A DNA stretch of 64,000 bases from Escherichia coli. Its GTDB lineage: Bacteria > Pseudomonadota > Gammaproteobacteria > Enterobacterales > Enterobacteriaceae. Shown one piece after another: positions 1 through 64,000 of the stretch. Position numbers and translations under genes: made by a program. The notes under the pieces were generated by a model. The model did no database searches. It was not told where the DNA came from and was given only the letters and a program-made list of their open reading frames with translations. The stretch lies in NCBI RefSeq assembly GCF_013122565.1, contig NZ_CP053258.1; one strand, written 5' to 3'. Within the stretch, counting starts at the first letter, position 1, and the number at the start of each line of letters is the position of its first letter.

Positions 1-376
1 GCTGGACAAGCGCAATAGGGAACTGGCTAAGGTCGGCAGAACCACTCACCCCCGCCAGATTCAGGCGTACGCCATCAATTAACACCAACACATGACTGGC
101 ATTTGTACCGCGAATAAAAATAGATGAGAGCTGACCTGAACCGCCGTTTTGGGTGATATCGACGCCCGGAAGACGGCGCAGCACATCATTGACCGAGGTC
201 GACTGCCAGCGGTCGATATCCTGACGCGTCACAACGGTGGTTGGTGCAAGCACAGTGCTGCGCGGCTGTTCAAAACGGTTAGCAGTAACGACGAGAGTAT
301 CCGGGCTGGTATCCTGTGCCCAAGCGGAAAAGGCTGTGACAGAACACGCCGTCAGCAGCGAAGCTTTTTTAATCAT
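1..376 (-). CDS. btuB: Vitamin B12/cobalamin outer-membrane transporter BtuB, N-terminal part; gene continues beyond the window start
   Basis: Reverse-strand translation from the ATG at about 376 reads [38 protein letters not shown]..., matching the BtuB signal peptide and TonB-box region as I recall them. The ORF-track entry 149..670 (+) is antisense to it. Confidence 0.9.
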
Positions 377-615
377 TGTAAAGCATCCACAATAGAAGAA
401 GGATGCCGCAGGTTTCATCAATATTACGCGATGATGAGAACCAGATGCGACGTTGGCCGGCAGGTCTTCGGGCTTGGAGGGGTATCTAAGATACTAAGAG
501 ATGATGACTTCCCACCGAATGGCAGTGTCCGCATAACGCAATCATCGCACCTTTCCTTACCGCTGCGCGTCAGCTCCAGATTCGCACTGGATTCCCTATT
601 AACTCACAGGACCGG
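377..615 (-). promoter_or_regulatory. btuB 5' leader carrying the cobalamin (B12) riboswitch
   Basis: A roughly 240-nt leader lies between the btuB ATG and the divergent trmA gene; the reverse-strand sequence agrees with the K-12 btuB leader as I recall it. Boundaries are approximate. Confidence 0.7.
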
Positions 616-744
616 CAAGTGGATGCTACAGGTTGTAACAAGTTACTGTCCAGACATAGCTCACAAATAGGAATTCATCAAGATCTGGACATCTGATGAG
701 CAATCCCTACAATCGCCGCGTACTTTAATTTTTCAGGATACATC

Positions 745-1845
745 ATGACCCCCGAACACCTTCCAACAGAACAGTATGAAGCGCAGTTAGCCGAAAAAGT
801 GGTACGTTTGCAAAGTATGATGGCACCGTTTTCTGACCTGGTTCCGGAAGTGTTTCGCTCGCCGGTCAGTCATTACCGGATGCGTGCGGAGTTCCGCATC
901 TGGCACGATGGCGATGACCTGTATCACATCATTTTCGATCAACAAACCAAAAGCCGTATCCGCGTGGATAGCTTCCCCGCCGCCAGTGAACTCATCAACC
1001 AGTTGATGACGGCGATGATTGCGGGTGTGCGTAATAATCCCGTTCTGCGCCACAAGTTGTTCCAGATTGATTACCTCACCACGCTGAGTAATCAGGCGGT
1101 GGTTTCCCTGCTGTACCATAAAAAGCTGGATGATGAGTGGCGTCAGGAAGCGGAAGCACTGCGCGATGCACTGCGCGCGCAGAATCTGAATGTGCATCTG
1201 ATTGGTCGGGCAACGAAAACCAAAATCGCGCTGGATCAAGATTACATCGACGAGCGTCTGCCGGTCGCAGGGAAAGAGATGATCTATCGTCAGGTAGAAA
1301 ACAGCTTTACCCAGCCGAACGCGGCGATGAATATTCAGATGCTGGAATGGGCGCTGGACGTAACCAAAGGCTCAAAAGGCGATTTACTGGAGCTGTACTG
1401 CGGCAACGGTAACTTTTCATTAGCGCTGGCGCGCAATTTTGATCGGGTATTAGCCACCGAAATCGCCAAACCGTCAGTCGCTGCCGCGCAATACAACATT
1501 GCCGCTAACCATATTGATAACGTACAAATTATTCGTATGGCGGCAGAAGAATTTACTCAGGCGATGAATGGCGTGCGCGAGTTTAACCGCCTGCAAGGGA
1601 TCGATTTAAAGAGTTATCAGTGCGAAACCATTTTTGTCGACCCACCGCGCAGCGGTCTGGACAGTGAAACCGAGAAAATGGTGCAGGCGTATCCACGTAT
1701 TCTGTATATCTCCTGCAATCCGGAAACGTTATGCAAGAATCTGGAAACATTAAGTCAGACGCACAAGGTCGAACGTCTGGCTCTGTTTGATCAGTTCCCC
1801 TACACGCACCATATGGAGTGCGGCGTATTACTGACCGCGAAGTAA
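745..1845 (+). CDS. trmA: tRNA (uracil54-C5)-methyltransferase
   Basis: 366-aa ORF recognised as K-12 TrmA ([19 protein letters not shown]...). Confidence 0.95.
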
Positions 1846-1850
1846 AACCC

Positions 1851-1876
1851 ATGCCGGATGCATCAGCATCCGGCAT
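1851..1876. terminator. Hairpin between convergent trmA and yijD, probable bidirectional terminator
   Basis: Inverted repeat gccggatgc-atca-gcatccggc lies immediately after the trmA stop and before the yijD stop. Confidence 0.55.
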
Positions 1877-1884
1877 GATTCCGA

Positions 1885-2244
1885 TTACTCAGCAACTTCC
1901 TGCTTACGGTTACGCATCTTCGCGCCAATCCAGAACACCATAATGACGGACAGTACTGCCGGGAAGAAGTTAGAGCCGATATCCGGATATTCCGCACGAA
2001 CTACCGTGCTGTACAGCAGTACGCCGAGAATAAAACAGGCAGCTGCCAGACCGGGCAAGCCTACCGGCATGGTGCGATTAAGATAACGTTGATGCAGGCA
2101 GTAAACCGTCAGCACCAGGGAAATAATCGGGAATACAGAAAATGGCACAATGGAGCTAAACAGCGCTGCGAAAGTACCATTAATCGATAAGCCAGCAACC
2201 AACGCCAGCAGCAGCGTACCTCTATCTTGATTTGCTTGTTTCAT
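1885..2244 (-). CDS. yijD: Inner-membrane protein YijD (DUF1422)
   Basis: 119-aa hydrophobic ORF at the conserved position between trmA and fabR. Confidence 0.9.
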
Positions 2245-2891
2245 TACTCGTCCTTCACATTTCCCGGAATAATTGCGGTTTTCTCTTGTTCACGGCGATA
2301 CCAGTAATAAGCCCCTTTCGAAATCATTCGCAGTTGCAGTACCAGTCGCTCTTCTAATTGCCGACGTTGTTCGACGCCGACGTCCAACGCCTCGGCACCC
2401 GCACTGAAGACAATTGTCACCATTGCTTCGGCTTGCGCTTCAGTAAACGCACGCGGCATATGGTTTTCGAGTTCCAGATAGTCCGCAAGTTCCGCAATGA
2501 AGTGCTGAATTTCACGCGCAACGGCAGCACGAAACGCAGCGGAGGTGCCGGAGCGTTCCCGCAATAATAACCGGAAGGCGTTAGGATTATTACCGATGAA
2601 CTCCATAAATGTGGAGACCGAGGTGCGGATCACACTCCCGCCTTTGGCGATACGCTGACGCGCCTGGCGCATGAGTTGGCGTAGCATTAAACCGCTCTCA
2701 TCAACCATGGTCAGACCCAGTTCGTCTACGTCGCGGAAATGCCGATAAAAAGAGGTGGGAGCAATGCCCGCTTCACGCGCCACTTCACGCAAACTCAAGC
2801 TGGCGAAGCTGCGTTCAGCACTTAATTGGCTAAATGCGGCTTCCACCAGCGAACGGCGGGTTTTTTCTTTTTGTTGCGCTCTTACGCCCAT
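2244..2891 (-). CDS. fabR: TetR-family repressor of unsaturated fatty-acid biosynthesis FabR
   Basis: ORF-track entry is 247 aa; the canonical 215-aa protein starts at [20 protein letters not shown], and the TetR HTH ([25 protein letters not shown]) is present. Confidence 0.9.
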
Positions 2892-3216
2892 CACGATGTC
2901 TGAATCCTTGCCAAAAGTACTGCTGGCACTATACCAGAGAATGAACATACTGGATTGCTCCAGTGTTGTGAATGAACGGTAACGCAATAAAACATATTTA
3001 CTGCAATTCTTTGGCCGGTTCTTTTACGTACATGCCGCTTAAACGGAGAGTATCGTCGATAAAAATCCAATAAAACGTTCATGTCAAAAGTAAGAAACAG
3101 ACAAAGCAAAGGCCGCTCACGATATAGCCAGATAAATGACGGGGATCAATTGGCTTACCCGCGATAAAATGTTACCATTCTGTTGCTTTTATGTATAAGA
3201 ACAGGTAAGCCCTACC

Positions 3217-4617
3217 ATGCCACATTCCTACGATTACGATGCCATAGTAATAGGTTCCGGCCCCGGCGGCGAAGGCGCTGCAATGGGCCTGGTTAAGCAA
3301 GGTGCGCGCGTCGCAGTTATCGAGCGTTATCAAAATGTTGGCGGCGGTTGCACCCACTGGGGCACCATCCCGTCGAAAGCTCTCCGTCACGCCGTCAGCC
3401 GCATTATAGAATTCAATCAAAACCCACTATACAGCGACCATTCCCGACTGCTCCGCTCTTCTTTTGCCGATATCCTTAACCATGCCGATAACGTGATTAA
3501 TCAACAAACGCGCATGCGTCAGGGATTTTACGAACGTAATCACTGTGAAATATTGCAGGGGAACGCTCGCTTTGTTGACGAGCATACGTTGGCGCTGGAT
3601 TGCCCGGACGGCAGCGTTGAAACACTAACCGCTGAAAAATTTGTTATTGCCTGCGGCTCTCGTCCATATCATCCAACAGATGTTGATTTCACCCATCCAC
3701 GCATTTACGACAGCGACTCAATTCTCAGCATGCACCACGAACCGCGCCATGTACTTATCTATGGTGCTGGAGTGATCGGCTGTGAATATGCGTCGATCTT
3801 CCGCGGTATGGATGTAAAAGTGGATCTGATCAACACCCGCGATCGCCTGCTGGCATTTCTCGATCAAGAGATGTCAGATTCTCTCTCCTATCACTTCTGG
3901 AACAGTGGCGTAGTGATTCGTCACAACGAAGAGTACGAGAAGATCGAAGGCTGTGACGACGGTGTGATCATGCATCTGAAGTCGGGTAAAAAACTGAAAG
4001 CTGACTGCCTGCTCTATGCCAACGGTCGCACCGGTAATACTGATTCGCTGGCGTTACAGAACATTGGGCTGGAAACTGACAGTCGCGGACAGCTGAAGGT
4101 CAACAGCATGTATCAGACCGCACAGCCGCACGTTTACGCGGTGGGCGACGTGATTGGTTATCCGAGCCTGGCATCAGCGGCCTATGACCAGGGGCGCATT
4201 GCCGCGCAGGCGCTGGTGAAAGGTGAAGCCACCGCACATCTGATTGAAGATATCCCTACCGGCATTTACACCATCCCGGAAATCAGCTCTGTGGGCAAAA
4301 CCGAACAGCAGCTGACCGCGATGAAAGTGCCATATGAAGTGGGCCGCGCCCAGTTCAAACATCTGGCACGTGCACAAATCGTCGGCATGAACGTGGGCAC
4401 GCTGAAAATTTTGTTCCATCGGGAAACAAAAGAGATTCTGGGCATTCACTGCTTTGGCGAGCGCGCTGCCGAAATTATTCATATCGGTCAGGCGATTATG
4501 GAACAGAAAGGTGGCGGCAACACTATTGAGTACTTCGTCAACACCACCTTTAACTACCCGACGATGGCGGAAGCCTATCGGGTAGCTGCGTTAAACGGTT
4601 TAAACCGCCTGTTTTAA
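3217..4617 (+). CDS. sthA: Soluble pyridine nucleotide transhydrogenase
   Basis: 466-aa ORF with FAD-binding GSGPGG motif ([16 protein letters not shown]) and the expected length. Confidence 0.95.
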
Positions 4618-5517
4618 CACTTTATCGAAATGGCCATCCATTCTTGCGCGGATGGCCTCTGCCAGCTGCTCATAGCGGCTGCGCAGCGGTGAGCCAGGAC
4701 GATAAACCAGGCCAATAGTGCGGCGTGGTTCCGGCTTAATGCACGGCAGATAAACAACCCCATCGCGTTTGCGTTCCGGCGGCACAGCCAGCGCTGGCAA
4801 TAAAGTGATCCCGCTACCTGCCGCCACCATGTTGCGCAGCGTCTCCAGGCTGGTCGCGCGGAAGTGTGTATCTTCATCCGCCCCGGCTTCAAAACAGAAA
4901 CCCATTGCCTGATCGCGCAAACAGTGACCATCTTCCAGCATCAGCAGTTTTTCCCCTGCCAGATCGGCCATCGGTACGCATTCGCGGTTCGCCCACGGGT
5001 GATCTTCATAGATAGCCAGCAACATTGGCTCATCAAACAACGGCACTTCAATGAATGCTTCGCTCTCTTTCACCAGCGCGAGGATCACGCAATCGAGTTT
5101 GCCGCTGTCCAGTTGCGCCAGTAACTGGTGGGTCTGTGCTTCATGCAGATACATTTCCAGCTTTGGAAAGGTCTGGTGCAGCATCGGGATAATATGCGGT
5201 AGCAGGTACGGTCCAACCGTGGGAATCAAACCAATATGCAGCGGTCCGGACATCGTCTCGCCCTGCTGGCTTGCCATCTCTTTAAGGACTTTCACCTCAC
5301 GCAGCACGGTACGCGCCTGATCCACCAGCAGCATTCCCGCCTGGGTGAACAACACTTTACGGCTGGTCCGCTCCAGCAACATCACGCCCAGCTCATCTTC
5401 CAGCTTACGAATTTGCCCGCTAAGCGTCGGCTGGCTAACGTGGCAGGAATCTGCTGCACGCCGAAAATGGCGGTGTTCAGCCAATGCCACCAGGTACTCA
5501 AGATCACGAATATTCAT
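4600..5517 (-). CDS. oxyR: LysR-family hydrogen-peroxide-responsive regulator OxyR
   Basis: Canonical 305-aa protein starting [40 protein letters not shown]; the ORF-track entry has a 10-aa N-terminal extension. The 3' end overlaps sthA convergently. Confidence 0.95.
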
Positions 5518-5612
5518 TATCCATCCTCCATCGCCACGATAGTTCATGGCGATAGGTAGAATAGCAATGAACGATTATCCCTATCAAGCATTCTGACTGA
5601 TAATTGCTCACA
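5518..5612. promoter_or_regulatory. Divergent oxyR/oxyS promoter region, expected to carry the OxyR binding site
   Basis: Intergenic region between the oxyR start and the oxyS 5' end; the site itself was not mapped base by base. Confidence 0.5.
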
Positions 5613-5729
5613 GAAACGGAGCGGCACCTCTTTTAACCCTTGAAGTCACTGCCCGTTTCGAGAGTTTCTCAACTCGAATAACTAAAGCCAACGTGAACTT
5701 TTGCGGATCTCCAGGATCCGCTTTTTTTT
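5613..5729 (+). ncRNA. oxyS: OxyS small regulatory RNA with intrinsic terminator
   Basis: Sequence gaaacggagcggcacctcttttaacccttgaagtcactgcccgtttcgagagtttctcaactcgaataactaaagccaacgtgaacttttgcggatctccaggatccgc followed by a T-run, agreeing with K-12 oxyS as I recall it; divergent from oxyR. Confidence 0.9.
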
Positions 5730-5770
5730 TTATTCTACAGGCCCACAACAAGAGAGCCTGATAGTAACGG

Positions 5771-7054
5771 TTACTCAATGCGATCTTTGACAATAAAGAA
5801 GTAACACAACGCCCCGGTGAACGTCACACAGGCCGCGATAACCAACGCCAGATTAAACGAGTGTGTGGTATCCACTACCCAACCGGTTACGATCGGAGCA
5901 AAGGAAGCAAAAACAAAACTGCCAAAGTTTTGAATCCCGGCGATGGAAGCCACTTTTGTTTCTGACACCATCACCTGCACCAGTCCCCATGCAGACGTTC
6001 CCGCGAAATGCACGCAGAATAGCGCCATTGAGATAAACGCTACCGCCTGAGCTGGCGAGGAAGATTGCACGACCAGCAACGTGCCTAATGCCGACATCAT
6101 CAAACCGCAGACAATAGCCGTTTTACGCGTCTTCGCCAGGTCGTAGCCTTTTTTCGCCAGTCGATCGACAACAATACCGTTTACCCACATCCCGACTGCC
6201 GCCGCGAGGAAAGGAATCGCCGCCACCCAACCGGTTTTCGCCAGACTGAAACCTTGCTCGGCCTGCAAATAACCGGGTAACCACGCGATGTAGAGCCAAC
6301 CGGTATAATTGACGCCAGAGAAACCTAAAATCATCCCCCAGGTTGTCCGATGCTTAAACAGCGCCAGCCACTCGCTAAATTGCAGCTGTGGACGCGGTTT
6401 AACCGGCGCGGAGAGATACGTCCGTTCTTCGTCAGTCAGGACAAACTGCGCCCGGTTGCGATACCACGCGTACCAACAGATCCCAACCAGAATCCCCGCC
6501 ACGCCGATGATGACGAACATCGTCCGCCAGCCCCATGCCAGCTGCATCAATACAAGAGCAGGAGGCGCGATAGCCTGACCGATAACGGTAGATGAGTTAA
6601 AAATCCCCAGCGCCGTGCCGCGTTCTTTTTGTGCATACCAGTCGGTGATCGACTTTACTCCCGCAGGCATAAATGGCGCTTCGCCAATACCCAGACCGAT
6701 ACGCATTAAAATAAAGTGGCTAAAAGAATTAACCATTCCTGTTAATGCCTGCATTAATGACCAGAATATTAAGCCTGCGCCTAAAACTATTCGTGGGCCA
6801 AAGCGGTCTAGCAAAATACCGGAAGGAAGTTGTGAAAAACCATAAGACAGAGAAAATGCAGAAAGCAAAAAACCAAACTCTGTCGCTGATAATCCTAACT
6901 CGCCACGAATCGCTTCGCCTGCCACGCTCAATGACGAACGGTCGAGAAAATTAACGATCCCCGCCATAAATAATAAAACCAGGGTCACTGTCTGAATACG
7001 ACGAATCCGTTGCGGTTTATTACCCGCAACACTGGTTGACACATCAACGTCCAT
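5771..7054 (-). CDS. MFS transporter, anion:cation symporter (ACS) family, sugar-acid type (DgoT/ExuT-like); accessory
   Basis: 427-aa hydrophobic ORF with multiple predicted TM segments and an N-terminal signature (LLFMAGIVNFLDRSSLSVAGEAIRGELGLSATEFGFLLSAFSLSYGFSQLPSGILLDRFGPR) typical of ACS-family sugar-acid transporters. Not part of the K-12 oxyR-argH interval as I recall it. Confidence 0.8.
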   Translation of the reverse strand: MDVDVSTSVAGNKPQRIRRIQTVTLVLLFMAGIVNFLDRSSLSVAGEAIRGELGLSATEFGFLLSAFSLSYGFSQLPSGILLDRFGPRIVLGAGLIFWSLMQALTGMVNSFSHFILMRIGLGIGEAPFMPAGVKSITDWYAQKERGTALGIFNSSTVIGQAIAPPALVLMQLAWGWRTMFVIIGVAGILVGICWYAWYRNRAQFVLTDEERTYLSAPVKPRPQLQFSEWLALFKHRTTWGMILGFSGVNYTGWLYIAWLPGYLQAEQGFSLAKTGWVAAIPFLAAAVGMWVNGIVVDRLAKKGYDLAKTRKTAIVCGLMMSALGTLLVVQSSSPAQAVAFISMALFCVHFAGTSAWGLVQVMVSETKVASIAGIQNFGSFVFASFAPIVTGWVVDTTHSFNLALVIAACVTFTGALCYFFIVKDRIE

Positions 7055-7120
7055 TTTTAGCTCCTTGAGCGGAATTAATCGATTTGATGACTATTCAGAA
7101 AATAATTAAGCGAACCGTTA

Positions 7121-8335
7121 TTACCAGTTCCACAATGTGCCATCTTCCAGTCGTGCGACGGGGAGATACGCCGGGTCATACGGATATTTCGCCGCCAGTT
7201 TCTCATCGAAAGAAATACCCAGCCCCGGTTCATCGCCTGGGTGCATATAACCTTCATCGAAGCGCCAGCTGTGCGGGAAGACTTCAAGCATTTGTTCGGA
7301 ATAGCCCATGTACTCCTGAACGCCAAAGTTTGGCACCCAGAGGTCAAAATGCAGCGCCGCCGCATGACAAACAGGCGATAAATCTGAAGGGCCATGCGAA
7401 CCGGTACGTACCTGATAAAGCGATGCAAAATCGGCAATCCGTCGCATCCCGGTAATGCCGCCTGCATGGGTAATCGTCGTGCGAATATAGTCAATCAGCT
7501 GCTCTTCGATTAACTGCTTGCAGTCCCAGATACTGTTAAACACTTCACCGACCGCAATCGGCGTCACGGTGTGCTGGCGAATCAGACGGAAACATTCCTG
7601 GTTCTCGGCAGGCGTAGGATCTTCCATCCAGAACAGGCGGTAATCCTCAATGCTCTTCCCAAAGCGCGCCGCTTCGATGGGGGTCAGGCGATGGTGCATG
7701 TCATGCAACAGATGTTCGTTAAAACCGAACTTATTACGCACCGCTTCAAATAACTTCGGCGTAAAATCGAGATACTTTTCTGAAGACCACAACTGCTCTT
7801 CTGGCCACAGGCCTTTGGTTGCCGGTTCATACGCCAGTCCTTTGCCCTTCGCCAGGCCATAAGTGGTTTGCATACCCGGTACACCACACTGCACACGAAT
7901 CGCCTTAAAGCCCATGTGCTGGTGCTTTGCATAGTCTTCAAGGACTTCATCAATCGTACGCCCGGTGGTGTGGCAATAAACCATCACGCCTTCACGAGAA
8001 GCACCACCAAGCAGTTGATACAATGGCATATTTGCCGCTTTAGCTTTGATATCCCACAACGCCATATCAATGGCAGAAATGGCTGACATCGTGACGGGGC
8101 CACGTCGCCAGTAAGCACCTTTATAAAAGAATTGCCAGATATCTTCGATACGGCTGGCATCGCGGCCAATTAGTTGTGGACAAAGATGATCTTTCAGATA
8201 AGAAGCGACCGACAATTCGCGACCATTTAACGTGGCATCTCCTAATCCACAAAGTCCGCTTTCAGTGGTTATTTTAAGCGTAACGAAATTACGCCCTGGG
8301 CAAGTAACAAAAACATCCGCAGCAATAATTTTCAT
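7121..8335 (-). CDS. Enolase-superfamily sugar-acid dehydratase, D-mannonate dehydratase (ManD)/RspA-like; accessory
   Basis: The ORF-track entry is 424 aa; the likely start is [43 protein letters not shown], preceded by an AGGAG Shine-Dalgarno, and this N-terminus closely resembles E. coli RspA and ManD-family enzymes. Confidence 0.8.
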
Positions 8336-8739
8336 TATTGCAATCTCCTGTGTTGTAAATAGACGTTTCAAACTTAATTTTACGCCTACTACCATACAAG
8401 AGAGAAAAAGCGATTATTCAACCGTGATCACATTAAAAACAAAAATTTCCATCGAGGAGAAAAAATACCCTCAAAAACCACCTGAATAATTAACCATTAT
8501 CGTTAAAACAACACGTTAAATAATCACATAACAAACTCCATTAATCATTAAAAATGGGCACAGCAATAGAAAATAATTATATTCAATTAATTAAAACATG
8601 CATTGGTTGATGTATTGAAAATATGATTTTTATGGGGGGGAGTGAAGGTAAAGAAGACACAATAATAAAAAGGAATATGACAAATAATGGTTCTGGTTGG
8701 ACGTTAAATTTAAGGTCACCAGAATGATGACAAATTTCT

Positions 8740-8797
8740 GCCTGATGCGGCGTAAACGCCTTATCCGCCTACGAAGTGTCGCACTTTGTAGGCGTGG
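8740..8797. repeat. REP (repetitive extragenic palindromic) element downstream of argH
   Basis: gcctgatgcggcgtaaacgccttatccgcctac followed by an inverted partner; typical E. coli REP consensus. Confidence 0.7.
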
Positions 8798-8833
8798 TAA
8801 ACTCCCCATTTTCAGGGGAGCAATATAAACAAA

Positions 8834-10207
8834 TTACTCTAACCGAGCCTGCGCAAAAGCAATTGCCTGCGCCACCTGCTGCGGTGAGACGCCGCCTTTT
8901 GCCGCACGCTTGTCGAGGCACGATTGTAGCGACAGAATCGGATAGACATCTTCGCCAATCACCTGACTGAATTTCTGCAACTCACTGAGTGGCAGATCTT
9001 CCAGCGGTTTGCCCTGACGAATGGCTTCCACCACCGCTTCACCCACAATATGGTGCGCCTCGCGGAAAGGTACGCCTTTCGCCACCAGGTAATCCGCCAG
9101 TTCGGTGGCGTTGGCGTAACCCTGCTGAGCCGCTTCCTGGCAACGTGGACGTTTCACCTGAATGCCGTCCAGCACCAGCGCCGCCATATGCAGGCAGTCC
9201 AGCCAAGTATCGAGCGCGTCGAACAGACCTTCTTTGTCTTCCTGCATATCTTTGTTGTAAGCCAGCGGCAAACCTTTCAGCGTCATCATCATGCCAGTTA
9301 ACGCGCCCTGCACCCGACCACATTTACCGCGAATCAGCTCCAGCGCATCCGGGTTTTTCTTCTGCGGCATTAATGATGAACCGGAAGTCACGCGGTCAGA
9401 AAGCTCCACAAACCCCGCTTCGCCGGTGTTAAAGAAAATCAGATCTTCAGCAAAACGCGACAGATGCACCATGCCGATAGCGGCAGCAGAAAGCAGTTCC
9501 AGCACGTGGTCACGGTCAGAAACGCTGTCGAGACTGTTACGGGTCGCTGAAGCAAAACCCAGCCAGCCAGCTAACTGTTCACGGTCGATTTCATAAGCCG
9601 TTCCCGCCAGCGCGCCACAGCCTAACGGACTGACATCCAGACGCTTAAGCGCATCCTGCAAACGGCTTTCATCACGCGCCAGCATCTCAACATAGGCCAG
9701 GCACCAGTGCGCGAACGTCACCGGCTGGGCGCGTTGCAGGTGAGTGTAACCTGGCATGACCGCGTCCTGATTGTTTTGTGCGGTTTCCACCAGCGCCGAT
9801 TGCAGCTGCCGGTTAGCCGTCAGCAACTCGCCAACGGTATCTTTGCACCACAGTTTCAGGTCTGTCGCTACCTGATCATTACGACTACGCCCGGTATGCA
9901 GCTTTTTGCCTAACTGGCCCACTTTGTCGATCAGTTTGCCTTCCACCCAGCTATGAATATCTTCGGCGTCGCTTTCGAGGATTTGTTGTGGCCTGGCGCG
10001 AACATCTTCCAGCAGCACGTTCAGCGCCTCTTCCAGTTGCGCCTGCTCTTCTGCGGTTAACACGCCGACCGTTACCAGGGCTTTGGACCAGGCCACAGAG
10101 CCAACAATATCCTGCTCCGCCAGACGGTAATCAAAGCGCAGTGAGTCGTTGAATTGTTTGAACCGTTGATCTGCTGCCTGGGTAAAACGCCCGCCCCAAA
10201 GTGCCAT
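8834..10207 (-). CDS. argH: Argininosuccinate lyase
   Basis: 457-aa [44 protein letters not shown]..., fumarate-lyase family. Confidence 0.95.
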
Positions 10208-10267
10208 AACTCTGTTTCCTTATTTTGAAATTCAATGCCGGAAAGCTGCGCCTCCGGCTAACAAAAC

Positions 10268-11044
10268 TTAAGCTAAAATCCGCGTACCCATCGGCATACC
10301 GTTAAACAGTGCCGGAAGCTGTTCCGCATGACGCCAGGAGGCGATATCTACCGGACGGCCCAACGTGCGCGCAGCATCCAGCGCCGCGTTCACTTTCACT
10401 ATCATGCCGTCAGTAATAATACCCTGCTCAATCAGTTGTTCTGCTTTCGCGGCGGTCATTTCGGCAATACGTTGCCCTTTGCCGTCGAGAATGCCACTGA
10501 CGTCGGAGAGCAAAATCAGATCCGCGCCCAGCGTTGCCGCCAGCGCCGTTGCCGCCTGATCGGCATTGACATTCATCAGTTGCCCTTCGTCTGTTACGCC
10601 AATGGAGCTGACCACCGGCAGATAACCGTTCTCCAGCAAGGTGTTGATAAGCTTAGGCGAACCTGGCTGCGCCAGTCCAACATGGCCTAACTCTTCATCA
10701 AGCTGGGTCACTTTGACGCTGTCGCCGTCACCGAGAAACAAACCTACGGCCGCAATCTGATGTTTCTTCGCCCATGCCAGCAGGGTTTTATTTGCCGTTC
10801 CCGCCAGTGCTCCGGTGATAATGTCTATCTGATCCGCAGGCGTCACCCGCAGGCCGTTTTTCTTTTTCACTGGCAGATTCAGCCCTTTCATCAGCTCATC
10901 CACCACGCAACCGCCGCCGTGGACAATCACCAGCGGACGCTGATGTGACTCACGATAATTCACCAGTGCGCTAAACAGACGTTCCAGCGCCTCTTCACTA
11001 TCCAGCAGTACGCCACCCAGTTTGATAATTAATGGATTCATCAT
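10268..11044 (-). CDS. argB: Acetylglutamate kinase
   Basis: Canonical 258-aa protein starting [24 protein letters not shown]; the ORF-track entry has an 11-aa extension. Confidence 0.95.
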
Positions 11045-11051
11045 TGCACCC

Positions 11052-12056
11052 TTAAATAAGAGACTGCGTTTCCGCATAGCCGAAACGAATATTGGCGCAC
11101 TGTACCGCTTGTGCCGCCGCGCCTTTCAGTAAGTTGTCTTCGGTCGCCACAATAATCAGATGCTCACCCTGAACGGCAAACCCGATATCGCAAAATGGCA
11201 GCCCAACGACATTTTTCAGCGCCGGAACGCCTTTGTCATACAGACGCACCAGCGGTTTATGGGCATACGCCTGCTGTAATGCCTGCGCCACTTGCGCCTG
11301 GCTCACGCCCGGTTTCAGGCGGCAGGTAATGGTTTCGAGAATGCCGCGCGGGAAATTGCCCAGATGCGGGGTGAAGATAACGTCAGCACCGAGGTGTGTG
11401 GCGATCTCTGGTTGATGGCGATGGGTAAAGACGCCATACGGTTGCAGGCTAACTTCACAAAAACTATTTGAAATCGCTGCCTTACGTCCTGCACCGCTCA
11501 CGCCGCTGGTGGCGTTGATCACTGGCCACTGATTGAGGTCAAGAAGATCGGCATCAATCAACGGTTTCAGCGCCAACTGTGCTGCCGTCGGATAACAGCC
11601 TGGTACCGCAATCAAATTCGCTTCTTTTAATTTATTACCGCACCACTCCGCCAGACCGTAGGCTGCCTGTTCCAGCAGTTCCGGGTATTGATGGGTAAAG
11701 CCGTAATATTTTTCATAGAAGGTGGCGTCGTTAACACGAAACGCGCCGGAAAGGTCGAACACCACGCAGCCCGCTTCAAGAAACTGCGGCGCTAAATCGT
11801 GGCTAACTTCATGGGCAGTGGCGAGAAACACCACGTCCACCCCTGGGCTAAACTCGCTGATATCCGACATCGGCTGCAACGGCAGATCAACGATGCCTTT
11901 TAGCTGCGGATGCAAATCGGAGATTAACTTTCCCGCATCATTGCTTTGCGCTGAAACAGTCAAAGCGGTTATGTTCATATGCGGATGGCGATTTACATAG
12001 GTCACTAGCTCTGCGCCAGCGTAGCCGCTGGCACCCACAATCAGCGTATTCAACAT
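11052..12056 (-). CDS. argC: N-acetyl-gamma-glutamyl-phosphate reductase
   Basis: 334-aa [46 protein letters not shown]... Confidence 0.95.
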
Positions 12057-12149
12057 CGGGGCTATTCACCTTCTTATGTCTGGTTGCCAGGTTAAACGTA
12101 AAACATTCACCTTACGGCTGGTGGGTTTTATTACGCTCAACGTTAGTGT

Positions 12150-12195
12150 ATTTTTATTCATAAATAATGCATGAATATTGATACTATCATGACCA
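12150..12195. promoter_or_regulatory. ARG boxes (ArgR operator) in the divergent argE / argCBH promoter region
   Basis: Sequence cataaataatgcatgaatattgatactatcatg between argC and argE resembles tandem ARG boxes (TnTGAATwwwwATTCAnw). Confidence 0.65.
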
Positions 12196-12209
12196 GAGGT
12201 GTGTCAACA

Positions 12210-13361
12210 ATGAAAAACAAATTACCGCCATTTATCGAGATTTACCGTGCTCTGATTGCCACACCTTCAATAAGCGCCACGGAAGAGGCACTCGATCAAA
12301 GCAATGCAGATTTAATCACTCTGCTGGCGGACTGGTTTAAAGATTTAGGCTTCAATGTGGAAGTGCAGCCTGTGCCAGGAACTCGCAACAAATTTAATAT
12401 GCTGGCCAGTTGCGGACAGGGGGCTGGCGGCTTGTTGCTGGCGGGGCATACCGATACGGTGCCATTTGATGACGGTCGCTGGACGCGCGATCCGTTTACA
12501 CTGACGGAGCATGACGGCAAGCTTTACGGCTTAGGCACCGCCGACATGAAAGGCTTTTTTGCGTTTATCCTCGATGCGCTACGCGATGTCGACGTTACGA
12601 AGCTTGCAAAACCGCTCTACATTCTGGCGACTGCCGATGAAGAAACCAGTATGGCCGGAGCGCGTTATTTTGCCGAAACTACCGCCCTGCGCCCGGATTG
12701 CGCCATCATTGGCGAACCGACGTCACTACAACCGGTACGCGCACATAAAGGTCATATCTCTAACGCCATCCGTATTCAGGGCCAGTCGGGGCACTCCAGC
12801 GATCCAGCACGCGGAGTTAACGCTATCGAACTAATGCACGACGCCATCGGGCATATTTTGCAATTGCGCGATAACCTGAAAGAACGTTATCACTACGAAG
12901 CGTTTACCGTGCCATACCCTACGCTCAACCTCGGGCATATTCACGGTGGCGACGCTTCTAACCGTATTTGCGCTTGCTGTGAGTTGCATATGGATATTCG
13001 TCCGCTGCCTGGCATGACACTCAATGAACTTAATGGTTTGCTCAACGATGCATTGGCTCCGGTGAGCGAACGCTGGCCGGGTCGTCTGACGGTCGACGAG
13101 CTGCATCCGCCGATCCCTGGCTATGAATGCCCACCGAATCATCAACTGGTTGAAGTGGTTGAGAAATTGCTCGGAGCAAAAACCGAAGTGGTGAATTACT
13201 GTACCGAAGCGCCGTTTATTCAAACGTTATGCCCGACGCTGGTTCTGGGGCCTGGCTCAATTAATCAGGCTCATCAGCCTGATGAATATCTGGAAACACG
13301 GTTTATCAAGCCCACCCGCGAACTGATAACCCAGGTAATTCACCATTTTTGCTGGCATTAA
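12210..13361 (+). CDS. argE: Acetylornithine deacetylase
   Basis: Canonical 383-aa protein starting [35 protein letters not shown]; the ORF-track entry has a 13-aa extension. Confidence 0.95.
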
Positions 13362-13362
13362 A

Positions 13363-13475
13363 ACGTAGGCCGGATAAGGCGCTCGCGCCGCATCCGGCAC
13401 TGTTGCCAAACGCCAGCGCTGCAATAATGTCGGATGCGATGCTTGCGCATCTTATCCGACCTACGCCTTTGGTGT
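13363..13475. repeat. REP/BIME element cluster between argE and ppc
   Basis: aggccggataaggcgctcgcgccgcatccggcac ... gtcggatgcgatgcttgcgcatcttatccgacctacgcc; paired REP palindromes. Confidence 0.7.
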
Positions 13476-13712
13476 TAATTGAGGCGATTTTTTAACATTC
13501 CCATAAGTTACGCTTATTTAAAGCGTCGTGAATTTAATGGCGTAAATTCCTGCTATTTATTCGTTTGCTGAAGCGATTTCGCAGCATTTGACGTCACCGC
13601 TTTTACGTGGCTTTATAAAAGACAACGAAAAGCAAAGCCCGAGCATATTCGCGCCAATGCGACGTGAAGGATACAGGGCTATCAAACGATAAGATGGGGT
13701 GTCTGGGGTAAT

Positions 13713-16364
13713 ATGAACGAACAATATTCCGCATTGCGTAGTAATGTCAGTATGCTCGGCAAAGTGCTGGGAGAAACCATCAAGGATGCGTTGGGAGAAC
13801 ACATTCTTGAACGCGTAGAAACTATCCGTAAGTTGTCCAAATCTTCACGCGCTGGCAATGATGCTAACCGCCAGGAGTTGCTCACCACCTTACAAAATTT
13901 GTCGAACGACGAGCTGCTGCCCGTTGCGCGTGCGTTTAGTCAGTTCCTGAACCTGGCCAACACCGCCGAGCAATACCACAGCATTTCGCCGAAAGGCGAA
14001 GCTGCCAGCAACCCGGAAGTGATCGCCCGCACCCTGCGTAAACTGAAAAACCAGCCGGAACTGAGCGAAGACACCATCAAAAAAGCAGTGGAATCGCTGT
14101 CGCTGGAACTGGTCCTCACGGCTCACCCAACCGAAATTACCCGTCGTACACTGATCCACAAAATGGTGGAAGTGAACGCCTGCTTAAAACAGCTCGATAA
14201 CAAAGATATCGCTGACTACGAACACAACCAGCTGATGCGTCGCCTGCGCCAGTTGATCGCCCAGTCATGGCATACCGATGAAATCCGTAAGCTGCGTCCA
14301 AGCCCGGTAGATGAAGCCAAATGGGGCTTTGCCGTAGTAGAAAACAGCCTGTGGCAAGGCGTACCGAATTACCTGCGCGAACTGAACGAACAACTGGAAG
14401 AGAACCTCGGCTACAAACTGCCCGTCGAATTTGTTCCGGTGCGTTTTACCTCGTGGATGGGCGGTGACCGCGACGGCAACCCAAACGTCACTGCCGATAT
14501 CACCCGCCACGTCCTGCTACTCAGCCGCTGGAAAGCCACCGATCTGTTCCTGAAAGATATTCAGGTTCTGGTTTCTGAACTGTCGATGGTTGAAGCGACC
14601 CCTGAACTGCTGGCGCTGGTTGGCGAAGAAGGTGCCGCAGAACCGTATCGCTATCTGATGAAAAACCTGCGTTCTCGCCTGATGGCGACACAGGCATGGC
14701 TGGAAGCGCGCCTGAAAGGCGAAGAACTGCCAAAACCAGAAGGCCTGCTGACACAAAACGAAGAACTGTGGGAACCGCTCTACGCTTGCTACCAGTCACT
14801 TCAGGCGTGTGGCATGGGTATTATCGCCAATGGCGATCTGCTCGACACCCTGCGCCGCGTGAAATGTTTCGGCGTACCGCTGGTCCGTATTGATATCCGT
14901 CAGGAGAGCACACGTCATACCGAAGCGCTGGGCGAGCTGACCCGCTACCTCGGTATCGGCGACTACGAAAGCTGGTCAGAGGCCGACAAACAGGCGTTCC
15001 TGATCCGCGAACTGAACTCCAAACGTCCGCTTCTGCCGCGCAACTGGCAACCAAGCGCCGAAACGCGCGAAGTGCTCGATACCTGCCAGGTGATTGCCGA
15101 AGCGCCGCAAGGCTCCATTGCCGCCTACGTGATCTCGATGGCGAAAACGCCGTCCGACGTGCTGGCTGTCCACCTGCTGCTGAAAGAAGCGGGTATCGGG
15201 TTTGCAATGCCGGTTGCTCCGCTGTTTGAAACCCTCGATGACCTGAACAACGCCAACGATGTCATGACCCAGCTGCTCAATATCGACTGGTATCGCGGCC
15301 TGATTCAGGGCAAACAGATGGTGATGATTGGCTATTCCGACTCAGCAAAAGATGCGGGCGTGATGGCAGCGTCCTGGGCGCAATATCAGGCACAGGATGC
15401 ATTAATCAAAACCTGCGAAAAAGCGGGTATTGAGCTGACGTTGTTCCACGGTCGCGGCGGTTCCATTGGTCGTGGCGGCGCACCTGCTCATGCGGCGCTG
15501 CTGTCACAACCGCCAGGAAGCCTGAAAGGTGGCCTGCGCGTGACTGAACAGGGCGAGATGATCCGCTTTAAATATGGTCTGCCAGAAATCACCGTCAGCA
15601 GCCTGTCGCTGTACACCGGGGCGATTCTGGAAGCCAACCTGCTGCCACCACCTGAGCCGAAAGAGAGCTGGCGTCGCATTATGGATGAACTGTCAGTCAT
15701 CTCCTGCGATCTCTACCGTGGCTACGTACGTGAAAACAAAGATTTTGTGCCTTACTTCCGCTCCGCTACGCCGGAACAAGAACTGGGCAAACTGCCGTTG
15801 GGTTCACGTCCGGCGAAACGTCGCCCAACCGGCGGCGTCGAGTCACTACGCGCCATTCCGTGGATCTTCGCCTGGACGCAAAACCGCCTGATGCTCCCCG
15901 CCTGGCTGGGTGCAGGAACAGCGCTGCAAAAAGTGGTCGAAGACGGCAAACAGAGCGAGCTGGAGGCTATGTGCCGCGATTGGCCATTCTTCTCGACGCG
16001 TCTCGGCATGCTGGAGATGGTCTTCGCCAAAGCAGATCTGTGGCTAGCGGAATACTATGACCAACGCCTGGTAGACAAAGCACTGTGGCCGTTAGGTAAA
16101 GAGTTACGCAATCTGCAAGAAGAAGACATCAAAGTGGTGCTGGCGATTGCCAACGATTCCCATCTGATGGCCGATCTGCCGTGGATTGCAGAGTCTATTC
16201 AGCTACGGAATATTTACACCGACCCGCTGAACGTATTGCAGGCCGAGTTGCTGCACCGCTCCCGCCAGGCAGAAAAAGAAGGCCAGGAACCGGATCCTCG
16301 CGTCGAACAAGCGTTAATGGTCACTATTGCCGGGATTGCGGCAGGTATGCGTAATACCGGCTAA
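13713..16364 (+). CDS. ppc: Phosphoenolpyruvate carboxylase
   Basis: 883-aa [44 protein letters not shown]... ending ...MRNTG. Confidence 0.97.
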
Positions 16365-16381
16365 TCTTCCTCTTCTGCAAA

Positions 16382-16410
16382 CCCTCGTGCTTTTGCGCGA
16401 GGGTTTTCTG
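16382..16410 (+). terminator. Probable intrinsic terminator of ppc
   Basis: Hairpin ccctcg-tgcttttgcg-cgaggg followed by ttttctg just after the ppc stop. Confidence 0.6.
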
Positions 16411-16546
16411 AAATACTTCTGTTCTAACACCCTCGTTTTCAATATATTTCTGTCTGCATTTTATTCAAATTCTGAATATACCTTCAGATATCCTTAAGGA
16501 ATTGTCGTTACATTCGGCGATATTTTTTTCAAGACAGGTTCTTACT

Positions 16547-18280
16547 ATGCATTCCACAGAAGTCCAGGCTAAACCCCTTTTTAGCTGGAAAGCCCTGGGT
16601 TGGGCACTGCTCTACTTTTGGTTTTTCTCTACTCTGCTACAGGCCATTATTTACATCAGTGGTTATAGTGGCACTAACGGCATTCGCGACTCGCTGTTAT
16701 TCAGTTCGCTGTGGTTGATCCCGGTATTTCTCTTTCCGAAGCGGATTAAAATCATTGCCGCAGTGATCGGCGTGGTGCTATGGGCGGCCTCTCTGGCGGC
16801 GCTGTGCTACTACGTCATCTACGGTCAGGAGTTCTCGCAGAGCGTTCTGTTTGTGATGTTTGAAACCAACACCAACGAAGCCAGCGAGTATTTAAGCCAG
16901 TATTTCAGCCTGAAAATTGTGCTTATCGCGCTGGCCTATACGGCGGTGGCTGTTCTGCTGTGGACACGCCTGCGCCCGGTCTATATTCCAAAGCCGTGGC
17001 GTTATGTTGTCTCTTTTGCCCTGCTTTATGGCTTGATTCTGCATCCGATCGCCATGAATACGTTTATCAAAAACAAGCCGTTTGAGAAAACGTTGGATAA
17101 CCTGGCCTCGCGTATGGAGCCTGCCGCACCGTGGCAATTCCTGACCGGCTATTATCAGTATCGTCAGCAACTAAACTCGCTAACAAAGCTACTGAATGAA
17201 AATAATGCCTTGCCGCCGCTGGCTAATTTCAAAGATGAATCGGGTAACGAACCGCGCACCTTAGTGCTGGTGATTGGCGAGTCAACCCAGCGTGGACGCA
17301 TGAGTCTGTACGGTTATCCGCGTGAAACCACGCCGGAGCTGGATGCGCTGCATAAAACCGATCCGAATCTAACCGTGTTTAATAACGTAGTTACGTCTCG
17401 TCCGTACACCATTGAAATCCTGCAACAGGCGCTGACCTTTGCCAATGAAAAGAACCCGGATCTGTATCTGACGCAGCCGTCGCTGATGAACATGATGAAA
17501 CAGGCGGGTTATAAAACCTTCTGGATCACCAACCAGCAGACGATGACCGCCCGCAATACCATGCTGACGGTATTTTCGCGCCAGACCGACAAGCAGTACT
17601 ACATGAACCAGCAACGTACGCAGAGTGCTCGTGAATACGACACTAACGTGCTGAAGCCGTTCCAGGAAGTGCTGAAGGACCCTGCGCCGAAGAAACTGAT
17701 CATTGTTCATCTGCTGGGTACGCATATCAAATACAAATACCGCTACCCGGAAAATCAGGGCAAGTTTGATGGCAATACCGATCATGTTCCGCCGGGATTA
17801 AACGCGGAAGAGCTGGAGTCATATAACGATTATGACAACGCTAACCTGTATAACGATCATGTGGTTGCCAGCCTGATTAAAGACTTTAAAGCAGCAGACC
17901 CGAACGGTTTCCTGGTTTACTTCTCTGACCACGGTGAAGAGGTTTACGACACGCCGCCTCATAAAACCCAGGGGCGTAATGAGGACAACCCGACGCGTCA
18001 TATGTACACCATTCCGTTCCTGCTGTGGACGTCGGAAAAATGGCAAGCGACTCATCCGCGTGATTTCTCGCAGGATGTTGATCGTAAATACAGCCTGGCG
18101 GAACTGATCCACACCTGGTCAGATTTGGCGGGCTTATCTTACGACGGTTACGATCCAACCCGTTCAGTGGTGAATCCGCAGTTCAAAGAAACTACCCGCT
18201 GGATTGGTAACCCGTATAAGAAAAACGCACTGATCGATTACGACACGCTGCCGTATGGCGATCAGGTGGGTAATCAGTAA
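16547..18280 (+). CDS. eptC: Phosphoethanolamine transferase EptC
   Basis: Canonical 577-aa protein starting MHSTEVQAKPLFSWKALGWALLYFW; N-terminal TM segments followed by a sulfatase-like domain. Confidence 0.93.
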   Translation: MHSTEVQAKPLFSWKALGWALLYFWFFSTLLQAIIYISGYSGTNGIRDSLLFSSLWLIPVFLFPKRIKIIAAVIGVVLWAASLAALCYYVIYGQEFSQSVLFVMFETNTNEASEYLSQYFSLKIVLIALAYTAVAVLLWTRLRPVYIPKPWRYVVSFALLYGLILHPIAMNTFIKNKPFEKTLDNLASRMEPAAPWQFLTGYYQYRQQLNSLTKLLNENNALPPLANFKDESGNEPRTLVLVIGESTQRGRMSLYGYPRETTPELDALHKTDPNLTVFNNVVTSRPYTIEILQQALTFANEKNPDLYLTQPSLMNMMKQAGYKTFWITNQQTMTARNTMLTVFSRQTDKQYYMNQQRTQSAREYDTNVLKPFQEVLKDPAPKKLIIVHLLGTHIKYKYRYPENQGKFDGNTDHVPPGLNAEELESYNDYDNANLYNDHVVASLIKDFKAADPNGFLVYFSDHGEEVYDTPPHKTQGRNEDNPTRHMYTIPFLLWTSEKWQATHPRDFSQDVDRKYSLAELIHTWSDLAGLSYDGYDPTRSVVNPQFKETTRWIGNPYKKNALIDYDTLPYGDQVGNQ

Positions 18281-18428
18281 ATGACCTATGTATCGCGTCT
18301 GGCGCTATTTGCCGGATGCGATACTGGCACAATGTTTACATCTCACTTCCATCAGGCCACACTTTTCAGGTGGCCTTTTTTCATAATGCCAGTTACTGTT
18401 TTCCCGTCTACATACCTAAGGGAATAAC

Positions 18429-19280
18429 ATGTATCACGACGTCAGCTATCTGCTCTCCCGCCTGATCAACGGCCCGCTGTCCCTGCGCCAGATTTACTTT
18501 GCAAGCAGTAACGGCCCGGTGCCCGATCTTGCGTATCAGGTCGATTTTCCACGACTGGAAATTGTGCTGGAAGGTGAGTTTGTTGATACCGGCGCTGGAG
18601 CAACGTTAGTTCCCGGCGATGTGCTGTACGTTCCCGCTGGTGGCTGGAATTTTCCACAATGGAAAACACCCGCGACCACCTTTAGCGTGCTGTTTGGCAA
18701 ACAGCAACTCGGCTTCAGCGTCGTGCAATGGGATGGCAAACAATATCAAAATCTGGCGAAGCAACACGTCGCCCGACGCGGCCCACGCATAGGTTCTTTT
18801 CTGCTACAAACGCTCAATGAAATGCAAATGCAGTCGCAGGAGCAGCAAACGGCAAGGCTTATCGTCGCCAGCCTGCTTAGCCACTGCCGCGATTTGCTTG
18901 GCAGCCAAATCCAGACCGCCTCACGCAGCCAGGCACTGTTCGAAGCTATTCGTGATTATATCGACGAACGCTACGCCTCCGCGCTTACCCGCGAATCTGT
19001 CGCACAGGCATTCTATATTTCACCAAACTATCTCTCGCACCTGTTTCAAAAAACGGGGGCCATTGGTTTTAACGAATACCTGAATCACACGCGACTGGAG
19101 CACGCCAAGACGTTATTGAAAGGCTATGACCTGAAGGTAAAAGAAGTGGCGCACGCCTGCGGCTTTGTCGACAGCAACTACTTCTGCCGTCTGTTTCGTA
19201 AAAACACCGAACGCTCGCCGTCGGAATATCGCCGGCAGTACCACAGCCAACTGACAGAAAAACCGACTACTCCAGAATAA
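18429..19280 (+). CDS. yijO: AraC-family transcriptional regulator YijO
   Basis: 283-aa ORF with a C-terminal AraC HTH (YISPNYLSHLFQKTGAIGFNEYLNHTRLEHAKTLL). Confidence 0.9.
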   Translation: MYHDVSYLLSRLINGPLSLRQIYFASSNGPVPDLAYQVDFPRLEIVLEGEFVDTGAGATLVPGDVLYVPAGGWNFPQWKTPATTFSVLFGKQQLGFSVVQWDGKQYQNLAKQHVARRGPRIGSFLLQTLNEMQMQSQEQQTARLIVASLLSHCRDLLGSQIQTASRSQALFEAIRDYIDERYASALTRESVAQAFYISPNYLSHLFQKTGAIGFNEYLNHTRLEHAKTLLKGYDLKVKEVAHACGFVDSNYFCRLFRKNTERSPSEYRRQYHSQLTEKPTTPE

Positions 19281-19608
19281 GATGGGTTTGCTGCGGCGCA
19301 GAAAGCACTTTGCGCACCGCGCTCATTACCCGCTGCGGCTCACGCAGGAATGCGTAGATGCTGCATTGCACATAGCGGCAATGTTCAAATCGCTCGGCAC
19401 CGGCAAGCTCGATATCCGTAATTAACAGCGCAACATCCGCCCGGCGGATATCCTCGTCCGCTAAACGATTCTCCGTTCCCAGCGCGCCCTGAGTTTCAAT
19501 GCTGATGACCCACTTCTCTAACTGGCACAACTTTTCCAGCCGTTCCGCCGCCATATAAGTATGCGCCACGCCGCTTACGCAGGCGGTTACTGCCACCAGG
19601 TATGCCAT
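19267..19608 (-). CDS. frwD: Fructose-like PTS EIIB component FrwD
   Basis: Canonical 113-aa protein MAYLVAVTACVSGVAHTYMAAERLEKLCQ...; paralogous to frwB at 22802..23122. Confidence 0.9.
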   Translation of the reverse strand: MAYLVAVTACVSGVAHTYMAAERLEKLCQLEKWVISIETQGALGTENRLADEDIRRADVALLITDIELAGAERFEHCRYVQCSIYAFLREPQRVMSAVRKVLSAPQQTHLILE

Positions 19609-19609
19609 T

Positions 19610-20488
19610 TTAACCTCCCACGGTAACCTGAAATCCGGCCCGTTCTGCCATTTCGCGCATCGTTGCCACATCAGCTGACGACGGCGCAGGCACCTCTTTC
19701 ATCGACCATGTTTTCCCCAGCAGGCGGTATTTCGGTTCGCCGTACTGATGAAACGGTAACAGATGGATCTGCCTGATATTCAGCGGGATCAGCACGTCCA
19801 GCGCCTGCTGCATATTCTCCCGGCTGAGCGTGAAACCAGGGATCAGCGGTAAACGCGGGATCACGTTGACACCCTCACTCACCAGCAAACGCAGATTCTC
19901 CACCACGCGTGGCAGGTTCATCTTCACCACATCCCGCGCCTGAGTCGCATCCATGATTTTTAAATCGAACAACACTTCATCGCACAATTTCGCCAGTGGT
20001 AACAGCTTGCTTGCTGGCGCGTCTCCGGCAGTTTCAATGGCGCATGACACCCCCCACAGCCGCAGTCGCTGTAAAAAACGGGTAGCAAACTCCGCCTGCA
20101 TTAACACTTCGCCGCCAGAAAGCGTGACGCCGCCGCCGGACGTGCGAAAGAAAATGTCATCTTTCATCACTTCCCGTTCCAGCGCGTCAAGGCTGATATC
20201 GCGACCAATCCGTTCAAACGCCCCGGAGGGGCATTCATCCGCATCACGCAAACATTTCGCACAGTGCAGACATTTCGCCTCTCTGCGTACCGTCTGGATT
20301 TTGCCGGAGATCGACTCCGGATTAGCACACCACGGGCAAAGATGCGGACAGCCTTTAAAAAAGACCACCGTACGAATGCCCTCACCGTCATTCAGTGAAT
20401 AACGCTGAATGTTGAAAATGCGCGCCACATCATTGCGGCGCGTTTCCACAACGTTACAGCTGATGCGCTGTCCGGCGGATGATGTCAT
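19610..20488 (-). CDS. pflC: Glycyl-radical enzyme activating protein (pyruvate formate-lyase 2 activase) PflC
   Basis: Radical-SAM CxxxCxxC motif (FFKGCPHLCPWCANPE); canonical 292-aa protein starting MTSSAGQRISCNVVETRR. Confidence 0.9.
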   Translation of the reverse strand: MTSSAGQRISCNVVETRRNDVARIFNIQRYSLNDGEGIRTVVFFKGCPHLCPWCANPESISGKIQTVRREAKCLHCAKCLRDADECPSGAFERIGRDISLDALEREVMKDDIFFRTSGGGVTLSGGEVLMQAEFATRFLQRLRLWGVSCAIETAGDAPASKLLPLAKLCDEVLFDLKIMDATQARDVVKMNLPRVVENLRLLVSEGVNVIPRLPLIPGFTLSRENMQQALDVLIPLNIRQIHLLPFHQYGEPKYRLLGKTWSMKEVPAPSSADVATMREMAERAGFQVTVGG

Positions 20489-22751
20489 CCTGGATCTCCT
20501 TCGACAGTTCGACAAAGAAGGCGCTGTATCCGGCAACGCGCACCACCAGCCCGGCATAATCTTGTGGGCGCTGTTGCGCTTCCCGCAACGTGTCGGCGTT
20601 CACCACGTTAAACTGAATATGTTGTAACTTAAGCTGGGTAAACGCCCGTAAGAAGTCGGCCAGTTTGCGTAATCCCGCTTCACCTTCCAGGGTCGCCGGA
20701 GTGAATTTCACGTTCAGCAACGTACCGTTAGACAGCAGTGTGTTATCGAGCTTACTGACTGACTTCAGTACCGCCGTTGGCCCTTGTGCGTCCTGGCCCA
20801 GCATGGGTGACAAGCCGCCGTCTGCCAGTTGTTCCCCGGCAAAACGACCGTCTGGCGTCGCACCAACCACCGATCCCAACGGGACGTGAGCAGAAACGGT
20901 ATACGATCCCGGCGTGAAGTAGCCGCCGCGCGGGTTCTGGTATTTTTCCACTTCTTTGCAGTAGTGGCGTAACAGTTCGGCGCTGATGTTATCCACCTCG
21001 TCGATATCGTTACCGTATTTCTCAAAGCGGTTAATTAAGCGAGCGCGGACTTTTTCGCCTTCTGGCGTTGCGAAGTTGGCTTTTAATACCGACAGCAATT
21101 CGTCAAAACTTAAACGCTGTTGATCAAAAACCATCCCTTTCAACGCATGGAGAGAATCGCTCAGGTTGGCGATACCGATCCCCTGTACGCCGGAGAAGTT
21201 ATAACGCGCGCCGCCATCGGTAATATCGCGGCCTTTTTCCAGACAATCGCTGATAAACGATGAGAGCAGCGGTACAGGTGCCCAGTCGCGATGGCCGATA
21301 TCACAAATATTGCTGCCCTCAACCATCAGGGTGATGTAGTGGCTGATCTTGGCGCGGATCTGCTCCAGTAAACCTTCATAAGTCAGCGCAGCATTGCCTT
21401 CATTTTCATGCAGGCAGATTTCCATCACTTTCAGCAGATTAAACATCGCGATGTCATGCAAGCCGTAGGTTCTGCCGGGAATAGATAATTCCACACAGCC
21501 CACTACGGAATAGTCGCGCGCATCTTCCAGCGAAACGCCACGGTTGAGGAACGCTGGCACCACCACTTCATCGTTAAAGATTTGCGGAATACCGGTGCCG
21601 AGGCGAATGGTTTCGGCGGTTTTCATCAGGAACGGCGTGTCGATCAAGGCGTTAGTGCGCACGCCGAGGTTCGGTTGCGGTAATTGCACGCTTTGATAAG
21701 CATCGAGGCAAAGGAATGAAAGCACGTTCACCGCGCTACGTCCGTTCTCGGTTAACCCGCCGAGCAGTGCGGTATAGCCGGTCGGGAAACCTGCGAAATA
21801 ACGCGCGCTGCTGGTGGAGCGCAACAGCACGATGTCGTTGCATTTCACCCATAAAGATTCGAGCAGTTCTTTCAGGAACGCCGGATCTTCGCCCTGGGTT
21901 AAAGATGCCTGATAGAACGGCAACATATACTGGTCGAAGCGCCCTAAAGACAGCGAACTGGCGTTGGATTCGTATTGCAGAATGATGTTCATGTACCAGA
22001 ATAACTGGCACGCCTGCCAGAACGTCTGCGGCTTATGTTGCGCGTTATGGCGGGAGATCTCCGCAATAGTCAGCAGCTCTTAGCGACGCTGGGCATCTGT
22101 GCAGTTTGCCGCCATCGTTTCCGCCAGTTCGGCGTAACGCAAAATGTGTTTCTGCGAGGCTTCCAGCAGTAACAGCGCTGCCTGATAAAAGTAATTCTCC
22201 GGCTGTTGCTGACAATGTTGCTGCATCTGCGCCACCAGCTCCCCCAGCCCGTGATTCAGCAGGCGCGGGTAATCAATAATAATGTGCCCCTGGCCTTTAT
22301 CCGTCTGGTTGATGCTGAAAATCTGCGTGCTGGTCGCGGCTTTTACTTCATCCGTCATCTGCCCGTTGATGAAATCTTTCATCGAACGTTTTTCCCAGTA
22401 CGGGAACAACTCTTCGCGGTAGATACGTTTATCTTCTTCGCTGATAGCAAAGCGGTCCTGCGGACGCGTCGGGAACTGGTCCAACTCTTTCAGCAGCCAG
22501 TAAGGATCCATTTCCGGCGACATAATCCCGGCGCGTGGTTTCACCGTGCGGTTACCGGCAATCAGTTCTTCATCACGAATCGAAATTTCAACATGTTCAA
22601 GGATATACGCTGTTGCTTTCGCCCGGCGCAATATCACCGGTTCGCCTTCGGTTTGCCGATGGCTGGCGGTATAAAGCAGCGCACGCTCCAGCGAGATTTC
22701 ACGGGTATTGGCAAACAGTGCAGTTTTGAGGCGAGAGATACGATTCGTCAT
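20454..22751 (-). pseudogene. pflD: pflD (glycyl-radical enzyme, formate acetyltransferase 2) interrupted by a single in-frame TAA stop
   Basis: ORFs 22080..22751 (223 aa, N-terminal) and 20454..21992 (512 aa, C-terminal) are in the same frame. Reading on past the TAA at 22080..22082 gives continuous protein-like sequence (ELLTIAEISRHNAQHKPQTFWQACQLFWYMNIILQ...). Total span of 766 codons matches the 765-aa full-length enzyme. Confidence 0.8.
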
Positions 22752-22801
22752 GAGGAACTCCTGTGGGAAAGCGAACCCGCCCTTGCGAGCGGGAGAAGAA
22801 C

Positions 22802-23122
22802 TTAAGCGGTTTGCGCCAGGTGAGCTTCAATTTTGCTCATAATGGCGTCAGCGCGTTTTACCGCGTCGCTGATGTTGACGCGCACAATGGTCTTGCCAGC
22901 AAAACGCTCTTCAAACTTGATGCCGATATCTTTGGTCAGAATCACCATATCGGCGCTCGCCACATCTTCCGCAGTCAGTTCGTTTTCCAGACCAATCGAG
23001 CCCTGGGTTTCTACTTTCACTTCCCAGCCTTTCGCTTTCGCGGCACTTTCCAGCGCCTCTGCCGCCATATAAGTATGGGCAACACCAGATGGACATGCGG
23101 TTACTGCAATAATTTTCGTCAT
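22802..23122 (-). CDS. frwB: Fructose-like PTS EIIB component FrwB
   Basis: 106-aa ORF MTKIIAVTACPSGVAHTYMAAEALESAAKAKGWEVKVETQG... Confidence 0.92.
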   Translation of the reverse strand: MTKIIAVTACPSGVAHTYMAAEALESAAKAKGWEVKVETQGSIGLENELTAEDVASADMVILTKDIGIKFEERFAGKTIVRVNISDAVKRADAIMSKIEAHLAQTA

Positions 23123-23136
23123 GGCTCGTTCCTCAA

Positions 23137-24216
23137 TTAATTAATTTCAAAATCCAAATCCAGGTCGTCTTCTTTTTCATCAGTAGAAGATCCATTTTTA
23201 CGCGCCAGACTTTTCAGCACGTTCACGCAGACTGCCGTCACAACCGCCCCGACAGCCACTGCTGCGATATAACCCAACTTACCTTCAACCACCGGCAGCA
23301 CAATCAGACCACCCCAGCCGGCATAGCACTGCGCACCGACCAGCGCCGCAGTTACTGCACCACAAACTGAACCGACCATGATGGAAGGAATAACACGCAG
23401 CGGATCGGCAGCGGCGAAAGGAATCGCCCCTTCAGTAACGCCAACGCACCCCATCACCAGCGCCGCTTTACCAGTTTCGCGCTCTTCTGCGGAGAAATTT
23501 TTACGACCAATCAGCGTCGCCAGCCCCATCCCCAGCGGCGGGATACAAATACCCACGGCAGCAATGGCCACCACGGTATAAACACCCTGAGCAACGCAAA
23601 TCAGCATGAAGGCATAGGCCACTTTGTTAACCGGACCGCCCATATCGAACGCCAGCATCAGACCCATGATCACCGCCAGCATAACAATGCTGCCCTGCTG
23701 CATCCCCTGAAGCCACTGAGTCAGGCTGTTGGTCAACGCCCCTACAGGCTCGCCCAAGCCCCACATCATGATGCCTGCGGTAATCAGTGTGCCGACGATA
23801 GGAATGATGAAGATAGGCATCACCGAGCGCAGAACTTTATGCACCGGAATTTTCTTCAGGTAATGCACCACGATGCCGCCGATAATCCCGGCGATCAGTG
23901 CACCAAAGAAGCCCGCACCAAAGCTGTTACCAACCCAGGCACCGATAGCGCACGGAGCCAGCGCAGAACGCTCTGCAATGGAGTAACCAATGTAAGCGGC
24001 GAGGAAAGGCACCATCAGCGTCAAACCCGCAACGCCGATATCAAACAGTTTTTTCAAATTCGGATCGGCTACGGCATTCGGCACTGCGCCTTTGCCATAC
24101 AACATGACGGAAACCGCCAGCAAAATACCGCCCGATACCACGAAGGGAATCATGTGTGAAACGCCCGTCATTAAGTGCTGACGGGTATTTTTCAGGATCT
24201 GCACCAACTCATTCAT
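23137..24216 (-). CDS. frwC: Fructose-like PTS EIIC permease FrwC
   Basis: Canonical 359-aa polytopic membrane protein starting MNELVQILKNTRQHLMTGVSHMIPFVVSGG; the ORF-track entry has a 7-aa extension. Confidence 0.92.
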   Translation of the reverse strand: MNELVQILKNTRQHLMTGVSHMIPFVVSGGILLAVSVMLYGKGAVPNAVADPNLKKLFDIGVAGLTLMVPFLAAYIGYSIAERSALAPCAIGAWVGNSFGAGFFGALIAGIIGGIVVHYLKKIPVHKVLRSVMPIFIIPIVGTLITAGIMMWGLGEPVGALTNSLTQWLQGMQQGSIVMLAVIMGLMLAFDMGGPVNKVAYAFMLICVAQGVYTVVAIAAVGICIPPLGMGLATLIGRKNFSAEERETGKAALVMGCVGVTEGAIPFAAADPLRVIPSIMVGSVCGAVTAALVGAQCYAGWGGLIVLPVVEGKLGYIAAVAVGAVVTAVCVNVLKSLARKNGSSTDEKEDDLDLDFEIN

Positions 24217-24524
24217 AAGCTGCTCCCGGGCTTGCAAAAGCCCATGTCCATATTTTTGATGGAGGAAACAATAGGCAATCGCAGGCGGAGCAAACAGTGG
24301 ATAAAAAGGCCATTTACTGGACTTTTGTAATATCAGTACAAAAATGCGATCCGCCTCATAACTTGCGATAAACCTGAAGCATGCCGCAAAACGGCGTCTT
24401 GTGAGACGCGTCGCAAATTGACGGTTACATTACATTTGTCCAGCTTTTGGCAGATTTGTCACATGGCAGGCCGTTGCCGTGCGCTCTTATCCTGTAAACA
24501 GAAAACCGTACCGGGAGAGAGGCA

Positions 24525-27026
24525 ATGGCCCTGATTGTGGAATTTATTTGTGAGCTACCTAACGGCGTACATGCGCGTCCGGCAAGCCACGTTGAAACGC
24601 TGTGTAATACTTTTTCATCTCAAATTGAGTGGCATAACCTGCGTACTGACCGTAAAGGCAACGCCAAAAGCGCCCTGGCGCTGATTGGCACCGATACACT
24701 GGTGGGCGATAACTGCCAGTTACTAATTTCCGGGGCCGACGAACAGGAAGCGCACCAGCGTTTAAGCCAATGGCTGCGCGATGAATTTCCCCACTGCGAC
24801 GCACCGCTGGCGGAAGTAAAATCTGACGAACTGGAACCACTGCCGGTTTCACTGACCAATCTGAATCCGCAAATTATCCGCGCCCGCACCGTGTGCAGCG
24901 GTAGCGCTGGCGGCATTCTGACGCCGATCTCTTCTTTAGATCTCAATGCGCTGGGTAATCTTCCTGCTGCCAAAGGCGTTGACGCCGAGCAATCCGCGCT
25001 GGAAAACGGTCTGACACTGGTGATGAAAAACATTGAGTTTCGTCTGCTCGATAGCGACGGTGCCACCAGCGCGATTCTGGAGGCTCACCGATCCCTGGCT
25101 GGCGATACTTCCCTGCGCGAACATTTACTGGCAGGCGTCAGCGCCGGATTAAGCTGCGCCGAAGCGATTGTCGCCAGCGCGAATCACTTTTGCGAAGAGT
25201 TTTCCCGTTCCAGCAGCAGCTACCTGCAAGAACGTGCCCTGGACGTACGCGACGTCTGCTTCCAGTTACTCCAGCAAATCTACGGTGAGCAACGCTTCCC
25301 GGCACCGGGCAAACTGACGCAGCCCGCCATTTGTATGGCTGATGAACTGACCCCCAGCCAGTTCCTCGAACTGGATAAAAATCACCTCAAAGGTCTGTTG
25401 CTGAAAAGTGGCGGCACCACATCGCATACGGTGATTCTTGCCCGTTCGTTCAACATTCCAACGCTGGTTGGTGTGGATATTGATGCCCTTACTCCGTGGC
25501 AGCATCAGACGATTTATATCGACGGCAACGCTGGGGCGATTGTGGTTGAGCCAGGGGAAGCCGTAGCCCGTTATTATCAGCAAGAAGCCCGCGTACAGGA
25601 CGCCCTGCGTGAGCAACAGCGTGTCTGGCTGACCCAACAAGCCCGTACCGCTGACGGTATCCGCATTGAAATTGCCGCTAACATCGCTCACTCCGTGGAA
25701 GCGCAGGCCGCATTCGGCAATGGTGCGGAAGGCGTTGGTTTGTTCCGCACTGAAATGCTCTATATGGATCGCACCAGTGCACCGGGCGAAAGCGAGCTGT
25801 ACAACATTTTTTGTCAGGCGCTGGAGTCTGCCAACGGACGCAGCATTATTGTGCGCACTATGGACATTGGCGGCGACAAACCCGTTGATTATCTAAACAT
25901 TCCCGCAGAGGCAAACCCGTTCCTCGGTTATCGCGCCGTGCGTATTTATGAAGAATACGCCTCGCTGTTCACCACACAACTACGGTCGATCCTGCGCGCC
26001 TCCGCTCACGGCAGCCTGAAAATCATGATCCCGATGATCTCTTCAATGGAAGAGATCTTATGGGTGAAAGAAAAACTGGCGGAAGCCAAACAGCAACTGC
26101 GTAACGAACACATTCCGTTTGATGAGAAGATCCAGCTCGGCATTATGCTGGAAGTGCCGTCGGTGATGTTCATCATCGATCAATGCTGCGAAGAGATTGA
26201 TTTCTTTAGTATTGGTAGTAATGACCTGACGCAATATCTGCTGGCGGTGGATCGCGATAACGCTAAGGTTACTCGTCACTATAACAGCCTGAATCCGGCA
26301 TTCCTGCGGGCGCTCGATTACGCCGTGCAGGCGGTGCATCGCCAGGGCAAATGGATTGGTCTGTGCGGTGAACTGGGAGCGAAAGGTTCCGTGCTGCCAT
26401 TGCTGGTCGGTTTAGGGCTGGATGAGCTGAGCATGAGCGCACCATCAATTCCGGCGGCGAAAGCGCGGATGGCGCAACTTGATAGCCGTGAGTGCCGCCA
26501 GTTGCTCAACCAGGCAATGGCCTGCCGTACTTCGCTGGAAGTGGAACACCTGCTGGCGCAATTCCGCATGACCCAACAGGACGCACCACTGGTCACCGCC
26601 GAGTGCATCACGCTGGAAAGCGACTGGCGCAGCAAAGAAGAAGTGCTCAAAGGCATGACCGATAACCTGCTGCTGGCAGGGCGCTGCCGCTATCCGCGTA
26701 AACTGGAAGCCGACTTGTGGGCGCGCGAGGCCGTTTTCTCTACCGGTCTGGGCTTTAGTTTTGCCATTCCACACAGCAAATCAGAACACATTGAGCAATC
26801 CACCATCAGTGTAACGCGTCTGCAAGCGCCGGTGCGCTGGGGCGATGATGAAGCACAATTCATCATTATATTAACCCTGAACAAACACGCTGCGGGCGAT
26901 CAGCATATGCGCATTTTCTCGCGCCTCGCTCGCCGCATCATGCACGAAGAATTCCGTAACGCGCTGGTTAACGCCGCCTCTGCCGACGCTATCGCCAGCC
27001 TGCTGCAACATGAACTGGAACTGTAA
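24525..27026 (+). CDS. ptsA: Multiphosphoryl transfer protein PtsA/FrwA (HPr-like, Enzyme I-like and EIIA-like domains)
   Basis: 833-aa ORF with HPr-like N-terminus ([14 protein letters not shown]), an Enzyme I core and an EIIA(Fru)-like C-terminus. Confidence 0.92.
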
Positions 27027-27037
27027 AAGGAAACATC

Positions 27038-27700
27038 ATGGAACTGTATCTGGACACCGCTAACGTCGCAGAAGTCGAACGTCTGGCACGCATATTCCCG
27101 ATTGCCGGGGTGACAACTAACCCGAGCATTATCGCTGCCAGCAAGGAGTCCATCTGGGAAGTGCTGCCGCGTCTGCAAAAAGCTATTGGTGATGAGGGCA
27201 TTCTGTTTGCTCAGACCATGAGCCGCGACGCGCAGGGGATGGTGGAAGAAGCGAAGCGCCTGCGCGACGCCATTCCGGGCATTGTGGTGAAAATCCCGGT
27301 GACTTCCGAAGGTCTGGCAGCAATTAAAATACTGAAAAAAGAGGGTATTACTACACTTGGCACCGCTGTATATAGCGCCGCACAAGGGTTATTAGCCGCA
27401 CTGGCAGGGGCAAAATACGTTGCTCCGTATGTTAACCGCGTAGATGCCCAGGGCGGAGACGGCATTCGTACGGTTCAGGAGCTGCAAGCGTTGTTAGAAA
27501 TGCATGCGCCAGAAAGCATGGTGCTGGCAGCCAGCTTTAAAACGCCGCGTCAGGCACTGGACTGTTTACTGGCAGGATGTGAATCCATCACCCTGCCCTT
27601 AGATGTAGCGCAACAAATGCTCAACACCCCTGCGGTAGAGTCAGCTATAGAGAAGTTCGAACACGACTGGAATGCCGCATTTGGCACTACTCATCTCTAA
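27038..27700 (+). CDS. fsaB: Fructose-6-phosphate aldolase 2
   Basis: 220-aa [44 protein letters not shown]..., transaldolase-like. Confidence 0.93.
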
Positions 27701-27710
27701 AGGAGCAATT

Positions 27711-28814
27711 ATGGACCGCATTATTCAATCACCGGGTAAATACATCCAGGGCGCTGATGTGATTAATCGTCTGGGCGAATACCTGAAGCCGCTGGCAGAA
27801 CGCTGGTTAGTGGTGGGTGACAAATTTGTTTTAGGTTTTGCTCAATCCACTGTCGAGAAAAGCTTTAAAGATGCTGGACTGGTAGTAGAAATTGCGCCGT
27901 TTGGCGGTGAATGTTCGCAAAATGAGATCGACCGTCTGCGTGGCATCGCGGAGACTGCGCAGTGTGGCGCAATTCTCGGTATCGGTGGCGGAAAAACCCT
28001 CGATACTGCCAAAGCACTGGCACATTTCATGGGTGTTCCGGTAGCGATCGCACCGACTATCGCCTCTACCGATGCACCGTGCAGCGCATTGTCTGTTATC
28101 TACACCGATGATGGTGAGTTTGACCGCTATCTACTGTTGCCAAATAACCCGAATATGGTCATTGTCGACACCAAAATCGTCGCTGGCGCTCCTGCACGTC
28201 TGTTAGCGGCGGGTATCGGCGATGCGCTGGCAACCTGGTTTGAAGCACGCGCCTGTTCCCGTAGCGGCGCTACCACTATGGCGGGCGGCAAGTGCACCCA
28301 GGCGGCGCTGGCACTGGCAGAACTGTGCTACAACACTCTGCTGGAAGAAGGCGAAAAAGCGATGCTTGCCGCCGAACAGCATGTAGTAACCCCTGCGCTG
28401 GAACGCGTGATTGAAGCGAACACCTATTTAAGCGGTGTTGGTTTTGAAAGCGGCGGACTGGCGGCGGCTCACGCGGTGCATAACGGCCTGACCGCTATCC
28501 CGGACGCGCATCACTATTATCACGGTGAAAAAGTGGCATTCGGTACGCTGACGCAGCTGGTACTGGAAAACGCGCCGGTTGAGGAAATCGAAACCGTAGC
28601 TGCACTTAGCCATGCGGTAGGTTTGCCAATAACTCTCGCTCAACTGGATATTAAAGAAGATGTCCCGGCGAAAATGCGAATTGTGGCAGAAGCGGCATGT
28701 GCAGAAGGTGAAACCATCCACAACATGCCTGGCGGCGCGACGCCAGATCAGGTTTACGCCGCTCTGCTGGTAGCCGACCAGTACGGTCAGCGTTTCCTGC
28801 AAGAGTGGGAATAA
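27711..28814 (+). CDS. gldA: Glycerol dehydrogenase
   Basis: Canonical 367-aa protein starting [39 protein letters not shown]; the ORF-track entry has a 13-aa extension. Confidence 0.93.
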
Positions 28815-28822
28815 CCTACTCC

Positions 28823-28847
28823 AAACTCCCGGCTTGTCCGGGAGTTT
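28823..28847 (+). terminator. Probable intrinsic terminator of gldA
   Basis: Hairpin aaactcccgg-cttgt-ccgggagttt immediately after the gldA stop. Confidence 0.55.
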
Positions 28848-28849
28848 GA

Positions 28850-28965
28850 ACGCAAAATTGCCTGATGCGCTACGCTTATCAGGCCTACGCAATCTCTGCA
28901 ATATATTGAATTTGCGTGCTTTTTAGGCCAGATAAGGCGTTCACGCCGCATCCGGCACTCTGTGC
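28850..28965. repeat. REP/BIME element between gldA and yijF
   Basis: gcctgatgcgctacgcttatcaggcctacg ... ggccagataaggcgttcacgccgcatccggcac; nearly the same unit recurs near 48330 and 62130. Confidence 0.75.
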
Positions 28966-29087
28966 CAGTAATCTGAAACTCCCACGTTGTTCAGGAGTTT
29001 TTTATCCGCTTCTGGACATTTTCTCTACAGAACAATCGTTATCCCGGAAGGTCGAATCTGTGACTCTTATTTTCACGGACGAAACAG

Positions 29088-29705
29088 ATGAAAGCTTCAC
29101 TGGTGCTGGTCAGCCTGCTAACGGCATTTACCAGCCACTCCTTAAAATCTCCCGCCGTTCCACCAACCGTGGTACAAATCCAGGCCAATACCAACCTTGC
29201 CATCGCAGACGGTGCCAGACAGCAAATTGGCAGCACGCTATTTTACGATCCGGCGTATATGCAGCTTACCTATCCTGGCGGTGATGTTCCGCAAGAACGC
29301 GGCGTATGTTCCGATGTGGTGATCCGCGCATTGCGCAGCCAGAAGGTCGATTTGCAGAAACTGGTGCACGAAGATATGGCGAAGAATTTTGCCGAGTACC
29401 CGCAAAAATGGCAGTTAAAGCGCCCGGACAGCAACATCGATCACCGTCGGGTGCCTAATCTGGAAACCTGGTTTACCCGCCACGATAAAACACGCCCCAT
29501 CAGCAAGAACCCCAGTGACTATCAAGCGGGCGATATTGTCTCCTGGCGATTAGATAACGGGCTGGCACATATTGGGGTGGTTTCAGATGGCTTCGCCCGC
29601 GACGGTACGCCGCTGGTGATACATAACATTGGCGCAGGTGCGCAGGAAGAAGATGTGCTGTTTAGCTGGCGGATGGTAGGGCATTATCGTTATTTTGTTA
29701 AATAA
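29088..29705 (+). CDS. yijF: Conserved protein YijF (DUF1287)
   Basis: 205-aa ORF with an N-terminal signal-like segment at the conserved position. Confidence 0.88.
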   Translation: MKASLVLVSLLTAFTSHSLKSPAVPPTVVQIQANTNLAIADGARQQIGSTLFYDPAYMQLTYPGGDVPQERGVCSDVVIRALRSQKVDLQKLVHEDMAKNFAEYPQKWQLKRPDSNIDHRRVPNLETWFTRHDKTRPISKNPSDYQAGDIVSWRLDNGLAHIGVVSDGFARDGTPLVIHNIGAGAQEEDVLFSWRMVGHYRYFVK

Positions 29706-29731
29706 GCGATCGCCCCACATGAAGAAAAAAT

Positions 29732-30637
29732 TCAGATCCTTTTTACACTGACGGCTTCTTTTTTCTTACGGCTCACCAGCGCCAGTGCCAGCACAATCAG
29801 CACAATACCGCTACCTTCAACGGCCCCCGGATTCTCGCCGAGCAGCCACCAGGAAAAGAGTACGCCGCAAACGGGAACGGCCAGTGTGCTTAAGCTGGCA
29901 ATACTGGCAGGCAAGTTCTTCAATACAAACAACCATAAGCTCCACGCCAACGCCGTCGCCAGAATCGCACTGTAGGCCAGCGCCCAGAACACAGTGGGCT
30001 GCCAGTCAATTTCACGTTGCGGCACCAGTAAAGCGACCACACTCATCACCAGCGCCGCATAGAGCATCTGCCAGGATGTTAACGACAATAAATCCACGCG
30101 CGGATGACGGGCATACAGACGTTTAGCAACAATCGCGCTCGCCCCCCAACTAACACCAGAGAGGATTGCCAGCATGGCACTTTTCATCGAAGAGAAATCG
30201 AGTTGCCACGGTTGCAACACCAAAAATAAGCCGAAAGCGGCAATCAGAATCGCGAAATATTGCCCACGTCGCAGGCGTTCACCGAGAAACAACGCGGCGA
30301 AAATCACCACCCAGAACGGCATGGTATAGCTCAGGATCGCCACCTTTCCCGCTCCGCCGCTGACCAGCGCCCACTGCGCCAGGCCAACCATCCCACAGGT
30401 TTGTAACAGCGCAATGGCTAAGGTGTATTTAAACGGCGTCGGGCGCATTCCGCGACCACGTAATAAAAGGACGATGAATAAAACGAGAGCGCCGAAAATG
30501 CAGCGTAAGGCGGTAAAGTCGAAGGCACCGATGTAGCTGGTGACTTGCTTCATGAAAATCCAGCTATAACTCCAGATAAGTGTGAGCACAACCAGGCCAC
30601 TGATTGCCAGTGGGTTGCTCTTTCCTGCGGCAGACAT
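29732..30637 (-). CDS. yijE: EamA/DMT-family inner-membrane transporter YijE
   Basis: Canonical 301-aa protein starting [30 protein letters not shown]; the ORF-track entry has an 11-aa extension. Confidence 0.9.
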
Positions 30638-30730
30638 GAGAGATCCAGTGTGTAGTTTTCCTGTGGACACTATACGCCGGTAAAGAAACTTCAGCGACTG
30701 CCTGAAAGACAGTCGCTGAAGAAGGTCAGA

Positions 30731-32965
<2,235 letters not shown>

Positions 32966-33239
32966 TTATAATTGAATTAATCCACGGATGCGATAGTTGA
33001 GATCTTACATATTGTTGGTTAAAGAGATGTAGATCAAATTGATCGTAATTAAGCTTTTTTGATTATGTCCGAATTCGGACAAATGCTTTATAAAAAAGGG
33101 TTTTAGCTTCATATCCTTCAAGTAATGAGGGAGAAAACAAGGCTGACAACCTTATTTTCCCGCCCTCATTTCGAGGCAGCATTTTGTGCTCTGTTTAAAA
33201 TTTGTGATCACTGTGTGATTTTCACAAAAGCCACACTAT

Positions 33240-34133
<894 letters not shown>

Positions 34134-34186
34134 TTACCTCATCAATCGCTTGTTGTTATATGTTGTGTTGTGCACATCTATCCATT

Positions 34187-34210
34187 TAGACGTCCAGATG
34201 TAAAGATGAA
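34187..34210. promoter_or_regulatory. Tandem MetJ boxes in the metF promoter
   Basis: agacgtcc-agatgtaa-agatgaag: three consecutive 8-bp repeats matching the met-box consensus AGACGTCT, upstream of metF. Confidence 0.55.
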
Positions 34211-34542
34211 GGAAAAGCCGAAGGGCGTCAACCGAAAAATGACCACTGATGGTGAGGAAATATCAGGGAAGTTGAAATTTTTTCATCTGAAGAAAAAAAC
34301 AGGGATACCAATGTTCAGTATGAGGTGAATATTGGGAAAATGCTGACGTTATTAATTTTATATTTATTTAAATGATGATTCATTCTGATTTATTTACTTA
34401 AAAAATGAATTATATTTTCAAATAAAACAAAAAGATACTTTAAGCCTCTCCGGCCTCCTCGCTTTTAATTTTGAACCACTTCAAACAAATAATAAATTCC
34501 TAAGAATTAAGTTGCAGACAAATTATACATCCCTCACGATAA

Positions 34543-34580
34543 GTAGAACGTTCTAGTAGAACGTTCTACTTATATAAATA
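34543..34580 (+). promoter_or_regulatory. Tandem perfect 12-bp palindromes (TAGAACGTTCTA x2) overlapping a -10-like TATAAAT; putative LacI-type operator and promoter for the EIICB operon
   Basis: gtagaacgttctag-tagaacgttctac at about 34543..34569, 55 to 80 bp upstream of the EIICB start, followed by tatataaat. The palindrome has the central CG and AACGTT core typical of LacI/GalR-family operators. Confidence 0.55.
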
Positions 34581-34623
34581 ATCGTTCTTGCGCAGTCATC
34601 TGCGCTATTCGGGGGAAATCAGC

Positions 34624-36123
34624 ATGGGTCTGATATCGAGTGTCGTAAAATCACTTTCTAAACTGTCGATGATTGGTCGCGCGCTGATGCTGCCAATTTC
34701 GCTTCTGCCTGCCGCCGGGTTGTTGCTGGCGTTCGGCGATAAATTCCACATGCCGTTGATGATGAATGCCGGCGGTATCATTTTTGATAACTTGCCGATG
34801 CTTTTTGCTATCGGTTCTGCCGTGGGACTGGCTTCAGAATCGGGTATTGCGGCGCTATCCGCAGCTGTATCCGTCTTTGTCACTAATATCACCATCGGTA
34901 CTGTCCTTGGCATCACACCAGAGATGGCCGGGCAAGGCGGTAAATATGCGATGGTGGTGGGGATCCCAACGCTGCAAATGGGCGTCTTCGGCGGCCTGAT
35001 ATGCGGGGTTCTGGCGGCGTGGTGTTACAACCGTTTTCATACCATGCAATTACCAGAATTCCTTGGCTTTTTCTCCGGCAAACGCTTCGTGGCTATCGCG
35101 ACGGCTTTTCTTTCCTTCATCCTTGGCTTGTTACTGCCCTATGTCTGGCAACATATTCAGTCGGGAATCGATGCCCTATCAGTTATCGTCAATGGTGATA
35201 ACCAGGCGGCATCGACCTTTATTTTTGGTGTGACAGAACGTGCGCTCATTCCGCTTGGCCTGCACCACATCTGGTATCCATCGTTCTGGTACTCTTTTGG
35301 TGATTACACCACCCAGGCAGGCCAAATGATCCACGGTGACCAAACAATTTGGTTCAAAATGCTGGAAGAAGGTGTGAAATCGTTCAGTAGCGACAGCTAC
35401 CATAACGCGGGTAAGTTTTTACAGGGCGAGTTCCCGCTCATGCTGTTCGCGCTGCCTGCGGCGTGTCTGGCGATGTACCATGAAGCACACACCAAAAATA
35501 AGAAAATTGCCGCCGGTATTCTGTTCTCTGCCGCATTAACCTGTTTCCTGACAGGTATTACAGAACCCGTTGAATTTACCTTTATTTTCGTGGCACCGGT
35601 ACTGTACGTATTCAACGCGATAATGGCTGGCCTCTCCTATATGGCGATGTATCTGCTCCATGCCCATATTGCAAAATCCTTCTCGGCAGGGCTTATCGAT
35701 TATATTTCGTTTGGCATCCTGCCATCATTTAACGGCTACGAAACCAACTTCCTGAGTGCCATTATTGTTGGCGTACCGATGGCGATTATCTATTACTTCA
35801 CTTTCCGCTTTGTTATTCGCCGTTTTGATGTGAAAACACCGGGTCGAGCCGAAAGCACCGTATCCGCTAACGATAAAACCGATGATGAACTGGCTACGGA
35901 AATTATCAGTCTGCTGGGCGGCCAACAAAATATCTCTTCCGTCGCATCCTGCATAACACGCCTGCGTCTGGAAGTGGCAGATAAGGATGTAGTTGATAAA
36001 GATGGACTGAACAATGTCGGTGCTCGTGGTGTGGTTTTTGTCGGCGATAACGGCATTCAGGTGATTTTTGGCGCACGTGCACAATTTATCGCGCAAACCA
36101 TGTCGACGATGATTGGCAAATAG
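34624..36123 (+). CDS. PTS glucose-family EIICB component, sugar specificity unknown; accessory
   Basis: About 499 aa from MGLISSVVKSLSKLSMIGRALMLPISLLPAAGLLLAFGD, preceded by a GGGGGA Shine-Dalgarno. A PtsG/MalX-like EIIC domain is followed by a C-terminal EIIB domain with the phosphorylatable Cys motif SCITRLRLEV. The ORF-track start at 34588 is probably too far upstream. No EIIA gene is adjacent. Confidence 0.85.
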   Translation: MGLISSVVKSLSKLSMIGRALMLPISLLPAAGLLLAFGDKFHMPLMMNAGGIIFDNLPMLFAIGSAVGLASESGIAALSAAVSVFVTNITIGTVLGITPEMAGQGGKYAMVVGIPTLQMGVFGGLICGVLAAWCYNRFHTMQLPEFLGFFSGKRFVAIATAFLSFILGLLLPYVWQHIQSGIDALSVIVNGDNQAASTFIFGVTERALIPLGLHHIWYPSFWYSFGDYTTQAGQMIHGDQTIWFKMLEEGVKSFSSDSYHNAGKFLQGEFPLMLFALPAACLAMYHEAHTKNKKIAAGILFSAALTCFLTGITEPVEFTFIFVAPVLYVFNAIMAGLSYMAMYLLHAHIAKSFSAGLIDYISFGILPSFNGYETNFLSAIIVGVPMAIIYYFTFRFVIRRFDVKTPGRAESTVSANDKTDDELATEIISLLGGQQNISSVASCITRLRLEVADKDVVDKDGLNNVGARGVVFVGDNGIQVIFGARAQFIAQTMSTMIGK

Positions 36124-36196
36124 TCATAAGATTACGCTTTGTTGGAGGTTCTGGTCCCTGACTGGAACCTTCGTACTTATTGTTCAGGGAGTGAAG

Positions 36197-37213
36197 TTGA
36201 AGAAAGTCAGCATAATTGATGTTGCCAAAAGCGCAGGAGTCTCGGTCTCTACTGTGTCGCTGGTCCTGCGCCAGAAAGGCAAAATTTCCGAGGCAACCAT
36301 CGAGAAAGTTCATGCTGCCATTACTGAGCTTGGCTACGTGCATAATGTTGCCGCCGCCAATTTACGCTCCAACACTTCAAATCTTATCGGTCTGATTTTA
36401 CGTGATTTTAGCGATAGCTTTTCCATCAAAGTGATGGCAAGTATTGTTCAGGAACTGGAAGCACAAGGATATATGGTTTTCCTCGGGCAACCACAGAACG
36501 AGCATGAACATCTTGAACGCTGTTTGCTTTCCTTCAAGCAACAAGGTGTTGCCGGAGTGATTTATCTGGCTTCCGATGCGCAGCGTGAAACCTTACCCGC
36601 GCTGATTCGCCAGTGCCCTCTTCCTCTTGTCGTCGCCTCACAATCCCCCATCAAAGATGAATGCAATCTGGTATTGCGCGACAACCAGCAGGCGGCAAGC
36701 CTTGCCACGCGTTATTTAATTGAGCGTGGACATCGTTACATTGCCTACCTCGGCGGCAGAGAAAGCGATCTTATCCGCCAACAGCGACTGGTGGGTTTTC
36801 GCCAGACCCTGGCAAAATTCGGTATTGCCAGTCGTGACGAGTTCACGCCAGCCTGTGACGATGATACATACGCCGCCAGCATGGCCACGCGCCAGTTGCT
36901 GGAGAATAACAATGCCATCACCGCCCTACTCTGCCATTCGCCCGAGGCCATGATTGGCGGTATCAACGGCATACATCAGGTGGGGCGCACCGTCGGGAGA
37001 GACATCTTTCTGACCCAGCAGGTGGCGCTAATTGGTTTTGAAGATATGCTGCACATCAATCTGACCTCGCCCGTTTTCACCTATGTCTCTTCCGCCAGTG
37101 AAGAAACCGGACGCCAGGCTGCTAATCTAATAATCCGCAAGTTAAAAGACCCGGAGCTGCAAATTCAAAGAATTGCGCTTTCCGGGCAACTGGTAGTGCG
37201 GGAATCGGCGTAA
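36197..37213 (+). CDS. LacI-family transcriptional regulator; accessory
   Basis: The N-terminal HTH (KKVSIIDVAKSAGVSVSTVSLVLRQKGKIS) is the LacI/GalR signature, followed by a periplasmic-binding-protein-like sugar-binding domain. The likely start is TTG or GTG at 36191..36197 after AGGGAG, giving about 338 aa; the ORF-track start at 36113 overlaps the EIICB gene. Confidence 0.8.
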   Translation: MKKVSIIDVAKSAGVSVSTVSLVLRQKGKISEATIEKVHAAITELGYVHNVAAANLRSNTSNLIGLILRDFSDSFSIKVMASIVQELEAQGYMVFLGQPQNEHEHLERCLLSFKQQGVAGVIYLASDAQRETLPALIRQCPLPLVVASQSPIKDECNLVLRDNQQAASLATRYLIERGHRYIAYLGGRESDLIRQQRLVGFRQTLAKFGIASRDEFTPACDDDTYAASMATRQLLENNNAITALLCHSPEAMIGGINGIHQVGRTVGRDIFLTQQVALIGFEDMLHINLTSPVFTYVSSASEETGRQAANLIIRKLKDPELQIQRIALSGQLVVRESA

Positions 37214-37336
37214 TTATTTCTGCCAGTCTCCGTCTTTAGCCGGCGGTCATCGCCACAACTGCACTGATGGATATGGTATTCTTTCGAGTATCTTTGCGGG
37301 CACTAACGCCAGGAGTATCGCCATGAGAATGGCGCG

Positions 37337-38818
37337 ATGAACACAGGGAATTTCGAGTCGATACAAATCATACTCGACGCGCAAGAGTGGCGTAGCCTGC
37401 CGCTGCATCTGCGTCTGTATCACGCTTTTCGCCAATTGGTGATTTCCGGCGCGTTGTCTGATGGCGCAAAGCTGCCGTCCGCTCGCGCACTGGCCCAGCA
37501 ACTTGGTCTTTCCAGAGATACCGTCGAAAATGCCTATTCCCAGCTTCAGCGCGACGGTTTTATGACCCGCAGGCAGGGAGCCGGGAGTTTCGCCAGCCGC
37601 CAGGGGATCCCGCAAATTCAGGGGCAGCACGCTCAGCCCCCCTCGCCCGGACAAGCACCGGCATTAACCGCCCGCTGGCAGCCGATTGCCGATCGCGCCG
37701 TCTCTTTCGATGCCCGCCAGATGCAGACCTTTACGCTTGGCCTGCCGGAAACGCGAAACTTCCCGCTAAACATTTGGCAGAACTTTTCCCGCCAGATCCA
37801 ACGTGAGCAGGCGCATACGCTGATGTTAAATAGCGATCCGCAGGGCGAGCCGGAGCTGCGCCAGCAAATTGCGCATTACCTTAATTTTGAACGCGGCGCG
37901 AAGGTAGATGCAGAGCAGATTGTGATTGTCAGCGGCGCACGGCAGGCGTTCTGGCTGTGCGGGCAACTGCTGGCAGAGGCCGGGCAATCAGTGGCGATGG
38001 AAAATCCAGGCTATCCCGGCGCGCGTCAGGCGTTTTCTGCCGCACAGCTTAATCTTCTTCCCGTTGAAGTGGATGACGCCGGGATCCGGGTGGATAAACT
38101 GCCGCCCGCACCGCTGGTTTACGTCACGCCGTCGCACCAGTTTCCTTCTGGTCATTTGCTCACGCTGGCGCGCCGTCACGCCCTGATTGCCTGGGCACAG
38201 GCGCACAATGCGTGGATTATTGAAGACGACTACGACAGCGAATTTCACTACACCAGCGCGCCCGTCGCCTGTCTGCAAGGGTTAGACTGCGAGCAACGCA
38301 CCCTGTATGTCGGCACTTTCAGCAAAACGCTCTATCCTGGTTTGCGCATTGGTTATCTGGTGGTGCCTGCCTCGCTGGCTGCGCACTTTGCCGCCGCACG
38401 TAATTTGCTTGATGGCGCAACGCCTGCGTTATCCCAACTGACGCTGGCGCGATTTATCGAGTCCGGTCATTTTGCCGCCCATATTCGCACCATGCGCAAT
38501 ATGTACGCGGTGCGACAGGCGAGCCTTGCAGAGGCTATTCATCAGCACTTAAGTGAATGGGTCACGCCAGTGGTGACATCCGGTGGATTACAAATGCCCT
38601 GCTGGCTGCATGAAGATGTTGATGAGCAACAGACGCTGAACGCGGCGCGCCGCGCCGGGTTAAATATCGCCGGGATGCGCCAGTTCTGGCTGACGCACCC
38701 CGCGCCCGCGGGCTGGCTGCTGGGATTCGCCGCCTTTACCCCCTACGAAATTGAGCAGGGAGTCAAGCGTCTGCGGGCTGCATTATGCGCTGAAAACGTG
38801 CGCCCAGCCGGGTCATAA
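37337..38818 (+). CDS. MocR/GabR-family transcriptional regulator (GntR HTH fused to a PLP aminotransferase-like domain); accessory
   Basis: 493 aa. The N-terminal winged HTH (LYHAFRQLVISGALSDGAKLPSARALAQQLGLSRDTVENAYSQLQRDGF) is followed by a long aminotransferase class I/II-like domain. Confidence 0.8.
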   Translation: MNTGNFESIQIILDAQEWRSLPLHLRLYHAFRQLVISGALSDGAKLPSARALAQQLGLSRDTVENAYSQLQRDGFMTRRQGAGSFASRQGIPQIQGQHAQPPSPGQAPALTARWQPIADRAVSFDARQMQTFTLGLPETRNFPLNIWQNFSRQIQREQAHTLMLNSDPQGEPELRQQIAHYLNFERGAKVDAEQIVIVSGARQAFWLCGQLLAEAGQSVAMENPGYPGARQAFSAAQLNLLPVEVDDAGIRVDKLPPAPLVYVTPSHQFPSGHLLTLARRHALIAWAQAHNAWIIEDDYDSEFHYTSAPVACLQGLDCEQRTLYVGTFSKTLYPGLRIGYLVVPASLAAHFAAARNLLDGATPALSQLTLARFIESGHFAAHIRTMRNMYAVRQASLAEAIHQHLSEWVTPVVTSGGLQMPCWLHEDVDEQQTLNAARRAGLNIAGMRQFWLTHPAPAGWLLGFAAFTPYEIEQGVKRLRAALCAENVRPAGS

Positions 38819-39869
38819 TCTCATACGGGATGGTGTCGCAGGCAGCCGCAACCTCTTCCAGCGTCTGGCCTGTGCCAATAAACTCCACCTTATCGCCCGC
38901 CGTCGGCGTGACGGCGCTGGCATCGACCATAAAGCTGTCCATACACACCCGCCCCAACACCGGTAACCGCACCCCGCGCCAGCATACGCCCGCCGGAGGA
39001 CGCATATTTCGCGGAACGCCATCCGCGTAACCCGCGGATATCGTGGCGATACGCAGCGGACGCGTGGCGGTAACCGTGCTGCCGTAGCCAACTGGCGTTC
39101 CGGCCGGAACATCCTGCACGCGCAGTATGGTCAGCGTCAGCGTAAAGACCGGTTTTAACGGCCTGGAAAACCACGGCTGGGTGACGCCAAACAGCGCAAT
39201 CCCCGGACGGCAGAGATCTTCCCGCCAGCCCGAGTGCAAAAACATCCCGCAGGAGTTCGCCAGCGAAAATCGGCTGCTGGGGAAAACCGTTTTTGCCTGC
39301 TGAAGTCGCGCGTGTTGCGCCATATTTAACGCATGATCCGGCCTGTCGGCGTTCGCCAGATGGCTGATGATATAATCCGGCGCAGGCCAGTTACGCTCAC
39401 GAAAAATCGCCGCCAGACGCATCAGTTGTTGCGACATCACGCCCAGCCGCGACATCCCGGAATCGAGCTGAATCATCACCGCACGCCGCTGCTGGCGCGT
39501 TTCCAGTAACGTAAGCCACGCCATCACCTGGTCTACGGAATTGAGCAATGGCGTGATCTGCTGCGCGTAACAAAATGCCATCGCCTCCGGCATAACCCCA
39601 TTAAGCACCACCACCCGCGCATCAGCGGGCAAGCATTTACGCAGCGCCACACCTTCAGAAAGCTGCGCGACAAAAAAGATCCGGCAGTTCGCCGCATACA
39701 GGGCGGGAGCAATCGCCTCCGCCCCCAGACCATAGGCATTCGCCTTCAACACCGCGCCACATTGCGCACGGGCAGCATGGCGGGCCAGGGTGCGATAATT
39801 TTCGACAATGGCGGCGAGATTGACGCACATAACGCCGCACGCCGCCTGAATTTCAGCAAGAGTTATCAT
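38763..39869 (-). CDS. Alanine racemase-family PLP enzyme (fold type III); accessory
   Basis: 368 aa. Contains the PLP-lysine motif [11 protein letters not shown] near the N-terminus and an Alr-like C-terminal beta domain. Overlaps the MocR 3' end by about 56 bp (convergent) and the downstream SHMT-like gene by 4 bp. Confidence 0.8.
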
Positions 39870-41104
39870 TGATAAGGCAACGGATAGCGGTTGGTTAGTT
39901 GTATTACTTTTTGCTCAATATCGGCGCAAATGTCTGCAATATCTGACGCGTTAATGGCCAGAATGATTTCACTTATCCAGTCAGCAATAAGCGCAAAGTC
40001 ATCCGCCTGCATCCCACGCGTGGTGCAGGCCGCGCTGCCAATACGAACGCCGGAGGTAATCGACGGCGGCTGCGGATCGCCCGGCAGGGTGTTTTTATTA
40101 ACCGTGATCCCCGCCAGTTCGAGAAAATACTCTACCTGTGCGCCGGTTAACCCCTGCGGGCGCAGGTCGATAATCCCCAGATGGCAATCGGTGCCGCCCG
40201 TTAACAGCGTCAGACCGCGCTGCGCCAGTTGCTGGCACATCGCCTGCGCATTGTCGATGACCTGCCCGGCATAACGTTTAAATTCCGGTTGTAATGCCTC
40301 GCCAAGCGCCACCGCTTTCGCCGCGATAACGTGCATCAACGGCCCGCCCTGCAAACCGGGAAAGATGGCGCTGTCGATTTTTTTCGCAAGCCGGGCGTCG
40401 TTGGTGAGGATCATGCCGCCGCGCGGCCCGCGCAACGTTTTATGCGTGGTGGTGGTGACCACATCAGCATACGCCAGCGGCGAAGGGAAACAGCCGCCCG
40501 CCACCAGCCCGGCAAAGTGCGCCATATCCACCAGCAAAATGGCGCCCACGGCATCGGCAATGCGGCGAAAACGGGCAAAATCATAGCGGCGTGGATAAGC
40601 CGATCCTCCGGCAATAATCAACCGTGGGCGCTCACGCAGCGCGATCATCTCGACTTCATCCATATCAATCAGGCCACTATGGGCATCGACGCCATAGTGA
40701 AAAGCGTTAAACCATTTGCCAGATTGATTGACCGGCGAACCGTGCGTGAGATGCCCGCCGCATTGCAGGCTCATGCCAAGAATTTTGTCGCCGGGTTTCA
40801 GCAACGCCAGATAGACCGCCTGATTCGCCTGGCTGCCGGAGTGAGGCTGCACATTGACGTAACGTGCGCCAAAGAGTTGCTGGGCGCGGGTTATCGCCAG
40901 CATCTCAACCTCATCAATAAACTTACAGCCGCCGTAGTAGCGATGCTGGTAATAACCTTCGGCGTATTTATTGGTTAACACCGACCCCTGCGCCGCGAGA
41001 ACAGCGGGGCTTACGAAATTCTCCGAGGCAATCAGTTCCAGCGACTACTGCTGGCGCTGTTGCTCCTGGTTAATCAATGCAAAAAGTGGATCGTTATTTA
41101 TCAT
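39866..41104 (-). pseudogene. Serine hydroxymethyltransferase (GlyA)-like PLP enzyme with an in-frame amber stop at codon 20
   Basis: Reverse-strand translation from ATG at about 41104 gives [50 protein letters not shown]..., then continues through the SHMT signatures HSGSQAN and [16 protein letters not shown]. The TAG is at about 41045..41047 where GlyA has Glu. The ORF-track entry is only the 371-aa reinitiation product from GTG at 40981. Confidence 0.75.
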
Positions 41105-41337
41105 GCGCTTCCCCCGAAAATTCATCATGCGATGATTTTCGCAGGGAAAACGTCGCCCGCACCCTGCCACTTTTTAGAATGAGCGCAGACCACCTATGTC
41201 GTTTTACTTAAAAGAAGAGGGAAGAAGGCTCCAGGCATCTCCATATGCGATTCTGGTTGGTAATACATCATATTCCAGCTGCTCTTATCTGCCTACGTTA
41301 TTGCATAGGCAGAATAAGGCAGCCTCAATACGTACTT

Positions 41338-42891
41338 TTACTTGATATATTTCACGCGCATACCGTTGATCTGTTCATCCGTGATGGTGTTACCCGCTTT
41401 GAAGTAATCAACCACGGCGTGATAAACGTAATAACCGCCCGTTGTGTTACGCGCTTTCCCTTCGGTAAAGGCGGTAAAACCATCTCCACCATCAGCAAGG
41501 AAACTCTGGGTGGCAATAGAATAAACTGTCGCATCTTCAATGGGTTTGCCATTCAGAGTCAGTGTGATTACCCGCTGACCAACCGGCTTGCTGCTGTCGT
41601 ACTTCATTTCCAGGCCTTTCGATACCTGTAAAACGCCATTACTTAAACTTGCGCCGTGTTCCATCAAACTGCGTAATTGTTTCCCTGTGAGATCCATCGT
41701 CACCAGTTCGTTGGGGAACGGGAAGGTACTGATGACGCCGCCCATCGTAATCGCCCCTGCGGGGATCTCATTGCGAATACCGCCAGAGTTGGTTAAGGCT
41801 ATTTGGGTGTTTTTACCCGCCGCTACCAGTAAAGCGTCAGCCGCCAGGTTCCCGAGGGAAGCCGATTCACCATAGGCACGTTTTAATTCAACCGGCGATT
41901 GCGCCACCGTTTGTTGCACCACTTCATCAAGCTTTTTATTCCAGCCGTCGATCACCTGTTTTGTTTGCGGATCGGGCTTCCACTCGTCGGCGTAAATGGT
42001 TTTCAGCTCGAAGTTTTTCACCGTAAAATCATGCGGCTTCTCTTTGTAGTCGAGGACCAGTTTGCCCACATCAATCCCGCCGCTGTCAGTGGAGAGGATG
42101 AGCGTATTGCCGACTTTAATCGGTTCCGGCGTACCCACATGTGCATGTCCGGTGATCAAAATATCCAGCCCTTTCACCTGACTTGCCGTCTGAATATCTT
42201 TATCCAGTGCGCGACGCACATCGGTCCCTCCCATACTGGACTGGCGGGCCGGAACACCTTCATGGATCAGGGCGACGGTCAAATCAACCTTGCCTTTAAG
42301 TTCATCGATATAACGTTGTAGCCATTTAATTTCATCGCGCGCTTCAATACCCACGCGCGTGGCAGCAGATACCGTATCGTTGAAAGCAAATACTCCGTGC
42401 AAACCTATAACGCCTATTTTCACGCCGTCTTTTTCGATGATGGTATATGGCTTATCCCAGAATGATTTACTGCTGTTCTGATAAAAAACATTGCCCTGCA
42501 CAATAGGGAATTTTGCCTGACTCAACTGTAATAATGTGTTGTCCCAGCCGTGGTCAAATTCATGGTTGCCTATCGTGACGGCATCAAACGGCATAGTATT
42601 CATAATATCGATAATAGCCTTACCTTTGGTCAGGCTGCTGATATATGGCCCGGTAAAATAATCACCCGCATCAAAAAACCATGTCGCTTTATTTTTTGCT
42701 TTTTCTTGCTTAACCAGCGTAGTGATATTTGCCCAGCCGCCAATATCCCGTTTACCGTCAGCGATCCACGGCACTTTATAAGGCTCGACATGCGCATGGA
42801 GGTCGTTGGTATAAATGATGGTGACATCTTTGGCGCAAGCCCAGAACGGCAATGTTAATGCGATACCCGCAGCAAGTATTTTAATTTTCAT
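41338..42891 (-). CDS. Secreted metallophosphoesterase / 5'-nucleotidase-family protein (UshA/CpdB-like); accessory
   Basis: 517 aa with an N-terminal signal peptide ([20 protein letters not shown]) and calcineurin-like phosphoesterase motifs ([36 protein letters not shown]), followed by a C-terminal 5'-nucleotidase-type domain. Confidence 0.8.
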
Positions 42892-43023
42892 AAATAGTCC
42901 CTTTCAGTGATTTAAAGGATTGCTACATTACGTTCTGAAAGAGTTATTTATGTGAGAGTAATCACATCCGCAGGGGATAGTTGCCGGACAAAATCAACGA
43001 CCTTGTGAAATCGTTGGTGATAT

Positions 43024-44154
43024 ATGTCAACTCTGTTTACGATTAATGCCTGCAAGTCGTTTGGTTGCCGTAATTTAGGGCAACCAACATCGACAGATTA
43101 CAGCTGGCCAGACTATCGACTGGGTTATCCGGCACTGCACTGTCGGGCATGTGGAAGTTACCCGCCGTTGTTTGACGAACAGCAATTTCGTGACTGGTTG
43201 TCAGTTCACTTATCTACTTTTGCAACTGAGAAAGGTCATTTCTGCCCGGTATGTTATGGCACAAAGACGATTTGTTATGGCCACAATCCACAGGGGTCGC
43301 AACGCATTCAATGTCGTAACTGCAAAAAAGTCTGGACACCTAAACAATATCAGAAAGAAATAACGCCTCCTGAAATAATCGAAACGGTTGCTCTTCTGGT
43401 GCCATTTCAGGGAGCCAGCAATGGGCAGAAACTGTATGTTTTAATCAGTTTTGATGCTCTTCGCGGTAATATTCTTCATCTTTCTACTAATTACACGCAG
43501 CATCAGGCTGGAGAAAGTCTGCATTATCGATACAGAGGAAATGCAGAACCAGAGTTACACGAGAGTAATATTGTACAACGCGTTGATATGCGCGAAGCAC
43601 AATTTCTACGCCGCAGTCAGTTTGATGAAATTCAGTATGGCAGCGCAGCGCTCAAACGCAATGCTAAAGGTATTATTCTGCGTCCGGTTATCACTGCACA
43701 CGGGCATTTCAGAGTACTGAATATTTTATTCCCTACAGTAAAAACACATGTAATTTCACACGAGTGTTTTTTAAGAGGTGCCATTATTACGGCATGGGCT
43801 GATCTGTTTCGCCAACAGCAAGGTGAAATTTGGTTTATTGAAGAGGAAATAGCTGACTATACCGATAATATGCCCTGGAGTTTTCAGGGAACAACATATC
43901 ACGGCTGGTGGAAAAATCAGTGGCAACTTTGGGGTCAGGGCAAAAATCGTAAAATGGTATGTGCATTAACAGGCGGAAATAACAGCAAAGCTGAAATGCT
44001 CTCTTTCGCAACCAGCAGACATTTTATCGACTGGCTACATAAACAAGCAGTATTTACTCACAGCACCCCGCTTTCCGCAGGGCGCGTTACGCAAATACTG
44101 CTTTCTCTGGCTCAGGATTACAACAACTGCGCCAGCCGGTTGATATCCGACTGA
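43024..44154 (+). CDS. Cys-rich protein with two N-terminal zinc-ribbon motifs (IS1 InsA-like finger), rest unknown; accessory
   Basis: 376 aa. Motifs C-x5-C...HC-x2-C and CPVC...GSQRIQCRNCKKVW; the latter resembles the IS1 InsA zinc-finger region (from memory). The last 12 codons overlap the metL 3' end on the opposite strand. Confidence 0.6.
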   Translation: MSTLFTINACKSFGCRNLGQPTSTDYSWPDYRLGYPALHCRACGSYPPLFDEQQFRDWLSVHLSTFATEKGHFCPVCYGTKTICYGHNPQGSQRIQCRNCKKVWTPKQYQKEITPPEIIETVALLVPFQGASNGQKLYVLISFDALRGNILHLSTNYTQHQAGESLHYRYRGNAEPELHESNIVQRVDMREAQFLRRSQFDEIQYGSAALKRNAKGIILRPVITAHGHFRVLNILFPTVKTHVISHECFLRGAIITAWADLFRQQQGEIWFIEEEIADYTDNMPWSFQGTTYHGWWKNQWQLWGQGKNRKMVCALTGGNNSKAEMLSFATSRHFIDWLHKQAVFTHSTPLSAGRVTQILLSLAQDYNNCASRLISD

Positions 44155-46550
44155 ATCGCCCCGGCGGTGACATCGCGCCCTGCGCCTGGTCCGCGGATCA
44201 CCAGAGGGTTATCGCGATACCAGCGGCTTTCGATGGCAAAGACGTTATCGCACGGCAGCAGTGATGCCAGCGGATGATCTTCACGCACCGCTTCCACGCC
44301 CACACGCGCTTTGCCGTTGGCATCGAAACGCGCCACGTAGCGCAGCACCAGCCCCATTTCGCGGGCCGCTTCCAGCCGTTGCAACATCTGCTCGTTGAGT
44401 TCATCGCCGTTTTCAAAGAAATGGTCGATGCTACCGCCTTCGCAATGGGCAGGCACCAGCGATTCCACGCGCACCTGATCCGGTTCGATGTCGTAACCCG
44501 CTTCACGCGCCAGAATCACCAGCTTGCGCATTACGTCTTTGCCGGAGAGGTCGTCACGCGGATCAGGCTCGGTTAAGCCCTGCTGCCACGCCTGATCCAC
44601 CAGCTCGGTAAACGGCACGCTACCGTCGAATTGCAGGAACAGCCAGGAGAGCGTGCCGGAGAAGATCCCACTGATCGACAAAATAGTATCGCCGCTGTCG
44701 ATCAGATCGCGCACGGTGTGGTTGATCGGCAAGCCCGCGCCGACGGTAGCGTTGTACAGCCAGTGACGCCCGGTTTTTTCGAAGGCGTCGTGGATCTGGC
44801 GATATTTATTGCTGTCGCTGGCTCCTGCCAGTTTGTTGGCGCTAATGACGTGGAAACCGTGGCTGGCGAAATCGAGATACTGGTCAGCAAGCTGCTGGCT
44901 GGCGGTAACGTCCAGCACCACTAAATCATCATACGGATGGGCGCGCATCCACAGGAACAGCGACTCTTCATCCTGCTCAACCGCTTCATCGTTGAAGAAG
45001 GCTAACGCGCGGCTGGCGTCCAGCCCGTCATAACTCAACAGGCTGCGGCGGCTGTCCACCACGCCTGCCAGCACAAATTCAAAGCCGGTACGTGCCGAAA
45101 GCGTGCTCTGCTCACGGGCGAACAGTTCCAGCCAGCGGGAACCGATATTGCCCTTGCCGAACAATACCAGGCCGATGCGTTTTTCCGCGCGGAAGACGGA
45201 CTGATGCAGCCCCTGAATCAGGCTTTCGGTCGGGCCGGTGCGCAGAACTGCCACCAGGCTGATGCCGTCATCGGACTGCCAGGTAAACTCGACCGGCTGG
45301 CCTTTCAGTTGCTGCCAGAAGCGGTGGCAATGCAGCGGGTTACGGGTGACACCCGCCCCGACCATCGCCACCAGCGCCAACCCCTGACGCAGGCGCAGCT
45401 CGCCAGGTAATCCCGCTTCGTCTAGGATTTTCAGCGCACTGTCGGCCACTTCTGAGGTGTAGCAAAATTGCAGCAACTGGCGATCGTTATGCACGCCAAC
45501 CGCCAGTGGGCGCACCTGCGCGCGTTTCAGGATCTGGTCGATCTCTTTATGCGCCAGTTTGAAATCCTGGCTGGCGGGCACCTGAAACTCAATCAAGCAG
45601 ACATCGTCGTGGCTGGTGACAATACGCGCACCAGTACCGGAGGCCAGCACGCGTTCAATGCGCGTGGAACCTTGATCCGGCGTGTAGCTACAGCGCAGTT
45701 GCAGGTCAATTTCGCTGCCTGATACCGGCTGTAAAGTACGGGCGTGGAGAACCGGAGCCGCCAGACGCGCCAGTTCGCTGGCTTCATCCAGACGCAGCAA
45801 CGGCAACAGGCAGGCATCTTTCACTTTACGCGGGTCGGCACTGTATACCCCGGCGACGTCGCTCCAGATGGTTACACGAGAAACACCCGCCAGCGCACCG
45901 ATTTGTGTCGCGGAGTAGTCGGAACCGTTACGCCCCAGCAGCACCGTTTCACCGGCGTTGTTACGGCTGATAAACCCGGTCACCACCAGACGTTTACCCG
46001 GATGTTGTACCAGTAGCTGTTGCAGCAACGGGTAAGAAAGCCCTTCATCAACCTGCGGCTGCGCAGCGCGTTCAGCGCGTAAAAACTCGCGGGCATCAAG
46101 CCAGGCCGCTGGCAGCCCTTGTTGATTAAGTACCGCAGACATCAGGCGCGCCGACCACACTTCACCATGGCCCACCACTTCCGCATACACCGCATCGTTA
46201 ATACCGCTGTCGAGCAGCGCCGCCAGGCGCTCAAGATCGCTGACAAAAGCGCTAATGAGGCTATCGGCTTCTTCAGCGGGTAGCAGACCGCTAATCAGAT
46301 CGCACTGATAGCGACGCAGCGTTTGTTGAACCTGATGCGCAGAGAGACGATCGGTCTGGCTTAGTTTCAACCAGTTAATCAACTGGTTAGTGGTGCTACC
46401 AGCGGCGGAAACCACCATCATATCGTCAGGCTGAGAGTACTCCGCCATAATGCCCGCGACACGCAAATAACACTTCACATCAGCCAGACTACTGCCACCA
46501 AATTTATGCAGTTGACGACCTTTCGCCCCTGCCTGCGCAATCACACTCAT
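44118..46550 (-). CDS. metL: Bifunctional aspartokinase II / homoserine dehydrogenase II
   Basis: 810-aa ORF MSVIAQAGAKGRQLHKFGGSSLADVKCYLRVAGIMAEYSQ... ending ...INRLAQLL. Confidence 0.96.
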   Translation of the reverse strand: MSVIAQAGAKGRQLHKFGGSSLADVKCYLRVAGIMAEYSQPDDMMVVSAAGSTTNQLINWLKLSQTDRLSAHQVQQTLRRYQCDLISGLLPAEEADSLISAFVSDLERLAALLDSGINDAVYAEVVGHGEVWSARLMSAVLNQQGLPAAWLDAREFLRAERAAQPQVDEGLSYPLLQQLLVQHPGKRLVVTGFISRNNAGETVLLGRNGSDYSATQIGALAGVSRVTIWSDVAGVYSADPRKVKDACLLPLLRLDEASELARLAAPVLHARTLQPVSGSEIDLQLRCSYTPDQGSTRIERVLASGTGARIVTSHDDVCLIEFQVPASQDFKLAHKEIDQILKRAQVRPLAVGVHNDRQLLQFCYTSEVADSALKILDEAGLPGELRLRQGLALVAMVGAGVTRNPLHCHRFWQQLKGQPVEFTWQSDDGISLVAVLRTGPTESLIQGLHQSVFRAEKRIGLVLFGKGNIGSRWLELFAREQSTLSARTGFEFVLAGVVDSRRSLLSYDGLDASRALAFFNDEAVEQDEESLFLWMRAHPYDDLVVLDVTASQQLADQYLDFASHGFHVISANKLAGASDSNKYRQIHDAFEKTGRHWLYNATVGAGLPINHTVRDLIDSGDTILSISGIFSGTLSWLFLQFDGSVPFTELVDQAWQQGLTEPDPRDDLSGKDVMRKLVILAREAGYDIEPDQVRVESLVPAHCEGGSIDHFFENGDELNEQMLQRLEAAREMGLVLRYVARFDANGKARVGVEAVREDHPLASLLPCDNVFAIESRWYRDNPLVIRGPGAGRDVTAGAIQSDINRLAQLL

Positions 46551-46552
46551 TT

Positions 46553-47713
46553 TTACCCCTTGTTTGCAGCCCGGAAGCCATTTTCCAGGTCGGCAATTAA
46601 ATCTTCGCCATCTTCAATACCGGTGGAGATACGCAGCAGCGTCTCGGAGATCCCGGCGGCAGCACGCGCTTCTGGTGCCATGCCTGCATGTGTCATGGTT
46701 GCGGCGTGAGAGATTAAACTTTCCACTCCCCCTAATGATTCCGCCAGCGTAAACAACGACAGCCCGCCCAGGAAACGACGCAGCGTCTGCTCATCGCCAT
46801 CCAGTTCAAAACTCAACATTGCGCCAAAGCCTTTTTGCTGACGCGCGGCAATTTCATGCCCCTGATTTTCCGGCAGCGACGGGTGATACAGTTTTTTCAC
46901 CAACGGCTGGGTTTGCAGATATTTCACAATCGCCTGCGCGTTACGCTGGGCCAGCTCCATACGCGGCACCAGCGTTCGCAACCCGCGTAGCAGCAGATAG
47001 CTGTCAAACGCGCCACCCGTCACGCCAATATTGTTTGCCCACCAGGCAAGTTCAGTGACAACGTCCGGGTCTTTAGCAATCACCACGCCGGCCACCACGT
47101 CTGAGTGACCGTTCAGATATTTCGTGCATGAATGCAACACCAGATCGGCACCTAATGCCAGCGGATTTTGTAATGCCGGGCTTAAGAAGGTGTTATCCAC
47201 CACGCTCACCGCCCCGACTTCCCTTGCCAGATGGCAGATTTTCGCAATATCCACGACGCGTAACAATGGATTACTTGGGCTTTCTACCAGTACCAGTTTG
47301 GGTTTTTCTGCCAGCGCTGCCCGTAATGCCTGTTCATCGCCTTGATCAACAAACAACACGCGATAGCAACCACGTTTCGCCAGGCTGTCGAACAGGCGAT
47401 AGCTACCGCCGTAGCAGTCGTGTGGCGCAACCAGCAGATCGCCAGGTTTCAAAAAGACGGTCGTTACCAGGTGAATCGCGGACATGCCGGTATTAGTAAG
47501 TACGGCACCAGCACCGCCTTCCAGTTCTGCCAGCGCACGCTGAACCACATCGCGCGTTGGGTTGCCGCGACGCGAGTAATCATGCACGCGCGGTTCATTA
47601 AATCCGGTAAAGTTATAGGTACTGGAAAGATGGATGGGTGGGACAACGCAACCATACTGTTCGTCGTCATTTAACCCGCTACGCACTGCGATGGTGGCCT
47701 GTTTACGCGTCAT
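46553..47713 (-). CDS. metB: Cystathionine gamma-synthase
   Basis: Canonical 386-aa protein starting MTRKQATIAVRSGLNDDEQYGCVVPPIHLSSTYNF; the ORF-track entry has a 59-aa extension. Confidence 0.95.
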   Translation of the reverse strand: MTRKQATIAVRSGLNDDEQYGCVVPPIHLSSTYNFTGFNEPRVHDYSRRGNPTRDVVQRALAELEGGAGAVLTNTGMSAIHLVTTVFLKPGDLLVAPHDCYGGSYRLFDSLAKRGCYRVLFVDQGDEQALRAALAEKPKLVLVESPSNPLLRVVDIAKICHLAREVGAVSVVDNTFLSPALQNPLALGADLVLHSCTKYLNGHSDVVAGVVIAKDPDVVTELAWWANNIGVTGGAFDSYLLLRGLRTLVPRMELAQRNAQAIVKYLQTQPLVKKLYHPSLPENQGHEIAARQQKGFGAMLSFELDGDEQTLRRFLGGLSLFTLAESLGGVESLISHAATMTHAGMAPEARAAAGISETLLRISTGIEDGEDLIADLENGFRAANKG

Positions 47714-47776
47714 GTGATGAAGTTCCCTGGGCTTGGTCGGTGAAATGTCAGGCACCAGAGTAAACATTGTGTTAAT

Positions 47777-47808
47777 GGACGTCAATACATCTGGACATCT
47801 AAACTTCT
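47777..47808. promoter_or_regulatory. MetJ boxes in the divergent metB / metJ promoter region
   Basis: ggacgtca-atacatct-ggacatct-aaacttct: tandem 8-bp met-box-like repeats between metB and metJ. Confidence 0.55.
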
Positions 47809-47989
47809 TTGCGTATAGATTGAGCAAATCCCAAATAGCCGTTAAAATTATATGCATTATCACGCCGACAGGTGCATTACACGATGTCACGGTAGCGCCT
47901 GTACGGTAAACTATGCGGGTTTACAGCCAGTGCCCACATTTACTGTGTGGTCTGGTCTCAATTTATTGACGAAGAGGATTAAGTATCTC

Positions 47990-48307
47990 ATGGCTGAATG
48001 GAGCGGCGAATATATCAGCCCATACGCTGAGCACGGCAAGAAGAGTGAACAAGTCAAAAAGATTACGGTTTCCATTCCTCTTAAGGTGTTAAAAATCCTC
48101 ACCGATGAACGCACGCGTCGTCAGGTGAACAACCTGCGTCACGCGACCAACAGCGAGCTGCTGTGCGAAGCGTTTCTGCATGCCTTTACCGGGCAACCTT
48201 TGCCGGATGATGCCGATCTGCGTAAAGAGCGCAGCGACGAAATCCCGGAAGCGGCAAAAGAGATCATGCGTGAGATGGGGATTAACCCGGAGACGTGGGA
48301 ATACTAA
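47990..48307 (+). CDS. metJ: Methionine repressor MetJ
   Basis: Canonical 105-aa protein [105 protein letters not shown]. Confidence 0.96.
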
Positions 48308-48324
48308 AGCGGAAAAGAGCGGCG

Positions 48325-48440
48325 CGGAGTGGAATCGCCTGATGCGCTACGCTTATCAGGCCTACGTCATATTGCAATTTATTGAATTTGCACGAACTTG
48401 TAGGCCGGATAAGGCGTTCACGCCGCATCCGGCATAAACA
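48325..48440. repeat. REP/BIME element downstream of metJ
   Basis: gcctgatgcgctacgcttatcaggcctacg ... gtaggccggataaggcgttcacgccgcatccggcat. Confidence 0.75.
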
Positions 48441-48490
48441 ACGAGCACGTTGTCTGCGACCCACCGCTTTTTATACATGGACGTTTAACG

Positions 48491-49099
48491 ATGAAATACA
48501 GGCTACTGATCCTCAGTCTGCTGGTTTCTGTGCCTGCATTTGCCTGGCAACCACAAACCGGCGACATCATCTTTCAGATCTCTCGCTCATCGCAAAGTAA
48601 AGCGATCCAACTGGCGACCCATTCCGATTACAGCCACACCGGTATGCTGGTGATACGCAACAAAAAGCCCTACGTTTTTGAAGCGGTCGGCCCGGTGAAA
48701 TACACCCCGCTCAAGCAGTGGATCGCCCATGGTGAAAAGGGCAAATACGTTGTTCGCCGCGTTGAAGGCGGACTGAGTGTTGAACAACAGCAAAAACTGG
48801 CGCAAACGGCAAAACGTTATCTCGGCAAACCGTACGATTTCAGCTTCTCATGGAGCGACGATCGCCAGTACTGTTCGGAAGTGGTGTGGAAGGTTTACCA
48901 GAATGCGCTGGGAATGCGCGTGGGCGAACAGCAAAAGTTGAAAGAGTTCGACCTTAGTAACCCGCTGGTTCAGGCAAAGCTCAAAGAACGCTACGGCAAA
49001 AATATTCCGCTTGAGGAAACGGTGGTCTCACCACAAGCCGTTTTCGATGCGCCACAACTCACCACGGTTGCCAAAGAGTGGCCGCTGTTTTCCTGGTGA
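48491..49099 (+). CDS. yiiX: YiiX, putative lipid-binding hydrolase (DUF830, permuted papain-like fold)
   Basis: 202-aa ORF with a signal peptide (MKYRLLILSLLVSVPAFAWQP) at the conserved position. Confidence 0.9.
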   Translation: MKYRLLILSLLVSVPAFAWQPQTGDIIFQISRSSQSKAIQLATHSDYSHTGMLVIRNKKPYVFEAVGPVKYTPLKQWIAHGEKGKYVVRRVEGGLSVEQQQKLAQTAKRYLGKPYDFSFSWSDDRQYCSEVVWKVYQNALGMRVGEQQKLKEFDLSNPLVQAKLKERYGKNIPLEETVVSPQAVFDAPQLTTVAKEWPLFSW

Positions 49100-49119
49100 T
49101 ACGACCAAAATTCAGGCAC

Positions 49120-49147
49120 AAAAAAAGCGCCGTGCGGCGCTTTTTTC
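49120..49147. terminator. Bidirectional terminator hairpin between yiiX and rpmE
   Basis: aaaaaaagcgccg-tgc-ggcgcttttttt: a GC stem flanked by A-run and T-run. Confidence 0.7.
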
Positions 49148-49159
49148 GGAAATCCGGTC

Positions 49160-49411
<252 letters not shown>

Positions 49412-49415
49412 CTAA

Positions 49416-51773
<2,358 letters not shown>

Positions 51774-51928
51774 ACCGCTCACGATGCGAGGCGGATCGAA
51801 AAATTCAATATTCATCACACTTTTCATGAAAATTCTGTAACCGTTTTCACGCGCTATCTGCTAAAAATGTTGCCGATGTGAAGTAAACATGGATGTAGTA
51901 CGCCTGACGTGCCAGGCGAGGAGTGAGT

Positions 51929-52954
51929 GTGAAAGCGAAGAAGCAGGAAACTGCCGCGACCATGAAAGACGTTGCCCTCAAGGCAAAAGTCTCTACAGCG
52001 ACTGTCTCCCGAGCATTAATGAATCCCGATAAAGTCTCCCAGGCCACCCGTAATCGGGTTGAAAAAGCGGCCCGGGAAGTGGGTTATTTACCGCAGCCTA
52101 TGGGGCGCAACGTCAAGCGTAATGAATCCCGCACCATTCTGGTGATTGTCCCGGATATCTGCGATCCCTTCTTTAGCGAAATTATTCGCGGTATCGAAGT
52201 TACGGCGGCAAATCACGGATATCTGGTGCTGATTGGCGACTGTGCGCATCAAAATCAGCAAGAAAAAACCTTTATCGATTTGATCATCACCAAGCAAATT
52301 GATGGCATGTTGCTGCTGGGTTCAAGGCTGCCGTTTGATGCCAGCATTGAGGAACAGCGTAATCTGCCGCCGATGGTGATGGCGAACGAATTTGCACCGG
52401 AACTGGAGCTGCCTACCGTTCATATCGACAATCTGACCGCCGCATTTGATGCAGTAAATTATTTATATGAGCAAGGGCATAAACGGATTGGCTGTATAGC
52501 CGGTCCCGAAGAGATGCCGCTTTGTCACTACCGCCTGCAAGGCTACGTTCAGGCGCTGCGTCGCTGCGGCATTATGGTTGATCCGCAATACATCGCCCGT
52601 GGCGACTTCACCTTCGAAGCCGGAAGCAGAGCAATGCAGCAGCTACTTGATCTTCCACAACCGCCTACTGCTGTCTTCTGCCATAGCGATGTGATGGCGC
52701 TCGGCGCACTTTCTCAGGCAAAACGTCAGGGGCTGAAAGTCCCGGAAGACCTTTCCATAATCGGTTTTGATAACATTGACCTGACGCAATTTTGTGATCC
52801 GCCGCTGACAACCATCGCGCAGCCACGTTACGAAATCGGTCGGGAAGCTATGCTGTTATTGCTTGATCAAATGCAGGGGCAACACGTTGGCAGTGGCTCT
52901 CGTTTAATGGACTGCGAACTTATCATCCGGGGATCAACACGCGCGTTACCTTAA
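51929..52954 (+). CDS. cytR: LacI-family nucleoside regulon repressor CytR
   Basis: 341-aa protein from the GTG start (MKAKKQETAATMKDVALKAKVSTATVSRALMNPDKVS...). Confidence 0.93.
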   Translation: MKAKKQETAATMKDVALKAKVSTATVSRALMNPDKVSQATRNRVEKAAREVGYLPQPMGRNVKRNESRTILVIVPDICDPFFSEIIRGIEVTAANHGYLVLIGDCAHQNQQEKTFIDLIITKQIDGMLLLGSRLPFDASIEEQRNLPPMVMANEFAPELELPTVHIDNLTAAFDAVNYLYEQGHKRIGCIAGPEEMPLCHYRLQGYVQALRRCGIMVDPQYIARGDFTFEAGSRAMQQLLDLPQPPTAVFCHSDVMALGALSQAKRQGLKVPEDLSIIGFDNIDLTQFCDPPLTTIAQPRYEIGREAMLLLLDQMQGQHVGSGSRLMDCELIIRGSTRALP

Positions 52955-53045
52955 AGTAAACCTTTAAGACTGCCGTGACTGGTCAAAGGCCCGCCGCTTA
53001 AGTAACATGGCGGGCTGACGAACGAATAAATACAGCGAAACGATA

Positions 53046-54005
53046 GTGGCACAACGAGATTATGTACGCCGCAGCCAACCGGCACCTTCGCGGCGAAAAA
53101 AGAGCACCTCACGGAAAAAGCAACGAAATCTGCCTGCGGTTTCTCCCGCTATGGTCGCTATTGCTGCCGCCGTTCTTGTGACCTTTATCGGTGGTCTGTA
53201 CTTCATTACGCATCACAAGAAAGAAGAGTCCGAGACGCTGCAAAGCCAGAAAGTGACCGGAAACGGACTACCACCAAAACCAGAAGAACGCTGGCGCTAC
53301 ATTAAAGAGCTGGAAAGCCGCCAGCCGGGTGTGCGTGCGCCCACAGAACCTTCTGCCGGTGGTGAAGTGAAAACGCCGGAGCAACTGACACCAGAACAAC
53401 GTCAGCTTCTTGAACAAATGCAGGCTGATATGCGCCAGCAGCCAACGCAGCTGGTTGAAGTTCCGTGGAATGAACAGACGCCGGAACAGCGTCAGCAAAC
53501 GCTACAGCGCCAGCGTCAGGCGCAGCAATTAGCGGAACAGCAACGTCTGGCTCAGCAGTCGCGTACGACTGAACAAAGCTGGCAGCAGCAGACGCGTACG
53601 TCGCAAGCCGCGCCGGTACAGGCGCAACCGCGCCAGTCTAAACCGGCTTCTACTCAGCAGCCTTACCAGGATCTGCTGCAAACCCCTGCGCACACCACCG
53701 CGCAGTCGAAGCCGCAGCAAGCTGCGCCAGTTGCTCGTGCCGCTGACGCGCCAAAACCGACGGCGGAGAAAAAAGACGAACGCCGCTGGATGGTGCAGTG
53801 CGGTTCGTTCAGAGGCGCGGAACAGGCTGAGACGGTACGTGCTCAGCTGGCGTTCGAAGGATTTGACTCGAAAATCACCACCAACAATGGCTGGAATCGT
53901 GTGGTCATTGGCCCGGTGAAAGGCAAAGAGAACGCAGACAGCACCCTCAATCGGTTGAAGATGGCGGGTCATACAAACTGCATTCGGCTCGCCGCCGGGG
54001 GTTGA
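53046..54005 (+). CDS. ftsN: Cell division protein FtsN
   Basis: 319-aa ORF MAQRDYVRRSQPAPSRRKKSTSRKKQRNLPAVSPAMVAIAAAVLV... with a Q/P-rich linker and a C-terminal SPOR domain. Confidence 0.95.
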   Translation: MAQRDYVRRSQPAPSRRKKSTSRKKQRNLPAVSPAMVAIAAAVLVTFIGGLYFITHHKKEESETLQSQKVTGNGLPPKPEERWRYIKELESRQPGVRAPTEPSAGGEVKTPEQLTPEQRQLLEQMQADMRQQPTQLVEVPWNEQTPEQRQQTLQRQRQAQQLAEQQRLAQQSRTTEQSWQQQTRTSQAAPVQAQPRQSKPASTQQPYQDLLQTPAHTTAQSKPQQAAPVARAADAPKPTAEKKDERRWMVQCGSFRGAEQAETVRAQLAFEGFDSKITTNNGWNRVVIGPVKGKENADSTLNRLKMAGHTNCIRLAAGG

Positions 54006-54032
54006 AACCCTCAAAATCCCCCCCATCTATAA
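54002..54032 (+). promoter_or_regulatory. Heat-shock sigma-32 promoter of hslVU
   Basis: ttgaaaccctcaaaatcccccccatctataa: -35 TTGAAA and a CCCCAT-type -10, as expected for the RpoH-dependent hslVU promoter; overlaps the ftsN stop. Confidence 0.6.
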
Positions 54033-54097
54033 TTGCATTATGCCCCGTACTTTTGTACGGGGTTTGTACTCTGTATTCGTAACCAAGGGGTCAGCTC

Positions 54098-54628
54098 GTG
54101 ACAACTATAGTAAGCGTACGCCGTAACGGCCATGTGGTCATCGCTGGTGATGGTCAGGCCACGTTGGGCAATACCGTAATGAAAGGCAACGTGAAAAAGG
54201 TCCGCCGTCTGTACAACGACAAAGTCATCGCGGGCTTTGCGGGCGGTACTGCGGATGCTTTTACGCTGTTCGAACTGTTTGAACGTAAACTGGAAATGCA
54301 TCAGGGCCATCTGGTCAAAGCCGCCGTTGAGCTGGCAAAAGACTGGCGTACCGATCGCATGCTGCGCAAACTTGAAGCACTGCTGGCAGTCGCGGATGAA
54401 ACCGCTTCGCTTATCATCACCGGTAACGGTGACGTGGTGCAGCCAGAAAACGATCTTATTGCTATCGGCTCCGGCGGCCCTTACGCCCAGGCTGCGGCGC
54501 GCGCACTGTTAGAAAATACTGAACTGAGTGCTCGTGAAATTGCTGAAAAGGCGTTGGATATTGCAGGCGATATTTGCATCTATACCAACCATTTCCACAC
54601 CATCGAAGAATTAAGCTACAAAGCGTAA
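54098..54628 (+). CDS. hslV: ATP-dependent protease subunit HslV
   Basis: 176-aa [53 protein letters not shown]... Confidence 0.97.
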
Positions 54629-54637
54629 GGATCTCCC

Positions 54638-55969
54638 ATGTCTGAAATGACCCCACGCGAAATCGTCAGCGAACTGGATAAGCACATCATCGGCCAGGAC
54701 AACGCCAAGCGTTCTGTGGCGATTGCTCTGCGTAACCGCTGGCGTCGCATGCAGCTCAACGAAGAGCTGCGCCATGAAGTGACCCCGAAAAATATCCTGA
54801 TGATCGGCCCGACCGGTGTCGGTAAAACTGAAATCGCCCGTCGTCTGGCTAAGCTGGCGAATGCGCCGTTCATCAAAGTTGAAGCGACCAAATTCACCGA
54901 GGTGGGCTATGTCGGTAAGGAAGTGGATTCTATTATTCGCGATCTGACCGATGCTGCCGTGAAAATGGTACGCGTCCAGGCTATCGAGAAAAACCGTTAT
55001 CGCGCTGAAGAACTGGCAGAAGAACGTATTCTCGACGTGCTGATCCCACCGGCTAAAAACAACTGGGGACAGACCGAACAGCAGCAGGAACCGTCCGCTG
55101 CTCGTCAGGCATTCCGCAAAAAACTGCGTGAAGGCCAGCTTGATGACAAAGAAATCGAGATCGATCTTGCCGCAGCACCGATGGGCGTTGAAATTATGGC
55201 TCCTCCGGGCATGGAAGAGATGACCAGCCAGCTGCAGTCCATGTTCCAGAACCTGGGCGGTCAGAAGCAAAAAGCGCGTAAGCTGAAAATCAAAGACGCC
55301 ATGAAGCTGCTGATTGAAGAAGAAGCGGCGAAACTGGTGAACCCGGAAGAGCTGAAGCAAGACGCTATCGACGCTGTTGAGCAGCACGGGATCGTGTTTA
55401 TCGACGAAATCGACAAAATCTGTAAGCGCGGCGAGTCTTCCGGTCCGGATGTTTCTCGTGAAGGTGTTCAGCGTGACCTGCTGCCGCTGGTAGAAGGTTG
55501 CACCGTTTCCACCAAACACGGGATGGTCAAAACTGACCACATTCTGTTTATCGCTTCTGGCGCGTTCCAGATTGCGAAACCGTCTGACCTGATCCCGGAA
55601 CTGCAAGGTCGTCTGCCAATCCGCGTTGAACTGCAGGCACTGACCACCAGCGACTTCGAGCGTATTCTGACCGAGCCGAATGCCTCTATCACCGTGCAGT
55701 ACAAAGCACTGATGGCGACTGAAGGCGTAAATATCGAGTTTACCGACTCCGGTATTAAACGCATCGCGGAAGCGGCATGGCAGGTGAACGAATCTACCGA
55801 AAACATCGGTGCTCGTCGTTTACACACTGTTCTGGAGCGTTTAATGGAAGAGATTTCCTACGACGCCAGCGATTTAAGCGGTCAAAATATCACTATTGAC
55901 GCAGATTATGTGAGCAAACATCTGGATGCGTTGGTGGCAGATGAAGATCTGAGCCGTTTTATCCTATAA
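54638..55969 (+). CDS. hslU: ATP-dependent protease ATPase subunit HslU
   Basis: 443-aa [43 protein letters not shown]... with Walker [16 protein letters not shown]. Confidence 0.97.
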
Positions 55970-56035
55970 TCGCGTTCAATCATTTTCATCATTGTTTGAT
56001 GGGGCTGAAAGGCCCCATTTTTATTGGCGCGTATT

Positions 56036-56962
56036 ATGACTGAACAACAAATTAGCCGAACTCAGGCGTGGCTGGAAAGTTTACGACCTAAAACCCTCCC
56101 CCTCGCCTTTGCTGCAATTATCGTCGGGACAGCGCTGGCATGGTGGCAAGGTCACTTCGATCCGCTGGTCGCCCTGCTGGCACTGATTACCGCCGGGCTA
56201 TTACAGATCCTTTCTAACCTCGCCAATGATTACGGCGATGCGGTAAAAGGCAGCGATAAACCTGACCGCATTGGGCCGCTACGCGGCATGCAAAAAGGGG
56301 TCATTACCCAGCAAGAGATGAAACGGGCGCTCATTATTACCGTCGTGCTCATCTGTCTATCCGGGCTGGCACTGGTTGCAGTGGCATGCCATACGCTGGC
56401 CGATTTTGTCGGTTTCCTGATTCTTGGCGGGTTGTCGATCATTGCCGCTATCACCTACACCGTGGGCAATCGTCCTTATGGTTATATCGGTCTGGGTGAT
56501 ATTTCCGTACTGGTTTTCTTTGGCTGGTTGAGTGTCATGGGGAGCTGGTATTTACAGGCTCATACATTGATTCCGGCACTGATCCTTCCGGCGACCGCAT
56601 GCGGCCTGCTGGCAACGGCAGTACTGAATATTAATAACCTGCGTGATATCAATAGCGACCGCGAAAACGGCAAAAACACGCTGGTGGTGCGCTTAGGTGA
56701 AGTGAACGCGCGTCGTTACCATGCCTGCCTGCTGATGGGCTCTCTGGTGTGTCTGGCGCTGTTTAATCTCTTTTCGCTGCATAGCCTGTGGGGCTGGCTG
56801 TTCCTGCTGGCGGCACCGTTGCTGGTGAAGCAAGCCCGTTATGTGATGCGGGAAATGGACCCGGTGGCGATGCGACCAATGCTGGAACGCACTGTCAAGG
56901 GGGCGTTACTGACTAACCTGCTGTTTGTTTTAGGGATATTCCTAAGCCAGTGGGCAGCATAA
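56036..56962 (+). CDS. menA: 1,4-dihydroxy-2-naphthoate octaprenyltransferase
   Basis: Canonical 308-aa membrane protein starting MTEQQISRTQAWLESLRPKTLPLAFAAIIVG; UbiA-family motif NDYGD present. Confidence 0.93.
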   Translation: MTEQQISRTQAWLESLRPKTLPLAFAAIIVGTALAWWQGHFDPLVALLALITAGLLQILSNLANDYGDAVKGSDKPDRIGPLRGMQKGVITQQEMKRALIITVVLICLSGLALVAVACHTLADFVGFLILGGLSIIAAITYTVGNRPYGYIGLGDISVLVFFGWLSVMGSWYLQAHTLIPALILPATACGLLATAVLNINNLRDINSDRENGKNTLVVRLGEVNARRYHACLLMGSLVCLALFNLFSLHSLWGWLFLLAAPLLVKQARYVMREMDPVAMRPMLERTVKGALLTNLLFVLGIFLSQWAA

Positions 56963-57054
56963 CTGACAAATATCAATTAACAATTGATGATTTTGCCAAC
57001 AGCCCACATAGCGCGATATACTGAAAATTCTCGCAGCAACTGAATGTTAAGCCT

Positions 57055-57540
57055 ATGAAATACGATACTTCCGAGCTTTGTGACATCTATCAAGAAGATG
57101 TTAACGTCGTGGAACCGCTGTTCTCCAACTTTGGCGGACGGGCGTCGTTTGGCGGACAAATAATCACGGTAAAATGTTTCGAGGACAACGGGTTGCTGTA
57201 CGATCTGCTCGAACAGAATGGCCGTGGTCGTGTTCTTGTCGTCGATGGCGGTGGTTCTGTTCGTCGCGCACTGGTCGATGCTGAACTGGCGAGTCTGGCA
57301 GTACAAAATGAATGGGAAGGTCTGGTCATTTACGGCGCGGTGCGTCAGGTAGATGACCTGGAAGAGCTGGATATCGGCATCCAGGCGATGGCGGCAATTC
57401 CGGTTGGTGCCGCTGGCGAAGGCATTGGCGAAAGCGATGTCCGCGTCAATTTTGGCGGTGTTACCTTCTTCTCCGGCGACCATCTTTATGCCGACAATAC
57501 CGGGATTATTCTTTCAGAAGATCCGCTGGATATTGAATAA
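57055..57540 (+). CDS. rraA: Ribonuclease E inhibitor RraA
   Basis: 161-aa [70 protein letters not shown]... Confidence 0.95.
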
Positions 57541-57556
57541 GTATCTGCCATGCGTT

Positions 57557-57583
57557 AAAAGGGGAATTAAATTCCCCTTTTTT
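57557..57583 (+). terminator. Intrinsic terminator after rraA
   Basis: aaaaggggaat-taa-attccccttttttat: perfect stem followed by a T-run. Confidence 0.65.
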
Positions 57584-57587
57584 ATAC

Positions 57588-58274
57588 ATGGACGTATTCA
57601 TGCAGAATATTATTCTTTTATTTATATATTTATCACTTATAGTCGTTAACCATTTCCGCTACAAATTTCTTTTATCTGGCAACGCGGGTGAAATGATTTT
57701 ATATTTTGCTAACGTATTTTTTAACCCACTTGCCGTATCATTTATTATCGCCACAATCATCTGTATAACGATAAAAAAAAGAAGCAGCCGTAGCTTTATT
57801 CGCGGCACTTGTTGGTTAATGGGATTATTTCTTATCTATAGCAGCTATACGGTGTGGGAACGACACAGCACATGGGATTATACTTTCCCGGGGCCAGGTA
57901 TCACCGTCACGGTTCCGAGCAAACAGTGGGTTACCAATATAGTAGAACAAGGCCCCACCCTGGTGACTCGGGATGCCCATGCTATTTTAGCTATTGTTGC
58001 CTTCTCACAAAATGAACTCGGTGTGCATTCAATCGAGGAGCTTACCGCGACTCAAAACGGAACTGCAGAAATGCATATTTGTGATGTTCAGGGATTTACC
58101 TGTGTTTATCAGGAAGAACTGCAAACAATGAGTGATGGTAAAACAAGACATGCTATTTTCATGACTCTACTGGATAACACTAATTTGATACAACTGGTCG
58201 CAGCCATCGACCAAGATTATTTGGACGAATATCAAGAAGAAGTAATGAAAATGATGCTTTCTGCCCGTCAATGA
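57588..58274 (+). CDS. Hypothetical membrane-anchored protein, paralog 1 (three predicted N-terminal TM segments plus a roughly 140-aa probably periplasmic domain); accessory
   Basis: AT-rich ORF of 224 to 228 aa; the start is either ATG 57588 (MDVFMQNI) or ATG 57600 (MQNIILLF). N-terminal hydrophobic segments with K/R-rich loops are followed by a soluble domain with a conserved Cys pair (C-x7-C, HICDVQGFTCVYQ). No recognisable family. Confidence 0.6.
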   Translation: MDVFMQNIILLFIYLSLIVVNHFRYKFLLSGNAGEMILYFANVFFNPLAVSFIIATIICITIKKRSSRSFIRGTCWLMGLFLIYSSYTVWERHSTWDYTFPGPGITVTVPSKQWVTNIVEQGPTLVTRDAHAILAIVAFSQNELGVHSIEELTATQNGTAEMHICDVQGFTCVYQEELQTMSDGKTRHAIFMTLLDNTNLIQLVAAIDQDYLDEYQEEVMKMMLSARQ

Positions 58275-58306
58275 TCTGATGTGCATATTAATAATAAGGG
58301 ATTGAT

Positions 58307-59023
58307 ATGAGATACGTTATCTTATTAATACTATGGTTAATAACTGCTTTTCTTAGTCATCTTCAGCACAGCAACCTACTATCTGGAGATCCTGGCATGG
58401 TTGGCGAGTATATCGGTTCAGTATTTCTGGGGCCGTTATTACTTCCCGTGCTTGTGTCAGGTATTCTGTGCGCATTCACTAAAAAAACGCGTAACTGCGC
58501 CAGTTTTACTCGCGGGTGCTGCTGGGTATTGGGAGTCCTGCTTTTATCCAACGTCGGCAATACGTTTCGTATGTTCACCCCGTGGCAATATACGTTTGAG
58601 AATGCCGCTATTTCCGTGACTGTCCCGAACCGACACTGGAATACGGTTTCCATTCGTACAGATAAAACCATTGATATAAGAAGTGAAGATAATAGCGTCT
58701 TTATTTCTGCTTTCCGCCTGCCCGCAGGACGTAGCGCCGATGACTCGCTGGAAGAGTTAAAGAAGATGCAGCGAGACAATCTCAAGGATCAATACAATGA
58801 AGAAACCTTCCAGTTTCATGATTGTCATGCCAAACATTTCACCTGTAAGTATCAGGATGTGTTGATAAATTTTGATGGTCAGCAGAAGAGAACCATCAGT
58901 GTTTATCTTGAAGACACCCCCAGAGCTGTGGGGATCATTGCATTAATGGAGCCAGATACGGTAGATAAATATCGCCAACAGGCGATGGAGATTATGTTGT
59001 CTGCTAAAAATGCAGTGAAGTAA
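58307..59023 (+). CDS. Hypothetical membrane-anchored protein, paralog 2; accessory
   Basis: 238-aa ORF MRYVILLILWLITAFLSHLQHSNLLSGDPGMVGEYIGSVF... Shares with paralog 1 the motifs LLSG-x-G, F-x-RG-x-CW, W-x-YTF, I(S/T)VTVP, FTC-x-YQ and M-x-MLSA (about 30% identity by eye). Confidence 0.6.
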   Translation: MRYVILLILWLITAFLSHLQHSNLLSGDPGMVGEYIGSVFLGPLLLPVLVSGILCAFTKKTRNCASFTRGCCWVLGVLLLSNVGNTFRMFTPWQYTFENAAISVTVPNRHWNTVSIRTDKTIDIRSEDNSVFISAFRLPAGRSADDSLEELKKMQRDNLKDQYNEETFQFHDCHAKHFTCKYQDVLINFDGQQKRTISVYLEDTPRAVGIIALMEPDTVDKYRQQAMEIMLSAKNAVK

Positions 59024-59060
59024 AAATAAGGCGCCTTGCGGCGCCTCTGCGTGGAAGAGA

Positions 59061-62108
<3,048 letters not shown>

Positions 62109-62109
62109 T

Positions 62110-62250
62110 GTCAGGCACCTGAATCGATTGCCTGATGCTGATCGCCTGATGCGACGCTTACGCGTCTTATCAGGCCTACGAGCCAATGCCATTTTGTGTA
62201 GGCGGGATAAGGCGTTCACGCCGCATCCGGCATCACGCAGACTCTGAAAC
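62110..62250. repeat. REP/BIME element cluster between glpK and glpX
   Basis: gcctgatgctgatcgcctgatgcgacgcttacgcgtcttatcaggcctacg ... gtaggcgggataaggcgttcacgccgcatccggcat. Confidence 0.75.
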
Positions 62251-62337
62251 CGTGCGGGGGCAACCCCGCACACATCAATAATCCCGCCCTTCCCCTGTGC
62301 TACACTTCGCGCCATTCCTTACTGCTTAGAGTTTGCT

Positions 62338-63348
62338 ATGAGACGAGAACTTGCCATCGAATTTTCCCGCGTCACCGAATCAGCGGCGCTGGCTGGCTAC
62401 AAATGGTTAGGACGCGGCGATAAAAACACCGCGGACGGCGCGGCGGTAAACGCCATGCGTATTATGCTCAACCAGGTCAACATTGACGGCACCATCGTCA
62501 TTGGTGAAGGTGAAATCGACGAAGCACCGATGCTCTACATTGGTGAAAAAGTCGGTACTGGTCGCGGCGACGCGGTAGATATTGCTGTTGATCCGATTGA
62601 AGGCACGCGCATGACGGCGATGGGCCAGGCTAACGCGCTGGCGGTGCTGGCAGTAGGCGATAAAGGCTGTTTCCTCAACGCGCCAGATATGTATATGGAG
62701 AAGCTGATCGTCGGACCGGGAGCCAAAGGCACCATTGATCTGAACCTGCCGCTGGCGGATAACCTGCGCAATGTTGCGGCGGCGCTCGGCAAACCGTTGA
62801 GCGAACTGACGGTAACGATTCTGGCTAAACCACGTCACGATGCCGTTATCGCTGAAATGCAGCAACTCGGCGTACGCGTATTTGCTATTCCGGATGGCGA
62901 CGTTGCGGCCTCAATTCTCACCTGTATGCCAGACAGCGAAGTTGACGTGCTGTACGGTATTGGTGGCGCGCCGGAAGGCGTAGTTTCTGCGGCGGTGATC
63001 CGCGCATTAGATGGCGACATGAACGGTCGTCTGCTGGCGCGTCATGACGTCAAAGGCGACAACGAAGAGAATCGTCGCATTGGCGAGCAGGAGCTGGCAC
63101 GCTGCAAAGCGATGGGCATCGAAGCCGGTAAAGTATTGCGCCTGGGCGATATGGCGCGCAGCGATAACGTCATCTTCTCTGCCACCGGTATTACCAAAGG
63201 CGATCTGCTGGAAGGCATTAGCCGCAAAGGCAATATCGCGACTACCGAAACGCTGCTGATCCGCGGCAAGTCACGCACCATTCGCCGCATTCAGTCCATC
63301 CACTATCTGGATCGCAAAGACCCGGAAATGCAGGTGCACATCCTCTGA
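62338..63348 (+). CDS. glpX: Fructose-1,6-bisphosphatase class II
   Basis: 336-aa ORF MRRELAIEFSRVTESAALAGYKWLGRGDKNTADGAAVNAMR... Confidence 0.96.
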   Translation: MRRELAIEFSRVTESAALAGYKWLGRGDKNTADGAAVNAMRIMLNQVNIDGTIVIGEGEIDEAPMLYIGEKVGTGRGDAVDIAVDPIEGTRMTAMGQANALAVLAVGDKGCFLNAPDMYMEKLIVGPGAKGTIDLNLPLADNLRNVAAALGKPLSELTVTILAKPRHDAVIAEMQQLGVRVFAIPDGDVAASILTCMPDSEVDVLYGIGGAPEGVVSAAVIRALDGDMNGRLLARHDVKGDNEENRRIGEQELARCKAMGIEAGKVLRLGDMARSDNVIFSATGITKGDLLEGISRKGNIATTETLLIRGKSRTIRRIQSIHYLDRKDPEMQVHIL

Positions 63349-63370
63349 TTGATTTGATCGATTGAGCCTT

Positions 63371-63397
63371 CCAGTCCTTCGGGACTGGAATTTTTTT
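63371..63397 (+). terminator. Intrinsic terminator after glpX
   Basis: ccagtcc-ttcgg-gactgg followed by aattttttt. Confidence 0.7.
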
Positions 63398-63444
63398 GTT
63401 CGGAGAACGAAGATAAGGCAAGTCAATCAAAACAGGAGAAAAAC

Positions 63445-64000
63445 ATGGCTGATTGGGTAACAGGCAAAGTCACTAAAGTGCAGAACTGGACCGACGCCCT
63501 GTTTAGTCTCACCGTTCACGCCCCCGTGCTTCCGTTTACCGCCGGGCAATTCACCAAGCTTGGCCTTGAAATCGACGGCGAACGCGTCCAGCGCGCCTAC
63601 TCCTATGTTAACTCGCCCGATAATCCCGATCTGGAGTTTTACCTGGTCACCGTCCCCGATGGCAAATTAAGCCCACGATTGGCGGCACTGAAACCAGGCG
63701 ATGAAGTGCAGGTGGTTAGCGAAGCAGCTGGCTTCTTTGTTCTGGATGAAGTACCAGATTGCGAAACGCTATGGATGCTGGCAACCGGTACAGCGATTGG
63801 CCCTTATTTATCGATTCTGCAACTAGGCAAAGATTTAGATCGCTTCAAAAATCTGGTCCTGGTTCACGCCGCACGTTATGCCGCCGACTTAAGCTATTTG
63901 CCACTGATGCAAGAACTGGAAAAACGCTACGAAGGCAAACTGCGCATTCAGACGGTGGTCAGTCGGGAAACGGCAGCGGGGTCGCTCACCGGACGGATAC
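63445..64000 (+). CDS. fpr: Ferredoxin/flavodoxin-NADP+ reductase, N-terminal part; gene truncated by the window end
   Basis: Translation from the ATG at about 63445, after an AGGAG Shine-Dalgarno, gives MADWVTGKVTKVQNWTDALFSLTVHAPVLPFTAGQFTKLGLEIDGERVQRAYSYVNSPDNPDLEFYLV... and runs to the window end. Confidence 0.93.
   Translation, partial: MADWVTGKVTKVQNWTDALFSLTVHAPVLPFTAGQFTKLGLEIDGERVQRAYSYVNSPDNPDLEFYLVTVPDGKLSPRLAALKPGDEVQVVSEAAGFFVLDEVPDCETLWMLATGTAIGPYLSILQLGKDLDRFKNLVLVHAARYAADLSYLPLMQELEKRYEGKLRIQTVVSRETAAGSLTGRI

Follow-up and report, generated by a model that had tools for sequence, protein, structure and literature searches.

The window, a stretch of 64,000 nt from Escherichia coli contig NZ_CP053258.1, contains a cassette of three genes and 4.1 kb that consists of a regulator and a two-gene operon, and which in this E. 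coli strain is located between metF and metL. The open reading frame coordinates, the ATGA coupling and the 56-bp overlap between the convergent MocR and alr genes that were described in the initial annotation were all confirmed on the window sequence. The features of the locus are as follows.

37215-41323, no strand: the insertion as delimited against E. coli UTME-7, from a comparison of the same site
37337-38818, plus strand: gene for a regulator of the MocR/GabR subfamily, 493 aa, intact
38763-38818, no strand: overlap between the converging 3' ends of MocR and alr, 56 bp, without a terminator in between
38763-39869, minus strand: gene of the Alr family ("alanine racemase 3", here Alr3), 368 aa, intact
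39866-39869, minus strand: ATGA stop/start overlap from SHMT to alr, 4 bp, read from the sequence
39866-41104, minus strand: SHMT paralog (glyA2-like), a pseudogene in the window
41045-41047, minus strand: amber codon, CAG to TAG, at SHMT codon 20, from the sequence compared with other carriers
41107-41151, minus strand: inverted repeat or leader hairpin, in which the Shine-Dalgarno sequence GGGGGAA (41109-41115) would pair with an upstream UUUUCCC
41166-41193, minus strand: predicted MocR operator, a direct repeat GTGGTCTG-N15-GTGGC, 61-88 nt upstream of the SHMT ATG at 41104

The Salmonella cassette has the same 4-bp SHMT/alr overlap and 56-bp convergent overlap as the window, and in a third lineage (L011) the two overlaps are 4 bp and 83 bp. 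In an E. fergusonii-like allele (L002) the SHMT and alr genes overlap by 1 nt, in the form TAATG. Because the overlaps recur in Salmonella and in the third lineage, the layout is conserved and not a product of chance, and the earlier description of the three genes as a single PLP-centered module, with SHMT and alr forming a translationally coupled operon, is upheld. Scans for sigma-70 promoters and terminators gave matches no more frequently than they did in shuffled sequences, and an Rfam search of positions 36900-41500 found no riboswitch or other family at threshold, the lone match being a sub-threshold mir-1788.

Several lines of evidence indicate that the cassette is a discrete unit that was acquired horizontally. 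At the same site in E. coli UTME-7 the PTS-MalI-5'NT genes are present and all three cassette genes are absent. The GC content of the cassette is 58.4%, versus 52.4% for the window, and the dS that separates the E. coli and Salmonella copies is 0.44-0.52 for the cassette, while the metF and metL genes on its flanks have values of 0.9-1.4. Of 5426 complete E. coli genomes, 3 carry the cassette. It also occurs in E. fergusonii, in many Salmonella serovars and in the third lineage, with the same architecture throughout; intact copies are present in E. fergusonii and in Salmonella serovars that include Typhi, Enteritidis and Dublin. The 121 bp 5' of the MocR gene (37215-37335) had no match among complete E. 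coli genomes, and no plasmid in PLSDB carried the module, the top SHMT match there being about 63% identical. Across lineages, dN/dS ratios of 0.08-0.13 for MocR, 0.18-0.24 for alr and 0.07-0.09 for SHMT show purifying selection on each of the three genes. Our searches of the literature turned up no account of the module.

A scan of 100,044 species-representative genomes by alignment to Alr3 returned only alr genes of Firmicute type, at 39% identity or less and by way of the chance peptide VCMDSFM. The scan missed the E. fergusonii carrier, although cluster data place the gene in that species, and we therefore regard it as uninformative and not as proof of absence. One contig that appeared to join Alr3 to a different SHMT (L015) was rejected as an assembly artifact: its SHMT is chimeric, with 250 N-terminal residues of Firmicute-like sequence fused to the C-terminus of the paralog, and contig coverage is 2.7x.

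The regulator (QJU26047.1) combines an N-terminal GntR wHTH domain with an aminotransferase-like PLP domain of fold type I, NCBIfam MocR-type models span its residues 19-482, and its orthologs match PF00392 and PF00155. It scores 435 bits against the NCBIfam PdxR model NF052282 (cut-off 320) and 427 bits against the rhizopine MocR model, under that model's cut-off of 650. The name PdxR is nonetheless a weak label, since the two scores are nearly equal and no pdx gene is found in the module or its flanks, including the Salmonella and L011 contexts. The lysine of the TFSK motif, where GTFSKTLYPGLR aligns with GTFAKTLYPGLR of the Bordetella ortholog, is presumably the PLP lysine, by comparison with GabR. 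With the Bordetella MocR that adjoins benE-glyA the protein shares 47% identity and an almost unchanged recognition helix (RDTVENAY), and its closest relatives, at about 50% identity, adjoin benE. These similarities place the regulator in the proteobacterial "PdxR" group of MocR/GabR regulators.

Alr3, which is identical to QJU26048.1 / WP_171460023.1, contains the fold-type-III racemase domains PF01168 and PF00842 (Ala_racemase_N and Ala_racemase_C) and scores 237 bits against TIGR00492 (cut-off 168). Among solved structures its best match is the Bartonella Alr 3kw3, at 287 bits, compared with 129 bits for the E. coli Alr 2rjg. The catalytic residues Lys42 (AVLKANAYG), Tyr262 (VGYG) and Tyr349 (IPYE) are kept and, together with R141, R221, M310 and D311, are conserved in all lineages. 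Tyr349 corresponds to a Tyr that, judging from Alr and VanT, sets a limit on side-chain size and confines Alr to alanine. Alr3 has a Gln at the position of the carbamylated Lys found in many Alr proteins. The relatives closest to Alr3 come from Alphaproteobacteria and reach no more than 49% identity; those at 48-49% have neither an SHMT nor a MocR gene as a neighbor. By these measures Alr3 is a bona fide alanine racemase paralog of alphaproteobacterial type.

Other identities for Alr3 were rejected. Its scores fall far under the curated cut-offs for DadX (163 of 600 bits), VanT-G (186 of 460) and VanT-CELN (101 of 900). Structures of the broad-spectrum racemase Bsr score just 64-75 bits, and by inspection the Alr3 N-terminus has no signal-peptide features.

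The SHMT paralog scores 556 bits against NF000586 (cut-off 335) and up to 527 bits against solved bacterial SHMTs, with 472 bits for E. coli GlyA (1dfo). The intact Salmonella ortholog is 62-65% identical to alpha- and betaproteobacterial SHMTs. The closest relatives outside the module include a Bordetella bronchiseptica paralog (64% identity) that is encoded in benE-glyA, where the 47% identical MocR gene is likewise convergent. All of the canonical SHMT residues are present in the alignment, namely the PLP Lys of TTHK and the equivalents of Y55, E57, Y64, Y65, H126, R363 and N347, and we assign the protein on this basis as a bona fide member of the THF-type serine hydroxymethyltransferase family (PF00464). 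Two substitutions beside the active site, P52Y (P60 in E. coli) and A115C, are specific to the paralog; among its 98 nearest relatives, conservation at the two positions is 96-98%. In a comparison with a single sequence of the D-amino-acid-forming methylserine SHMT (mSHMT) type, that of the TRIS pathway, which is 50% identical to the paralog, the signature NKTVEG, RFHGG, TTTK and QGSAHL was absent, the paralog having NKYAEG, RYYGG, TTHK and QGGPLMH. An alternative in-frame start (ATGATG, 41128-41123) is found 21-24 nt upstream of the SHMT gene.

The region upstream of the operon contains a candidate operator. The repeat GTGGTCTG-N15-GTGGC occurs once in the 64-kb window, where 0.10 matches are expected by chance. 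A more general form, GTGGTCTG-N15-KTGGC, is also found beside orthologous regulators in Bordetella (upstream of benE-glyA) and Janthinobacterium (upstream of benE), and in a Pseudomonas variant C replaces K at the same spacing; the register of the repeat is 23 bp at all motif-bearing loci. The motif occurs in one copy per module locus and in none of 89 other loci, counts that come from the loci from which it was defined. The combination that marks the benE/glyA-type PdxR regulog, an orthologous regulator beside a GlyA paralog with a common motif, is found here in a partly circular way, since the motif came from the same loci. The predicted operator forms the outer edge of the block conserved among lineages, and cross-lineage homology ends at 41194. 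The MocR gene itself has no such site in its upstream region, where the promoter is not conserved from one context to another. The initial annotation had noted that MocR/GabR regulators typically control PLP-dependent amino acid metabolism; the predicted operator, conserved and common to orthologous MocR loci, makes MocR very probably the regulator of the SHMT-alr operon. Between operator and start codon, the putative leader hairpin has a predicted free energy of -23.4 kcal/mol (z = -2.05) and is kept in 3/3 lineages, where 2 of its pairs differ on both sides, a comparison of only three independent lineages.

In the window the operon is decaying. SHMT codon 20 is CAG in the other E. coli carriers and CAC in Salmonella and the third lineage; with TAG at this position, the uninterrupted reading frame of the window begins only at GTG 40981. 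Two other E. coli alleles have different nonsense codons, at SHMT codon 281 or Alr codon 349, and the three independent nonsense alleles, counting the window amber, show that the function of the cassette is dispensable in this species. Because the amber codon stops translation 1.2 kb before alr, the SHMT is lost and expression of the coupled alr gene is probably reduced in the window strain. As a refutation, the initial annotation had named the outcome in which the racemase is a plain Alr/DadX duplicate and the SHMT gene is dead in every carrier. The first half does not hold, given the alphaproteobacterial affinities of Alr3. The second holds for the window and some E. coli, where the SHMT gene is dead, and fails in Salmonella, E. 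fergusonii and the third lineage, where it is intact.

The interpretation we favor, with moderate confidence, is that of a horizontally acquired glyA2-alr3 isozyme operon, under regulation of the PdxR type, that is crippled in the window genome. We infer that the MocR protein most likely binds the predicted direct repeat upstream of the SHMT gene and controls glyA2-alr3, with PLP or an adduct of PLP and a ligand as the signal; to judge from PdxR and GabR, it probably acts as an activator. On this view the cassette would add to the SHMT and alanine racemase capacity of the cell in a regulated way, and would not create a new pathway.

An alternative is that the cassette is a back-up for stress or resistance, providing spare copies of the two PLP enzymes that are most vulnerable to 2-aminoacrylate, halo-alanines, D-cycloserine or B6 starvation, which would be turned on upon damage to PLP enzymes. 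GlyA and Alr/DadX are documented targets of 2-aminoacrylate in Salmonella (PMC12172467; references in PMC5320631), and a regulator of PLP-sensing type, canonical enzymes and the lack of a transporter would fit such a role. However, the argument is purely inferential, the sequences bear no signs of resistance, and genes have been lost repeatedly among E. coli carriers, and we regard this explanation as unlikely. The same low probability is given to a more specific proposal, that of a PLP-status-sensing "life-support" module whose isozymes the PdxR-type regulator would turn on under B6 shortage or when 2-aminoacrylate or antimetabolites of the cycloserine kind poison PLP enzymes. If it were true, P52Y, A115C and the Gln in place of carbamyl-Lys might tighten PLP retention or resist damage, and one-carbon supply and cell-wall D-Ala would be protected in Salmonella (including Typhi) and E. 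fergusonii.

The D-amino-acid or beta-hydroxy-amino-acid route proposed in the initial annotation found no support. As a dedicated pathway induced by MocR, it would lead from D-Ser through L-Ser to Gly and a C1 unit, or would involve a threonine-aldolase-like cleavage. The tight and conserved coupling of two PLP enzymes would suit it, as would the unusual substitutions near the SHMT active site, and MocR regulators often control amino acid catabolism (PMC5320631). But the racemase retains the Tyr349 equivalent and scores 186 against the VanT cut-off of 460, the SHMT is canonical at every catalytic position, none of the three genomic contexts includes a module-borne transporter, dehydratase, aldolase or other catabolic enzyme, and the orthologous regulators adjoin benE/glyA and not genes for D-amino-acid metabolism. 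We consider such a route quite improbable.

It is very unlikely that the amber codon is harmless, with restart at GTG 40981 or read-through leaving the operon fully functional. A 371-codon uninterrupted frame does follow that GTG, with AGGGG 3 nt upstream, and Alr and MocR are intact; however, a restart would yield a protein missing its N-terminal 41 residues, among them the conserved ELIASEN segment, and the unrelated nonsense codons of the other E. coli alleles indicate decay. Least probable is a methylserine-type SHMT (EC 2.1.2.7-like) that would convert alpha-methyl-L-serine to D-alanine for the racemase to turn into L-alanine, since, for all that it offers a mechanistic reason to couple an SHMT with an alanine-specific racemase and has a precedent in the mSHMT and D-serine dehydratase of the TRIS pathway (PMC10848231), that mSHMT is just 50% identical, its signature residues are missing from the paralog, and the module has neither THF-recycling genes (folD, purU) nor a transporter.

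As interpreted here, the cassette adds a cell-wall enzyme to the predicted PdxR regulon of Proteobacteria (BenE, GlyA, PdxK and a YggS-like protein), and it yields a precise predicted operator. A regulated second SHMT and a third alanine racemase could affect susceptibility to D-cycloserine and antifolates, B6 physiology and studies of 2-aminoacrylate stress in carriers; such effects are possible in Salmonella and E. fergusonii because the cassette is present and intact there.

Comparison with known systems places the cassette near several of them. The cassette enzymes have the same folds, catalytic residues and predicted reactions as E. coli GlyA, Alr and DadX, but they are not recent duplicates of these proteins (129 vs 287 bits for Alr3 and 472 vs 527 for the SHMT), and the SHMT differs from GlyA in bearing P52Y and A115C. 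In the TRIS cluster (PMC10848231) a gene of the SHMT family likewise adjoins a gene for a D-amino-acid enzyme; that cluster, however, has folD, purU and a transporter, and its SHMT, at 50% identity, has different active-site signatures. The PdxR proteins that control pdxST in C. glutamicum, B. clausii, L. monocytogenes and S. pneumoniae share the MocR architecture with the cassette regulator, which passes the NCBIfam PdxR model, and operators made of direct repeats some two helical turns apart are typical. These PdxR genes are divergent from pdxST and autoregulated, whereas the cassette regulator is convergent, has no pdx gene and lacks a matching site at its own promoter.

The closest system is the predicted "PdxR (Proteobacteria)" MocR regulog of Suvorova and Rodionov (2016), which comprises BenE, GlyA, PdxK and COG325 (PMC5320631). 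The Bordetella bronchiseptica benE-glyA locus of this regulog has an orthologous convergent regulator (47-52% identity, with the same recognition helix), a GlyA paralog as target (64% identity) and a GTGGTCTG-N15-KTGGC repeat upstream of the operon. The differences are that the regulog has the BenE transporter gene upstream of glyA whereas the cassette has a full-length alr downstream, that the cassette is without pdxK and COG325, and that its hosts are Escherichia and Salmonella. We found no alanine racemase among the members of MocR regulons given in the supplement to PMC5320631. The cassette departs only modestly from a known type of regulon, and its gene content and predicted operator mark it as a form of the PdxR-benE/glyA loci known from Beta- and Alphaproteobacteria in which alr has become the partner gene.

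We define the cassette as three genes: a MocR-type regulator gene, an alanine-racemase-family gene (alr3) and a serine hydroxymethyltransferase (SHMT) paralogue (glyA2). The initial annotation described the regulator as converging on the racemase gene and the SHMT and racemase genes as overlapping by 4 bp, and both statements were confirmed by the ORF list and the sequence:

37337-38818, plus strand: MocR-type gene, 493 aa (ORF list and sequence)
38763-39869, minus strand: alanine-racemase-family gene, 368 aa (ORF list and sequence)
39866-41104, minus strand: SHMT-like frame with a TAG inside (ORF list and sequence)
39866-39869, minus strand: ATGA common to the SHMT stop and the alr start (sequence)

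The 3' ends of MocR and alr overlap by 56 bp. In the window the SHMT frame is broken by a TAG at codon 20 (41045-41047), and therefore the open ORF begins only at a GTG at 40981.

The window is E. coli chromosome, with flanks 98-99% identical to E. coli genomes, and the interval from metF (33240-34130) to metL (44118-46550) is a mosaic island that carries a PTS EIICB gene, a MalI-like repressor, the three-gene module, a periplasmic 5'-nucleotidase and a Cys-rich ORF. In strain UTME-7 this island lacks the three genes, and against its sequence the insertion spans 37215-41323. The GC content of the module is 58.4%, versus 52.4% for the window.

The metF-metL intergenic region (34131-44117) is a recombination hotspot with mosaic cargo, and other strains carry there instead another hypothetical gene, extra 5'-nucleotidases and a Tsx-like channel. 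The PTS EIICB and MalI-like genes (34588-37213) occur in only 8 of 5426 complete E. coli genomes, and no complete genome in the collection combines this pair with the MocR cassette as the window does. The Cys-rich ORF (376 aa, 43024-44154, plus strand; GC 44%) has several CxxC pairs, is annotated elsewhere as "cytoplasmic protein", gave no match in an NCBIfam search, and overlaps metL by 37 bp at the 3' ends. Between metF of the window and that of E. coli 2013C-4282 (33240-34130 versus 5703-6593 of its locus, L001), dS is 0.24 with zero amino acid changes; such depth is unusual within a species and suggests that one of the two strains has acquired its flanking DNA from elsewhere. In the spacer that separates the cassette from the 5'-nucleotidase gene (41267-41334, minus strand), a sub-threshold Rfam match to the mir-1788 precursor (24 bits versus a gathering score of 57, E = 0.055) is almost certainly due to chance.

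The cassette is real, conserved and horizontally mobile. It was found in only 3 of the 5426 complete E. coli genomes, at 95% identity and likewise between metF and metL. In protein searches each of its three proteins forms a tight group comprising E. coli, E. fergusonii (including ATCC 35469, whose racemase bears the name "Alanine racemase 3"), Salmonella enterica (including serovars Typhi CT18, Enteritidis and Dublin) and a third lineage. Identity drops sharply outside this group, to at most 49% for Alr (Alphaproteobacteria), about 64% for SHMT (Alpha- and Betaproteobacteria) and about 50% for MocR (Janthinobacterium, Pseudomonas and Achromobacter). The metL/metF site also houses the module in Salmonella, where the SHMT is intact (412 aa) and the overlaps are again 4 bp (SHMT/alr) and 56 bp (convergent MocR/alr). 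The dN/dS values across lineages, 0.07-0.09 for SHMT, 0.18-0.24 for Alr and 0.08-0.13 for MocR, indicate that all three genes are kept by selection. Between E. coli and Salmonella, dS is 0.44-0.52 for the module and 0.9-1.4 for the flanking metF and metL; the roughly halved value points to transfer later than the species split.

In the third lineage the architecture is that of the window, and the module lies beside SPI-7-family island genes (ParA, DnaB, STY4528-family). On its locus (L011, 1-8400) the cassette abuts SPI-7/ICE-type genes for ParA, DnaB, DUF2857 and an STY4528-family replication protein. These genes are 92.5% identical to an E. coli MS 16-3 island and could be a vehicle for the cassette. 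A metagenome contig (L015) that joins a Firmicute-like rpiB and SHMT N-terminus to the paralogue's SHMT C-terminus and Alr3 was rejected; the contig is almost certainly an assembly chimera of low coverage, with its junction at a conserved motif.

It is not the case that the SHMT gene is dead in all carriers: both enzymes are intact in E. fergusonii and in some E. coli entries. Three independent inactivating alleles were found in E. coli, and MocR is intact in all. The window strain has an amber codon at Q20 of SHMT, where other carriers have CAG or CAC; 2013C-4282 and WL297 share an SHMT nonsense codon at position 281, unlike that of the window; and RMDEC465 has an intact SHMT with a nonsense codon at Tyr349 of Alr. 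With the first gene of the operon dead in the window strain, translation ends 1.2 kb before alr, which probably lowers the coupled expression of alr.

Both enzymes resemble canonical members of their families. The SHMT passes NF000586 (556 versus a cut-off of 335), matches solved bacterial SHMTs at up to 527 bits and retains every canonical motif in alignments; identity between the intact Salmonella orthologue and alpha- and betaproteobacterial SHMTs is 62-65%. Comparison with the 98 nearest relatives revealed few paralogue-specific changes at highly conserved positions, the most notable being P52Y (E. coli P60) in the YPGxRYY loop and A115C, immediately ahead of the GGH that stacks on PLP. 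The racemase passes TIGR00492 (237 versus 168) and falls far below the cut-offs of the DadX and VanT models. It is nearest to Bartonella Alr 3kw3 (287 bits, versus 129 for E. coli Alr). Every lineage retains the catalytic Lys and Tyr, the substrate-carboxylate Arg residues, a Met-Asp pair and the C-terminal Tyr. In Alr this last residue restricts the size of the side chain, and in VanT another residue takes its place. COG325 (YggS-like) proteins have a fold-type-III "alanine racemase N-terminal" domain.

The initial annotation suggested that the two enzymes could form a D-amino-acid route, for which no specific support was found. The TRIS pathway offers a precedent in its D-amino-acid-forming methylserine SHMT (PMC10848231), and an SHMT paralogue of that type could have fed the racemase. 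This reading is disfavoured because the TRIS enzyme, taken from plasmid CP131128.1, is only 50% identical to the paralogue and differs from it in several catalytic motifs, at each of which the paralogue is canonical. In none of its contexts is the module accompanied by a transporter gene or a further catabolic gene.

The cassette is best described as a glyA2-alr3 isozyme operon under the control of a MocR regulator of the PdxR group. The block conserved in all contexts starts at the MocR start codon (37336/7) and reaches about 90 bp 5' of the SHMT start (41194). The MalI-like stop is separated from the MocR start by 121 bp (37215-37335) that have no match in complete E. coli genomes and show no conservation with the MocR upstream sequences of other carriers, so that the regulator's promoter differs with the context. 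Across contexts, conservation 5' of MocR is limited to an RBS-like stretch. In an alignment of the sequences 5' of SHMT from all module lineages, the conserved block of about 90 bp starts with GGTGGTCTGCG-N13-AAAAAGTGGC. The GTGGTCTG-N15-KTGGC repeat occurs in the same 23-bp register 5' of Bordetella benE-glyA and Janthinobacterium benE, and a CTGGC variant adjoins the Pseudomonas orthologue. The 64-kb window contains a single site (41166-41193), even with one mismatch allowed (0.10 expected by chance), and none lies upstream of MocR. Exact matches number one per module locus and zero in 89 unrelated loci. The repeat, which falls at the outer edge of cross-lineage homology, is thus a predicted operator of this regulator group. 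A weak extended -10, TGCGAAAAT, lies at 41135-41143; the promoter-proximal operator box would be about 40 bp 5' of the start placed from it, a position that would fit activation.

Between operator and start codon, an inverted repeat (41107-41151, minus strand) is conserved in three lineages, with two double-sided changes among them and a predicted free energy of -23.4 kcal/mol (z = -2.05). That the predicted hairpin occludes the SHMT Shine-Dalgarno sequence is suggestive only; the element may act in translational control or serve as a third regulator box. Within it lies an in-frame upstream ATGATG (41128-41123), whose second ATG (41125) is the PGAP start of a 419-aa SHMT. No Rfam family reached threshold in the cassette region.

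Literature searches found no published description of the cassette. Comparison gives good support to its predicted wiring and enzyme identities, and its purpose may be PLP economy, a back-up under stress or something else. On the NCBIfam PdxR model the MocR protein scores 435, above the cut-off of 320, but its score on the rhizopine MocR model is nearly equal; its nearest outside relatives adjoin BenE-family transporter genes. In B. bronchiseptica a close outside relative of the SHMT (64% identity) sits in a benE-glyA operon that likewise has a 4-bp overlap, with a convergent MocR 47% identical to that of the window and near-identical in the recognition helix. Suvorova and Rodionov predicted this locus type as the "PdxR (Proteobacteria)" regulog, whose members are BenE, GlyA, PdxK and COG325 and, for B. 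bronchiseptica, precisely BenE and GlyA (PMC5320631). Alanine racemase was not found among the MocR regulon members given there. PdxR (Proteobacteria) regulons repeatedly pair GlyA with the YggS-like COG325 (loci L097 and L099; PMC5320631 supplement). In the cassette GlyA has as its partner a full alanine racemase that shares the COG325 fold, and this parallel may be meaningful. The cassette is a variant of the benE/glyA PdxR loci, with its first gene pseudogenised in the window strain.

Follow-up and report, generated by a model that had tools for sequence, protein, structure and literature searches.

What allows two pairs of facing genes, at either end of one block of an Escherichia coli chromosome, to run into each other's coding sequence? 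The window analysed here (64,000 nucleotides of contig NZ_CP053258.1) contains a MocR-type regulator gene that meets an alanine racemase gene tail to tail, and an accessory ORF that meets the core gene metL in the same way. Both overlaps are genuine. We consider it probable that they exist because the genes face each other without a spacer and their C-terminal tails are unconstrained; that the first was inherited and the second was made by a junction; and that a signal for the 3' end of metBL transcripts is embedded in the second pair.

The MocR/Alr overlap

The initial annotation put the shared end of the first pair at about 56 bp, which the ORF listing and the stop codons bear out.

37337..38818, plus strand: MocR/PdxR-like regulator gene, 493 aa, with a GntR HTH and an aminotransferase-fold domain
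38763..39869, minus strand: alanine racemase gene (Alr, "alanine racemase 3" type), 368 aa
38763..38818: convergent coding overlap of 56 bp, formed by the last 18 codons and stop of MocR and the last 17 codons and stop of Alr

Read directly from the sequence, the MocR stop is TAA (38816-38818) and the Alr stop is TGA (38765-38763). The regulator matched PF00392 and PF00155, and the PdxR model NF052282 at 435 bits against a cut-off of 320 (Pfam, NCBIfam); it thus has the N-terminal GntR HTH and the C-terminal fold-type I aminotransferase domain of the MocR/PdxR type. Its residues 9-485 align to the GabR and PdxR structures. Since the GabR alignment reaches residue 485 of 493, with 9 further residues in GabR itself, the C-terminus of MocR is typical of the family. 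Alr matched Ala_racemase_N and Ala_racemase_C, and TIGR00492 at 236.6 bits (cut-off 168; Pfam, NCBIfam); its nearest named relative is the Salmonella "alanine racemase 3" (83% identity). The Alr family is conserved to R358, with variable tails of 3-26 aa beyond, and its conserved motif YEIxTxLGxR falls within the 56-bp overlap. In MocR the conserved core extends to L483 (38785), in Alr to R358-R361 (38787-38798), so the two cores abut and each variable tail covers the conserved end of the partner.

Synteny was compared through exact-protein look-ups in other genomes. The 56-bp length is kept in L001, L085/L086, L096/L097 and L098 (Escherichia, Salmonella and further loci), and the two stops are identically positioned in five independent loci belonging to two genera. 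In one relative (L087) the Alr stop was lost, Alr gained nine codons and the overlap grew to 83 bp. Shorter, non-overlapping orthologues had been named as the outcome that would unmask the annotated stops as false; the orthologues do not show this. A recent junction origin of this overlap in the present genome was considered and rejected on its conservation in Salmonella. Judged from sequence, the module came by its 56-bp overlap through inheritance, and the overlap is no annotation artefact.

According to the frame analysis of the 56 bp, any substitution alters at least one of the two proteins: Alr-synonymous changes alter the tail of MocR (P490Q, G492E, E486G), and MocR-synonymous changes alter the tail of Alr. 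Conservation of the overlap is 98/89/82% against 94-95/84-87/77-78% in the flanks, a segment too short for significance. Folding of the overlap itself gave no significant structure (z = 0.69 and 0.15).

The Alr gene belongs to a module that also contains a serine hydroxymethyltransferase (SHMT) gene, next to which lies the divergent partner of the accessory ORF (ORF376) of the second pair.

39866..41104, minus strand: SHMT pseudogene, with an in-frame TAG at codon 20 (41047-41045)
41338..42891, minus strand: metallophosphatase/5'-nucleotidase gene (Pfam/NCBIfam), divergent partner of ORF376

Alr overlaps the upstream SHMT gene by 4 bp, which suggests that the two share an operon. SHMT is intact (412 aa) in L096/L098 and in Salmonella, of which GCA_018535225.1 has an intact module; another internal stop interrupts the copy of E. 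coli 2013C-4282. Since SHMT is no longer intact in the window, the MocR-Alr module may be undergoing decay, and in this strain the overlap may lack functional relevance. The MocR-Alr-SHMT module, with roughly 60% GC, is rare, as just 3 of 5426 complete E. coli genomes contain it, and we propose that it was horizontally acquired. When GTDB genomes were scanned with a racemase peptide pattern, almost only unrelated Clostridia alanine racemases were returned, together with one 48% relative that has no MocR. The divergent pairing of the 5'-nucleotidase gene with ORF376, with a spacer of 132-133 bp, is kept at several chromosomal sites in other genera.

The ORF376/metL overlap

The second shared end is 37 bp long, as first annotated and as read from the ORF listing and the stop codons.

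43024..44154, plus strand: ORF376 (Zn-ribbon ORF), 376 aa, an Enterobacteriaceae "cytoplasmic protein" with four CxxC pairs
44118..46550, minus strand: metL (aspartate kinase/homoserine dehydrogenase II), 810 aa, last gene of the core metBL operon
44118..44154: convergent coding overlap of 37 bp, with ORF376 Y366-D376 and stop antisense to the last 11 codons and stop of metL

The ORF376 stop (TGA, 44152-44154) and the metL stop (TAA, 44120-44118) were read directly from the sequence. MetL belongs to the aspartate kinase/homoserine dehydrogenase families of Pfam and NCBIfam and is named metL in all E. coli matches. ORF376 matched no Pfam family; its 253 homologues are spread over Enterobacteriaceae and share many invariant residues. 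One UniRef name uses the label of the IS1/IS1595 N-terminal zinc-binding domain. The match of residues 74-105 to this domain (NF050000) scored 21.3 bits, below the cut-off of 28, and the likeness is a resemblance only.

Across 17 members of the ORF376 family the last invariant residues are Y366 and N367, and this Tyr-Asn spans the metL stop codon. Beyond it the tails of the 17 members are 3-24 aa long and differ in sequence; the tail in the window, NCASRLISD, is specific to the metL-adjacent lineage, its last 9 codons and stop being antisense metL. Homology with an "empty-site" E. coli begins exactly at the metL stop, and everything rightwards of 44118 is core metL. Of 5,426 E. coli genomes, roughly 1,180 (about 22%) have the junction, ST131-type strains included, whereas the ORF itself occurs in roughly 1,750; short-form strains include LHM10-1, WP3-W18-ESBL-07 and the ST131 isolate MS14387. 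Five Escherichia variants (L002, L093, L094 and L095 among them) and Pseudocitrobacter (L088) share the 37-bp overlap. In Citrobacter the same two genes are separated by a 35-bp spacer with a REP-like hairpin directly 3' of the metL stop; in long-form E. coli 4.6 kb lie between them, with a canonical bidirectional terminator directly 3' of the metL stop (z = -3.85). The suspicion that a junction had created one of the stops is therefore supported for ORF376, where empty-site homology starts at the metL stop and the family is conserved to Tyr-Asn, and unsupported for MocR/Alr, whose overlap is inherited and whose ends are family-typical. As these alignments indicate, the 37-bp overlap is a junction product and not an annotation artefact.

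We propose that the junction removed the spacer between ORF376 and metL, probably by a deletion of roughly 100 bp at a TACA(A/G)CA microhomology. It would have set the Tyr-Asn codons of ORF376 (TAC AAC) onto the Leu-stop of metL (TTG TAA in antisense), from where ORF376 would run 9 codons through antisense metL to a chance TGA. The microhomology at the junction is just 4-6 nt long and may be a coincidence.

Could one gene of each pair instead carry an aberrant 3' extension, through a lost stop or a frameshift, so that the true proteins do not overlap? A stop has indeed been lost in the L087 Alr, lengthening the overlap there to 83 bp, and the ORF376 tail after Tyr-Asn shows no homology to those of its relatives. 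The same positions of both MocR and Alr stops in five independent loci of two genera speak against this, as do the family-typical lengths of both proteins. ORF376, at 376 aa, lies within the family range of 371-419 aa, its non-overlapping orthologues are equally long or longer, and all four genes can be read without a frameshift. We regard such an artefact as highly improbable.

Overlap length and the absent spacer

In the frame that MocR uses antisense to Alr, an open run of at least 17 codons follows from 49% of entry points; in the frame that ORF376 uses antisense to metL, an open run of at least 11 codons follows from 71%. Once there is no spacer, the lengths of both overlaps equal chance expectation (P about 0.5 for MocR/Alr and 0.7 for ORF376/metL). 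The unusual feature is the absent spacer, not the length of the overlap. In a close relative, 7 convergent pairs are annotated in the 47 kb around the locus; two overlap (by 14 and 37 bp) and the other five are separated by gaps of 4-73 bp. RefSeq/PGAP annotates both overlaps in other strains.

Both pairs consist of genuine conserved genes with a stop inside the frame of the partner, and both are conserved in orthologous loci, as is characteristic of convergent overlaps. Like the convergent overlapping pairs described in prokaryotes (Rogozin 2002; Lillo & Krakauer 2007, PMC2174442; Palleja 2008, PMC2478687; Huvet & Stumpf 2014, PMC4161906), they are opposite-strand genes that share 3' coding ends. 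As in those pairs, the overlaps arise from the position of the stop, are conserved mainly among close relatives and leave no room for an intergenic terminator. K-12 is reported to have 58-75 convergent overlaps, and the mean overlap across prokaryotes is about 26 bp (PMC2174442, PMC4161906). The two overlaps of the window exceed this mean, at 56 and 37 bp, but neither is "long" as the initial annotation had called them, since that term is applied to a 60-bp class (PMC2478687). Its statement that E. coli core operons rarely contain such overlaps is about right in view of the K-12 count, but three of the four genes are accessory here, which is a further difference from the known cases, as is the origin of the ORF376/metL overlap, which can be traced to a junction at a core gene's stop codon. 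Of the four overlapping genes, only metL is core.

A metL-sense hairpin within ORF376

With the intergenic DNA gone, a 3'-end signal of metBL would have to sit inside the coding sequence of ORF376. Folding the minus strand past the metL stop gave a candidate.

44045..44103, minus strand (metL-sense): embedded hairpin with a 13-bp outer stem and an 11-bp GC-rich inner stem, within ORF376 codons 338-361
44035..44046, minus strand: U-rich tail 3' of the hairpin, UUGUUUAUGU, in which 7 of 10 nt are U provided that the last two A-U pairs open

The hairpin starts 14 nt past the metL stop. As a 70-mer it has a folding energy of -38.2 kcal/mol (z = -7.73; 0 of 200 shuffles), is the most structured 70-mer of the whole window and ranks first of 25,574 windows after GC normalisation. 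Its stability depends on codon choice, for none of 2000 synonymous recodings of ORF376 reached it. It also depends on the strand: the ORF376-sense strand of the segment folds with just -23.5 kcal/mol, and the metL-sense strand is 15 kcal/mol more stable because of G-U pairs. On the plus strand at the metL overlap, folding was not significant (z = -0.77).

Seven orthologues that do not overlap metL lack the hairpin. Its confinement to overlapping forms counts as a single evolutionary event, because all metL-overlapping variants share one ancestral C-terminal segment. Over five variants 94% of cells are paired and no pair has changed on both sides. The segment containing the hairpin and the overlap is the most conserved 150-nt bin in L095 (95% versus 82-92% in neighbouring bins) and is among the best-conserved bins of that size in L088. 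Recombination with the neighbouring core gene may also be what conserves the shared C-terminal segment of ORF376.

We propose that the hairpin is a candidate metBL terminator or 3'-end stabiliser, in which a strand-specific stem and a U-rich tail would be built largely from synonymous codon choices. From its position, metBL transcripts would end some 80 nt beyond the stop, so that RNA overlap would be limited and not abolished. For 19 of 58 E. coli convergent overlaps, Rho-independent terminators have been reported inside the partner gene (PMC2174442), and bidirectional terminators between convergent genes are cited in 10.1101/2022.10.23.513370. The present hairpin resembles terminators placed within a convergent partner (PMC2174442; 10.1101/2022.10.23.513370) in being a stable stem-loop a few nt past the stop, with an A-rich 5' side and, if the two terminal A-U pairs open, a U-rich 3' side. 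It differs from them in being known as a predicted structure, in its unusually long stem (13 + 11 bp with internal loops), in being much weaker on the other strand, hence probably unidirectional, and in having apparently been assembled out of synonymous positions in a conserved stretch of the protein.

An Alr-sense hairpin within MocR

38669..38705, minus strand (Alr-sense): tentative embedded hairpin with a 13-bp stem plus 2, within the MocR codons for IAGMRQFWLTHPAPA

This structure, 57 nt past the Alr stop, would be a weaker and tentative counterpart of the metL-sense hairpin. Its folding energy is -28.2 kcal/mol (z = -3.59; 0 of 200 shuffles), and just 2 of 2000 synonymous recodings matched it; after GC normalisation it ranks just 316 of 25,574 (top 1.2%). 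The sequence 3' of it, GGCGAUAUUUAA, is a poor U-tail. Over six loci 97.8% of cells are paired, the only changes being one-sided (GC/GU/AU), and no double compensatory change was found. In L087 an apparent compensatory change from G-C to A-U proved wrong, being two one-sided changes in adjacent pairs. In both hairpins it is mainly low sequence variation that preserves the pairing.

That the hairpins are no 3'-end signals at all, having arisen by chance, from absorbed REP-like or terminator relics, or as sites of RNase III processing, DNA cruciforms or recombination, appears to us somewhat doubtful. Both were found after the fact by scanning, neither shows covariation, the one within MocR reaches only the top 1.2%, and the metL-sense hairpin adjoins a recombination junction. 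A scan for consensus promoters and terminators did not flag any site within 300 nt of the four stops, in the case of the metL-sense hairpin probably because its stem has internal loops, and Rfam gave no credible family for 33000-48000. The first rank of the ORF376 hairpin and the failure of all 2000 recodings to equal it argue the other way, as do its strand bias through G-U pairs and its place 14 nt past a stop codon, followed by a U-rich stretch. An origin of the metL-sense hairpin as an absorbed REP or terminator relic was rejected: the peptide it encodes, LSAGRVTQILLSLAQDYN, is homologous throughout the ORF376 family, also in members far from metL.

Consequences for the transcripts

As 3'-end signals, the two hairpins would end or stabilise the transcripts of the minus-strand operons and keep antisense read-through in check. 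MocR and ORF376, on the plus strand, have no such signal and would depend on Rho or on polymerase collision. A different reading is that the complementary 3' ends were selected as an excludon-type coupling, in which expression of each facing partner would lower that of the other, by transcriptional interference or by RNase III cleavage; regulation of this type has been documented for bacteria (PMC7154746, PMC12288877). The overlaps of both pairs are kept across genera, no consensus terminator separates the genes, and MocR regulators normally control the neighbouring operon, here the SHMT-Alr operon lying tail to tail with MocR. However, the overlap lengths equal chance expectation, adjacency is dispensable for ORF376 and metL (35 bp apart in Citrobacter, 4.6 kb in long-form E. 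coli), and a strong hairpin past the metL stop would limit read-through instead of promoting it. Excludons and regulation by overlapping 3' UTRs (PMC7154746, PMC12288877) likewise involve convergent neighbours and require overlapping transcripts; the present locus is set apart by an embedded hairpin that argues for early termination. We judge such coupling unlikely.

Returning to unconstrained tails that meet without a spacer, a more far-reaching form of this proposal seems to us possible rather than probable. The microhomology deletion would have taken the original hairpin along with the spacer, and selection on synonymous and conservative codons would have rebuilt a metBL terminator within ORF376, so that a stretch of roughly 125 bp would encode a conserved protein segment together with an opposite-strand terminator and, farther along, two proteins at once. 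MocR/Alr would then perhaps represent an earlier or weaker stage.

The value of the locus is that of a clean documented case, not of a new principle: moderately long convergent overlaps can be explained in full by loss of the spacer, unconstrained tails and the scarcity of stops in GC-rich antisense frames. It can serve to calibrate genome scans and annotation rules. Should the hairpin prove to be the metBL terminator, nature would have supplied a regulatory RNA signal in the synonymous sites of an opposite-strand gene, one that about a fifth of E. coli genomes share. This would bear on constraints on codon choice, on the design of overlapping genes and on the reading of "silent" variation beside core operons.

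The site is that of the variable metL-metF region GR31 of APEC BEN2908 (PMC12928451), and it shares with GR31 the genes for the 5'-nucleotidase and the Zn-ribbon ORF. The published region is the longer form, with extra nucleotidases and Tsx. In contrast, the window carries the short form, in which the ORF is fused to the end of metL, together with PTS/MalI-like genes and the very rare MocR-Alr-SHMT block.

Organization of the metL-metF region

The accessory region of the window is bounded by the core genes metF and metL, and the genes lie in the following order:

33240-34130 (-): metF, core gene
PTS EIIC gene: first large ORF between metF and metL
MalI-like regulator gene: second in order, between PTS EIIC and MocR
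37337-38818 (+): MocR/PdxR-like regulator, ORF
38763-39869 (-): alanine racemase (Alr), ORF
39866-41104 (-): serine hydroxymethyltransferase (SHMT) gene, pseudogene with in-frame TAG
41338-42891 (-): 5'-nucleotidase, ORF
43024-44154 (+): Zn-ribbon ORF (ORF376), 376 aa
44118-46550 (-): metL, core gene

The metL-metF interval (window ~34281-44117) is a multi-state variable region, already catalogued among ExPEC/APEC genomic regions (PMC12928451), its right edge being exactly the metL stop and its left edge ~150 bp upstream of metF. Its states are the empty K-12 type, LysR+CMD+nucleotidase+ORF, a short form (ORF376 overlapping metL), a long form that also carries further nucleotidases and Tsx, and variants to which PTS/MalI-like genes and the MocR block have been added. 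An AT-rich, strongly structured 70-mer (34536-34605 (-), GC-normalised z = -4.85) lies just upstream of the PTS EIIC ORF start and overlaps it.

Convergent overlaps

As the initial annotation had stated, the MocR and racemase frames have 56 bp in common (38763-38818) and the Zn-ribbon ORF and metL 37 bp (44118-44154); all four stop codons are readable directly in the sequence, and the PGAP annotation of related RefSeq genomes contains the same overlaps. Reading the antisense strand of each partner gene in the frame actually used gave open runs of at least 17 codons from 49% of start positions in the racemase and of at least 11 codons from 71% in metL. The overlap lengths are not beyond chance, antisense stop codons being sparse because of the GC content of both regions (~58-64%); therefore the missing spacer alone is unusual. 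The latter is itself not extreme when compared with the same neighbourhood in E. coli LHM10-1, where 2/7 convergent pairs within 47 kb around the locus overlap, one by 14 bp and one by 37 bp, and gaps of 4-73 bp separate the genes of the other five. In LHM10-1 yijO/frwD is annotated with a 14-bp convergent overlap (L099 3267-3280), presumably also extant in the upstream region of the window, and the fpr/uspD pair has a gap of only 4 bp, convergent genes of this neighbourhood being generally packed tight.

Convergent overlapping genes are a well-described class to which both pairs belong; E. coli K-12 has 58-75 such overlaps (PMC2174442, PMC4161906). The mean overlap across prokaryotes is ~26 bp (PMC2174442), and within the "long" class (at least 60 bp) only convergent overlaps are sometimes real (PMC2478687). 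Both overlaps are an ordinary phenomenon, and nothing here requires excludon-type mutual regulation of convergent pairs (PMC7154746, PMC12288877), which may nevertheless play a part.

The Zn-ribbon ORF/metL junction

Compared to an E. coli genome with nothing between metL and metF, homology starts precisely at the metL stop codon (44118), the DNA to its left being region-specific. ORF376 belongs to a family of Enterobacteriaceae "cytoplasmic proteins", in which (17 aligned members) Tyr366-Asn367 are the last invariant residues, followed by tails of 3-24 residues with wholly different sequences. In the window, the codons TAC AAC for Tyr-Asn span the metL Leu-stop on its antisense strand, and the last nine codons (NCASRLISD) with the TGA are antisense metL. 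The homology break and the antisense-metL origin of the residues after Tyr-Asn support the proposal that a junction supplied the stop of this ORF.

The same junction with its 37-bp overlap is present in ~1,180 of 5,426 E. coli genomes, and also in Escherichia sp. E2593, one ENA assembly and Pseudocitrobacter cyperus. In Citrobacter, the ORF376 homologue faces metL but has a tail of 23 residues and is set apart by a 35-bp spacer that carries a REP-like hairpin. In a second E. coli form, the ORF is separated from metL by two nucleotidase genes, a tsx-like gene and a canonical bidirectional terminator. From a microhomology of 4-6 nt, we infer that the junction would have originated by a deletion of ~100 bp between TACA(A/G)CA at the ORF Tyr-Asn and the same string at the metL end, which would convert a Citrobacter-like layout into that of the window.

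The ORF376 family is always divergent from a 5'-nucleotidase gene, with a spacer of 132-133 bp (window 42892-43023). The pair occurs at various chromosomal sites in Klebsiella, Enterobacter, E. albertii and Salmonella, often with more nucleotidases and a Tsx channel (comparison loci L085, L090, L091, L092). Residues 74-105 of ORF376 show a weak, below cut-off resemblance to the IS1/IS1595 Zn-ribbon; the protein may regulate a nucleoside-scavenging cluster or be its domesticated transposase. The Pseudocitrobacter ORF (L088 8001-9134) is a mosaic when compared with window 43024-44154 and the E. coli long-form locus (L001 8688-9815): over the N-terminal two-thirds it is like the long-form allele and over the last ~90 residues like the short-form one, nucleotide identity climbing from 71-79% to 89% at ~43885. 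This mosaic identity suggests intragenic recombination.

Hairpins embedded in the facing genes

A scan for consensus terminators was negative up to 300 nt from each of the four stops, and folding of the overlaps themselves revealed no structure. Two hairpins lie further inside the facing genes:

44045-44103, metL-sense (-): metL hairpin, 14 nt past the metL stop
38669-38705, inside MocR: Alr hairpin, 57 nt past the racemase stop

The metL hairpin consists of an outer stem of 13 bp and a GC-rich inner stem of 11 bp, then UUGUUUAUGU. The 70-mer containing it has a folding energy of -38.2 kcal/mol (z = -7.73 relative to dinucleotide shuffles) and ranks first in structure after GC normalisation among 25,574 70-mers of both strands of the 64-kb window; the next ranks include REP-like sequences and a hairpin just after the 5'-nucleotidase stop. 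It lies wholly within ORF376 codons 338-361, and its stability is equalled by none of 2,000 synonymous recodings of this peptide. On the ORF-sense strand, folding gives no better than -23.5 kcal/mol, since several pairs of the metL hairpin are G-U. In metL-overlapping orthologues the corresponding segment has a folding energy of -39 to -43 kcal/mol, against only -19 to -28 kcal/mol in seven orthologues located elsewhere or apart from metL. Relative to Klebsiella, five changes fall in the inner-stem arm (four synonymous, one a replacement) and two, both conservative replacements, in the outer-stem arm. Covariation in the hairpin was looked for and none was found; its carriers all have one ancestral segment in common. 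The segment adjoins a core gene, and recombination between them may occur.

We infer that this hairpin, lying within the facing gene, is a putative metBL operon terminator or 3'-end stabiliser, and that it would stand in for the intergenic hairpins of other configurations. Terminators within the coding sequence of the partner are reported for about a third of E. coli convergent overlapping pairs (PMC2174442). The new detail is a probable, testable terminator in the synonymous sites of an opposite-strand gene.

The Alr hairpin (z = -3.59) is conserved in six loci and was matched by only 2/2,000 synonymous recodings. It ranks 316th of 25,574 after GC normalisation and has no good U-tract, therefore we treat it as a tentative transcript-end signal. 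No comparable hairpin was found on folding downstream of the two plus-strand genes, MocR and ORF376, for which Rho termination in untranslated antisense RNA would be expected by default.

Second in structure among the 70-mers of the window is 41266-41335 (-) (GC-normalised z = -5.3). It follows the 5'-nucleotidase stop directly, on the right-hand edge of the inserted block, and is probably the terminator of that gene; Rfam gave only a spurious sub-threshold microRNA match.

The MocR/racemase overlap and its block

The MocR-Alr-SHMT block (~37217-41330; GC roughly 60% versus ~47% in its neighbours) is inserted between the MalI-like and nucleotidase genes, and only 3 of 5,426 complete E. coli genomes contain it (identity 95%). 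The nearest relative of the racemase is "alanine racemase 3" of Salmonella (83%), the next-nearest, alphaproteobacterial enzymes among them, being at most 49% identical. A junction in this genome as the origin of the overlap was not borne out, the same 56 bp being shared by E. coli 2013C-4282, Salmonella and two further assemblies. The observation of the initial annotation is confirmed and its interpretation stands in part: a junction origin is upheld for the Zn-ribbon ORF/metL pair, but not for MocR/racemase.

The MocR TAA is unchanged across four aligned loci, while in a 75% relative the racemase stop is lost and the overlap extends to 83 bp. Conservation in the racemase family extends to YEIxTxLGxR (R358), after which every member has a few additional variable residues, and MocR can be aligned to GabR through residue 485 of 493, with nine residues of GabR left beyond that point; by these alignments, neither protein is abnormally extended. 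In the overlap, the wobble position of each gene is opposite position 2 of the other, therefore each substitution alters at least one of the two proteins. Substitutions within the conserved racemase motif leave the racemase sequence unchanged and affect the MocR tail (E486G, P490Q, G492E); those in the conserved last MocR helix (RLRAAL) leave the MocR sequence unchanged and affect the racemase tail. Since the substitutions sort by conserved element, the conserved cores abut at ~38785-38798, and the overlap consists of disposable tails alone.

The SHMT gene has an in-frame TAG at 41045-41047 (codon 20) and is therefore a pseudogene in this genome. E. coli 2013C-4282 has a different internal stop, and Salmonella and two other assemblies an intact 412-aa gene; the differing stops suggest that the module has been decaying independently within E. 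coli. In these two other assemblies (L096/L098 1-1035) a gene encoding a NEL-domain (E3-ligase effector-like) protein adjoins the block.

Follow-up and report, generated by a model that had tools for sequence, protein, structure and literature searches.

A recent nonsense mutation in an accessory serine hydroxymethyltransferase gene of Escherichia coli and its probable effect on a neighbouring alanine racemase gene

Introduction

In one strain of E. coli, a reading frame resembling serine hydroxymethyltransferase (SHMT) is broken by an amber codon close to its beginning and is otherwise open to its end. Such a locus raises the question of whether the gene is dead, whether it still yields a shortened or a full-length protein, or whether the stop is an error of the sequence. 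An initial annotation left two of these readings side by side, a recent nonsense pseudogene and an N-terminally truncated protein made from an internal GTG codon. Here we call the gene SHMT 2 and use the term window for the whole 64-kb stretch of DNA that was analysed, whose coordinates are used throughout. Comparisons with protein families, orthologues and an additional assembly lead us to conclude that the locus is, with high probability, a recent, strain-specific nonsense pseudogene of a dispensable accessory SHMT.

Results

SHMT 2 is an interrupted member of the SHMT family

The SHMT 2 frame lies on the minus strand (39866..41104) and runs from an ATG at 41104 to a TGA at 39866, spanning 412 codons when the internal TAG and the terminal TGA are counted. 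Translation identified a single internal stop, the TAG at codon 20, and neither translation nor the orthologue alignments revealed any frameshift, indel or further stop. The motifs ELIASEN and HSGSQAN are present in the frame, as is the 14-letter motif that had been noted with them.

For profile and structure searches a glutamine was placed at codon 20. The restored protein scored 612.5 bits against the NCBIfam profile for serine hydroxymethyltransferase (NF000586; curated cut-off 335), with SHMT 2 residues 7-409 aligned to positions 4-403 of the 404-position profile. Solved SHMT structures matched it with E values from 1e-140 to 1e-157, and in the match to PDB 1dfo the query residues 7-409 were paired with residues 15-415 of the chain. 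Together with the translation, the profile score and the structure matches bear out the earlier description of a full-length GlyA-paralogue frame with conserved motifs.

Alignment with E. coli GlyA gave 55% identity over 405 residues. GlyA numbering equals the SHMT 2 residue number plus 8, a register consistent with the PDB 1dfo match, and codon 20 of SHMT 2 is thereby placed at GlyA Glu28, as the initial annotation had it when describing a TAG at codon 20 where GlyA carries glutamate. SHMT 2 keeps the residues aligned to GlyA Ser35, Tyr55, Glu57, Tyr65, His126 and Asp200, as well as the equivalents of His203, Thr226, His228, Lys229, Arg235 and Arg363. With a published list of the PLP-site residues of E. 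coli SHMT (PMC7916883) as a checklist, the PLP-binding lysine (within the TTTTHK motif) and all of the PLP- and substrate-site residues named there were found to be conserved in SHMT 2.

Both the profile score and the active-site residues are thus those expected of the family (NF000586/PF00464). An uninterrupted full-length coding sequence is what the locus lacks: the TAG at codon 20 divides it, and the longest open frame is 371 codons, beginning at the GTG at 40981. Judged by its sequence, SHMT 2 is an accessory paralogue within PF00464/NF000586 and is not glyA.

The stop replaces a glutamine codon

The amber codon occupies positions 41045..41047 on the minus strand. At this codon the orthologues from E. 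coli 2013C-4282, WL297 and RMDEC465 and from Escherichia fergusonii ATCC 35469 carry CAG (Gln), and those of Salmonella enterica carry CAC (His). Two metagenome contigs picked up by a degenerate DNA scan carry CAG or CAC at codon 20, and the scan yielded no TAG allele. The orthologue alignments therefore indicate a C>T change at window position 41047 that converted CAG to TAG. This agrees with the single-base change proposed at the outset, for which GAG and CAG had both been named as the possible original codon; CAG is what the Escherichia orthologues have, and GAG was not the ancestral state. Since every orthologue examined has a sense codon here, the stop is not a shared feature of the family accompanied by a different start. 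SHMT 2 hence shows the hallmarks of a nonsense pseudogene, an in-frame stop where the orthologues have a sense codon in a frame that is otherwise conserved.

Pairwise dN/dS between the window SHMT 2 and intact or other alleles was 0.07-0.09, and the range across all pairs was 0.07-0.12. The window allele has 17 nucleotide positions unique to it: 11 synonymous ones, 5 that belong to four amino-acid replacements, and the nonsense change. These values indicate that SHMT 2 was under purifying selection until very recently. Because dN/dS is as low as ~0.07-0.12 and the frame is free of frameshifts, the stop must be recent.

The stop lies in a cassette that is rare in E. coli and damaged repeatedly

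SHMT 2 belongs to a 4.1-kb presence/absence cassette (37215..41337, delimited by homology break points) in a variable region between metF and metL. The cassette also contains an intact alanine racemase paralogue of 368 aa (alanine racemase 3; 38763..39869, minus strand; TIGR00492, 236.6 bits, cut-off 168) and an intact MocR/PdxR-like PLP-dependent transcription factor of 493 aa (37337..38818, plus strand; NF052282, 435 bits, cut-off 320). The MocR-like gene and the alanine racemase gene converge and overlap at the 3' end of the latter. The racemase has an exact protein match in E. coli (QJU26048.1/WP_171460023.1). The closest E. coli backbones (98%, e.g. UTME-7) match the window up to the malI stop codon (37214) and again from the 5'-nucleotidase stop codon (41338), and where the window has the cassette they have 72 unrelated bases. 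Upstream of the SHMT start a sigma-70-like promoter match (TAGGCA-17-TATGAT; 41267..41295, minus strand) is no commoner than chance; a promoter and terminator scan of 39700-41500 gave counts no better than shuffled sequence, with 2 promoter sites observed against 1.3 +/- 1.2 in the shuffles.

The order 5'-nucleotidase, SHMT, alanine racemase, MocR-like, metF, katG is the same in S. enterica and E. fergusonii, and it is also found in three E. coli carriers (2013C-4282, WL297 and RMDEC465). Of 5426 complete E. coli genomes, 3 carry the SHMT 2 gene and its cassette. The SHMT 2 orthologues of E. coli RMDEC465, E. fergusonii and Salmonella are 411-412 aa long.

Lesions also occur elsewhere in the gene. 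E. coli 2013C-4282 and WL297 (C6996_RS16685, QU520_RS21260) carry Q281* (CAG>TAG), which PGAP marks as an internal stop, and the corresponding 280-residue product was found on 271 contigs. In a Salmonella genome of the Paratyphi A type the frame shifts near residue 206, and at least 1000 contigs encode a 221-residue product recorded under Paratyphi A and Sendai. Further Salmonella alleles either lose 30 residues in frame, in a deletion that spans the VDMAH active-site region, or are truncated to 322 residues. This distribution fits an accessory cassette that is ancestral in enteric bacteria, that nearly all E. coli have since lost and that appears to be decaying piecemeal where it persists.

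It may be asked whether the loss of SHMT 2, and with it the racemase by polarity, was selected. Such selection would leave behind what is seen, with at least four lesions arising independently in Escherichia and Salmonella and the cassette missing from 5423 of the 5426 complete E. coli genomes; however, a niche-specific accessory gene that decays neutrally would show the same pattern, and the intact copies are under strong purifying selection (dN/dS 0.07-0.12). We therefore consider an adaptive knock-out unlikely. It is compatible with a recent pseudogene and differs from it solely in the cause of fixation.

A related proposal concerns what the cassette does. GlyA-family genes recur in MocR regulons whose function is unknown (PMC5320631). 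Literature searches for a cassette of MocR, alanine racemase and SHMT and for SHMT pseudogenes in typhoidal Salmonella returned nothing specific. 2-Methylserine (alpha-methylserine) hydroxymethyltransferase (EC 2.1.2.7) is an SHMT-like, PLP- and THF-dependent enzyme with D-alanine as a substrate or product (PMC7918591), and by analogy SHMT 2 could act as such an enzyme. The cassette might then encode a niche-specific pathway and not a second GlyA (for example 2-methylserine or another D-alanine-yielding hydroxymethyl transfer), its loss being selected and Q20* being a convergent hit. We give this combined proposal as little weight as the adaptive knock-out in general. If it were true, selection for loss, and not neutral decay, could explain why the cassette was inactivated repeatedly, and independently, among E. 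coli lineages and in host-restricted serovars of Salmonella.

A functional product from an internal start is very improbable

We then consider whether the gene might still be used through a shortened protein, of 371 residues from the GTG at 40981 or 345 from an ATG at 40903. The native ATG at 41104 is preceded by the Shine-Dalgarno sequence GGGGGAAG (41108..41115, minus strand), whose predicted anti-SD duplex (-8.6 kcal/mol) is the strongest in the region. The candidate restart codon GTG (40979..40981, minus strand) is the codon for Val42 and has AGGGG at 40989-40985 (-6.0 kcal/mol). A second possible internal start, the ATG at codon 68 (40901..40903, minus strand), has GAGG upstream (-6.3 kcal/mol) and is conserved as the Met68 codon in all orthologues. 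An in-frame GTG opening a 371-codon frame does exist at 40981 as the initial annotation stated, but the distance given there does not hold: the GTG is codon 42 and lies 22 codons past the TAG, with 63 intervening nucleotides, and not 26.

Several observations would suit such a restart. The frame past the TAG is intact, both codons have Shine-Dalgarno-like sequences ahead of them, a gene caller chose the GTG start in a Logan assembly of the same sequence, and in-frame re-entry would also let ribosomes reach the ATGA overlap where the alanine racemase gene begins. Against this, AGGGG stands just 3 nt ahead of the GTG. Escherichia alleles whose N-terminus is intact have the same GTG and the same AGGGG before it, and Salmonella encodes Val42 by GTA; the region is therefore plain QGSV coding sequence without any restart-specific change. 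In E. coli a gap of ~20 nt almost abolishes termination-reinitiation (PMC10666635), compared with 63 nt from TAG to GTG.

The expected product is also unlikely to be functional. SHMT 2 residues 1-41, which correspond to GlyA 9-49 (codon 42 being GlyA residue 50), would be missing from the 371-residue protein. In E. coli SHMT the N-terminal arm wraps the partner subunit, residues 38-52 form an interface segment and Ser35 is part of the PLP site (PMC7916883); the shortened protein would have neither the arm nor the Ser35 in ELIASEN and would keep little of the 38-52 segment. Complete family members listed are 409-439 aa long, and the NCBIfam profile is matched from position 4. A codon conserved as a start with its Shine-Dalgarno sequence, together with short natural homologues, the signature of an internal-start isoform, was not found. 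Judging from the sequence, some de novo initiation at GTG 40981 or ATG 40903 is possible and may yield a little truncated polypeptide, a functional enzyme being unlikely. The earlier suggestion of a truncated protein from the GTG thus finds little in its favour, since the same bases occur in intact alleles, Salmonella has GTA and the N-terminal arm and Ser35 would be lost; that the gene is still used in this way seems very improbable.

A second assembly carries the same amber codon

Over 13107 bases compared, the TAG among them, a contig of the Logan assembly of run SRR11451224 agrees with the window at all 13107. In an exact-protein look-up, the 371-aa product from GTG 40981 was known from one contig only, in that same assembly, and the TAG allele looks essentially private to one clone or strain. 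This restriction to one genome lineage is what an artefact of sequencing, assembly or laboratory passage, with CAG in the natural strain, would also give. However, the SRR11451224 assembly places the same base inside 13.1 kb of perfect identity, so an assembly artefact is unlikely, and the change is a substitution outside any homopolymer; the typical consensus error of long reads is an indel. At the level of assemblies, the lesion is not an artefact. The SRR11451224 assembly may stem from the same isolate, in which case it excludes a consensus or assembly artefact but would share any mutation acquired by the culture that was sequenced. Overall, we judge an artefactual TAG to be slightly less probable still than a working internal start.

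A second gene in the window carries an unrelated stop

The initial annotation had pointed out that two genes of the window are each broken by one in-frame stop, and this is so: alongside the TAG at codon 20 of SHMT 2, codon 224 (22082-22080) of pflD (20454-22751, minus strand) is TAA where reference E. coli has GAA, the single in-frame stop of that gene. The types of lesion are unrelated (amber C>T in SHMT 2, ochre G>T in pflD). When 37 backbone genes were compared with E. coli UTME-7 all were colinear without indels, and pflD alone was interrupted. With 2 pseudogenes among ~55 genes, the window has a density that is unremarkable for annotated E. coli genomes. We considered and rejected an unusual pseudogene density in the window, given the 37 colinear genes with a stop in pflD only, and also an amber-suppressor background joining the two stops, given that the pflD stop is TAA from GAA and that the window is without tRNA genes.

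Decoding of the amber codon is the least probable alternative

Full-length SHMT 2 could in principle still be made if the amber codon were decoded, by a suppressor tRNA, programmed read-through or recoding. Near-cognate or supE-type suppression of UAG inserts glutamine, and this would restore the exact ancestral residue 20 ahead of an undamaged frame. Pyrrolysine machinery is not known from Enterobacteriaceae. No tRNA gene was found within the 64-kb window, and an Rfam scan of 37000-45000 gave two sub-threshold chance matches only, with no riboswitch or RNA element in the 5' region or at the stop. Decoding is the least probable of the explanations considered, and scarcely credible, since the stop is conserved in no orthologue and so marks no programmed site, the window has no tRNA gene and the surroundings of the TAG no RNA family or recoding element, and the other nonsense codon in the window, being the ochre TAA of pflD, does not indicate a shared amber-suppressor background. 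Neither a conserved stop with a signal nor a dedicated tRNA, which would characterise programmed recoding, was detected. A suppressor tRNA might conceivably be encoded elsewhere in the genome, outside the 64-kb window.

The mutation probably silences the alanine racemase gene

The start codon of the alanine racemase gene (ATG 39869-39867) overlaps the SHMT 2 stop codon (TGA 39868-39866) as ATGA, and no Shine-Dalgarno sequence was found before it (anti-SD duplex +1.2 kcal/mol). Translational coupling was found for four of five tested native E. coli gene pairs that overlap by 4 nt and not for the fifth, and premature stops in full-length upstream ORFs destabilised bicistronic transcripts (PMC6728339). 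Given the ATGA overlap, the missing Shine-Dalgarno sequence and this precedent for coupling, Q20* probably silences the racemase too. The racemase would lose most of its translation as coupling is lost, and transcript destabilisation or polarity is also likely. By analogy with these gene pairs, a polar loss of alanine racemase is probable.

Discussion

In summary, the pseudogene reading favoured here accounts for a sense codon 20 in the orthologues, a clean frame, dN/dS of 0.07-0.09 and the presence of the TAG in a second assembly; of the two alternatives in the initial annotation, the recent nonsense pseudogene is the one that these results uphold. In the course of events that we propose, an E. 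coli strain that retains the rare metF-metL cassette would have undergone a single C>T transition at codon 20 of SHMT 2, by which CAG (Gln) became TAG. Translation from the native start, with its strong Shine-Dalgarno sequence, would end after a 19-residue peptide, and no functional SHMT 2 would be expected beyond trace near-cognate read-through. Housekeeping glyA elsewhere in E. coli would allow the loss to be tolerated, and Q20* would be one step in a continuing loss of the cassette from Escherichia.

This is an ordinary inactivation, of a kind that annotation pipelines already flag as an internal stop. The correct annotation would be a pseudogene of an accessory SHMT paralogue, neither a 371-residue SHMT nor glyA, and the alanine racemase gene downstream of Q20* should be treated as probably silenced. 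More broadly, the metF-metL cassette offers a view of gene loss that seems to be in progress: it is kept and constrained in Salmonella and E. fergusonii and deleted from nearly all E. coli, and the few remaining E. coli carriers have acquired different single-base knock-outs. The physiological role of the MocR-associated pair of SHMT and racemase could merit targeted study.

Several known systems provide a frame for these findings. E. coli GlyA (PDB 1dfo) shares its fold family with SHMT 2; however, GlyA is encoded by a housekeeping gene, whereas SHMT 2 is accessory, lies in a variable island beside an alanine racemase gene and is interrupted by TAG. Among solved structures SHMT 2 is nearer to the cyanobacterial, Thermus and Bacillus SHMTs, and it is also nearer (~65% identity) to SHMTs named from Achromobacter, Bordetella, Mesorhizobium and similar genera. 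The EC 2.1.2.7 enzyme is described as SHMT-like and serves only as a lead, in that its use of D-alanine would fit a coupling of SHMT 2 with the racemase. The true orthologues are the protein named Serine hydroxymethyltransferase 2 of E. fergusonii ATCC 35469 (CAQ91260.1; 96% nucleotide identity) and those of S. enterica (89-90% nucleotide identity; for example the 412-aa protein P0122, found on 606 contigs), which differ from the window gene in being intact, with Gln or His at codon 20. The closest parallel in the nature of the damage is the Q281* allele of E. coli, which affects the same gene in the same cassette by the same kind of lesion (CAG>TAG). It differs in lying at codon 281 and not 20, and so is an independent event, and it is widespread, whereas the window allele was seen once outside its source genome.

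Recurrent inactivation of the SHMT paralogue

The serine hydroxymethyltransferase (SHMT) paralogue, which carries an amber codon in the window, has independently acquired inactivating lesions in other lineages (L001/L003, L009, P0017-P0019 and P0150; L-numbers denote cassette loci and P-numbers proteins on record). In E. coli 2013C-4282 and WL297 (L001/L003) the lesion is Q281*, arising through a CAG>TAG change at codon 281, while a Salmonella locus (L009, VOFL01000128.1; Paratyphi A-type genome) contains a frameshift near residue 206. Further lesions are an in-frame deletion of 30 residues and a 322-residue truncation. In the Typhi SHMT allele (P0011) the TTTTHK motif is replaced by TATTHK.

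A second in-frame stop within the window interrupts pflD (20454-22751, minus strand; 765 codons, otherwise full length), where a G>T transversion relative to the GAA of reference E. coli has made codon 224 TAA (22082-22080). Over the 301 bases surrounding this stop, none of the collection's complete E. coli genomes was identical, the top match reaching 98.7%.

Cassette structure and genomic context

The SHMT gene lies within a clean presence/absence cassette of 4.1 kb (37215-41337), together with genes for a MocR-like regulator and an alanine racemase. In the nearest E. coli backbones, which lack the cassette, 72 unrelated bases occupy its place; homology with the window breaks off at the stop codon of malI and restarts at the 5'-nucleotidase stop codon. 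Directly after the latter is an imperfect hairpin (41267-41334, minus strand), which is likely to be a REP-like element or terminator that sets the SHMT operon apart from the 5'-nucleotidase gene; the sole Rfam match to it was microRNA-like and sub-threshold (24 bits). Slightly downstream of the hairpin, the spacer of another cassette carrier, E. coli RMDEC465, contains a 41-bp insertion.

Between metF and the cassette, the window encodes a glucose-family PTS EIIBC and a MalI-like LacI-family repressor (34588-37213, plus strand). All three cassette-carrying E. coli genomes instead have a gene for a 324-residue hypothetical protein at this position, and two additional 5'-nucleotidase paralogues adjoin their metL. 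Because the carriers differ from the window at both places, the metF-metL region is mosaic; none of the genomes in the collection has the window's gene combination.

Gene organisation and possible pathway

The MocR-like regulator gene (37337-38818, plus strand) converges on the alanine racemase gene (38763-39869, minus strand), their 3' ends overlapping by 56 bp, a layout common to E. coli 2013C-4282, E. fergusonii and Salmonella. The racemase and SHMT (39866-41104, minus strand) genes share an ATGA overlap, indicative of translational coupling. This coupling suggests a pathway that would consume or yield D-alanine, for which 2-methylserine hydroxymethyltransferase (EC 2.1.2.7) may be a candidate example. 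The nearest non-enteric relatives of the SHMT homologue are proteins named as SHMTs from genera such as Achromobacter, Bordetella and Mesorhizobium, with which it shares ∼65% identity.

Follow-up and report, generated by a model that had tools for sequence, protein, structure and literature searches.

The activities of UshA, NadN, CpdB, YfkN and CD73 span UDP-sugars, NAD/NMN, cyclic nucleotides and dinucleotides, and ATP/ADP. Judged by its sequence, the enzyme considered here is an already known member of this group, namely an annotated accessory enzyme of Escherichia coli for which a crystal structure has been solved. The structural-genomics deposit PDB 3IVD/3IVE (E. coli 'Nucleotidase') is ~98% identical to it over residues 19-517, without gaps (E=0), and the roughly ten substitutions between them make the protein of our window, i.e. 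the whole 64-kb stretch of DNA that was analysed, an allelic variant. We take the deposit to be gene c4898 of strain CFT073, its structures presumably containing uridine and cytidine; the literature search yielded neither a publication nor enzymology for it. After 3IVD, the closest solved relatives come from organisms distant from E. coli, viz. the Thermus thermophilus 5'-nucleotidase 2Z1A (E 1e-46) and the CD73 and snake-venom 5'-nucleotidases (E 1e-35 to 1e-31). CD73 is a GPI-anchored dimer. E. coli UshA lies farther off (1e-23); it shares with the window enzyme the two-domain architecture, the metal ligands, the Asp-His catalytic dyad, the stacking Phe and signal peptidase I-type export, but the two are only 26% identical (K-12 UshA), the insertions of UshA are absent, and GHAH stands in place of the UshA GHSQ, which aligns a His (H251) with the Gln254 ligand.

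The locus, the variable region between metL and metF, also has a described counterpart. A 2026 paper on ExPEC strains (PMC12928451) names this region GR31; its ORF 431 (1554 bp, UshA domain) corresponds by size and position to the nucleotidase gene, and nucleoside processing and transport are proposed for GR31 in silico, from sequence alone. Passages of that paper that deal with GR31 name only the Tsx-like and nucleotidase ORFs, the zinc-ribbon gene and the CRP box discussed below going unmentioned there. As presented in them, GR31 has two further nucleotidases and a Tsx-like channel, which the window lacks, carrying PTS/MalI-like and MocR/racemase/SHMT-like genes instead.

The enzyme is encoded in the window as follows:

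41338..42891, minus strand: nucleotidase coding sequence, 517 aa, ATG start (ORF call, Pfam domains, PDB match)
42832..42891, minus strand: signal peptide, residues 1-20 (orthologue statistics, AXA rule)

The gene, as called in the initial annotation, is genuine, and its exact product sequence is found as WP_171460024.1 (E. coli). The protein contains the Pfam domains Metallophos (PF00149; E 2.4e-12, 48 bits against a cut-off of 21.5 bits) and 5_nucleotid_C (PF02872; E 1.5e-39, 136 bits against 23.6 bits). The complete metallophosphoesterase motif set claimed for it is borne out by alignment with E. coli UshA, in which D30, H32, D77, N109, H110, D113, H210 and H249 all correspond, and the DxH, GD, GNHE, H and GHxH motifs of the N-terminal calcineurin-like domain are each present. 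R373, F392, F464 and GGDG in the C-terminal part are invariant among the nucleotidase, UshA and the paralogues; R373 is the GGIR Arg, while F392 and F464 form the base-stacking aromatic pair, the residues looked for in a substrate-binding domain. Together these features place the protein in the 5'-nucleotidase (UshA/CD73) superfamily as a predicted dinuclear metallophosphoesterase. A dN/dS of 0.04-0.07 against three E. coli alleles indicates strong purifying selection. The protein falls under every NCBIfam equivalog cut-off, with 152.1 bits against 600 for UshA (NF007109), 133.3 against 436 for NadN (TIGR01530) and 101.9 against 486 for CpdB (NF006938). With scores so far below the cut-offs, and with so low an identity to K-12 UshA, it is not a recent duplicate, i.e. 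not the simple UshA/CpdB copy that the initial annotation had considered.

We favour, with a probability of roughly 0.72, the reading that this is a soluble periplasmic two-domain, two-metal 5'-nucleotidase, cleaved by signal peptidase I, which forms a unit with a divergent zinc-ribbon gene and a CRP box and is independent of its other neighbours. The protein would be exported by Sec and then cut by signal peptidase I after A18-C19-A20, without lipidation. The functional unit would comprise the nucleotidase gene, the divergent zinc-ribbon gene and, between them, 132 bp of control region with a perfect CRP box at its centre. With cAMP-CRP active, the nucleotidase would dephosphorylate nucleotides reaching the periplasm, and the freed nucleosides and phosphate would then be taken up by the cell; both the substrate range and the CRP dependence are what we infer here. 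In B2-type strains the unit is widened by two paralogous nucleotidases and a Tsx-type channel, and the PTS/MalI-like and MocR/racemase/SHMT-like modules would have entered at the same hot spot of recombination.

The elements of this proposed unit upstream of the nucleotidase are:

42892..43023, unstranded: 132-bp divergent control region common to the nucleotidase and zinc-ribbon genes (conservation)
42951..42966, unstranded: candidate CRP site, a perfect consensus core TGTGA-N6-TCACA (motif scan)
42995..43016, unstranded: inverted repeat CAACGA-N10-TCGTTG beside the partner start, conserved across E. coli alleles and almost conserved in Enterobacter
43024..44154, plus strand: partner gene; its 376-aa product ('cytoplasmic protein') combines an RNase H-like core with two Cys4 zinc ribbons

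The control region is conserved among E. coli alleles and in Enterobacter, and partly in Cronobacter. Its CRP core is the sole perfect match in the 64 kb, where 0.02 are expected, and its centre lies 67.5 bp from the nucleotidase ATG and 65.5 bp from that of the partner, upstream in both cases, a spacing that would be compatible with a class II promoter. The inverted repeat may serve as an operator or form a hairpin in a 5'-UTR. Inspection by eye revealed no convincing CytR half-sites, and the divergent regions of eight partner-family loci share no palindromic operator except the CRP-like box. A CRP-like site with 0-1 mismatch lies in the partner-adjacent intergenic region of all 11 loci scanned, such sites numbering only 1-4 per locus of 6.7-19 kb.

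The partner gene, which shares 37 bp with the 3' end of metL, is paired with the nucleotidase in Salmonella, Enterobacter, Cronobacter and Vibrio as well; the conserved partner of the nucleotidase is this divergent zinc-ribbon gene, not the PTS or the SHMT/racemase genes. In 11 of the 12 contexts sampled, the partner-family gene has genes for nucleoside or nucleotide scavenging beside it, and the adjoining intergenic region nearly always contains a near-perfect CRP box; the exception (L017/L018) is without a nucleoside gene. Distant homologues lie beside another 5'-nucleotidase, beside NupC and DeoD, or beside DeoB, DeoD and a NupG-type permease; further contexts hold a porin with an e(P4) 5'-nucleotidase and PDEase_II, or a PNP_UDP phosphorylase.

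Considering the question of what the enzyme acts on, release of transportable nucleosides would be its best functional reading. It is unlikely, if by no means negligibly so, that the protein is exported as described and that its physiological substrate is no simple 5'-NMP; UDP-sugars, NAD/NMN, 2',3'- or 3',5'-cyclic nucleotides, cyclic dinucleotides and extracellular ATP/ADP are then the candidates. The superfamily covers all of these activities, in UshA, NadN, CpdB, YfkN and CD73, and no curated equivalog was matched. The three paralogues of B2-type strains, at 57-68% identity to their counterparts in the window, suggest divided specificities, and the PDEase_II mentioned above places a class II cyclic-nucleotide phosphodiesterase in one distant partner context. 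Against this, the base-stacking Phe pair and the GGIR Arg of nucleotide-binding 5'-nucleotidases are kept, the deposited structures presumably contain uridine and cytidine, and the genes found with it encode nucleoside channels, transporters and phosphorylases. A literature search returned no assay data on nucleotide phosphoester hydrolysis by the nucleotidase.

Downstream, the nucleotidase is followed by these features:

41105..41337, minus strand: 233-bp gap from the nucleotidase stop to the SHMT-like ATG (alignment with Salmonella)
41277..41324, minus strand: 48-nt stem-loop (folding, shuffles, strain comparison)
39866..41104, minus strand: inactivated SHMT-like gene (Pfam SHMT, E 1e-154; nonsense codon)

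The minus-strand nucleotidase does lie upstream of the SHMT-like/racemase pair as had been annotated, across a gap that measures 233 rather than 234 bp. Only the ~90 bp of the gap next to the SHMT-like start (~41105..41195, including an ATGATG) are conserved with Salmonella, the distal part with the hairpin showing no such conservation. The hairpin noticed initially is real: the string ctgcctatgcaataacgtaggcag at 41289..41312 on the minus strand is the core of the 48-nt structure, which starts 14 nt past the nucleotidase stop codon, folds at -31.6 to -36 kcal/mol (z ~-6.7) and was equalled by none of 200 shuffles. Its place coincides exactly with the breakpoint, at 41324, beyond which homology to 'short-island' E. 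coli strains stops, and its sequence occurs in only three of 5426 E. coli genomes, with one compensatory change, U-A to C-G, in strain 2013C-4282. A REP-type repeat was considered and rejected because the 233-bp gap is single-copy, matching 3/5426 genomes once each.

The SHMT-like gene is a pseudogene here and belongs to a neighbouring module outside the nucleotidase unit. Codon 20 counted from the 41104 start is an in-frame TAG (41045..41047), a CAG to TAG nonsense change that the initial annotation overlooked. E. coli 2013C-4282 has CAG at this codon plus a different nonsense codon elsewhere, and the Salmonella orthologues are intact (412 aa, 94% identity). Programmed read-through or recoding at the TAG was also considered and is ruled out by the CAG of 2013C-4282 and the intact Salmonella copies, the pattern being one of independent recent pseudogenisations in two E. 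coli lineages. The ATGATG at 41123..41128 lies 24 nt upstream of the SHMT-like ATG (41104), in frame and with no stop between; it had been taken for a short leader and is rather an in-frame alternative start of the SHMT-like gene, not a separate leader ORF. Alternative starts also appear in the annotation of the Salmonella protein as 412, 419 or 420 aa.

It is improbable that the hairpin regulates the SHMT-like gene as an attenuator, processing site or riboswitch-like leader. Its stability (z -6.7), the compensatory change in 2013C-4282, its place upstream of the SHMT-like gene and the fact that it travels with that module would all fit such a role. However, Salmonella, with its genes in the same order, has no hairpin, only the proximal 90 bp being conserved; the start codon is at least 170 nt downstream, and a promoter-like match overlaps the 3' arm of the hairpin; no alternative pairing or leader peptide was found, the ATGATG being in frame with the SHMT-like gene. 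The Rfam scan of 40800..43200 (E<=1) returned only chance hairpin matches below gathering thresholds, and so no riboswitch or leader of a known family in the gap. Non-homologous stem-loops occur at the same post-stop position in all four versions of the locus, which fits a function at the 3' end of the nucleotidase transcript. Of the terminator, attenuator or processing site initially suggested, the attenuator or leader falls away, given a pseudogene downstream, an in-frame ATG-ATG and a hairpin missing from Salmonella. As for a terminator, no U-tract follows the hairpin, the sequence there being CUGGAAUAUGAUG, and a scan of the minus strand of the gap found no terminator-like site, so the hairpin does not qualify as an intrinsic terminator. 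We regard it as a 3' stem-loop at a module junction, not an attenuator, which may act as a transcript-end stabiliser or weak terminator.

Beyond the SHMT-like gene the window continues with:

34624..36123, plus strand: PTS EIICB gene (Pfam; PGAP names in strain UTME-7)
36197..37213, plus strand: gene for a MalI-like LacI-family repressor (Pfam; PGAP names in strain UTME-7)
37337..38818, plus strand: MocR-type regulator (GntR and aminotransferase domains) of the racemase/SHMT module (Pfam)
38763..39869, minus strand: alanine racemase-family gene, member of the SHMT module (Pfam; annotation of the orthologous E. coli locus)

An 11-kb island query places the locus between metL and metF, with a median of one occurrence in each E. 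coli genome and never more than 2; in Salmonella it occupies the same site. Its contents vary. The nucleotidase is carried by 1844 of 5426 genomes, or one third of complete genomes; the PTS/MalI-like module by eight; the SHMT module, as traced through its side of the gap, by three; and the extended module of B2-type strains, in which two paralogous nucleotidases and a Tsx-type nucleoside channel are added to the unit, by 659 (12%). The full combination of modules in the window was found in none of the 5426 complete genomes. GC content is 0.44-0.48 in the nucleotidase and partner pair, 0.56-0.60 in MocR/Alr/SHMT and 0.49-0.51 in PTS/MalI-like.

That the nucleotidase and these neighbours form a single pathway or operon, in which it feeds the PTS permease or the SHMT-like and racemase enzymes, is a very improbable alternative: over 1800 E. 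coli genomes, as well as Enterobacter, Cronobacter and Vibrio, have the nucleotidase with neither module, and the GC content of the modules is unlike. It has in its favour that the nucleotidase shares its strand with the SHMT-like and racemase genes, across a 233-bp gap without a canonical terminator, and that the order nucleotidase, SHMT, racemase, MocR recurs between metL and metF in Salmonella, so that read-through co-transcription could occur; also, the PTS/MalI-like module directly abuts the nucleotidase in eight E. coli genomes, as against the four genes that separate the two in the window. Yet two E. coli lineages each carry an independently inactivated SHMT-like gene, with the nucleotidase still under strong purifying selection, and the conserved 90-bp block upstream of the SHMT-like gene is that gene's own. 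The link to a PTS permease drawn in the initial annotation finds no support in the count, eight genomes against 1844 with the nucleotidase; the permease is of the MalX sugar type with its own MalI-like repressor, and a periplasmic phosphatase is unneeded because PTS substrates are phosphorylated on entry. We conclude that the PTS/MalI-like and MocR/racemase/SHMT-like modules are independent and separable, and that their apparent links to the nucleotidase are an artefact of a recombination hot spot.

The export signal had been called non-canonical, with either a signal peptidase I site or an atypical lipobox at its end. It consists of an n-region MKIK (K2 and K4 basic), an h-region of 13 residues and a c-region ACA. 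In a rule-based test (the -3,-1 or AXA rule) A18-C19-A20|K21 conforms, so that the end is ordinary, with a predicted cut after A20 and a mature N-terminus KDVTIIY. Among 85 distinct orthologue signal peptides, -1 is Ala in 81 and is followed by K/Q and then D/E, -3 is A/V/S/L/G, and -2 is variable, with Cys in only 31. The signal peptidase I site thus stands and the lipobox, whose Cys varies, does not: F-W-A-C does not match [LVI][ASTVI][GAS]-C with Cys at +1. Sec export and cleavage by signal peptidase I are predicted for the protein, with no lipidation, Cys19 being the variable -2 residue. That it is instead a membrane-anchored lipoprotein acylated on Cys19 of an atypical FWAC lipobox is scarcely credible, for all that a Cys directly preceded by Ala is found towards the end of the hydrophobic stretch and is kept in those 31 orthologues: the W two before the Cys is unfit for a PROSITE-style lipobox (of the PS51257 type), matched by three of the 85 orthologues and not by the window sequence; S, N, G, L, F or M replace the Cys in close and distant orthologues; the Ala that would follow a +1 Cys, at +2, is kept in 81 of 85; and the soluble construct crystallised as 3IVD/3IVE begins at residue 20.

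An IS1-type transposase is the source of the unnamed family to which the partner belongs. This family has no Pfam model of its own and 118 representatives among 1.8 billion sequences; the window gene has a dN/dS of 0.09-0.14 (against Nissle and UTME-7), i.e. it is under purifying selection. An InsA-type zinc ribbon occurs across the family. Most members also have an HTH-like linker of ~50 aa, which the Escherichia clade has lost (20-21 aa, compared with 61-104 aa in other members); the forms of Escherichia, Salmonella and Enterobacter are all without it, which weakens a simple DNA-binding-regulator reading for that clade. Foldseek searches of the partner model against the PDB gave weak matches (TM ~0.2), all to RNase H-like folds. 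D144, D201 and E247 are the only conserved acidic residues, and, judging by the secondary structure of the model, the sites where the first two Asp would canonically stand seem to hold non-acidic residues. The partner gene does not fit a mobile element, which would be expected to occur in several copies, to have terminal inverted repeats and to vary in location within a species; its locus, as given above, has a median of one occurrence per E. coli genome.

A more tentative proposal, and on balance a doubtful one, is that the partner represents, in Escherichia, a hitherto undescribed family of IS1-type transposases that were domesticated and came to serve, alongside cAMP-CRP, as regulators or sensors dedicated to nucleotide- and nucleoside-scavenging genes. 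So conceived, the family would combine two Cys4 ribbons with an RNase H-like core that lacks the canonical first Asp, most members having an InsA-like HTH in addition, and would range over Enterobacterales and related gammaproteobacteria. Its candidate targets are 5'-nucleotidases, Tsx, NupC, NupG-type permeases, DeoB, DeoD and e(P4) phosphatases. If the proposal is true, a bacterial transposase turned transcription factor would control the nucleotidase gene.

Much of the value of the analysis is corrective, in that it describes a known accessory nucleotidase with an ordinary export signal, its PTS and SHMT/racemase links being hot-spot artefacts. An enzyme present in one third of complete genomes has modest relevance to the physiology of gut and extraintestinal E. 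coli, to which the 12% of genomes with the three-nucleotidase and Tsx version (659/5426) add. The partner gene is a lead worth following, as one of a transposase-derived family that in different genera is tied to CRP boxes and nucleoside-scavenging genes; were it a regulator, it would be a new class of regulator in a classic regulon and a clear example of transposase domestication in bacteria.

The known systems with which the partner can be compared are IS1 and the CytR regulon. Unlike IS1 InsA/InsAB', the partner gene is single-copy and fixed at orthologous chromosomal sites; relative to them it also carries an extra N-terminal Cys4 ribbon and is under purifying selection, and its Escherichia clade has lost the HTH-like linker. 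The control of deo, udp, cdd, tsx, nupC and nupG by CytR and CRP offers an analogy only, that of nucleoside genes with CRP sites beside a dedicated cytoplasmic protein; CytR is a LacI-family repressor, to which the partner protein is unrelated in sequence and in fold.

The nucleotidase gene of the metL–metF island is real, but ordinary and already known; its product is predicted to be a periplasmic 5'-nucleotidase-family enzyme, processed by signal peptidase I, and its role, judged from sequence, is most probably CRP-controlled nucleotide-to-nucleoside scavenging. The lead worth pursuing is a transposase-derived zinc-ribbon gene, the divergent partner of the nucleotidase, which lies outside the coordinates covered by the initial annotation. 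The features concerned are:

33240..34130, metF
39866..41104, minus strand, SHMT-like gene
41105..41337, gap between the nucleotidase and SHMT-like genes, 233 bp (not the 234 bp first given)
41277..41324, 48-nt stem-loop (-31.6 to -36 kcal/mol, z about -6.7)
41338..42891, minus strand, nucleotidase coding sequence (ORF with ATG start, 517 codons)
42951..42966, perfect match to the CRP consensus core (TGTGA-N6-TCACA), midway through the divergent region
43024..44154, plus strand, partner gene ('cytoplasmic protein', 376 aa), divergent from the nucleotidase
44118..46550, metL

Pfam places Metallophos at residues 24–252 of the nucleotidase and 5_nucleotid_C at residues 334–477, both far over the gathering score. 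When aligned with UshA of K-12, a pair of E. coli paralogues and the Cronobacter, Vibrio and Providencia orthologues, the nucleotidase keeps all the UshA metal ligands and the Asp–His dyad (D30, H32, D77, N109, H110, D113, H210 and H249), has H251 at the position of UshA Gln254, and retains the GGIR-motif Arg, both base-stacking Phe and the GGDG motif; the initial annotation was correct in claiming a complete motif set, because all aligned catalytic and substrate-binding residues are present. The exact protein is WP_171460024.1 (E. coli), whose 90% cluster holds 3465 sequences, including E. fergusonii, E. albertii and Kluyvera. A PDB sequence search found chains 3IVD/3IVE, deposited as "Nucleotidase", with ~98% identity to residues 19–517 (E=0), which we take to come from structural-genomics work on c4898 of E. 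coli CFT073, in complex with uridine and cytidine; besides this structure, the closest solved relatives are the Thermus 5'-nucleotidase, CD73 or venom enzymes. A simple UshA or CpdB duplicate is ruled out by the 26% identity to UshA and by NCBIfam scores below the cut-offs (UshA 152 vs 600; NadN 133 vs 436; CpdB 102 vs 486), no equivalog cut-off in NCBIfam being reached. The dN/dS is 0.04–0.07 against three E. coli alleles, and the gene is therefore maintained.

The N-terminus reads MKIK, then 13 residues, then ACA followed by KD, an end that had been called non-canonical and either a signal peptidase I site or an atypical lipobox. Only the signal peptidase I site withstood comparison of 85 distinct orthologue signal peptides, anchored on the TNDxH motif: position -3 is A, V, S, L or G, -1 is Ala in 81 of the 85 (the rest S, T or G), +1 is K or Q in 78, and +2 is D or E, with N in four. 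This is the pattern of the classical -3,-1 rule for signal peptidase I. Position -2 varies (C 31, L 12, S 11, F 9, G 8, M 6, N 3, others), and close Enterobacter orthologues have WASAKD or WANARD at the same site, so that the Cys before the predicted cleavage site would be merely a tolerated -2 residue. The lipobox reading is rejected because the orthologues keep the -3,-1 rule, because FWAC does not match a lipobox pattern in the style of PROSITE PS51257, and because the crystallised construct of 3IVD/3IVE starts at residue 20.

The hairpin noted in the gap proved to be the core of the larger 48-nt structure, which starts 14 nt past the stop codon, exactly at the end of homology with short-island E. 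coli strains. E. coli strain 2013C-4282 keeps it with one compensatory pair; no U-tract follows the stem and no Rfam family matches it. It is best read as a stem-loop at the 3' end of the nucleotidase transcript, where two modules meet. Of the terminator, attenuator and processing roles proposed for it, an attenuator is unlikely, as the stem-loops found at this post-stop position in Salmonella and in short-island E. coli differ from it and are unrelated, and the sole part of the gap conserved with Salmonella is the ~90 bp abutting the SHMT-like start (~41105..41195). A repeated element is ruled out by the occurrence of the gap in only 3/5426 E. coli genomes.

The conserved ~90-bp block, which includes an ATGATG (41123..41128) and a GCAGGG...CCCTGC stem and has no Rfam match, is a candidate promoter and operator for the SHMT/racemase module, on which MocR might act. 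The supposed short ATG-ATG leader is no separate ORF, as it shares frame with the SHMT-like ATG at 41104. Salmonella annotations of 419 and 420 aa are the lengths expected with either ATGATG codon as start; 41104 is the likelier start because a Shine-Dalgarno-like GGGGGAA, seen by eye, precedes it. The window's SHMT-like gene is a pseudogene through an in-frame TAG at 41045..41047. That codon is CAG in 2013C-4282, whose copy is instead interrupted later by another nonsense codon, and in Salmonella the gene is intact (412 to 420 aa); the two inactivations are independent and recent, with a dN/dS of 0.07.

From metF to metL the island holds genes for a PTS EIICB, a MalI-like repressor, a MocR regulator, an alanine-racemase-family protein, the SHMT-like protein, the nucleotidase and the 'cytoplasmic protein'.

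Distribution of island modules among 5426 complete E. coli genomes
Nucleotidase segment: 1844
Two further nucleotidases plus a Tsx-type channel as an extension (Nissle, LF82, others): 659
PTS/MalI-like module, there directly adjoining the nucleotidase: 8
SHMT-side gap: 3
Full module combination of the window: 0

GC content also sets the modules apart (nucleotidase pair 0.44–0.48; MocR/racemase/SHMT 0.56–0.60; PTS/MalI-like 0.49–0.51). The nucleotidase/SHMT-like adjacency is old, because Salmonella has the same gene order as the window (metL, partner gene, nucleotidase, intact SHMT, racemase, MocR, metF), and dispensable, because it is missing from most E. coli and from Enterobacter, Cronobacter and Vibrio. 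Functional coupling of the nucleotidase to the PTS permease, as initially suggested, finds no support, given 8 genomes with the PTS module vs 1844 with the nucleotidase. In a 2026 genome paper (PMC12928451) this locus already appears as GR31, with a suggested part in processing and transporting nucleosides.

Several smaller observations concern the island. Immediately before the PTS EIICB gene (~34542..34569), the palindrome (G)TAGAACGTTCTAC occurs in two overlapping copies, which look like an operator of the neighbouring MalI-like repressor (LacI family). The MocR-type regulator and racemase genes overlap convergently by 56 bp (38763..38818), and Salmonella locus L010 has its MocR gene annotated as two pieces (181 and 315 aa). 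A gene for a periplasmic arylsulfotransferase (PF05935) adjoins metJ in that locus (L010 1..559) and lies within 1–2 genes of the nucleotidase pair in Enterobacter/Cronobacter (L005 5043..6569, L006 9615..11141).

The nucleotidase and partner genes share the 132 bp upstream of both, and the CRP core there is the only perfect one in 64 kb, with 0.02 expected. A TAATGT hexamer lies at a spacing from this core that would be compatible with a class II promoter. All 11 loci scanned have a CRP-like site with no more than one core mismatch in the intergenic stretch beside the partner-family gene, against a background of two such sites in the whole window and 1–4 per 6.7–19 kb locus; Nissle has a second such site ahead of its downstream nucleotidase operon. 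An ORF at ~51923..52954, ~9 kb from the nucleotidase, should be cytR by synteny with E. coli locus L001 (priA then cytR); cytR encodes the classical nucleoside-regulon repressor.

The partner homologue and nucleotidase orthologue keep the same divergent arrangement in four other genera, with amino-acid identities of the partner of 70% in Enterobacter, 37% in Cronobacter and 30% in Vibrio, Salmonella being the fourth. An exhaustive search returned only 118 representatives of the partner family at E<=0.001. Among distant members, sampled at 22–34% identity, the neighbours are another 5'-nucleotidase (loci L014 and L021/L022), NupC and DeoD (L011/L012), DeoB, DeoD and a NupG-type permease (L013), a porin, an e(P4)-family 5'-nucleotidase and a class II phosphodiesterase (L015/L016), or a PNP_UDP phosphorylase (L020), the key neighbours being confirmed by NCBIfam scores over cut-offs. 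Nucleoside or nucleotide-scavenging genes thus adjoin the family in 11/12 distinct sampled contexts, L017/L018 being the sole case with no such neighbour.

At its other end the partner gene converges on metL with a 37-bp overlap of 3' ends (44118..44154). In B2 strains a Tsx-like gene and a pair of nucleotidase genes separate the two, and because of this the window junction looks like a deletion or alternative junction. Against the Nissle alleles, amino-acid identity is 77% for the partner vs 98% for the nucleotidase, implying a recombination breakpoint close to the divergent region.

The window's partner protein matches no Pfam family, and the family has no Pfam model of its own. It combines two Cys4 zinc ribbons with an RNase H-like core of IS1-type transposase derivation: Zn_ribbon_InsA is matched by 16/54 members, and the family profile aligns with IS1 InsAB' residues 4–105 at 96.4% probability. 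The AF2 model is very confident (pLDDT 95.1, pTM 0.93). Conserved residues comprise eight Cys (the two ribbons), R197, H228, H246-E247, W296 and W300, with the acidic D144, D201 and E247; on the model, the canonical first Asp seems to be absent. One reservation is that an HTH-like linker (~50 aa), retained by most members, is lost in the Escherichia/Salmonella/Enterobacter clade. An active IS is ruled out by the single copy, synteny with Salmonella and purifying selection (dN/dS 0.09–0.14). The interest of the zinc-ribbon gene lies in its consistent link with nucleoside-scavenging genes and CRP boxes, and its product is probably a domesticated IS1-type transposase with a putative role as regulator.

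Follow-up and report, generated by a model that had tools for sequence, protein, structure and literature searches.

The window, by which we mean the whole 64-kb stretch of Escherichia coli DNA analysed here (from contig NZ_CP053258.1), has an E. coli-like gene order, with metJ-metB-metL on one side and metF-katG on the other. Between these groups, at 43024..44154 of the plus strand, the list of open reading frames contains a 376-aa ORF with an ATG start, exactly as a sequence-only reading of this DNA had described it. We call this ORF ZnR; RefSeq lists it as 'hypothetical' or 'cytoplasmic protein'. It diverges from a 5'-nucleotidase gene (5'NT), converges with metL, and is accompanied by the following features.

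34278..44116, no strand: segment between metF and metL that K-12 does not have, with a make-up that varies from one E. coli strain to another
41338..42891, minus strand: divergent partner gene; its product, a metallophosphatase/5'-nucleotidase of 517 aa, carries a signal peptide at its N-terminus
42892..43023, no strand: divergent control region of 132 bp between the 5'-nucleotidase gene and ZnR (alignment A3)
42951..42966, no strand: CRP-like site TGTGAGAGTAATCACA, 10/10 core matches, centre about 64-65 bp from both start codons
42999..43018, minus strand: box ACCAACGATTTCACAAGGTC, candidate operator, starting 60 bp from the CRP centre; sole match in the 64-kb window
43024..44154, plus strand: ZnR ORF, very probably an exapted homologue of IS1-like transposases
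43051..43152, plus strand: zinc ribbon 1 (C10, C15, C40, C43), residues at least 90% conserved in alignment A1; strands at 26-30 and 37-40 in the model
43243..43323, plus strand: zinc ribbon 2 (C74, C77, C97, C100) of the InsA/IS1 type, by profile matches at family level
43375..43812, plus strand: RNase H-like core, residues about 118-263, with topology b1-b2-b3-a1-b4-a2-b5-a3 in the AF2 model
43825..44124, plus strand: four-stranded sheet (residues 268-314, GWWxxxW motif) followed by a C-terminal helical bundle reaching Y366-N367 (A1, AF2)
44118..44154, no strand: ZnR/metL overlap of 37 bp, with ZnR codons 366-376 derived from metL antisense; TACAA microhomology at 44119-44123 as putative deletion junction
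44118..46550, minus strand: metL

Comparison of the metL-metF junction with that of K-12, which lacks ZnR, supports the boundary of the variable region proposed earlier and places it at 44117/44118: homology to the window breaks off after 44117, the first nucleotide beyond the metL stop, and begins again at 34277 on the upstream side of metF. In strains such as ATCC 25922, the metL-metF region corresponds to 'GR 31', a nucleoside-processing/scavenging module described in a 2026 paper that makes no mention of the ZnR ORF (PMC12928451). In its minimal form the variable segment consists of 5'NT and ZnR only, as seen in strain WP4-S17-ESBL-03 (a member of the 95-99% allele class) with its metF-5'NT-ZnR-metL layout, and the same two-gene module adjoins metL in Citrobacter too. 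In ATCC 25922 and 2013C-4282 the order is metF-5'NT(-)-ZnR(+)-5'NT-5'NT-tsx(+)-metL(-); the window-type allele is devoid of the three genes downstream of ZnR, two 5'-nucleotidase genes and tsx.

The convergent overlap with metL, spanning 37 bp (44118-44154), is present as previously reported, and the last 11 ZnR codons are metL antisense. Homology between the ZnR genes of the window and of ATCC 25922 runs to 44111, and Y366-N367 occurs in both proteins. At this point the sequence is ...tac aat gaa... in ATCC 25922 ZnR and c tac aac aac in the metL stop region. The simplest reading is that the window junction is an old deletion across the TACAA microhomology, which would have removed 5'NT-5'NT-tsx and joined the conserved Y366-N367 codons to the metL stop region. 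Since the conserved part of ZnR ends at N367, only a variable tail would have been replaced and the conserved protein left intact. The whole 95-99% allele class has the same TACAA junction; Citrobacter ZnR (391 aa) stops 35 bp before metL and does not overlap it. The earlier suggestion that the C-terminus is set by an insertion junction therefore holds in part: a junction does determine the tail, yet it looks like a TACAA deletion scar, ATCC 25922 still having ZnR-5'NT-5'NT-tsx, and not like an insertion.

Full-length homologues in many genera, dN/dS values of 0.09-0.14 and an AF2 pLDDT of 93.9 indicate that ZnR is more than a chance ORF. Its orthologues are full-length (374-391 aa, 62-80% identity) and conserved across Enterobacteriaceae, occurring in Citrobacter, Klebsiella, Enterobacter, Kluyvera, Pluralibacter, Pseudocitrobacter, E. 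albertii and Salmonella. The family is small (118 clusters at 50% identity) and, among the loci examined, restricted to Gammaproteobacteria, with longer relatives carrying an added helix-turn-helix (HTH) in Vibrionaceae and other members of this class. ZnR is carried by 1744 of 5426 complete E. coli genomes, about a third, including ATCC 25922 and ExPEC/APEC strains; it lies at the same locus, with a median of 1 place per genome. The dN/dS range given above applies both within E. coli and between genera; evidently, ZnR is under purifying selection. Between the window allele and that of ATCC 25922, dS equals 1.14, compared with 0.14 for a neighbouring gene.

The family has no characterised member. 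No family model in Pfam or NCBIfam covers ZnR, PADLOC defence-system models gave zero matches, and a PDB sequence search returned just compositional C2H2 zinc-finger matches and no solved structure. The matches in an AFDB50 search were all ZnR family members, whose database names are either 'cytoplasmic protein' or 'IS1 family transposase'. Literature searches found no paper describing the family.

Next, we examined the domain architecture of ZnR. The two Cys4 ribbons seen in its N-terminus by the sequence-only reading have the spacing C10-x4-C15...C40-x2-C43 and C74-x2-C77...C97-x2-C100, and in alignment A1, comprising 51 family sequences, all these cysteines except C74 are invariant or at least 90% conserved. 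The first ribbon, N-terminal of the InsA-like finger, has no counterpart in IS1. The resemblance of the second ribbon to the finger of InsA, noted earlier, is sub-threshold for ZnR itself (E=0.11 against Pfam Zn_ribbon_InsA, PF03811; 21.3 bits against NF050000, the IS1/IS1595 Zn domain, below its cut-off of 28) and becomes solid at the level of the family. PF03811 is matched by 8/51 members at E<=1e-3; the relatives P0141, P0123 and P0142 (27-40% identity) exceed the curated NCBIfam domain cut-off; and the NCBIfam IS1 transposase model matches ZnR relatives with E 1e-9 to 1e-7, reaching model position 130-140 in two of them. A family HMM aligned with IS1 InsAB' at 38 bits over residues 4-88, which is the whole of InsA, finger and HTH together.

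In distant relatives, which measure 400-530 aa, ribbon 2 is separated from the RNase H-like domain by an insert of about 60 residues. In the family HMM this insert aligns to the InsA HTH, and in the long form P0166 it is modelled as a three-helix HTH (pLDDT 89.5). No HTH follows the finger in the window ZnR or in other enteric forms, which show a gap here in A1, and the model has no helices at residues 98-117. The enterobacterial form has thus lost an HTH that most relatives carry, so that DNA recognition by enteric ZnR would have to rest on the ribbons.

The remaining 270 residues, which had matched nothing recognisable at first inspection, turned out to have a familiar fold. With the family alignment as input, AF2 produced a model of ZnR with pLDDT 93.9 and pTM 0.93, in which residues about 118-263 adopt the strand and helix order listed above and therefore the fold of a transposase catalytic domain, RNase H-like and of the DDE type. 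The DDE triad, searched for earlier in vain, is indeed missing: E247 is the sole conserved acidic residue in A1 (n=51), no conserved Asp is found there in b1 or after b4, and the latter place is occupied by a conserved P221. Catalytic positions were mapped through topology and alignment only; in the relative whose alignment with IS1 enters the catalytic domain, the first Asp of IS1 (D109) stands opposite a gap or Thr. D144 (in 'SFD') was considered as a DDE residue and rejected, its column not being conserved and aligning to the non-catalytic IS1 D129. Judged from sequence and model, ZnR is catalytically inactive, its acidic triad lost. Invariant or nearly invariant positions of other kinds are R197, H228, H246, W296, W300 and N367. 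R197 and H228, both invariant, and the nearly invariant H246-E247 fall within the RNase H-like core, and R197, H228, H246 and E247 could form a catalytic or ligand site.

Alignment with hhalign of the C-terminal domain alone against IS1 InsB was not significant (Prob 0.3), and for the whole family the score against IS1 came from finger and HTH alone. Homology to InsB being thus not demonstrable by sequence, the case for descent of the C-terminal half from IS1 is made by architecture and fold. All in all, we regard it as highly probable that ZnR is an exapted, catalytically inactive IS1-like transposase.

Such relationship raises the question whether ZnR is simply an IS1-family element, still active or in decay, or else a pseudogene at an island edge with its C-terminus truncated by an insertion. 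The InsA-type finger, the automatic 'IS1 family transposase' annotation of some relatives and the overlap with metL are what this explanation can draw on. Against it, ZnR is a single uninterrupted ORF without the programmed -1 frameshift between insA and insB' and without a DDE triad; its dN/dS is about 0.1; it is conserved over its full length across genera together with its neighbours; and multiple mobile copies are absent, ZnR occupying one locus, with a median of 1 place in the 1744 genomes. Neither terminal inverted repeats nor target-site duplications were found around ZnR or the variable segment in the window and in locus L041, no second box was found downstream of ZnR, and the borders at 34278 and 44117 showed no significant direct or inverted repeats, nor an integrase or tRNA. 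The repeats that were to be looked for at about 34200 and 44120 thus did not materialise, and ZnR is not the cargo of a repeat-bounded island. What a real element looks like at this place can be seen in strain ET201 (locus L043), where an IS1B has inserted within ZnR: this genuine IS1B, with its 23-bp inverted-repeat ends and a 9-bp duplication, is entirely different from the ZnR locus. The reading of ZnR as an IS1 element or an insertion-truncated pseudogene is already refuted, and we leave it hardly any probability; the label 'IS1 family transposase' on ZnR relatives is wrong. As to the earlier alternative of a domesticated or decayed gene, the former description fits and the latter is contradicted by the low dN/dS.

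We then turned to the genomic neighbourhood of the family. In E. coli, Citrobacter, Enterobacter and Klebsiella, ZnR is divergent from a gene for a periplasmic 5'-nucleotidase of 517-520 aa, with a spacer of about 133 bp, and its opposite flank differs among these genera. Relatives at 20-40% identity have related contexts: in the P0142 locus the homologue is divergent from a 5'-nucleotidase gene (spacer 127 bp), in P0148 and Gynuella from nupC-deoCABD, in P0138 from nupC and a nucleoside phosphorylase gene (PNP_UDP), and in P0141 from deoB-deoD and the gene of a NupG-like symporter. In Vibrionaceae, Psychromonas and allies the homologue lies directly 3' of the 5'-nucleotidase gene on the same strand, with a gap of 20-98 bp, in 21/24 loci. 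Altogether, 5'-nucleotidase or nupC/deo genes adjoin the homologue in about 30 of the 33 loci examined. ZnR is a fixed single-copy member of a scavenging module that includes periplasmic 5'-nucleotidases, Tsx and NupC/deo. One subfamily context (P0175) has no scavenging link; this context alone suggested sulfatase-linked regulators among the paralogues.

Almost constant proximity to scavenging genes, together with the conserved promoter element described below, makes ZnR probably their regulator. Alternatively, ZnR might be a non-regulatory partner in scavenging, a cytoplasmic enzyme or a nucleic-acid/nucleotide-processing protein whose H/H/E/R site is built on the RNase H-like scaffold. The co-directional arrangement in Vibrionaceae, which places it in an operon with the enzyme, is in line with this, as are the conserved R197, H228 and H246-E247 of the core and the absence of an HTH from the enteric form. 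The partner enzymes, however, are periplasmic and carry a signal peptide, which ZnR lacks; the InsA-type finger and the HTH belong to the DNA-binding modules; searches of Pfam, NCBIfam, PADLOC and PDB sequences matched no catalytic family; and local regulators typically have such a divergent layout, with a conserved operator-like box. We therefore consider a non-regulatory role improbable.

In an alignment of four genera (A3), the spacer that separates ZnR from the 5'-nucleotidase gene shows 86% conservation, exceeding that of the coding DNA. In its middle lies the CRP-like site (42951-42966), and CRP probably binds here, as judged from the consensus. The second conserved element is the box, close to the ZnR start codon. 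An inverted repeat, TCAACGA-N10-TCGTTGG (42994-43000 / 43011-43017), includes part of the box and lies just 5' of the ZnR ATG. In 5'-nucleotidase promoters of Vibrionaceae, ACCAAC.CAAATGGTAACT precedes the CRP site. Counted from the initial A of A(C/T)CAAC, the CRP centre lies 60 bp away in the enteric loci, at P0123, P0138 and P0141 and in the majority of Vibrionaceae; the order box, CRP site, scavenging gene is constant.

The specificity of this arrangement was evaluated by searching for the composite of an A(C/T)CAAC box and at least 8/10 CRP core matches at a distance of 59-61 bp, with shuffled sequences as the null. A single match was found in the 64-kb window, beside ZnR, where 0.06 were expected. 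The composite was present beside the homologue in 10/10 homologue-bearing loci and was the sole match in 9 of them, L007 having a second, weaker one. The exact composite is missing in L013, L039 and L046, two of which have a one-base variant. As an independent check, regions were anchored on the best CRP-like site alone, the box being ignored; the motif a..AcCAAC.caaa..G.aA.T then emerged at fixed register in 26/31 otherwise unalignable promoter regions, with one-base box variants in Gynuella and the P0142 locus. No box was found on either strand in the deoC, nupC and tsx promoters of K-12, a strain without ZnR. Within the box, the proximal ACCAAC does not change, and subfamilies with and without an HTH have different distal halves. 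The box also stays conserved in enterics, although ZnR there has no HTH.

Who binds the box is a separate matter. Its sequence is loosely similar to the IHF consensus, WATCAANNNNTTR, and it may be bound by a different protein. ZnR would then regulate without touching the box, which would be occupied by IHF or another host factor, and would act through protein contacts (with CRP or CytR, for example) or ligand sensing; the persistence of the box in HTH-less enterics agrees with this possibility. Several traits are nevertheless difficult to reconcile with it. The invariant CAAC and the downstream G.AA.T are not positions of the IHF consensus, the composite occurs only beside family members in all DNA examined and is absent from CytR/CRP promoters of K-12, and a distal box half that differs between subfamilies with and without HTH is expected if ZnR itself reads the box. 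We judge it unlikely that ZnR regulates without binding the box.

Our preferred model is that ZnR binds the A(C/T)CAAC box and modulates cAMP-CRP-dependent transcription of the adjacent scavenging gene. Measured between centres, box and CRP site would be about 51 bp apart, with a separation of five helical turns, facing the same side of the DNA. A suitable -10 for the 5'-nucleotidase promoter would be the invariant TAATGT (42925-42930 of the plus strand), which would put CRP at about -41.5 and the box at about -101 to -83; CAAAAT (42989-42994) may be the -10 of the ZnR promoter, so that one CRP site would serve both divergent promoters. The box would then cover +1 to +18 of the ZnR transcript, and its position over the predicted transcription start in the divergent enteric layout would permit autoregulation or autorepression. 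The inverted repeat 5' of the ATG might instead act as an RNA hairpin, but with the predicted -10 transcription would start within its left arm, which makes such a role less likely. Regarding recognition, the ribbon may read the ACCAAC core and the HTH the distal half, a proposal drawn from few independent lineages. InsA of IS1 is a repressor that binds IS1 ends. The ends of IS1 hold the core CCAAC, as does the box; we treat this as a lead, not as evidence. The position of the box would be that of the distal CRP site at CytR-controlled promoters.

What the analysis demonstrates is the homology, the fold, the loss of the acidic triad, the synteny, the purifying selection and the conserved box-CRP composite. 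That ZnR is a box-binding, CRP-coupled regulator of adjacent scavenging genes has, on the sequence features described, about an even chance of being correct. The joint reading, in which a domesticated, dead relative of IS1-type transposases binds the box and modulates cAMP-CRP-dependent transcription of scavenging genes, is one we slightly favour; that ZnR rather than another factor is the binder is, like the sign of regulation and any ligand, a matter of inference. Of the possibilities raised by the sequence-only reading, the domesticated transposase and the zinc-ribbon regulator come out together: ZnR is best understood as the former and probably also as the latter. More tentatively, the exaptation may be family-wide in Gammaproteobacteria: a DDE (IS1-like) transposase would have become a sequence-specific factor that works in a rigid 60-bp register with cAMP-CRP and controls extracellular nucleotide/nucleoside scavenging, its operator (core CCAAC) descending from an ancestral terminal repeat and its dead RNase H-like domain being reused for oligomerisation or ligand sensing.

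If confirmed, ZnR would represent a new class of regulator within the classic CRP/CytR nucleoside regulon, and since the model predicts a specific operator phased with CRP, it can be tested directly in an organism that is easy to work with. To our knowledge, no domesticated DDE transposase serving as a host transcription factor has been described in bacteria, and our literature searches found no bacterial host transcription factor derived from a DDE transposase.

Among the closest known systems is InsA/InsAB' of IS1. It shares with the ZnR family the InsA-type Cys4 finger, the HTH behind it (in most family members) and then an RNase H-like domain of the DDE-transposase type, and in both an operator-like site adjoins the start of the gene itself. 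Unlike InsAB', the ZnR family carries an additional ribbon at the N-terminus and is extended by a beta-sheet and a helical C-terminal part; it lacks the -1 frameshift, the DDE triad and terminal repeats, and is single-copy, syntenic and under purifying selection. In physiological terms ZnR resembles control by CytR and cAMP-CRP (deo, tsx, nupC, cdd, udp), sharing the gene set, the CRP-dependent promoters and a second protein, predicted in the case of ZnR, at a fixed distance from CRP; the box sits where the distal CRP site does at deoP2, about 52 bp upstream. CytR, however, belongs to the LacI family, whereas ZnR has no LacI or periplasmic-binding-protein domain in Pfam and NCBIfam searches, and the ZnR box is unlike CytR octamers and absent from CytR-regulated promoters of K-12.

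In eukaryotes there are well-documented cases of domesticated DDE transposases that act as host transcription factors. Transposase-derived transcription factors there include FHY3/FAR1, which stem from Mutator-like elements (PMC13306707). As proposed for ZnR, a DDE transposase has in that case been exapted as a sequence-specific regulator, with DNA-binding module and fold kept and mobility lost; ZnR differs in being bacterial, of IS1-type origin and coupled to CRP, and its regulator role is a predicted one. From bacteria and phages, TldR proteins are reported as RNA-guided transcription factors derived from TnpB (PMC13418256). They offer a bacterial case in which a transposon-encoded nuclease has lost catalysis and become a transcription factor; TldR, however, originates from the RuvC-type TnpB and is guided by RNA, whereas for ZnR we propose a DDE-type transposase as the ancestor and see no indication of a guide RNA.

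Escherichia coli was found to carry ZnR, the gene for an IS1-like transposase homologue beside metL, as two deeply diverged alleles, which separate by identity into 1167 genomes at 95-99% and 567 genomes at about 80%. Between the window allele (43024-44117) and that of ATCC 25922 (locus L041, 6001-7088) dS reaches 1.14, against 0.14 for the adjacent 5'-nucleotidase gene (window 41341-42891 vs L041 4318-5868). Moreover, the window allele is equally close to the orthologue of a Klebsiella sp. and to the other E. coli allele. Taken together, these sequence comparisons imply that recombination or an import took place and that the breakpoint lies close to the intergenic region.

The variable segment between metF and metL (window 34278-44116) looks like a mosaic of two layouts. 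One comprises a PTS-EIIC/MalI-like pair, as in strain LHM10-1, the other a MocR-like/alanine racemase/SHMT (serine hydroxymethyltransferase) set, as in 2013C-4282. The full arrangement occurs in no complete E. coli genome, the best coverage being 73%. In K-12, the equivalent is a unique 200-bp spacer between metL and metF (L040 370-569), which contains a REP-like palindromic sequence, GCCGGATTAAGCGTTTACGACGAATCCGGC. The following features of the segment are concerned:

34539-34573, perfect 17-bp palindrome ATAAGTAGAACGTTCTA-g-TAGAACGTTCTACTTAT, directly 5' of the PTS EIIC gene
34588-36123, PTS EIIC gene
36113-37213, gene of a MalI-like LacI-family regulator, after the PTS EIIC gene
39866-41128, minus strand, serine hydroxymethyltransferase-like gene with an in-frame stop at codon 28

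The palindrome is probably the operator of the MalI-like regulator. In 2013C-4282, the same serine hydroxymethyltransferase-like gene is marked as a pseudogene that contains an internal stop.

In strain ET201, ZnR is itself split by a genuine IS1B insertion (L043 910-1677), whose ends are GGTAATGACTCCAACTTATTGAT and GGTGATGCTGCCAACTTACTGAT and which is accompanied by a 9-bp duplication, GCATCAGGC.

The distant subfamily of ZnR relative P0175 (L013-L015) is flanked by matP and a radical-SAM (anSME-like)/sulfatase pair. Since neither a nucleoside context nor the composite of A(C/T)CAAC box and CRP-like site was found at these three loci, this subfamily may have a different target.

Other promoter elements were detected near 5'-nucleotidase genes. 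Two lie 5' of the second 5'-nucleotidase operon of ATCC 25922:

L041 7198-7222, palindrome TGACCGTGA-N7-TCATGGTCA
L041 7246-7261, CRP-like site TGTTACTAAGATCACA

The A(C/T)CAAC box is absent upstream of this operon (L041 7198-7261), and the region may serve as the operator of another factor. In several Vibrionaceae promoters 5' of the 5'-nucleotidase gene (L017, L018, L024, L029 and L034), the box and the CRP site flank a palindrome, GCAAACG(A/T)TTGC. Its shape is that of LacI-family (PurR/CytR-like) operators, which suggests an additional layer of control at these promoters.

Follow-up and report, generated by a model that had tools for sequence, protein, structure and literature searches.

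Introduction

The closest described counterparts of the element analyzed here are the sites at which CsrA (Csr/Rsm), a global translational regulator, overlaps the Shine-Dalgarno sequences of repressed mRNAs such as glgC, cstA, pgaA and hcnA. The SELEX consensus for CsrA is RUACARGGAUGU; ACA and GGA were 100% conserved among the ligands, GU was present in all ligands but one, and the AC and GU residues close a six-base loop (PMC7652899). Structural work treats two of the positions as N, which gives (A/U)CANGGANG(U/A) (PMC7652899). Many characterised CsrA targets have two or more sites, and the targets recovered by CLIP-seq are enriched 4.4-fold for inner-membrane proteins. Hairpins of the same type also occur, as arrays, in the CsrB, CsrC and RsmX-Y-Z sponge RNAs.

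In this study we analyzed a stretch of 64,000 nucleotides of an Escherichia coli chromosome (hereafter, the window) with the gene order metJ-yiiX-rpmE-priA-cytR-ftsN-hslVU-menA-rraA-[two-gene island]-zapB-glpF. The leaders of yiiX and of the first island gene share a short exact sequence that resembles the CsrA sites of repressed mRNAs in several respects. Both have the same GGA and the same ACA/GU spacing, both overlap the sole Shine-Dalgarno-like element 7-9 nt from the start codon, and a short hexaloop closed by AC and GU may be able to form here too. The downstream proteins are predicted envelope proteins. Unlike many characterised targets, each leader offers one obvious accessible site, and, in contrast to the repressed mRNAs, yiiX shows no significant effect of csrA mutation. 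Here the CsrA-type site comes straight after a terminator U-tail, so that the mRNA would have to be a read-through product.

Three other systems bear comparison. The hairpin type, AUAC-AUGGAC-GUAU, is that of the sponge RNAs, but in E. coli each copy stands alone in an mRNA leader. Like REP/BIME elements, the motif is short, intergenic and located beside terminators, and the yiiX copy has a true REP cluster directly on its upstream side; unlike them, it has no REP palindrome, is single-copy in each Escherichia or Superficieibacter representative where it was found, and its two copies in the window share nothing past 17 nt. With MetJ operators, which consist of tandem AGACGTCT boxes, the site has in common a GGACGT and an adjacent metJ, but its match to the two-box consensus (8/16) is at background level and orthologues do not conserve it as a met box.

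Results

An exact repeat precedes two start codons

The original prediction, made from the sequence alone, described an exact 16-nt match between the leaders of yiiX and island gene 1. The match is real and one base longer: TTTTTATACATGGACGT, 17 nt, is found at 48468-48484 and again at 57579-57595 of the window, on the + strand in both cases. The predicted distances to the start codons were likewise correct, with one copy ending 6 nt before the yiiX ATG (48491) and the other 4 nt before the ATG at 57600, which is the annotated start of island gene 1 in O157:H7. The 17-mer is composed of a U5 terminator tail and the 12-mer AUACAUGGACGU. No similarity flanks the two copies beyond these 17 nt, and a search of the window that allowed up to 2 mismatches returned no further copy.

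Such a match at equivalent positions had been regarded as too unlikely to arise by chance in 64 kb. When the window was shuffled 200 times with dinucleotides preserved, some direct 16-mer repeat arose in 43.5% of the shuffles (mean 0.75) and some direct 17-mer repeat in 13% (mean 0.195), and the real window contains two more 16-mer pairs without evident meaning. For a bare 16-mer repeat the claim is overstated; the improbable element is the location of the copies just upstream of two start codons, not the exact repeat alone. A second exact 17-mer repeat, GCCGCCATATAAGTATG, is present at 19547-19563 and 23061-23077. Its flanks are alike too, and it therefore looks like coding sequence of paralogous genes, not like a regulatory motif.

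A genome-wide search had been proposed along with the prediction, and we scanned about 100,000 species genomes for the exact 16-mer. The 53 loci recovered include the region upstream of yiiX in three Escherichia representatives and the region upstream of the island homologue in Superficieibacter. Each of these four genomes contains the 16-mer once, and so it is not dispersed in them; most of the matches outside the enterobacteria look isolated and chance-like. The end of a mobile element, or a dispersed repeat of another kind, was rejected on the basis of this single copy per enterobacterial representative and the lack of flanking similarity between the window copies. Four loci in Labilibaculum (Bacteroidota; L004, L005, L006, L011) carry the 16-mer inside a different multi-copy repeat (...ctccctgtgtgtagaaagTTTTATACATGGACGTttcat...), which appears unrelated to the enterobacterial sites.

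A separate observation concerns marine Gammaproteobacteria (Marinobacterium, Thalassotalea, Shewanella atlantica and Algicola), in which the 16-mer begins a 52-nt tandem unit, TTTATACATGGACGTATTTATCCTGCGATCACATGGAGGTGAATGAGTAGGG. Arrays of this unit were found at L013 (8095-8369) and also at L003, L020, L023, L024, L025 and L031. They begin immediately past an intrinsic terminator, stop short of the following gene, and reach 5.3 copies at 96% identity, with two ACAUGGANGU sites per unit; the L013 array contains 8 ACAUGGANGU sites in 270 nt. Their fold is ambiguous, no promoter of their own is evident between the terminator and the next gene, and an Rfam search of the arrays gave no match to a Csr/Rsm or other family. 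In appearance they resemble series of CsrA/RsmA-type hairpins, and they could be CsrA/RsmA-binding arrays or a REP-like element.

Organization of the yiiX and island leaders

The features of the yiiX leader are as follows, in window coordinates.

48468..48472, + strand: U-tract, remnant of the metJ intrinsic terminator (sequence; REP-less strains)
48473..48484, + strand: AUACAUGGACGU, CsrA-consensus site over the yiiX Shine-Dalgarno-like GGA at 48479-48481 (consensus match, conservation, CLIP-seq)
48491..49099, + strand: yiiX coding sequence, YiiX family permuted papain-like enzyme, 202 aa (Pfam PF05708)

The GGA is separated from the yiiX ATG by 9 nt and is the sole Shine-Dalgarno-like element of the leader, which is predicted to be essentially unstructured (fold z -0.25). 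In the window, as in K-12, the metJ terminator hairpin is split by a REP/BIME insertion of ~130 nt in its loop (48316-48467), so that only the 3' half of the terminator precedes the yiiX copy, and a terminator scan of the window detected none at the yiiX leader. The insertion is missing from B2 and some other strains, and in REP-less strains an intact hairpin, agcggc...gccgcTTTTTT, lies directly before the motif. The statement that both copies follow a terminator T-run is accordingly accurate for the island copy and, for yiiX, only in REP-less strains, the hairpin being interrupted in the window. Rfam models ES036 and naRNA4 match the REP region upstream of the yiiX copy; no Rfam family covers either copy, even at E<=1, the only matches being to these REP-derived sRNA models upstream. 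Elsewhere in the window, the ClpQY (hslVU) promoter element, a known cis-regulatory RNA (54043-54100), and the L31 ribosomal-protein leader upstream of rpmE (49379-49431, - strand) were detected as expected.

Downstream of rraA the arrangement is comparable.

57557..57583, + strand: rraA intrinsic terminator, AAAAGGGGAAUU-AAA-UUCCCC stem-loop and U6 tail (terminator scan, 57561-57576 plus T-run)
57584..57597, + strand: AUACAUGGACGUAU, predicted CsrA-consensus site over the GGA at 57590-57592 of island gene 1 (consensus, conservation)
57600..58274, + strand: island gene 1, 224 aa, orphan predicted membrane protein
58307..59023, + strand: island gene 2, 238 aa, paralog of gene 1

The island, which consists of these two paralogous genes, starts directly at the rraA stop codon and stands in place of the short rraA-zapB spacer seen in K-12-type strains. 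The same junction is present in 660 of 5,426 complete E. coli genomes (about 12%), O157:H7 included, and the leader is absent from K-12. The rraA terminator found here (fold -17.6 kcal/mol, z -3.8) is confined to island-carrying strains, and K-12-type strains have a different one. In island gene 1 the spacer between GGA and ATG is 7 nt and the GGA is again the sole Shine-Dalgarno-like element; island gene 2 is preceded by an AAGGGA Shine-Dalgarno sequence of the ordinary type and does not carry the motif. The island leader could form a 4-bp AUAC/GUAU stem with AUGGAC exposed in a hexaloop, but the minimum-energy fold pairs CAUGGA with UUCAUG instead (-4.4 kcal/mol, z -1.9).

A sigma-70 promoter scan of the + strand found nothing at either leader, which leaves the TATACA within the motif unsupported as a -10 element, and that candidate was dropped. 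With no room for a promoter and none detected, yiiX and the island genes are most likely expressed by read-through from metJ or rraA.

The N-terminus of YiiX is signal-peptide-like in sequence, island protein 1 has three hydrophobic N-terminal segments, and envelope targeting of both is plausible as judged from these features. Both island proteins (~230 aa) have the three N-terminal segments, and two cysteines are invariant in their C-terminal domain. They have no match in Pfam (precomputed), NCBIfam or PADLOC, and a literature search by the presumed O157 locus tags of the genes returned nothing relevant. A profile search of 1.84 billion representative proteins yielded just 32 relatives; the family is therefore small and orphan.

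The shared 12-mer matches the CsrA consensus

The 12-mer AUACAUGGACGU agrees with RUACARGGAUGU at 10/12 positions, and both mismatches fall at positions treated as N. When these are left free, ACA-N-GGA-N-GU (ACANGGANGU) is matched at 10/10 positions by the yiiX and island sites alike. Their AUGGA fits the motif [A/C]UGGA obtained by CLIP-seq in Salmonella (PMC5207318). In both leaders the GGA overlaps the Shine-Dalgarno position. On these grounds we predict from sequence that CsrA binds the island leader. A hairpin with GGA in the hexaloop is pairable in that leader, whereas the predicted minimum-energy folds favour other pairing or no structure, and no clear second, accessible GGA is available for a CsrA dimer, the nearest lying in terminator or REP stems. 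No paper found in our literature search contains the 12-mer.

The window contains 3 occurrences of ACANGGANGT versus 1.4 expected. Each of the three lies on the sense strand and no more than about 45 nt ahead of a start codon. Two are the leaders already described; the third is the following.

51887..51896, + strand: ACAUGGAUGU, third ACANGGANGU site, in the cytR leader (internal positive control)

This site lies ~35 nt upstream of the cytR start.

The core is conserved across yiiX leaders

Alignment of metJ-yiiX regions across strains, another check proposed with the prediction, showed that the motif is nearly fixed within Escherichia and that only its core persists outside the genus. B2 strains have C for T just before ATACAT, and in E. 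coli strain MB06171 the ATG of the motif is changed to AAG while the GGA is kept (ACAAGGACGU; ACAAGGACGT). We compared yiiX leaders from Escherichia, Citrobacter (two species), Klebsiella (two species), Phytobacter and Leminorella. Up to the start codon, those outside Escherichia read as follows.

Citrobacter enshiensis: AACAAGGACGUUUACCGAUG
Klebsiella aerogenes: AGCAAGGACGUUGACGUG
C. freundii: AACAAGGAUUGU...
K. spallanzanii: AUAACAAGGAUGUUAUGCCAUG
Phytobacter: GAACAAGGAUGUAAAUCAUG
Leminorella: ACACAGGACGUUGACGAUAUG

Across these leaders (A/G)CA-(A/U)-GGA-(C/U)-(G/U)U is kept about 7-10 nt before the start. In most yiiX orthologues, from seven genera, the core ACA(A/U)GGA(C/U)GU alone is retained, the exceptions to ACA and GU being K. 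aerogenes (GCA) and C. freundii (GGAUUGU). The T-run and the AU of the motif are specific to Escherichia and gone in the other genera, whose leaders read AACAAGGA(C/U)GU. The invariant GGA is present in 9/9 yiiX leaders and 4/4 island leaders examined. As the T-run and AT are lost in other genera and the core is kept, what selection maintains over the ribosome-binding site is therefore ACA-(A/U)-GGA-(C/U)-GU and not the whole 17-mer. Part of this conservation, at GGA and the bases next to it, could be due simply to Shine-Dalgarno function.

The island leader is more conserved than its proteins

Gene 1 directly follows rraA in four lineages: the window and O157, Superficieibacter (L028), L066 and L067. 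All four (4/4) have a terminator followed by TTTTTTATA(C/T)A(T/A)GGA(C/T)GTAT, 2 nt and the ATG. Identity of the leader is 19-22/22 across the four lineages, against 33-63% for the proteins and 84-89% for rraA at the nucleotide level. The leader varies mainly at the two N positions, and in addition one C is replaced by a U, with a U-G pair retained; leaders of the other lineages read ATACAAGGATGT or ATATATGGATGT, and that of L066, AUACAAGGAUGU, matches the SELEX consensus at 12/12. The AUAC/GUAU stem can pair in 4/4 lineages, a C-G pair having become U-G once, and the rraA terminator stem differs in sequence yet is pairable in Superficieibacter, L066 and L067. With just four distinct island leaders, a covariation test of the small hairpin is uninformative. 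The motif is missing from the paralog-2 genes and from distant family members (L072, L073/L074), and the latter indicate that it is specific to the rraA-linked branch.

Several observations on the island locus were made along the way. The island pair occurs after rraA in several enterobacterial genera, at 57600-59023 in the window, 11289-12754 (- strand) in L028 and 2001-3500 in L066. In L066 an IS200-like Y1 transposase gene (3761-4072) lies just downstream of the pair, before the zapB-side flank. L070 and L071 represent a variant locus with rraA, a Lipoprotein_9 gene on the opposite strand and a single paralog. Both carry a decayed leader-like sequence, cctttttttatacaaaactgtatt (~1890-1915 in L070), in which GGA is replaced by AAC; it is located ~100 nt upstream of the P0136 gene and is not start-adjacent.

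Published data place CsrA at the yiiX start

Potts et al. (2017) mapped CsrA in K-12 by CLIP-seq, and their peak_403, assigned to yiiX/metJ, spans 4127842-4128117 (logFC 2.11, padj 2.2e-16; PMC5694010 Supplementary Data 1). The peak maximum is at 4127895, 1 nt upstream of the yiiX start codon (4127894), and the peak sequence includes CUUUUUAUACAUGGACGUUUAACUAUG (PMC5694010). These data show in vivo binding of CsrA for yiiX. The peak is 276 nt wide, with other GGA triplets inside it, and is continuous from the metJ 3' end into yiiX (PMC5694010), a continuity that fits a read-through transcript. When the csrA mutant was compared with wild type, the log2 changes for yiiX were +0.15 in RPF, +0.38 in translation efficiency and -0.46 in RNA, none of them significant (PMC5694010 Supplementary Data 2). 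Because no significant change was seen in the mutant, a regulatory effect of CsrA on yiiX is at most putative. We found no paper whose text pairs yiiX with CsrA, and the text of Potts et al. does not discuss yiiX.

The cytR leader site lies inside peak_402, assigned to cytR (PMC5694010). In earlier studies cytR also co-purified with CsrA and was predicted as a target. Thus both of the ACANGGANGT sites that the window shares with K-12 (yiiX and cytR, 2/2) are in CLIP peaks. The same layout is found in other CLIP peaks, for example that of yjfL, UUACAAGGACGUUUACAAUG (PMC5694010).

Discussion

The interpretation that we consider probable is that the repeat represents two independent CsrA-type sites over ribosome-binding sites, each placed after a terminator U-tail and identical to the other by chance. 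The first part of the 17-mer is the U-tail of the intrinsic terminator of the upstream gene, metJ or rraA. Directly after it comes a near-consensus CsrA site, with a GGA that is also the only Shine-Dalgarno-like element of the downstream gene. By occupying this site, CsrA would cover the ribosome-binding site and lower translation, as it does at its other targets, and we infer translational repression of this kind at yiiX or the island gene. The two copies would not be homologous; both would lie near the same optimum and have the same bases at the two N positions. Since identity requires agreement at only one R, two N and the T-run, such a pair is unremarkable among the many CsrA sites in the genome. 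The suggestion of a shared regulatory or ribosome-binding element is therefore supported in kind, given a GGA within a CsrA-consensus site and the CLIP maximum at yiiX, and the regulatory effect is a prediction.

How much of the resemblance could be pure coincidence, with a weak GGA Shine-Dalgarno sequence following a T-run in both genes and functionless identity around it? The shuffled windows, in which repeats of 16 or 17 nt were far from rare, the fact that 5/17 positions belong to a T-run of the sort common after terminators, and the lack of a significant expression change for yiiX in the csrA mutant are all compatible with such an explanation. We nevertheless think it unlikely, because it does not account for the retention of ACA and GU, beyond GGA, in yiiX leaders across genera, for an island leader conserved at 19-22/22 while protein identity drops to 33%, for the CsrA peak maximum at the yiiX start, or for the position of the window's ACANGGANGT sites, 3/3 of which lie shortly before a start codon. 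An origin by common descent, in which gene conversion or illegitimate recombination copied one leader from the other, or capture of the island cassette left a scar, would explain an exact identity of 17 nt at equivalent positions and an island boundary directly at the rraA stop codon. It is very unlikely, however, considering that neither side of the 17-mer is similar, that the Escherichia form of the yiiX leader can be explained from the AACAAGGACGU form seen in Citrobacter, and that the orthologous leaders differ exactly where the two E. coli copies agree. Superficieibacter and two other lineages, whose proteins have diverged strongly, have the island leader at the same rraA-downstream site, which implies that this leader is old and part of the cassette locus. 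The capture footprint offered in the original prediction is contradicted by the end of similarity at 17 nt, by the separate orthologous series to which each leader belongs, and by the single copy per genome.

Some features of the leaders might instead point to a cis element that is independent of CsrA, either a hairpin that hides the Shine-Dalgarno sequence and AUG or a target of another factor, such as an sRNA or RNase E acting at the AU-rich tract. The minimum-energy fold of the island leader does pair the Shine-Dalgarno sequence with the start codon (CAUGGA/UUCAUG), longer hairpins surround the GGA in L067 and in the K. spallanzanii yiiX leader, and the CsrA consensus by itself leaves the conserved TTTTTTATA part unaccounted for. 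But the hairpins are weak (as noted for the island fold) and differ between lineages, the yiiX leader is without structure, no Rfam family lies at the site, and the variable positions coincide with the N positions of CsrA; we regard this alternative as improbable. Use of the motif ATG as a real start is more doubtful still. In E. coli and Superficieibacter this ATG shares the reading frame of the island gene, which would give an N-terminus of MDVFMQ..., and before yiiX it opens ATG GAC GTT TAA, a three-codon leader ORF (MDV-stop) that ends 2 nt before the yiiX ATG and could be coupled to it. Against this stand its loss in MB06171 (AAG), in all non-Escherichia yiiX leaders and in island lineage L066, the T-run that directly precedes it in place of any Shine-Dalgarno sequence, and the RefSeq annotation, which uses the downstream ATG. 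The lack of conservation across orthologous leaders led us to reject the mini-ORF and alternative start, to which we attach very little probability. Finally, the weak likeness to met boxes mentioned in the original prediction would make the site a MetJ operator downstream of metJ. The site adjoins metJ and GGACGTTT agrees with AGACGTCT at 6/8 positions, but two tandem boxes reach at best 8/16 at both leaders, a score that 2% of window positions equal or exceed and that falls short of the 11-12/16 at the top 14 positions. In addition, the CGT is not conserved, orthologous leaders reading GGATGT or GGATTG, and the island gene, located after rraA, has no methionine link, so that an operator at this site is hardly credible.

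Returning to the reading as two independent CsrA-type sites, an eye-catching exact repeat is explained by ordinary biology, the combination of a terminator tail with a consensus site for a global translational regulator, and our understanding of Csr regulation is unchanged. A bolder proposal, which we advance as speculation and think rather unlikely, is that terminator, U-tail and GGA-hairpin leader form a conserved, self-contained gate that combines read-through with CsrA control and is kept before an orphan membrane-protein cassette downstream of rraA across genera, even as protein identity fell to 33%, and that the marine 52-nt tandem arrays, built from the same hairpin (UUUAUACAUGGACGUAU), are an unrecognised CsrA/RsmA-titrating RNA or CsrA-binding repeat. 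At the level of individual genes, the analysis brings out of supplementary data an undiscussed contact of CsrA at yiiX, a gene of unknown function, and ACA-N-GGA-N-GU near a start codon picked CLIP-supported sites in both of the cases in the window that could be checked (2/2). It also leads to the prediction that a strain-specific island of two genes is connected to the Csr network by a leader that is more conserved than the proteins it precedes.
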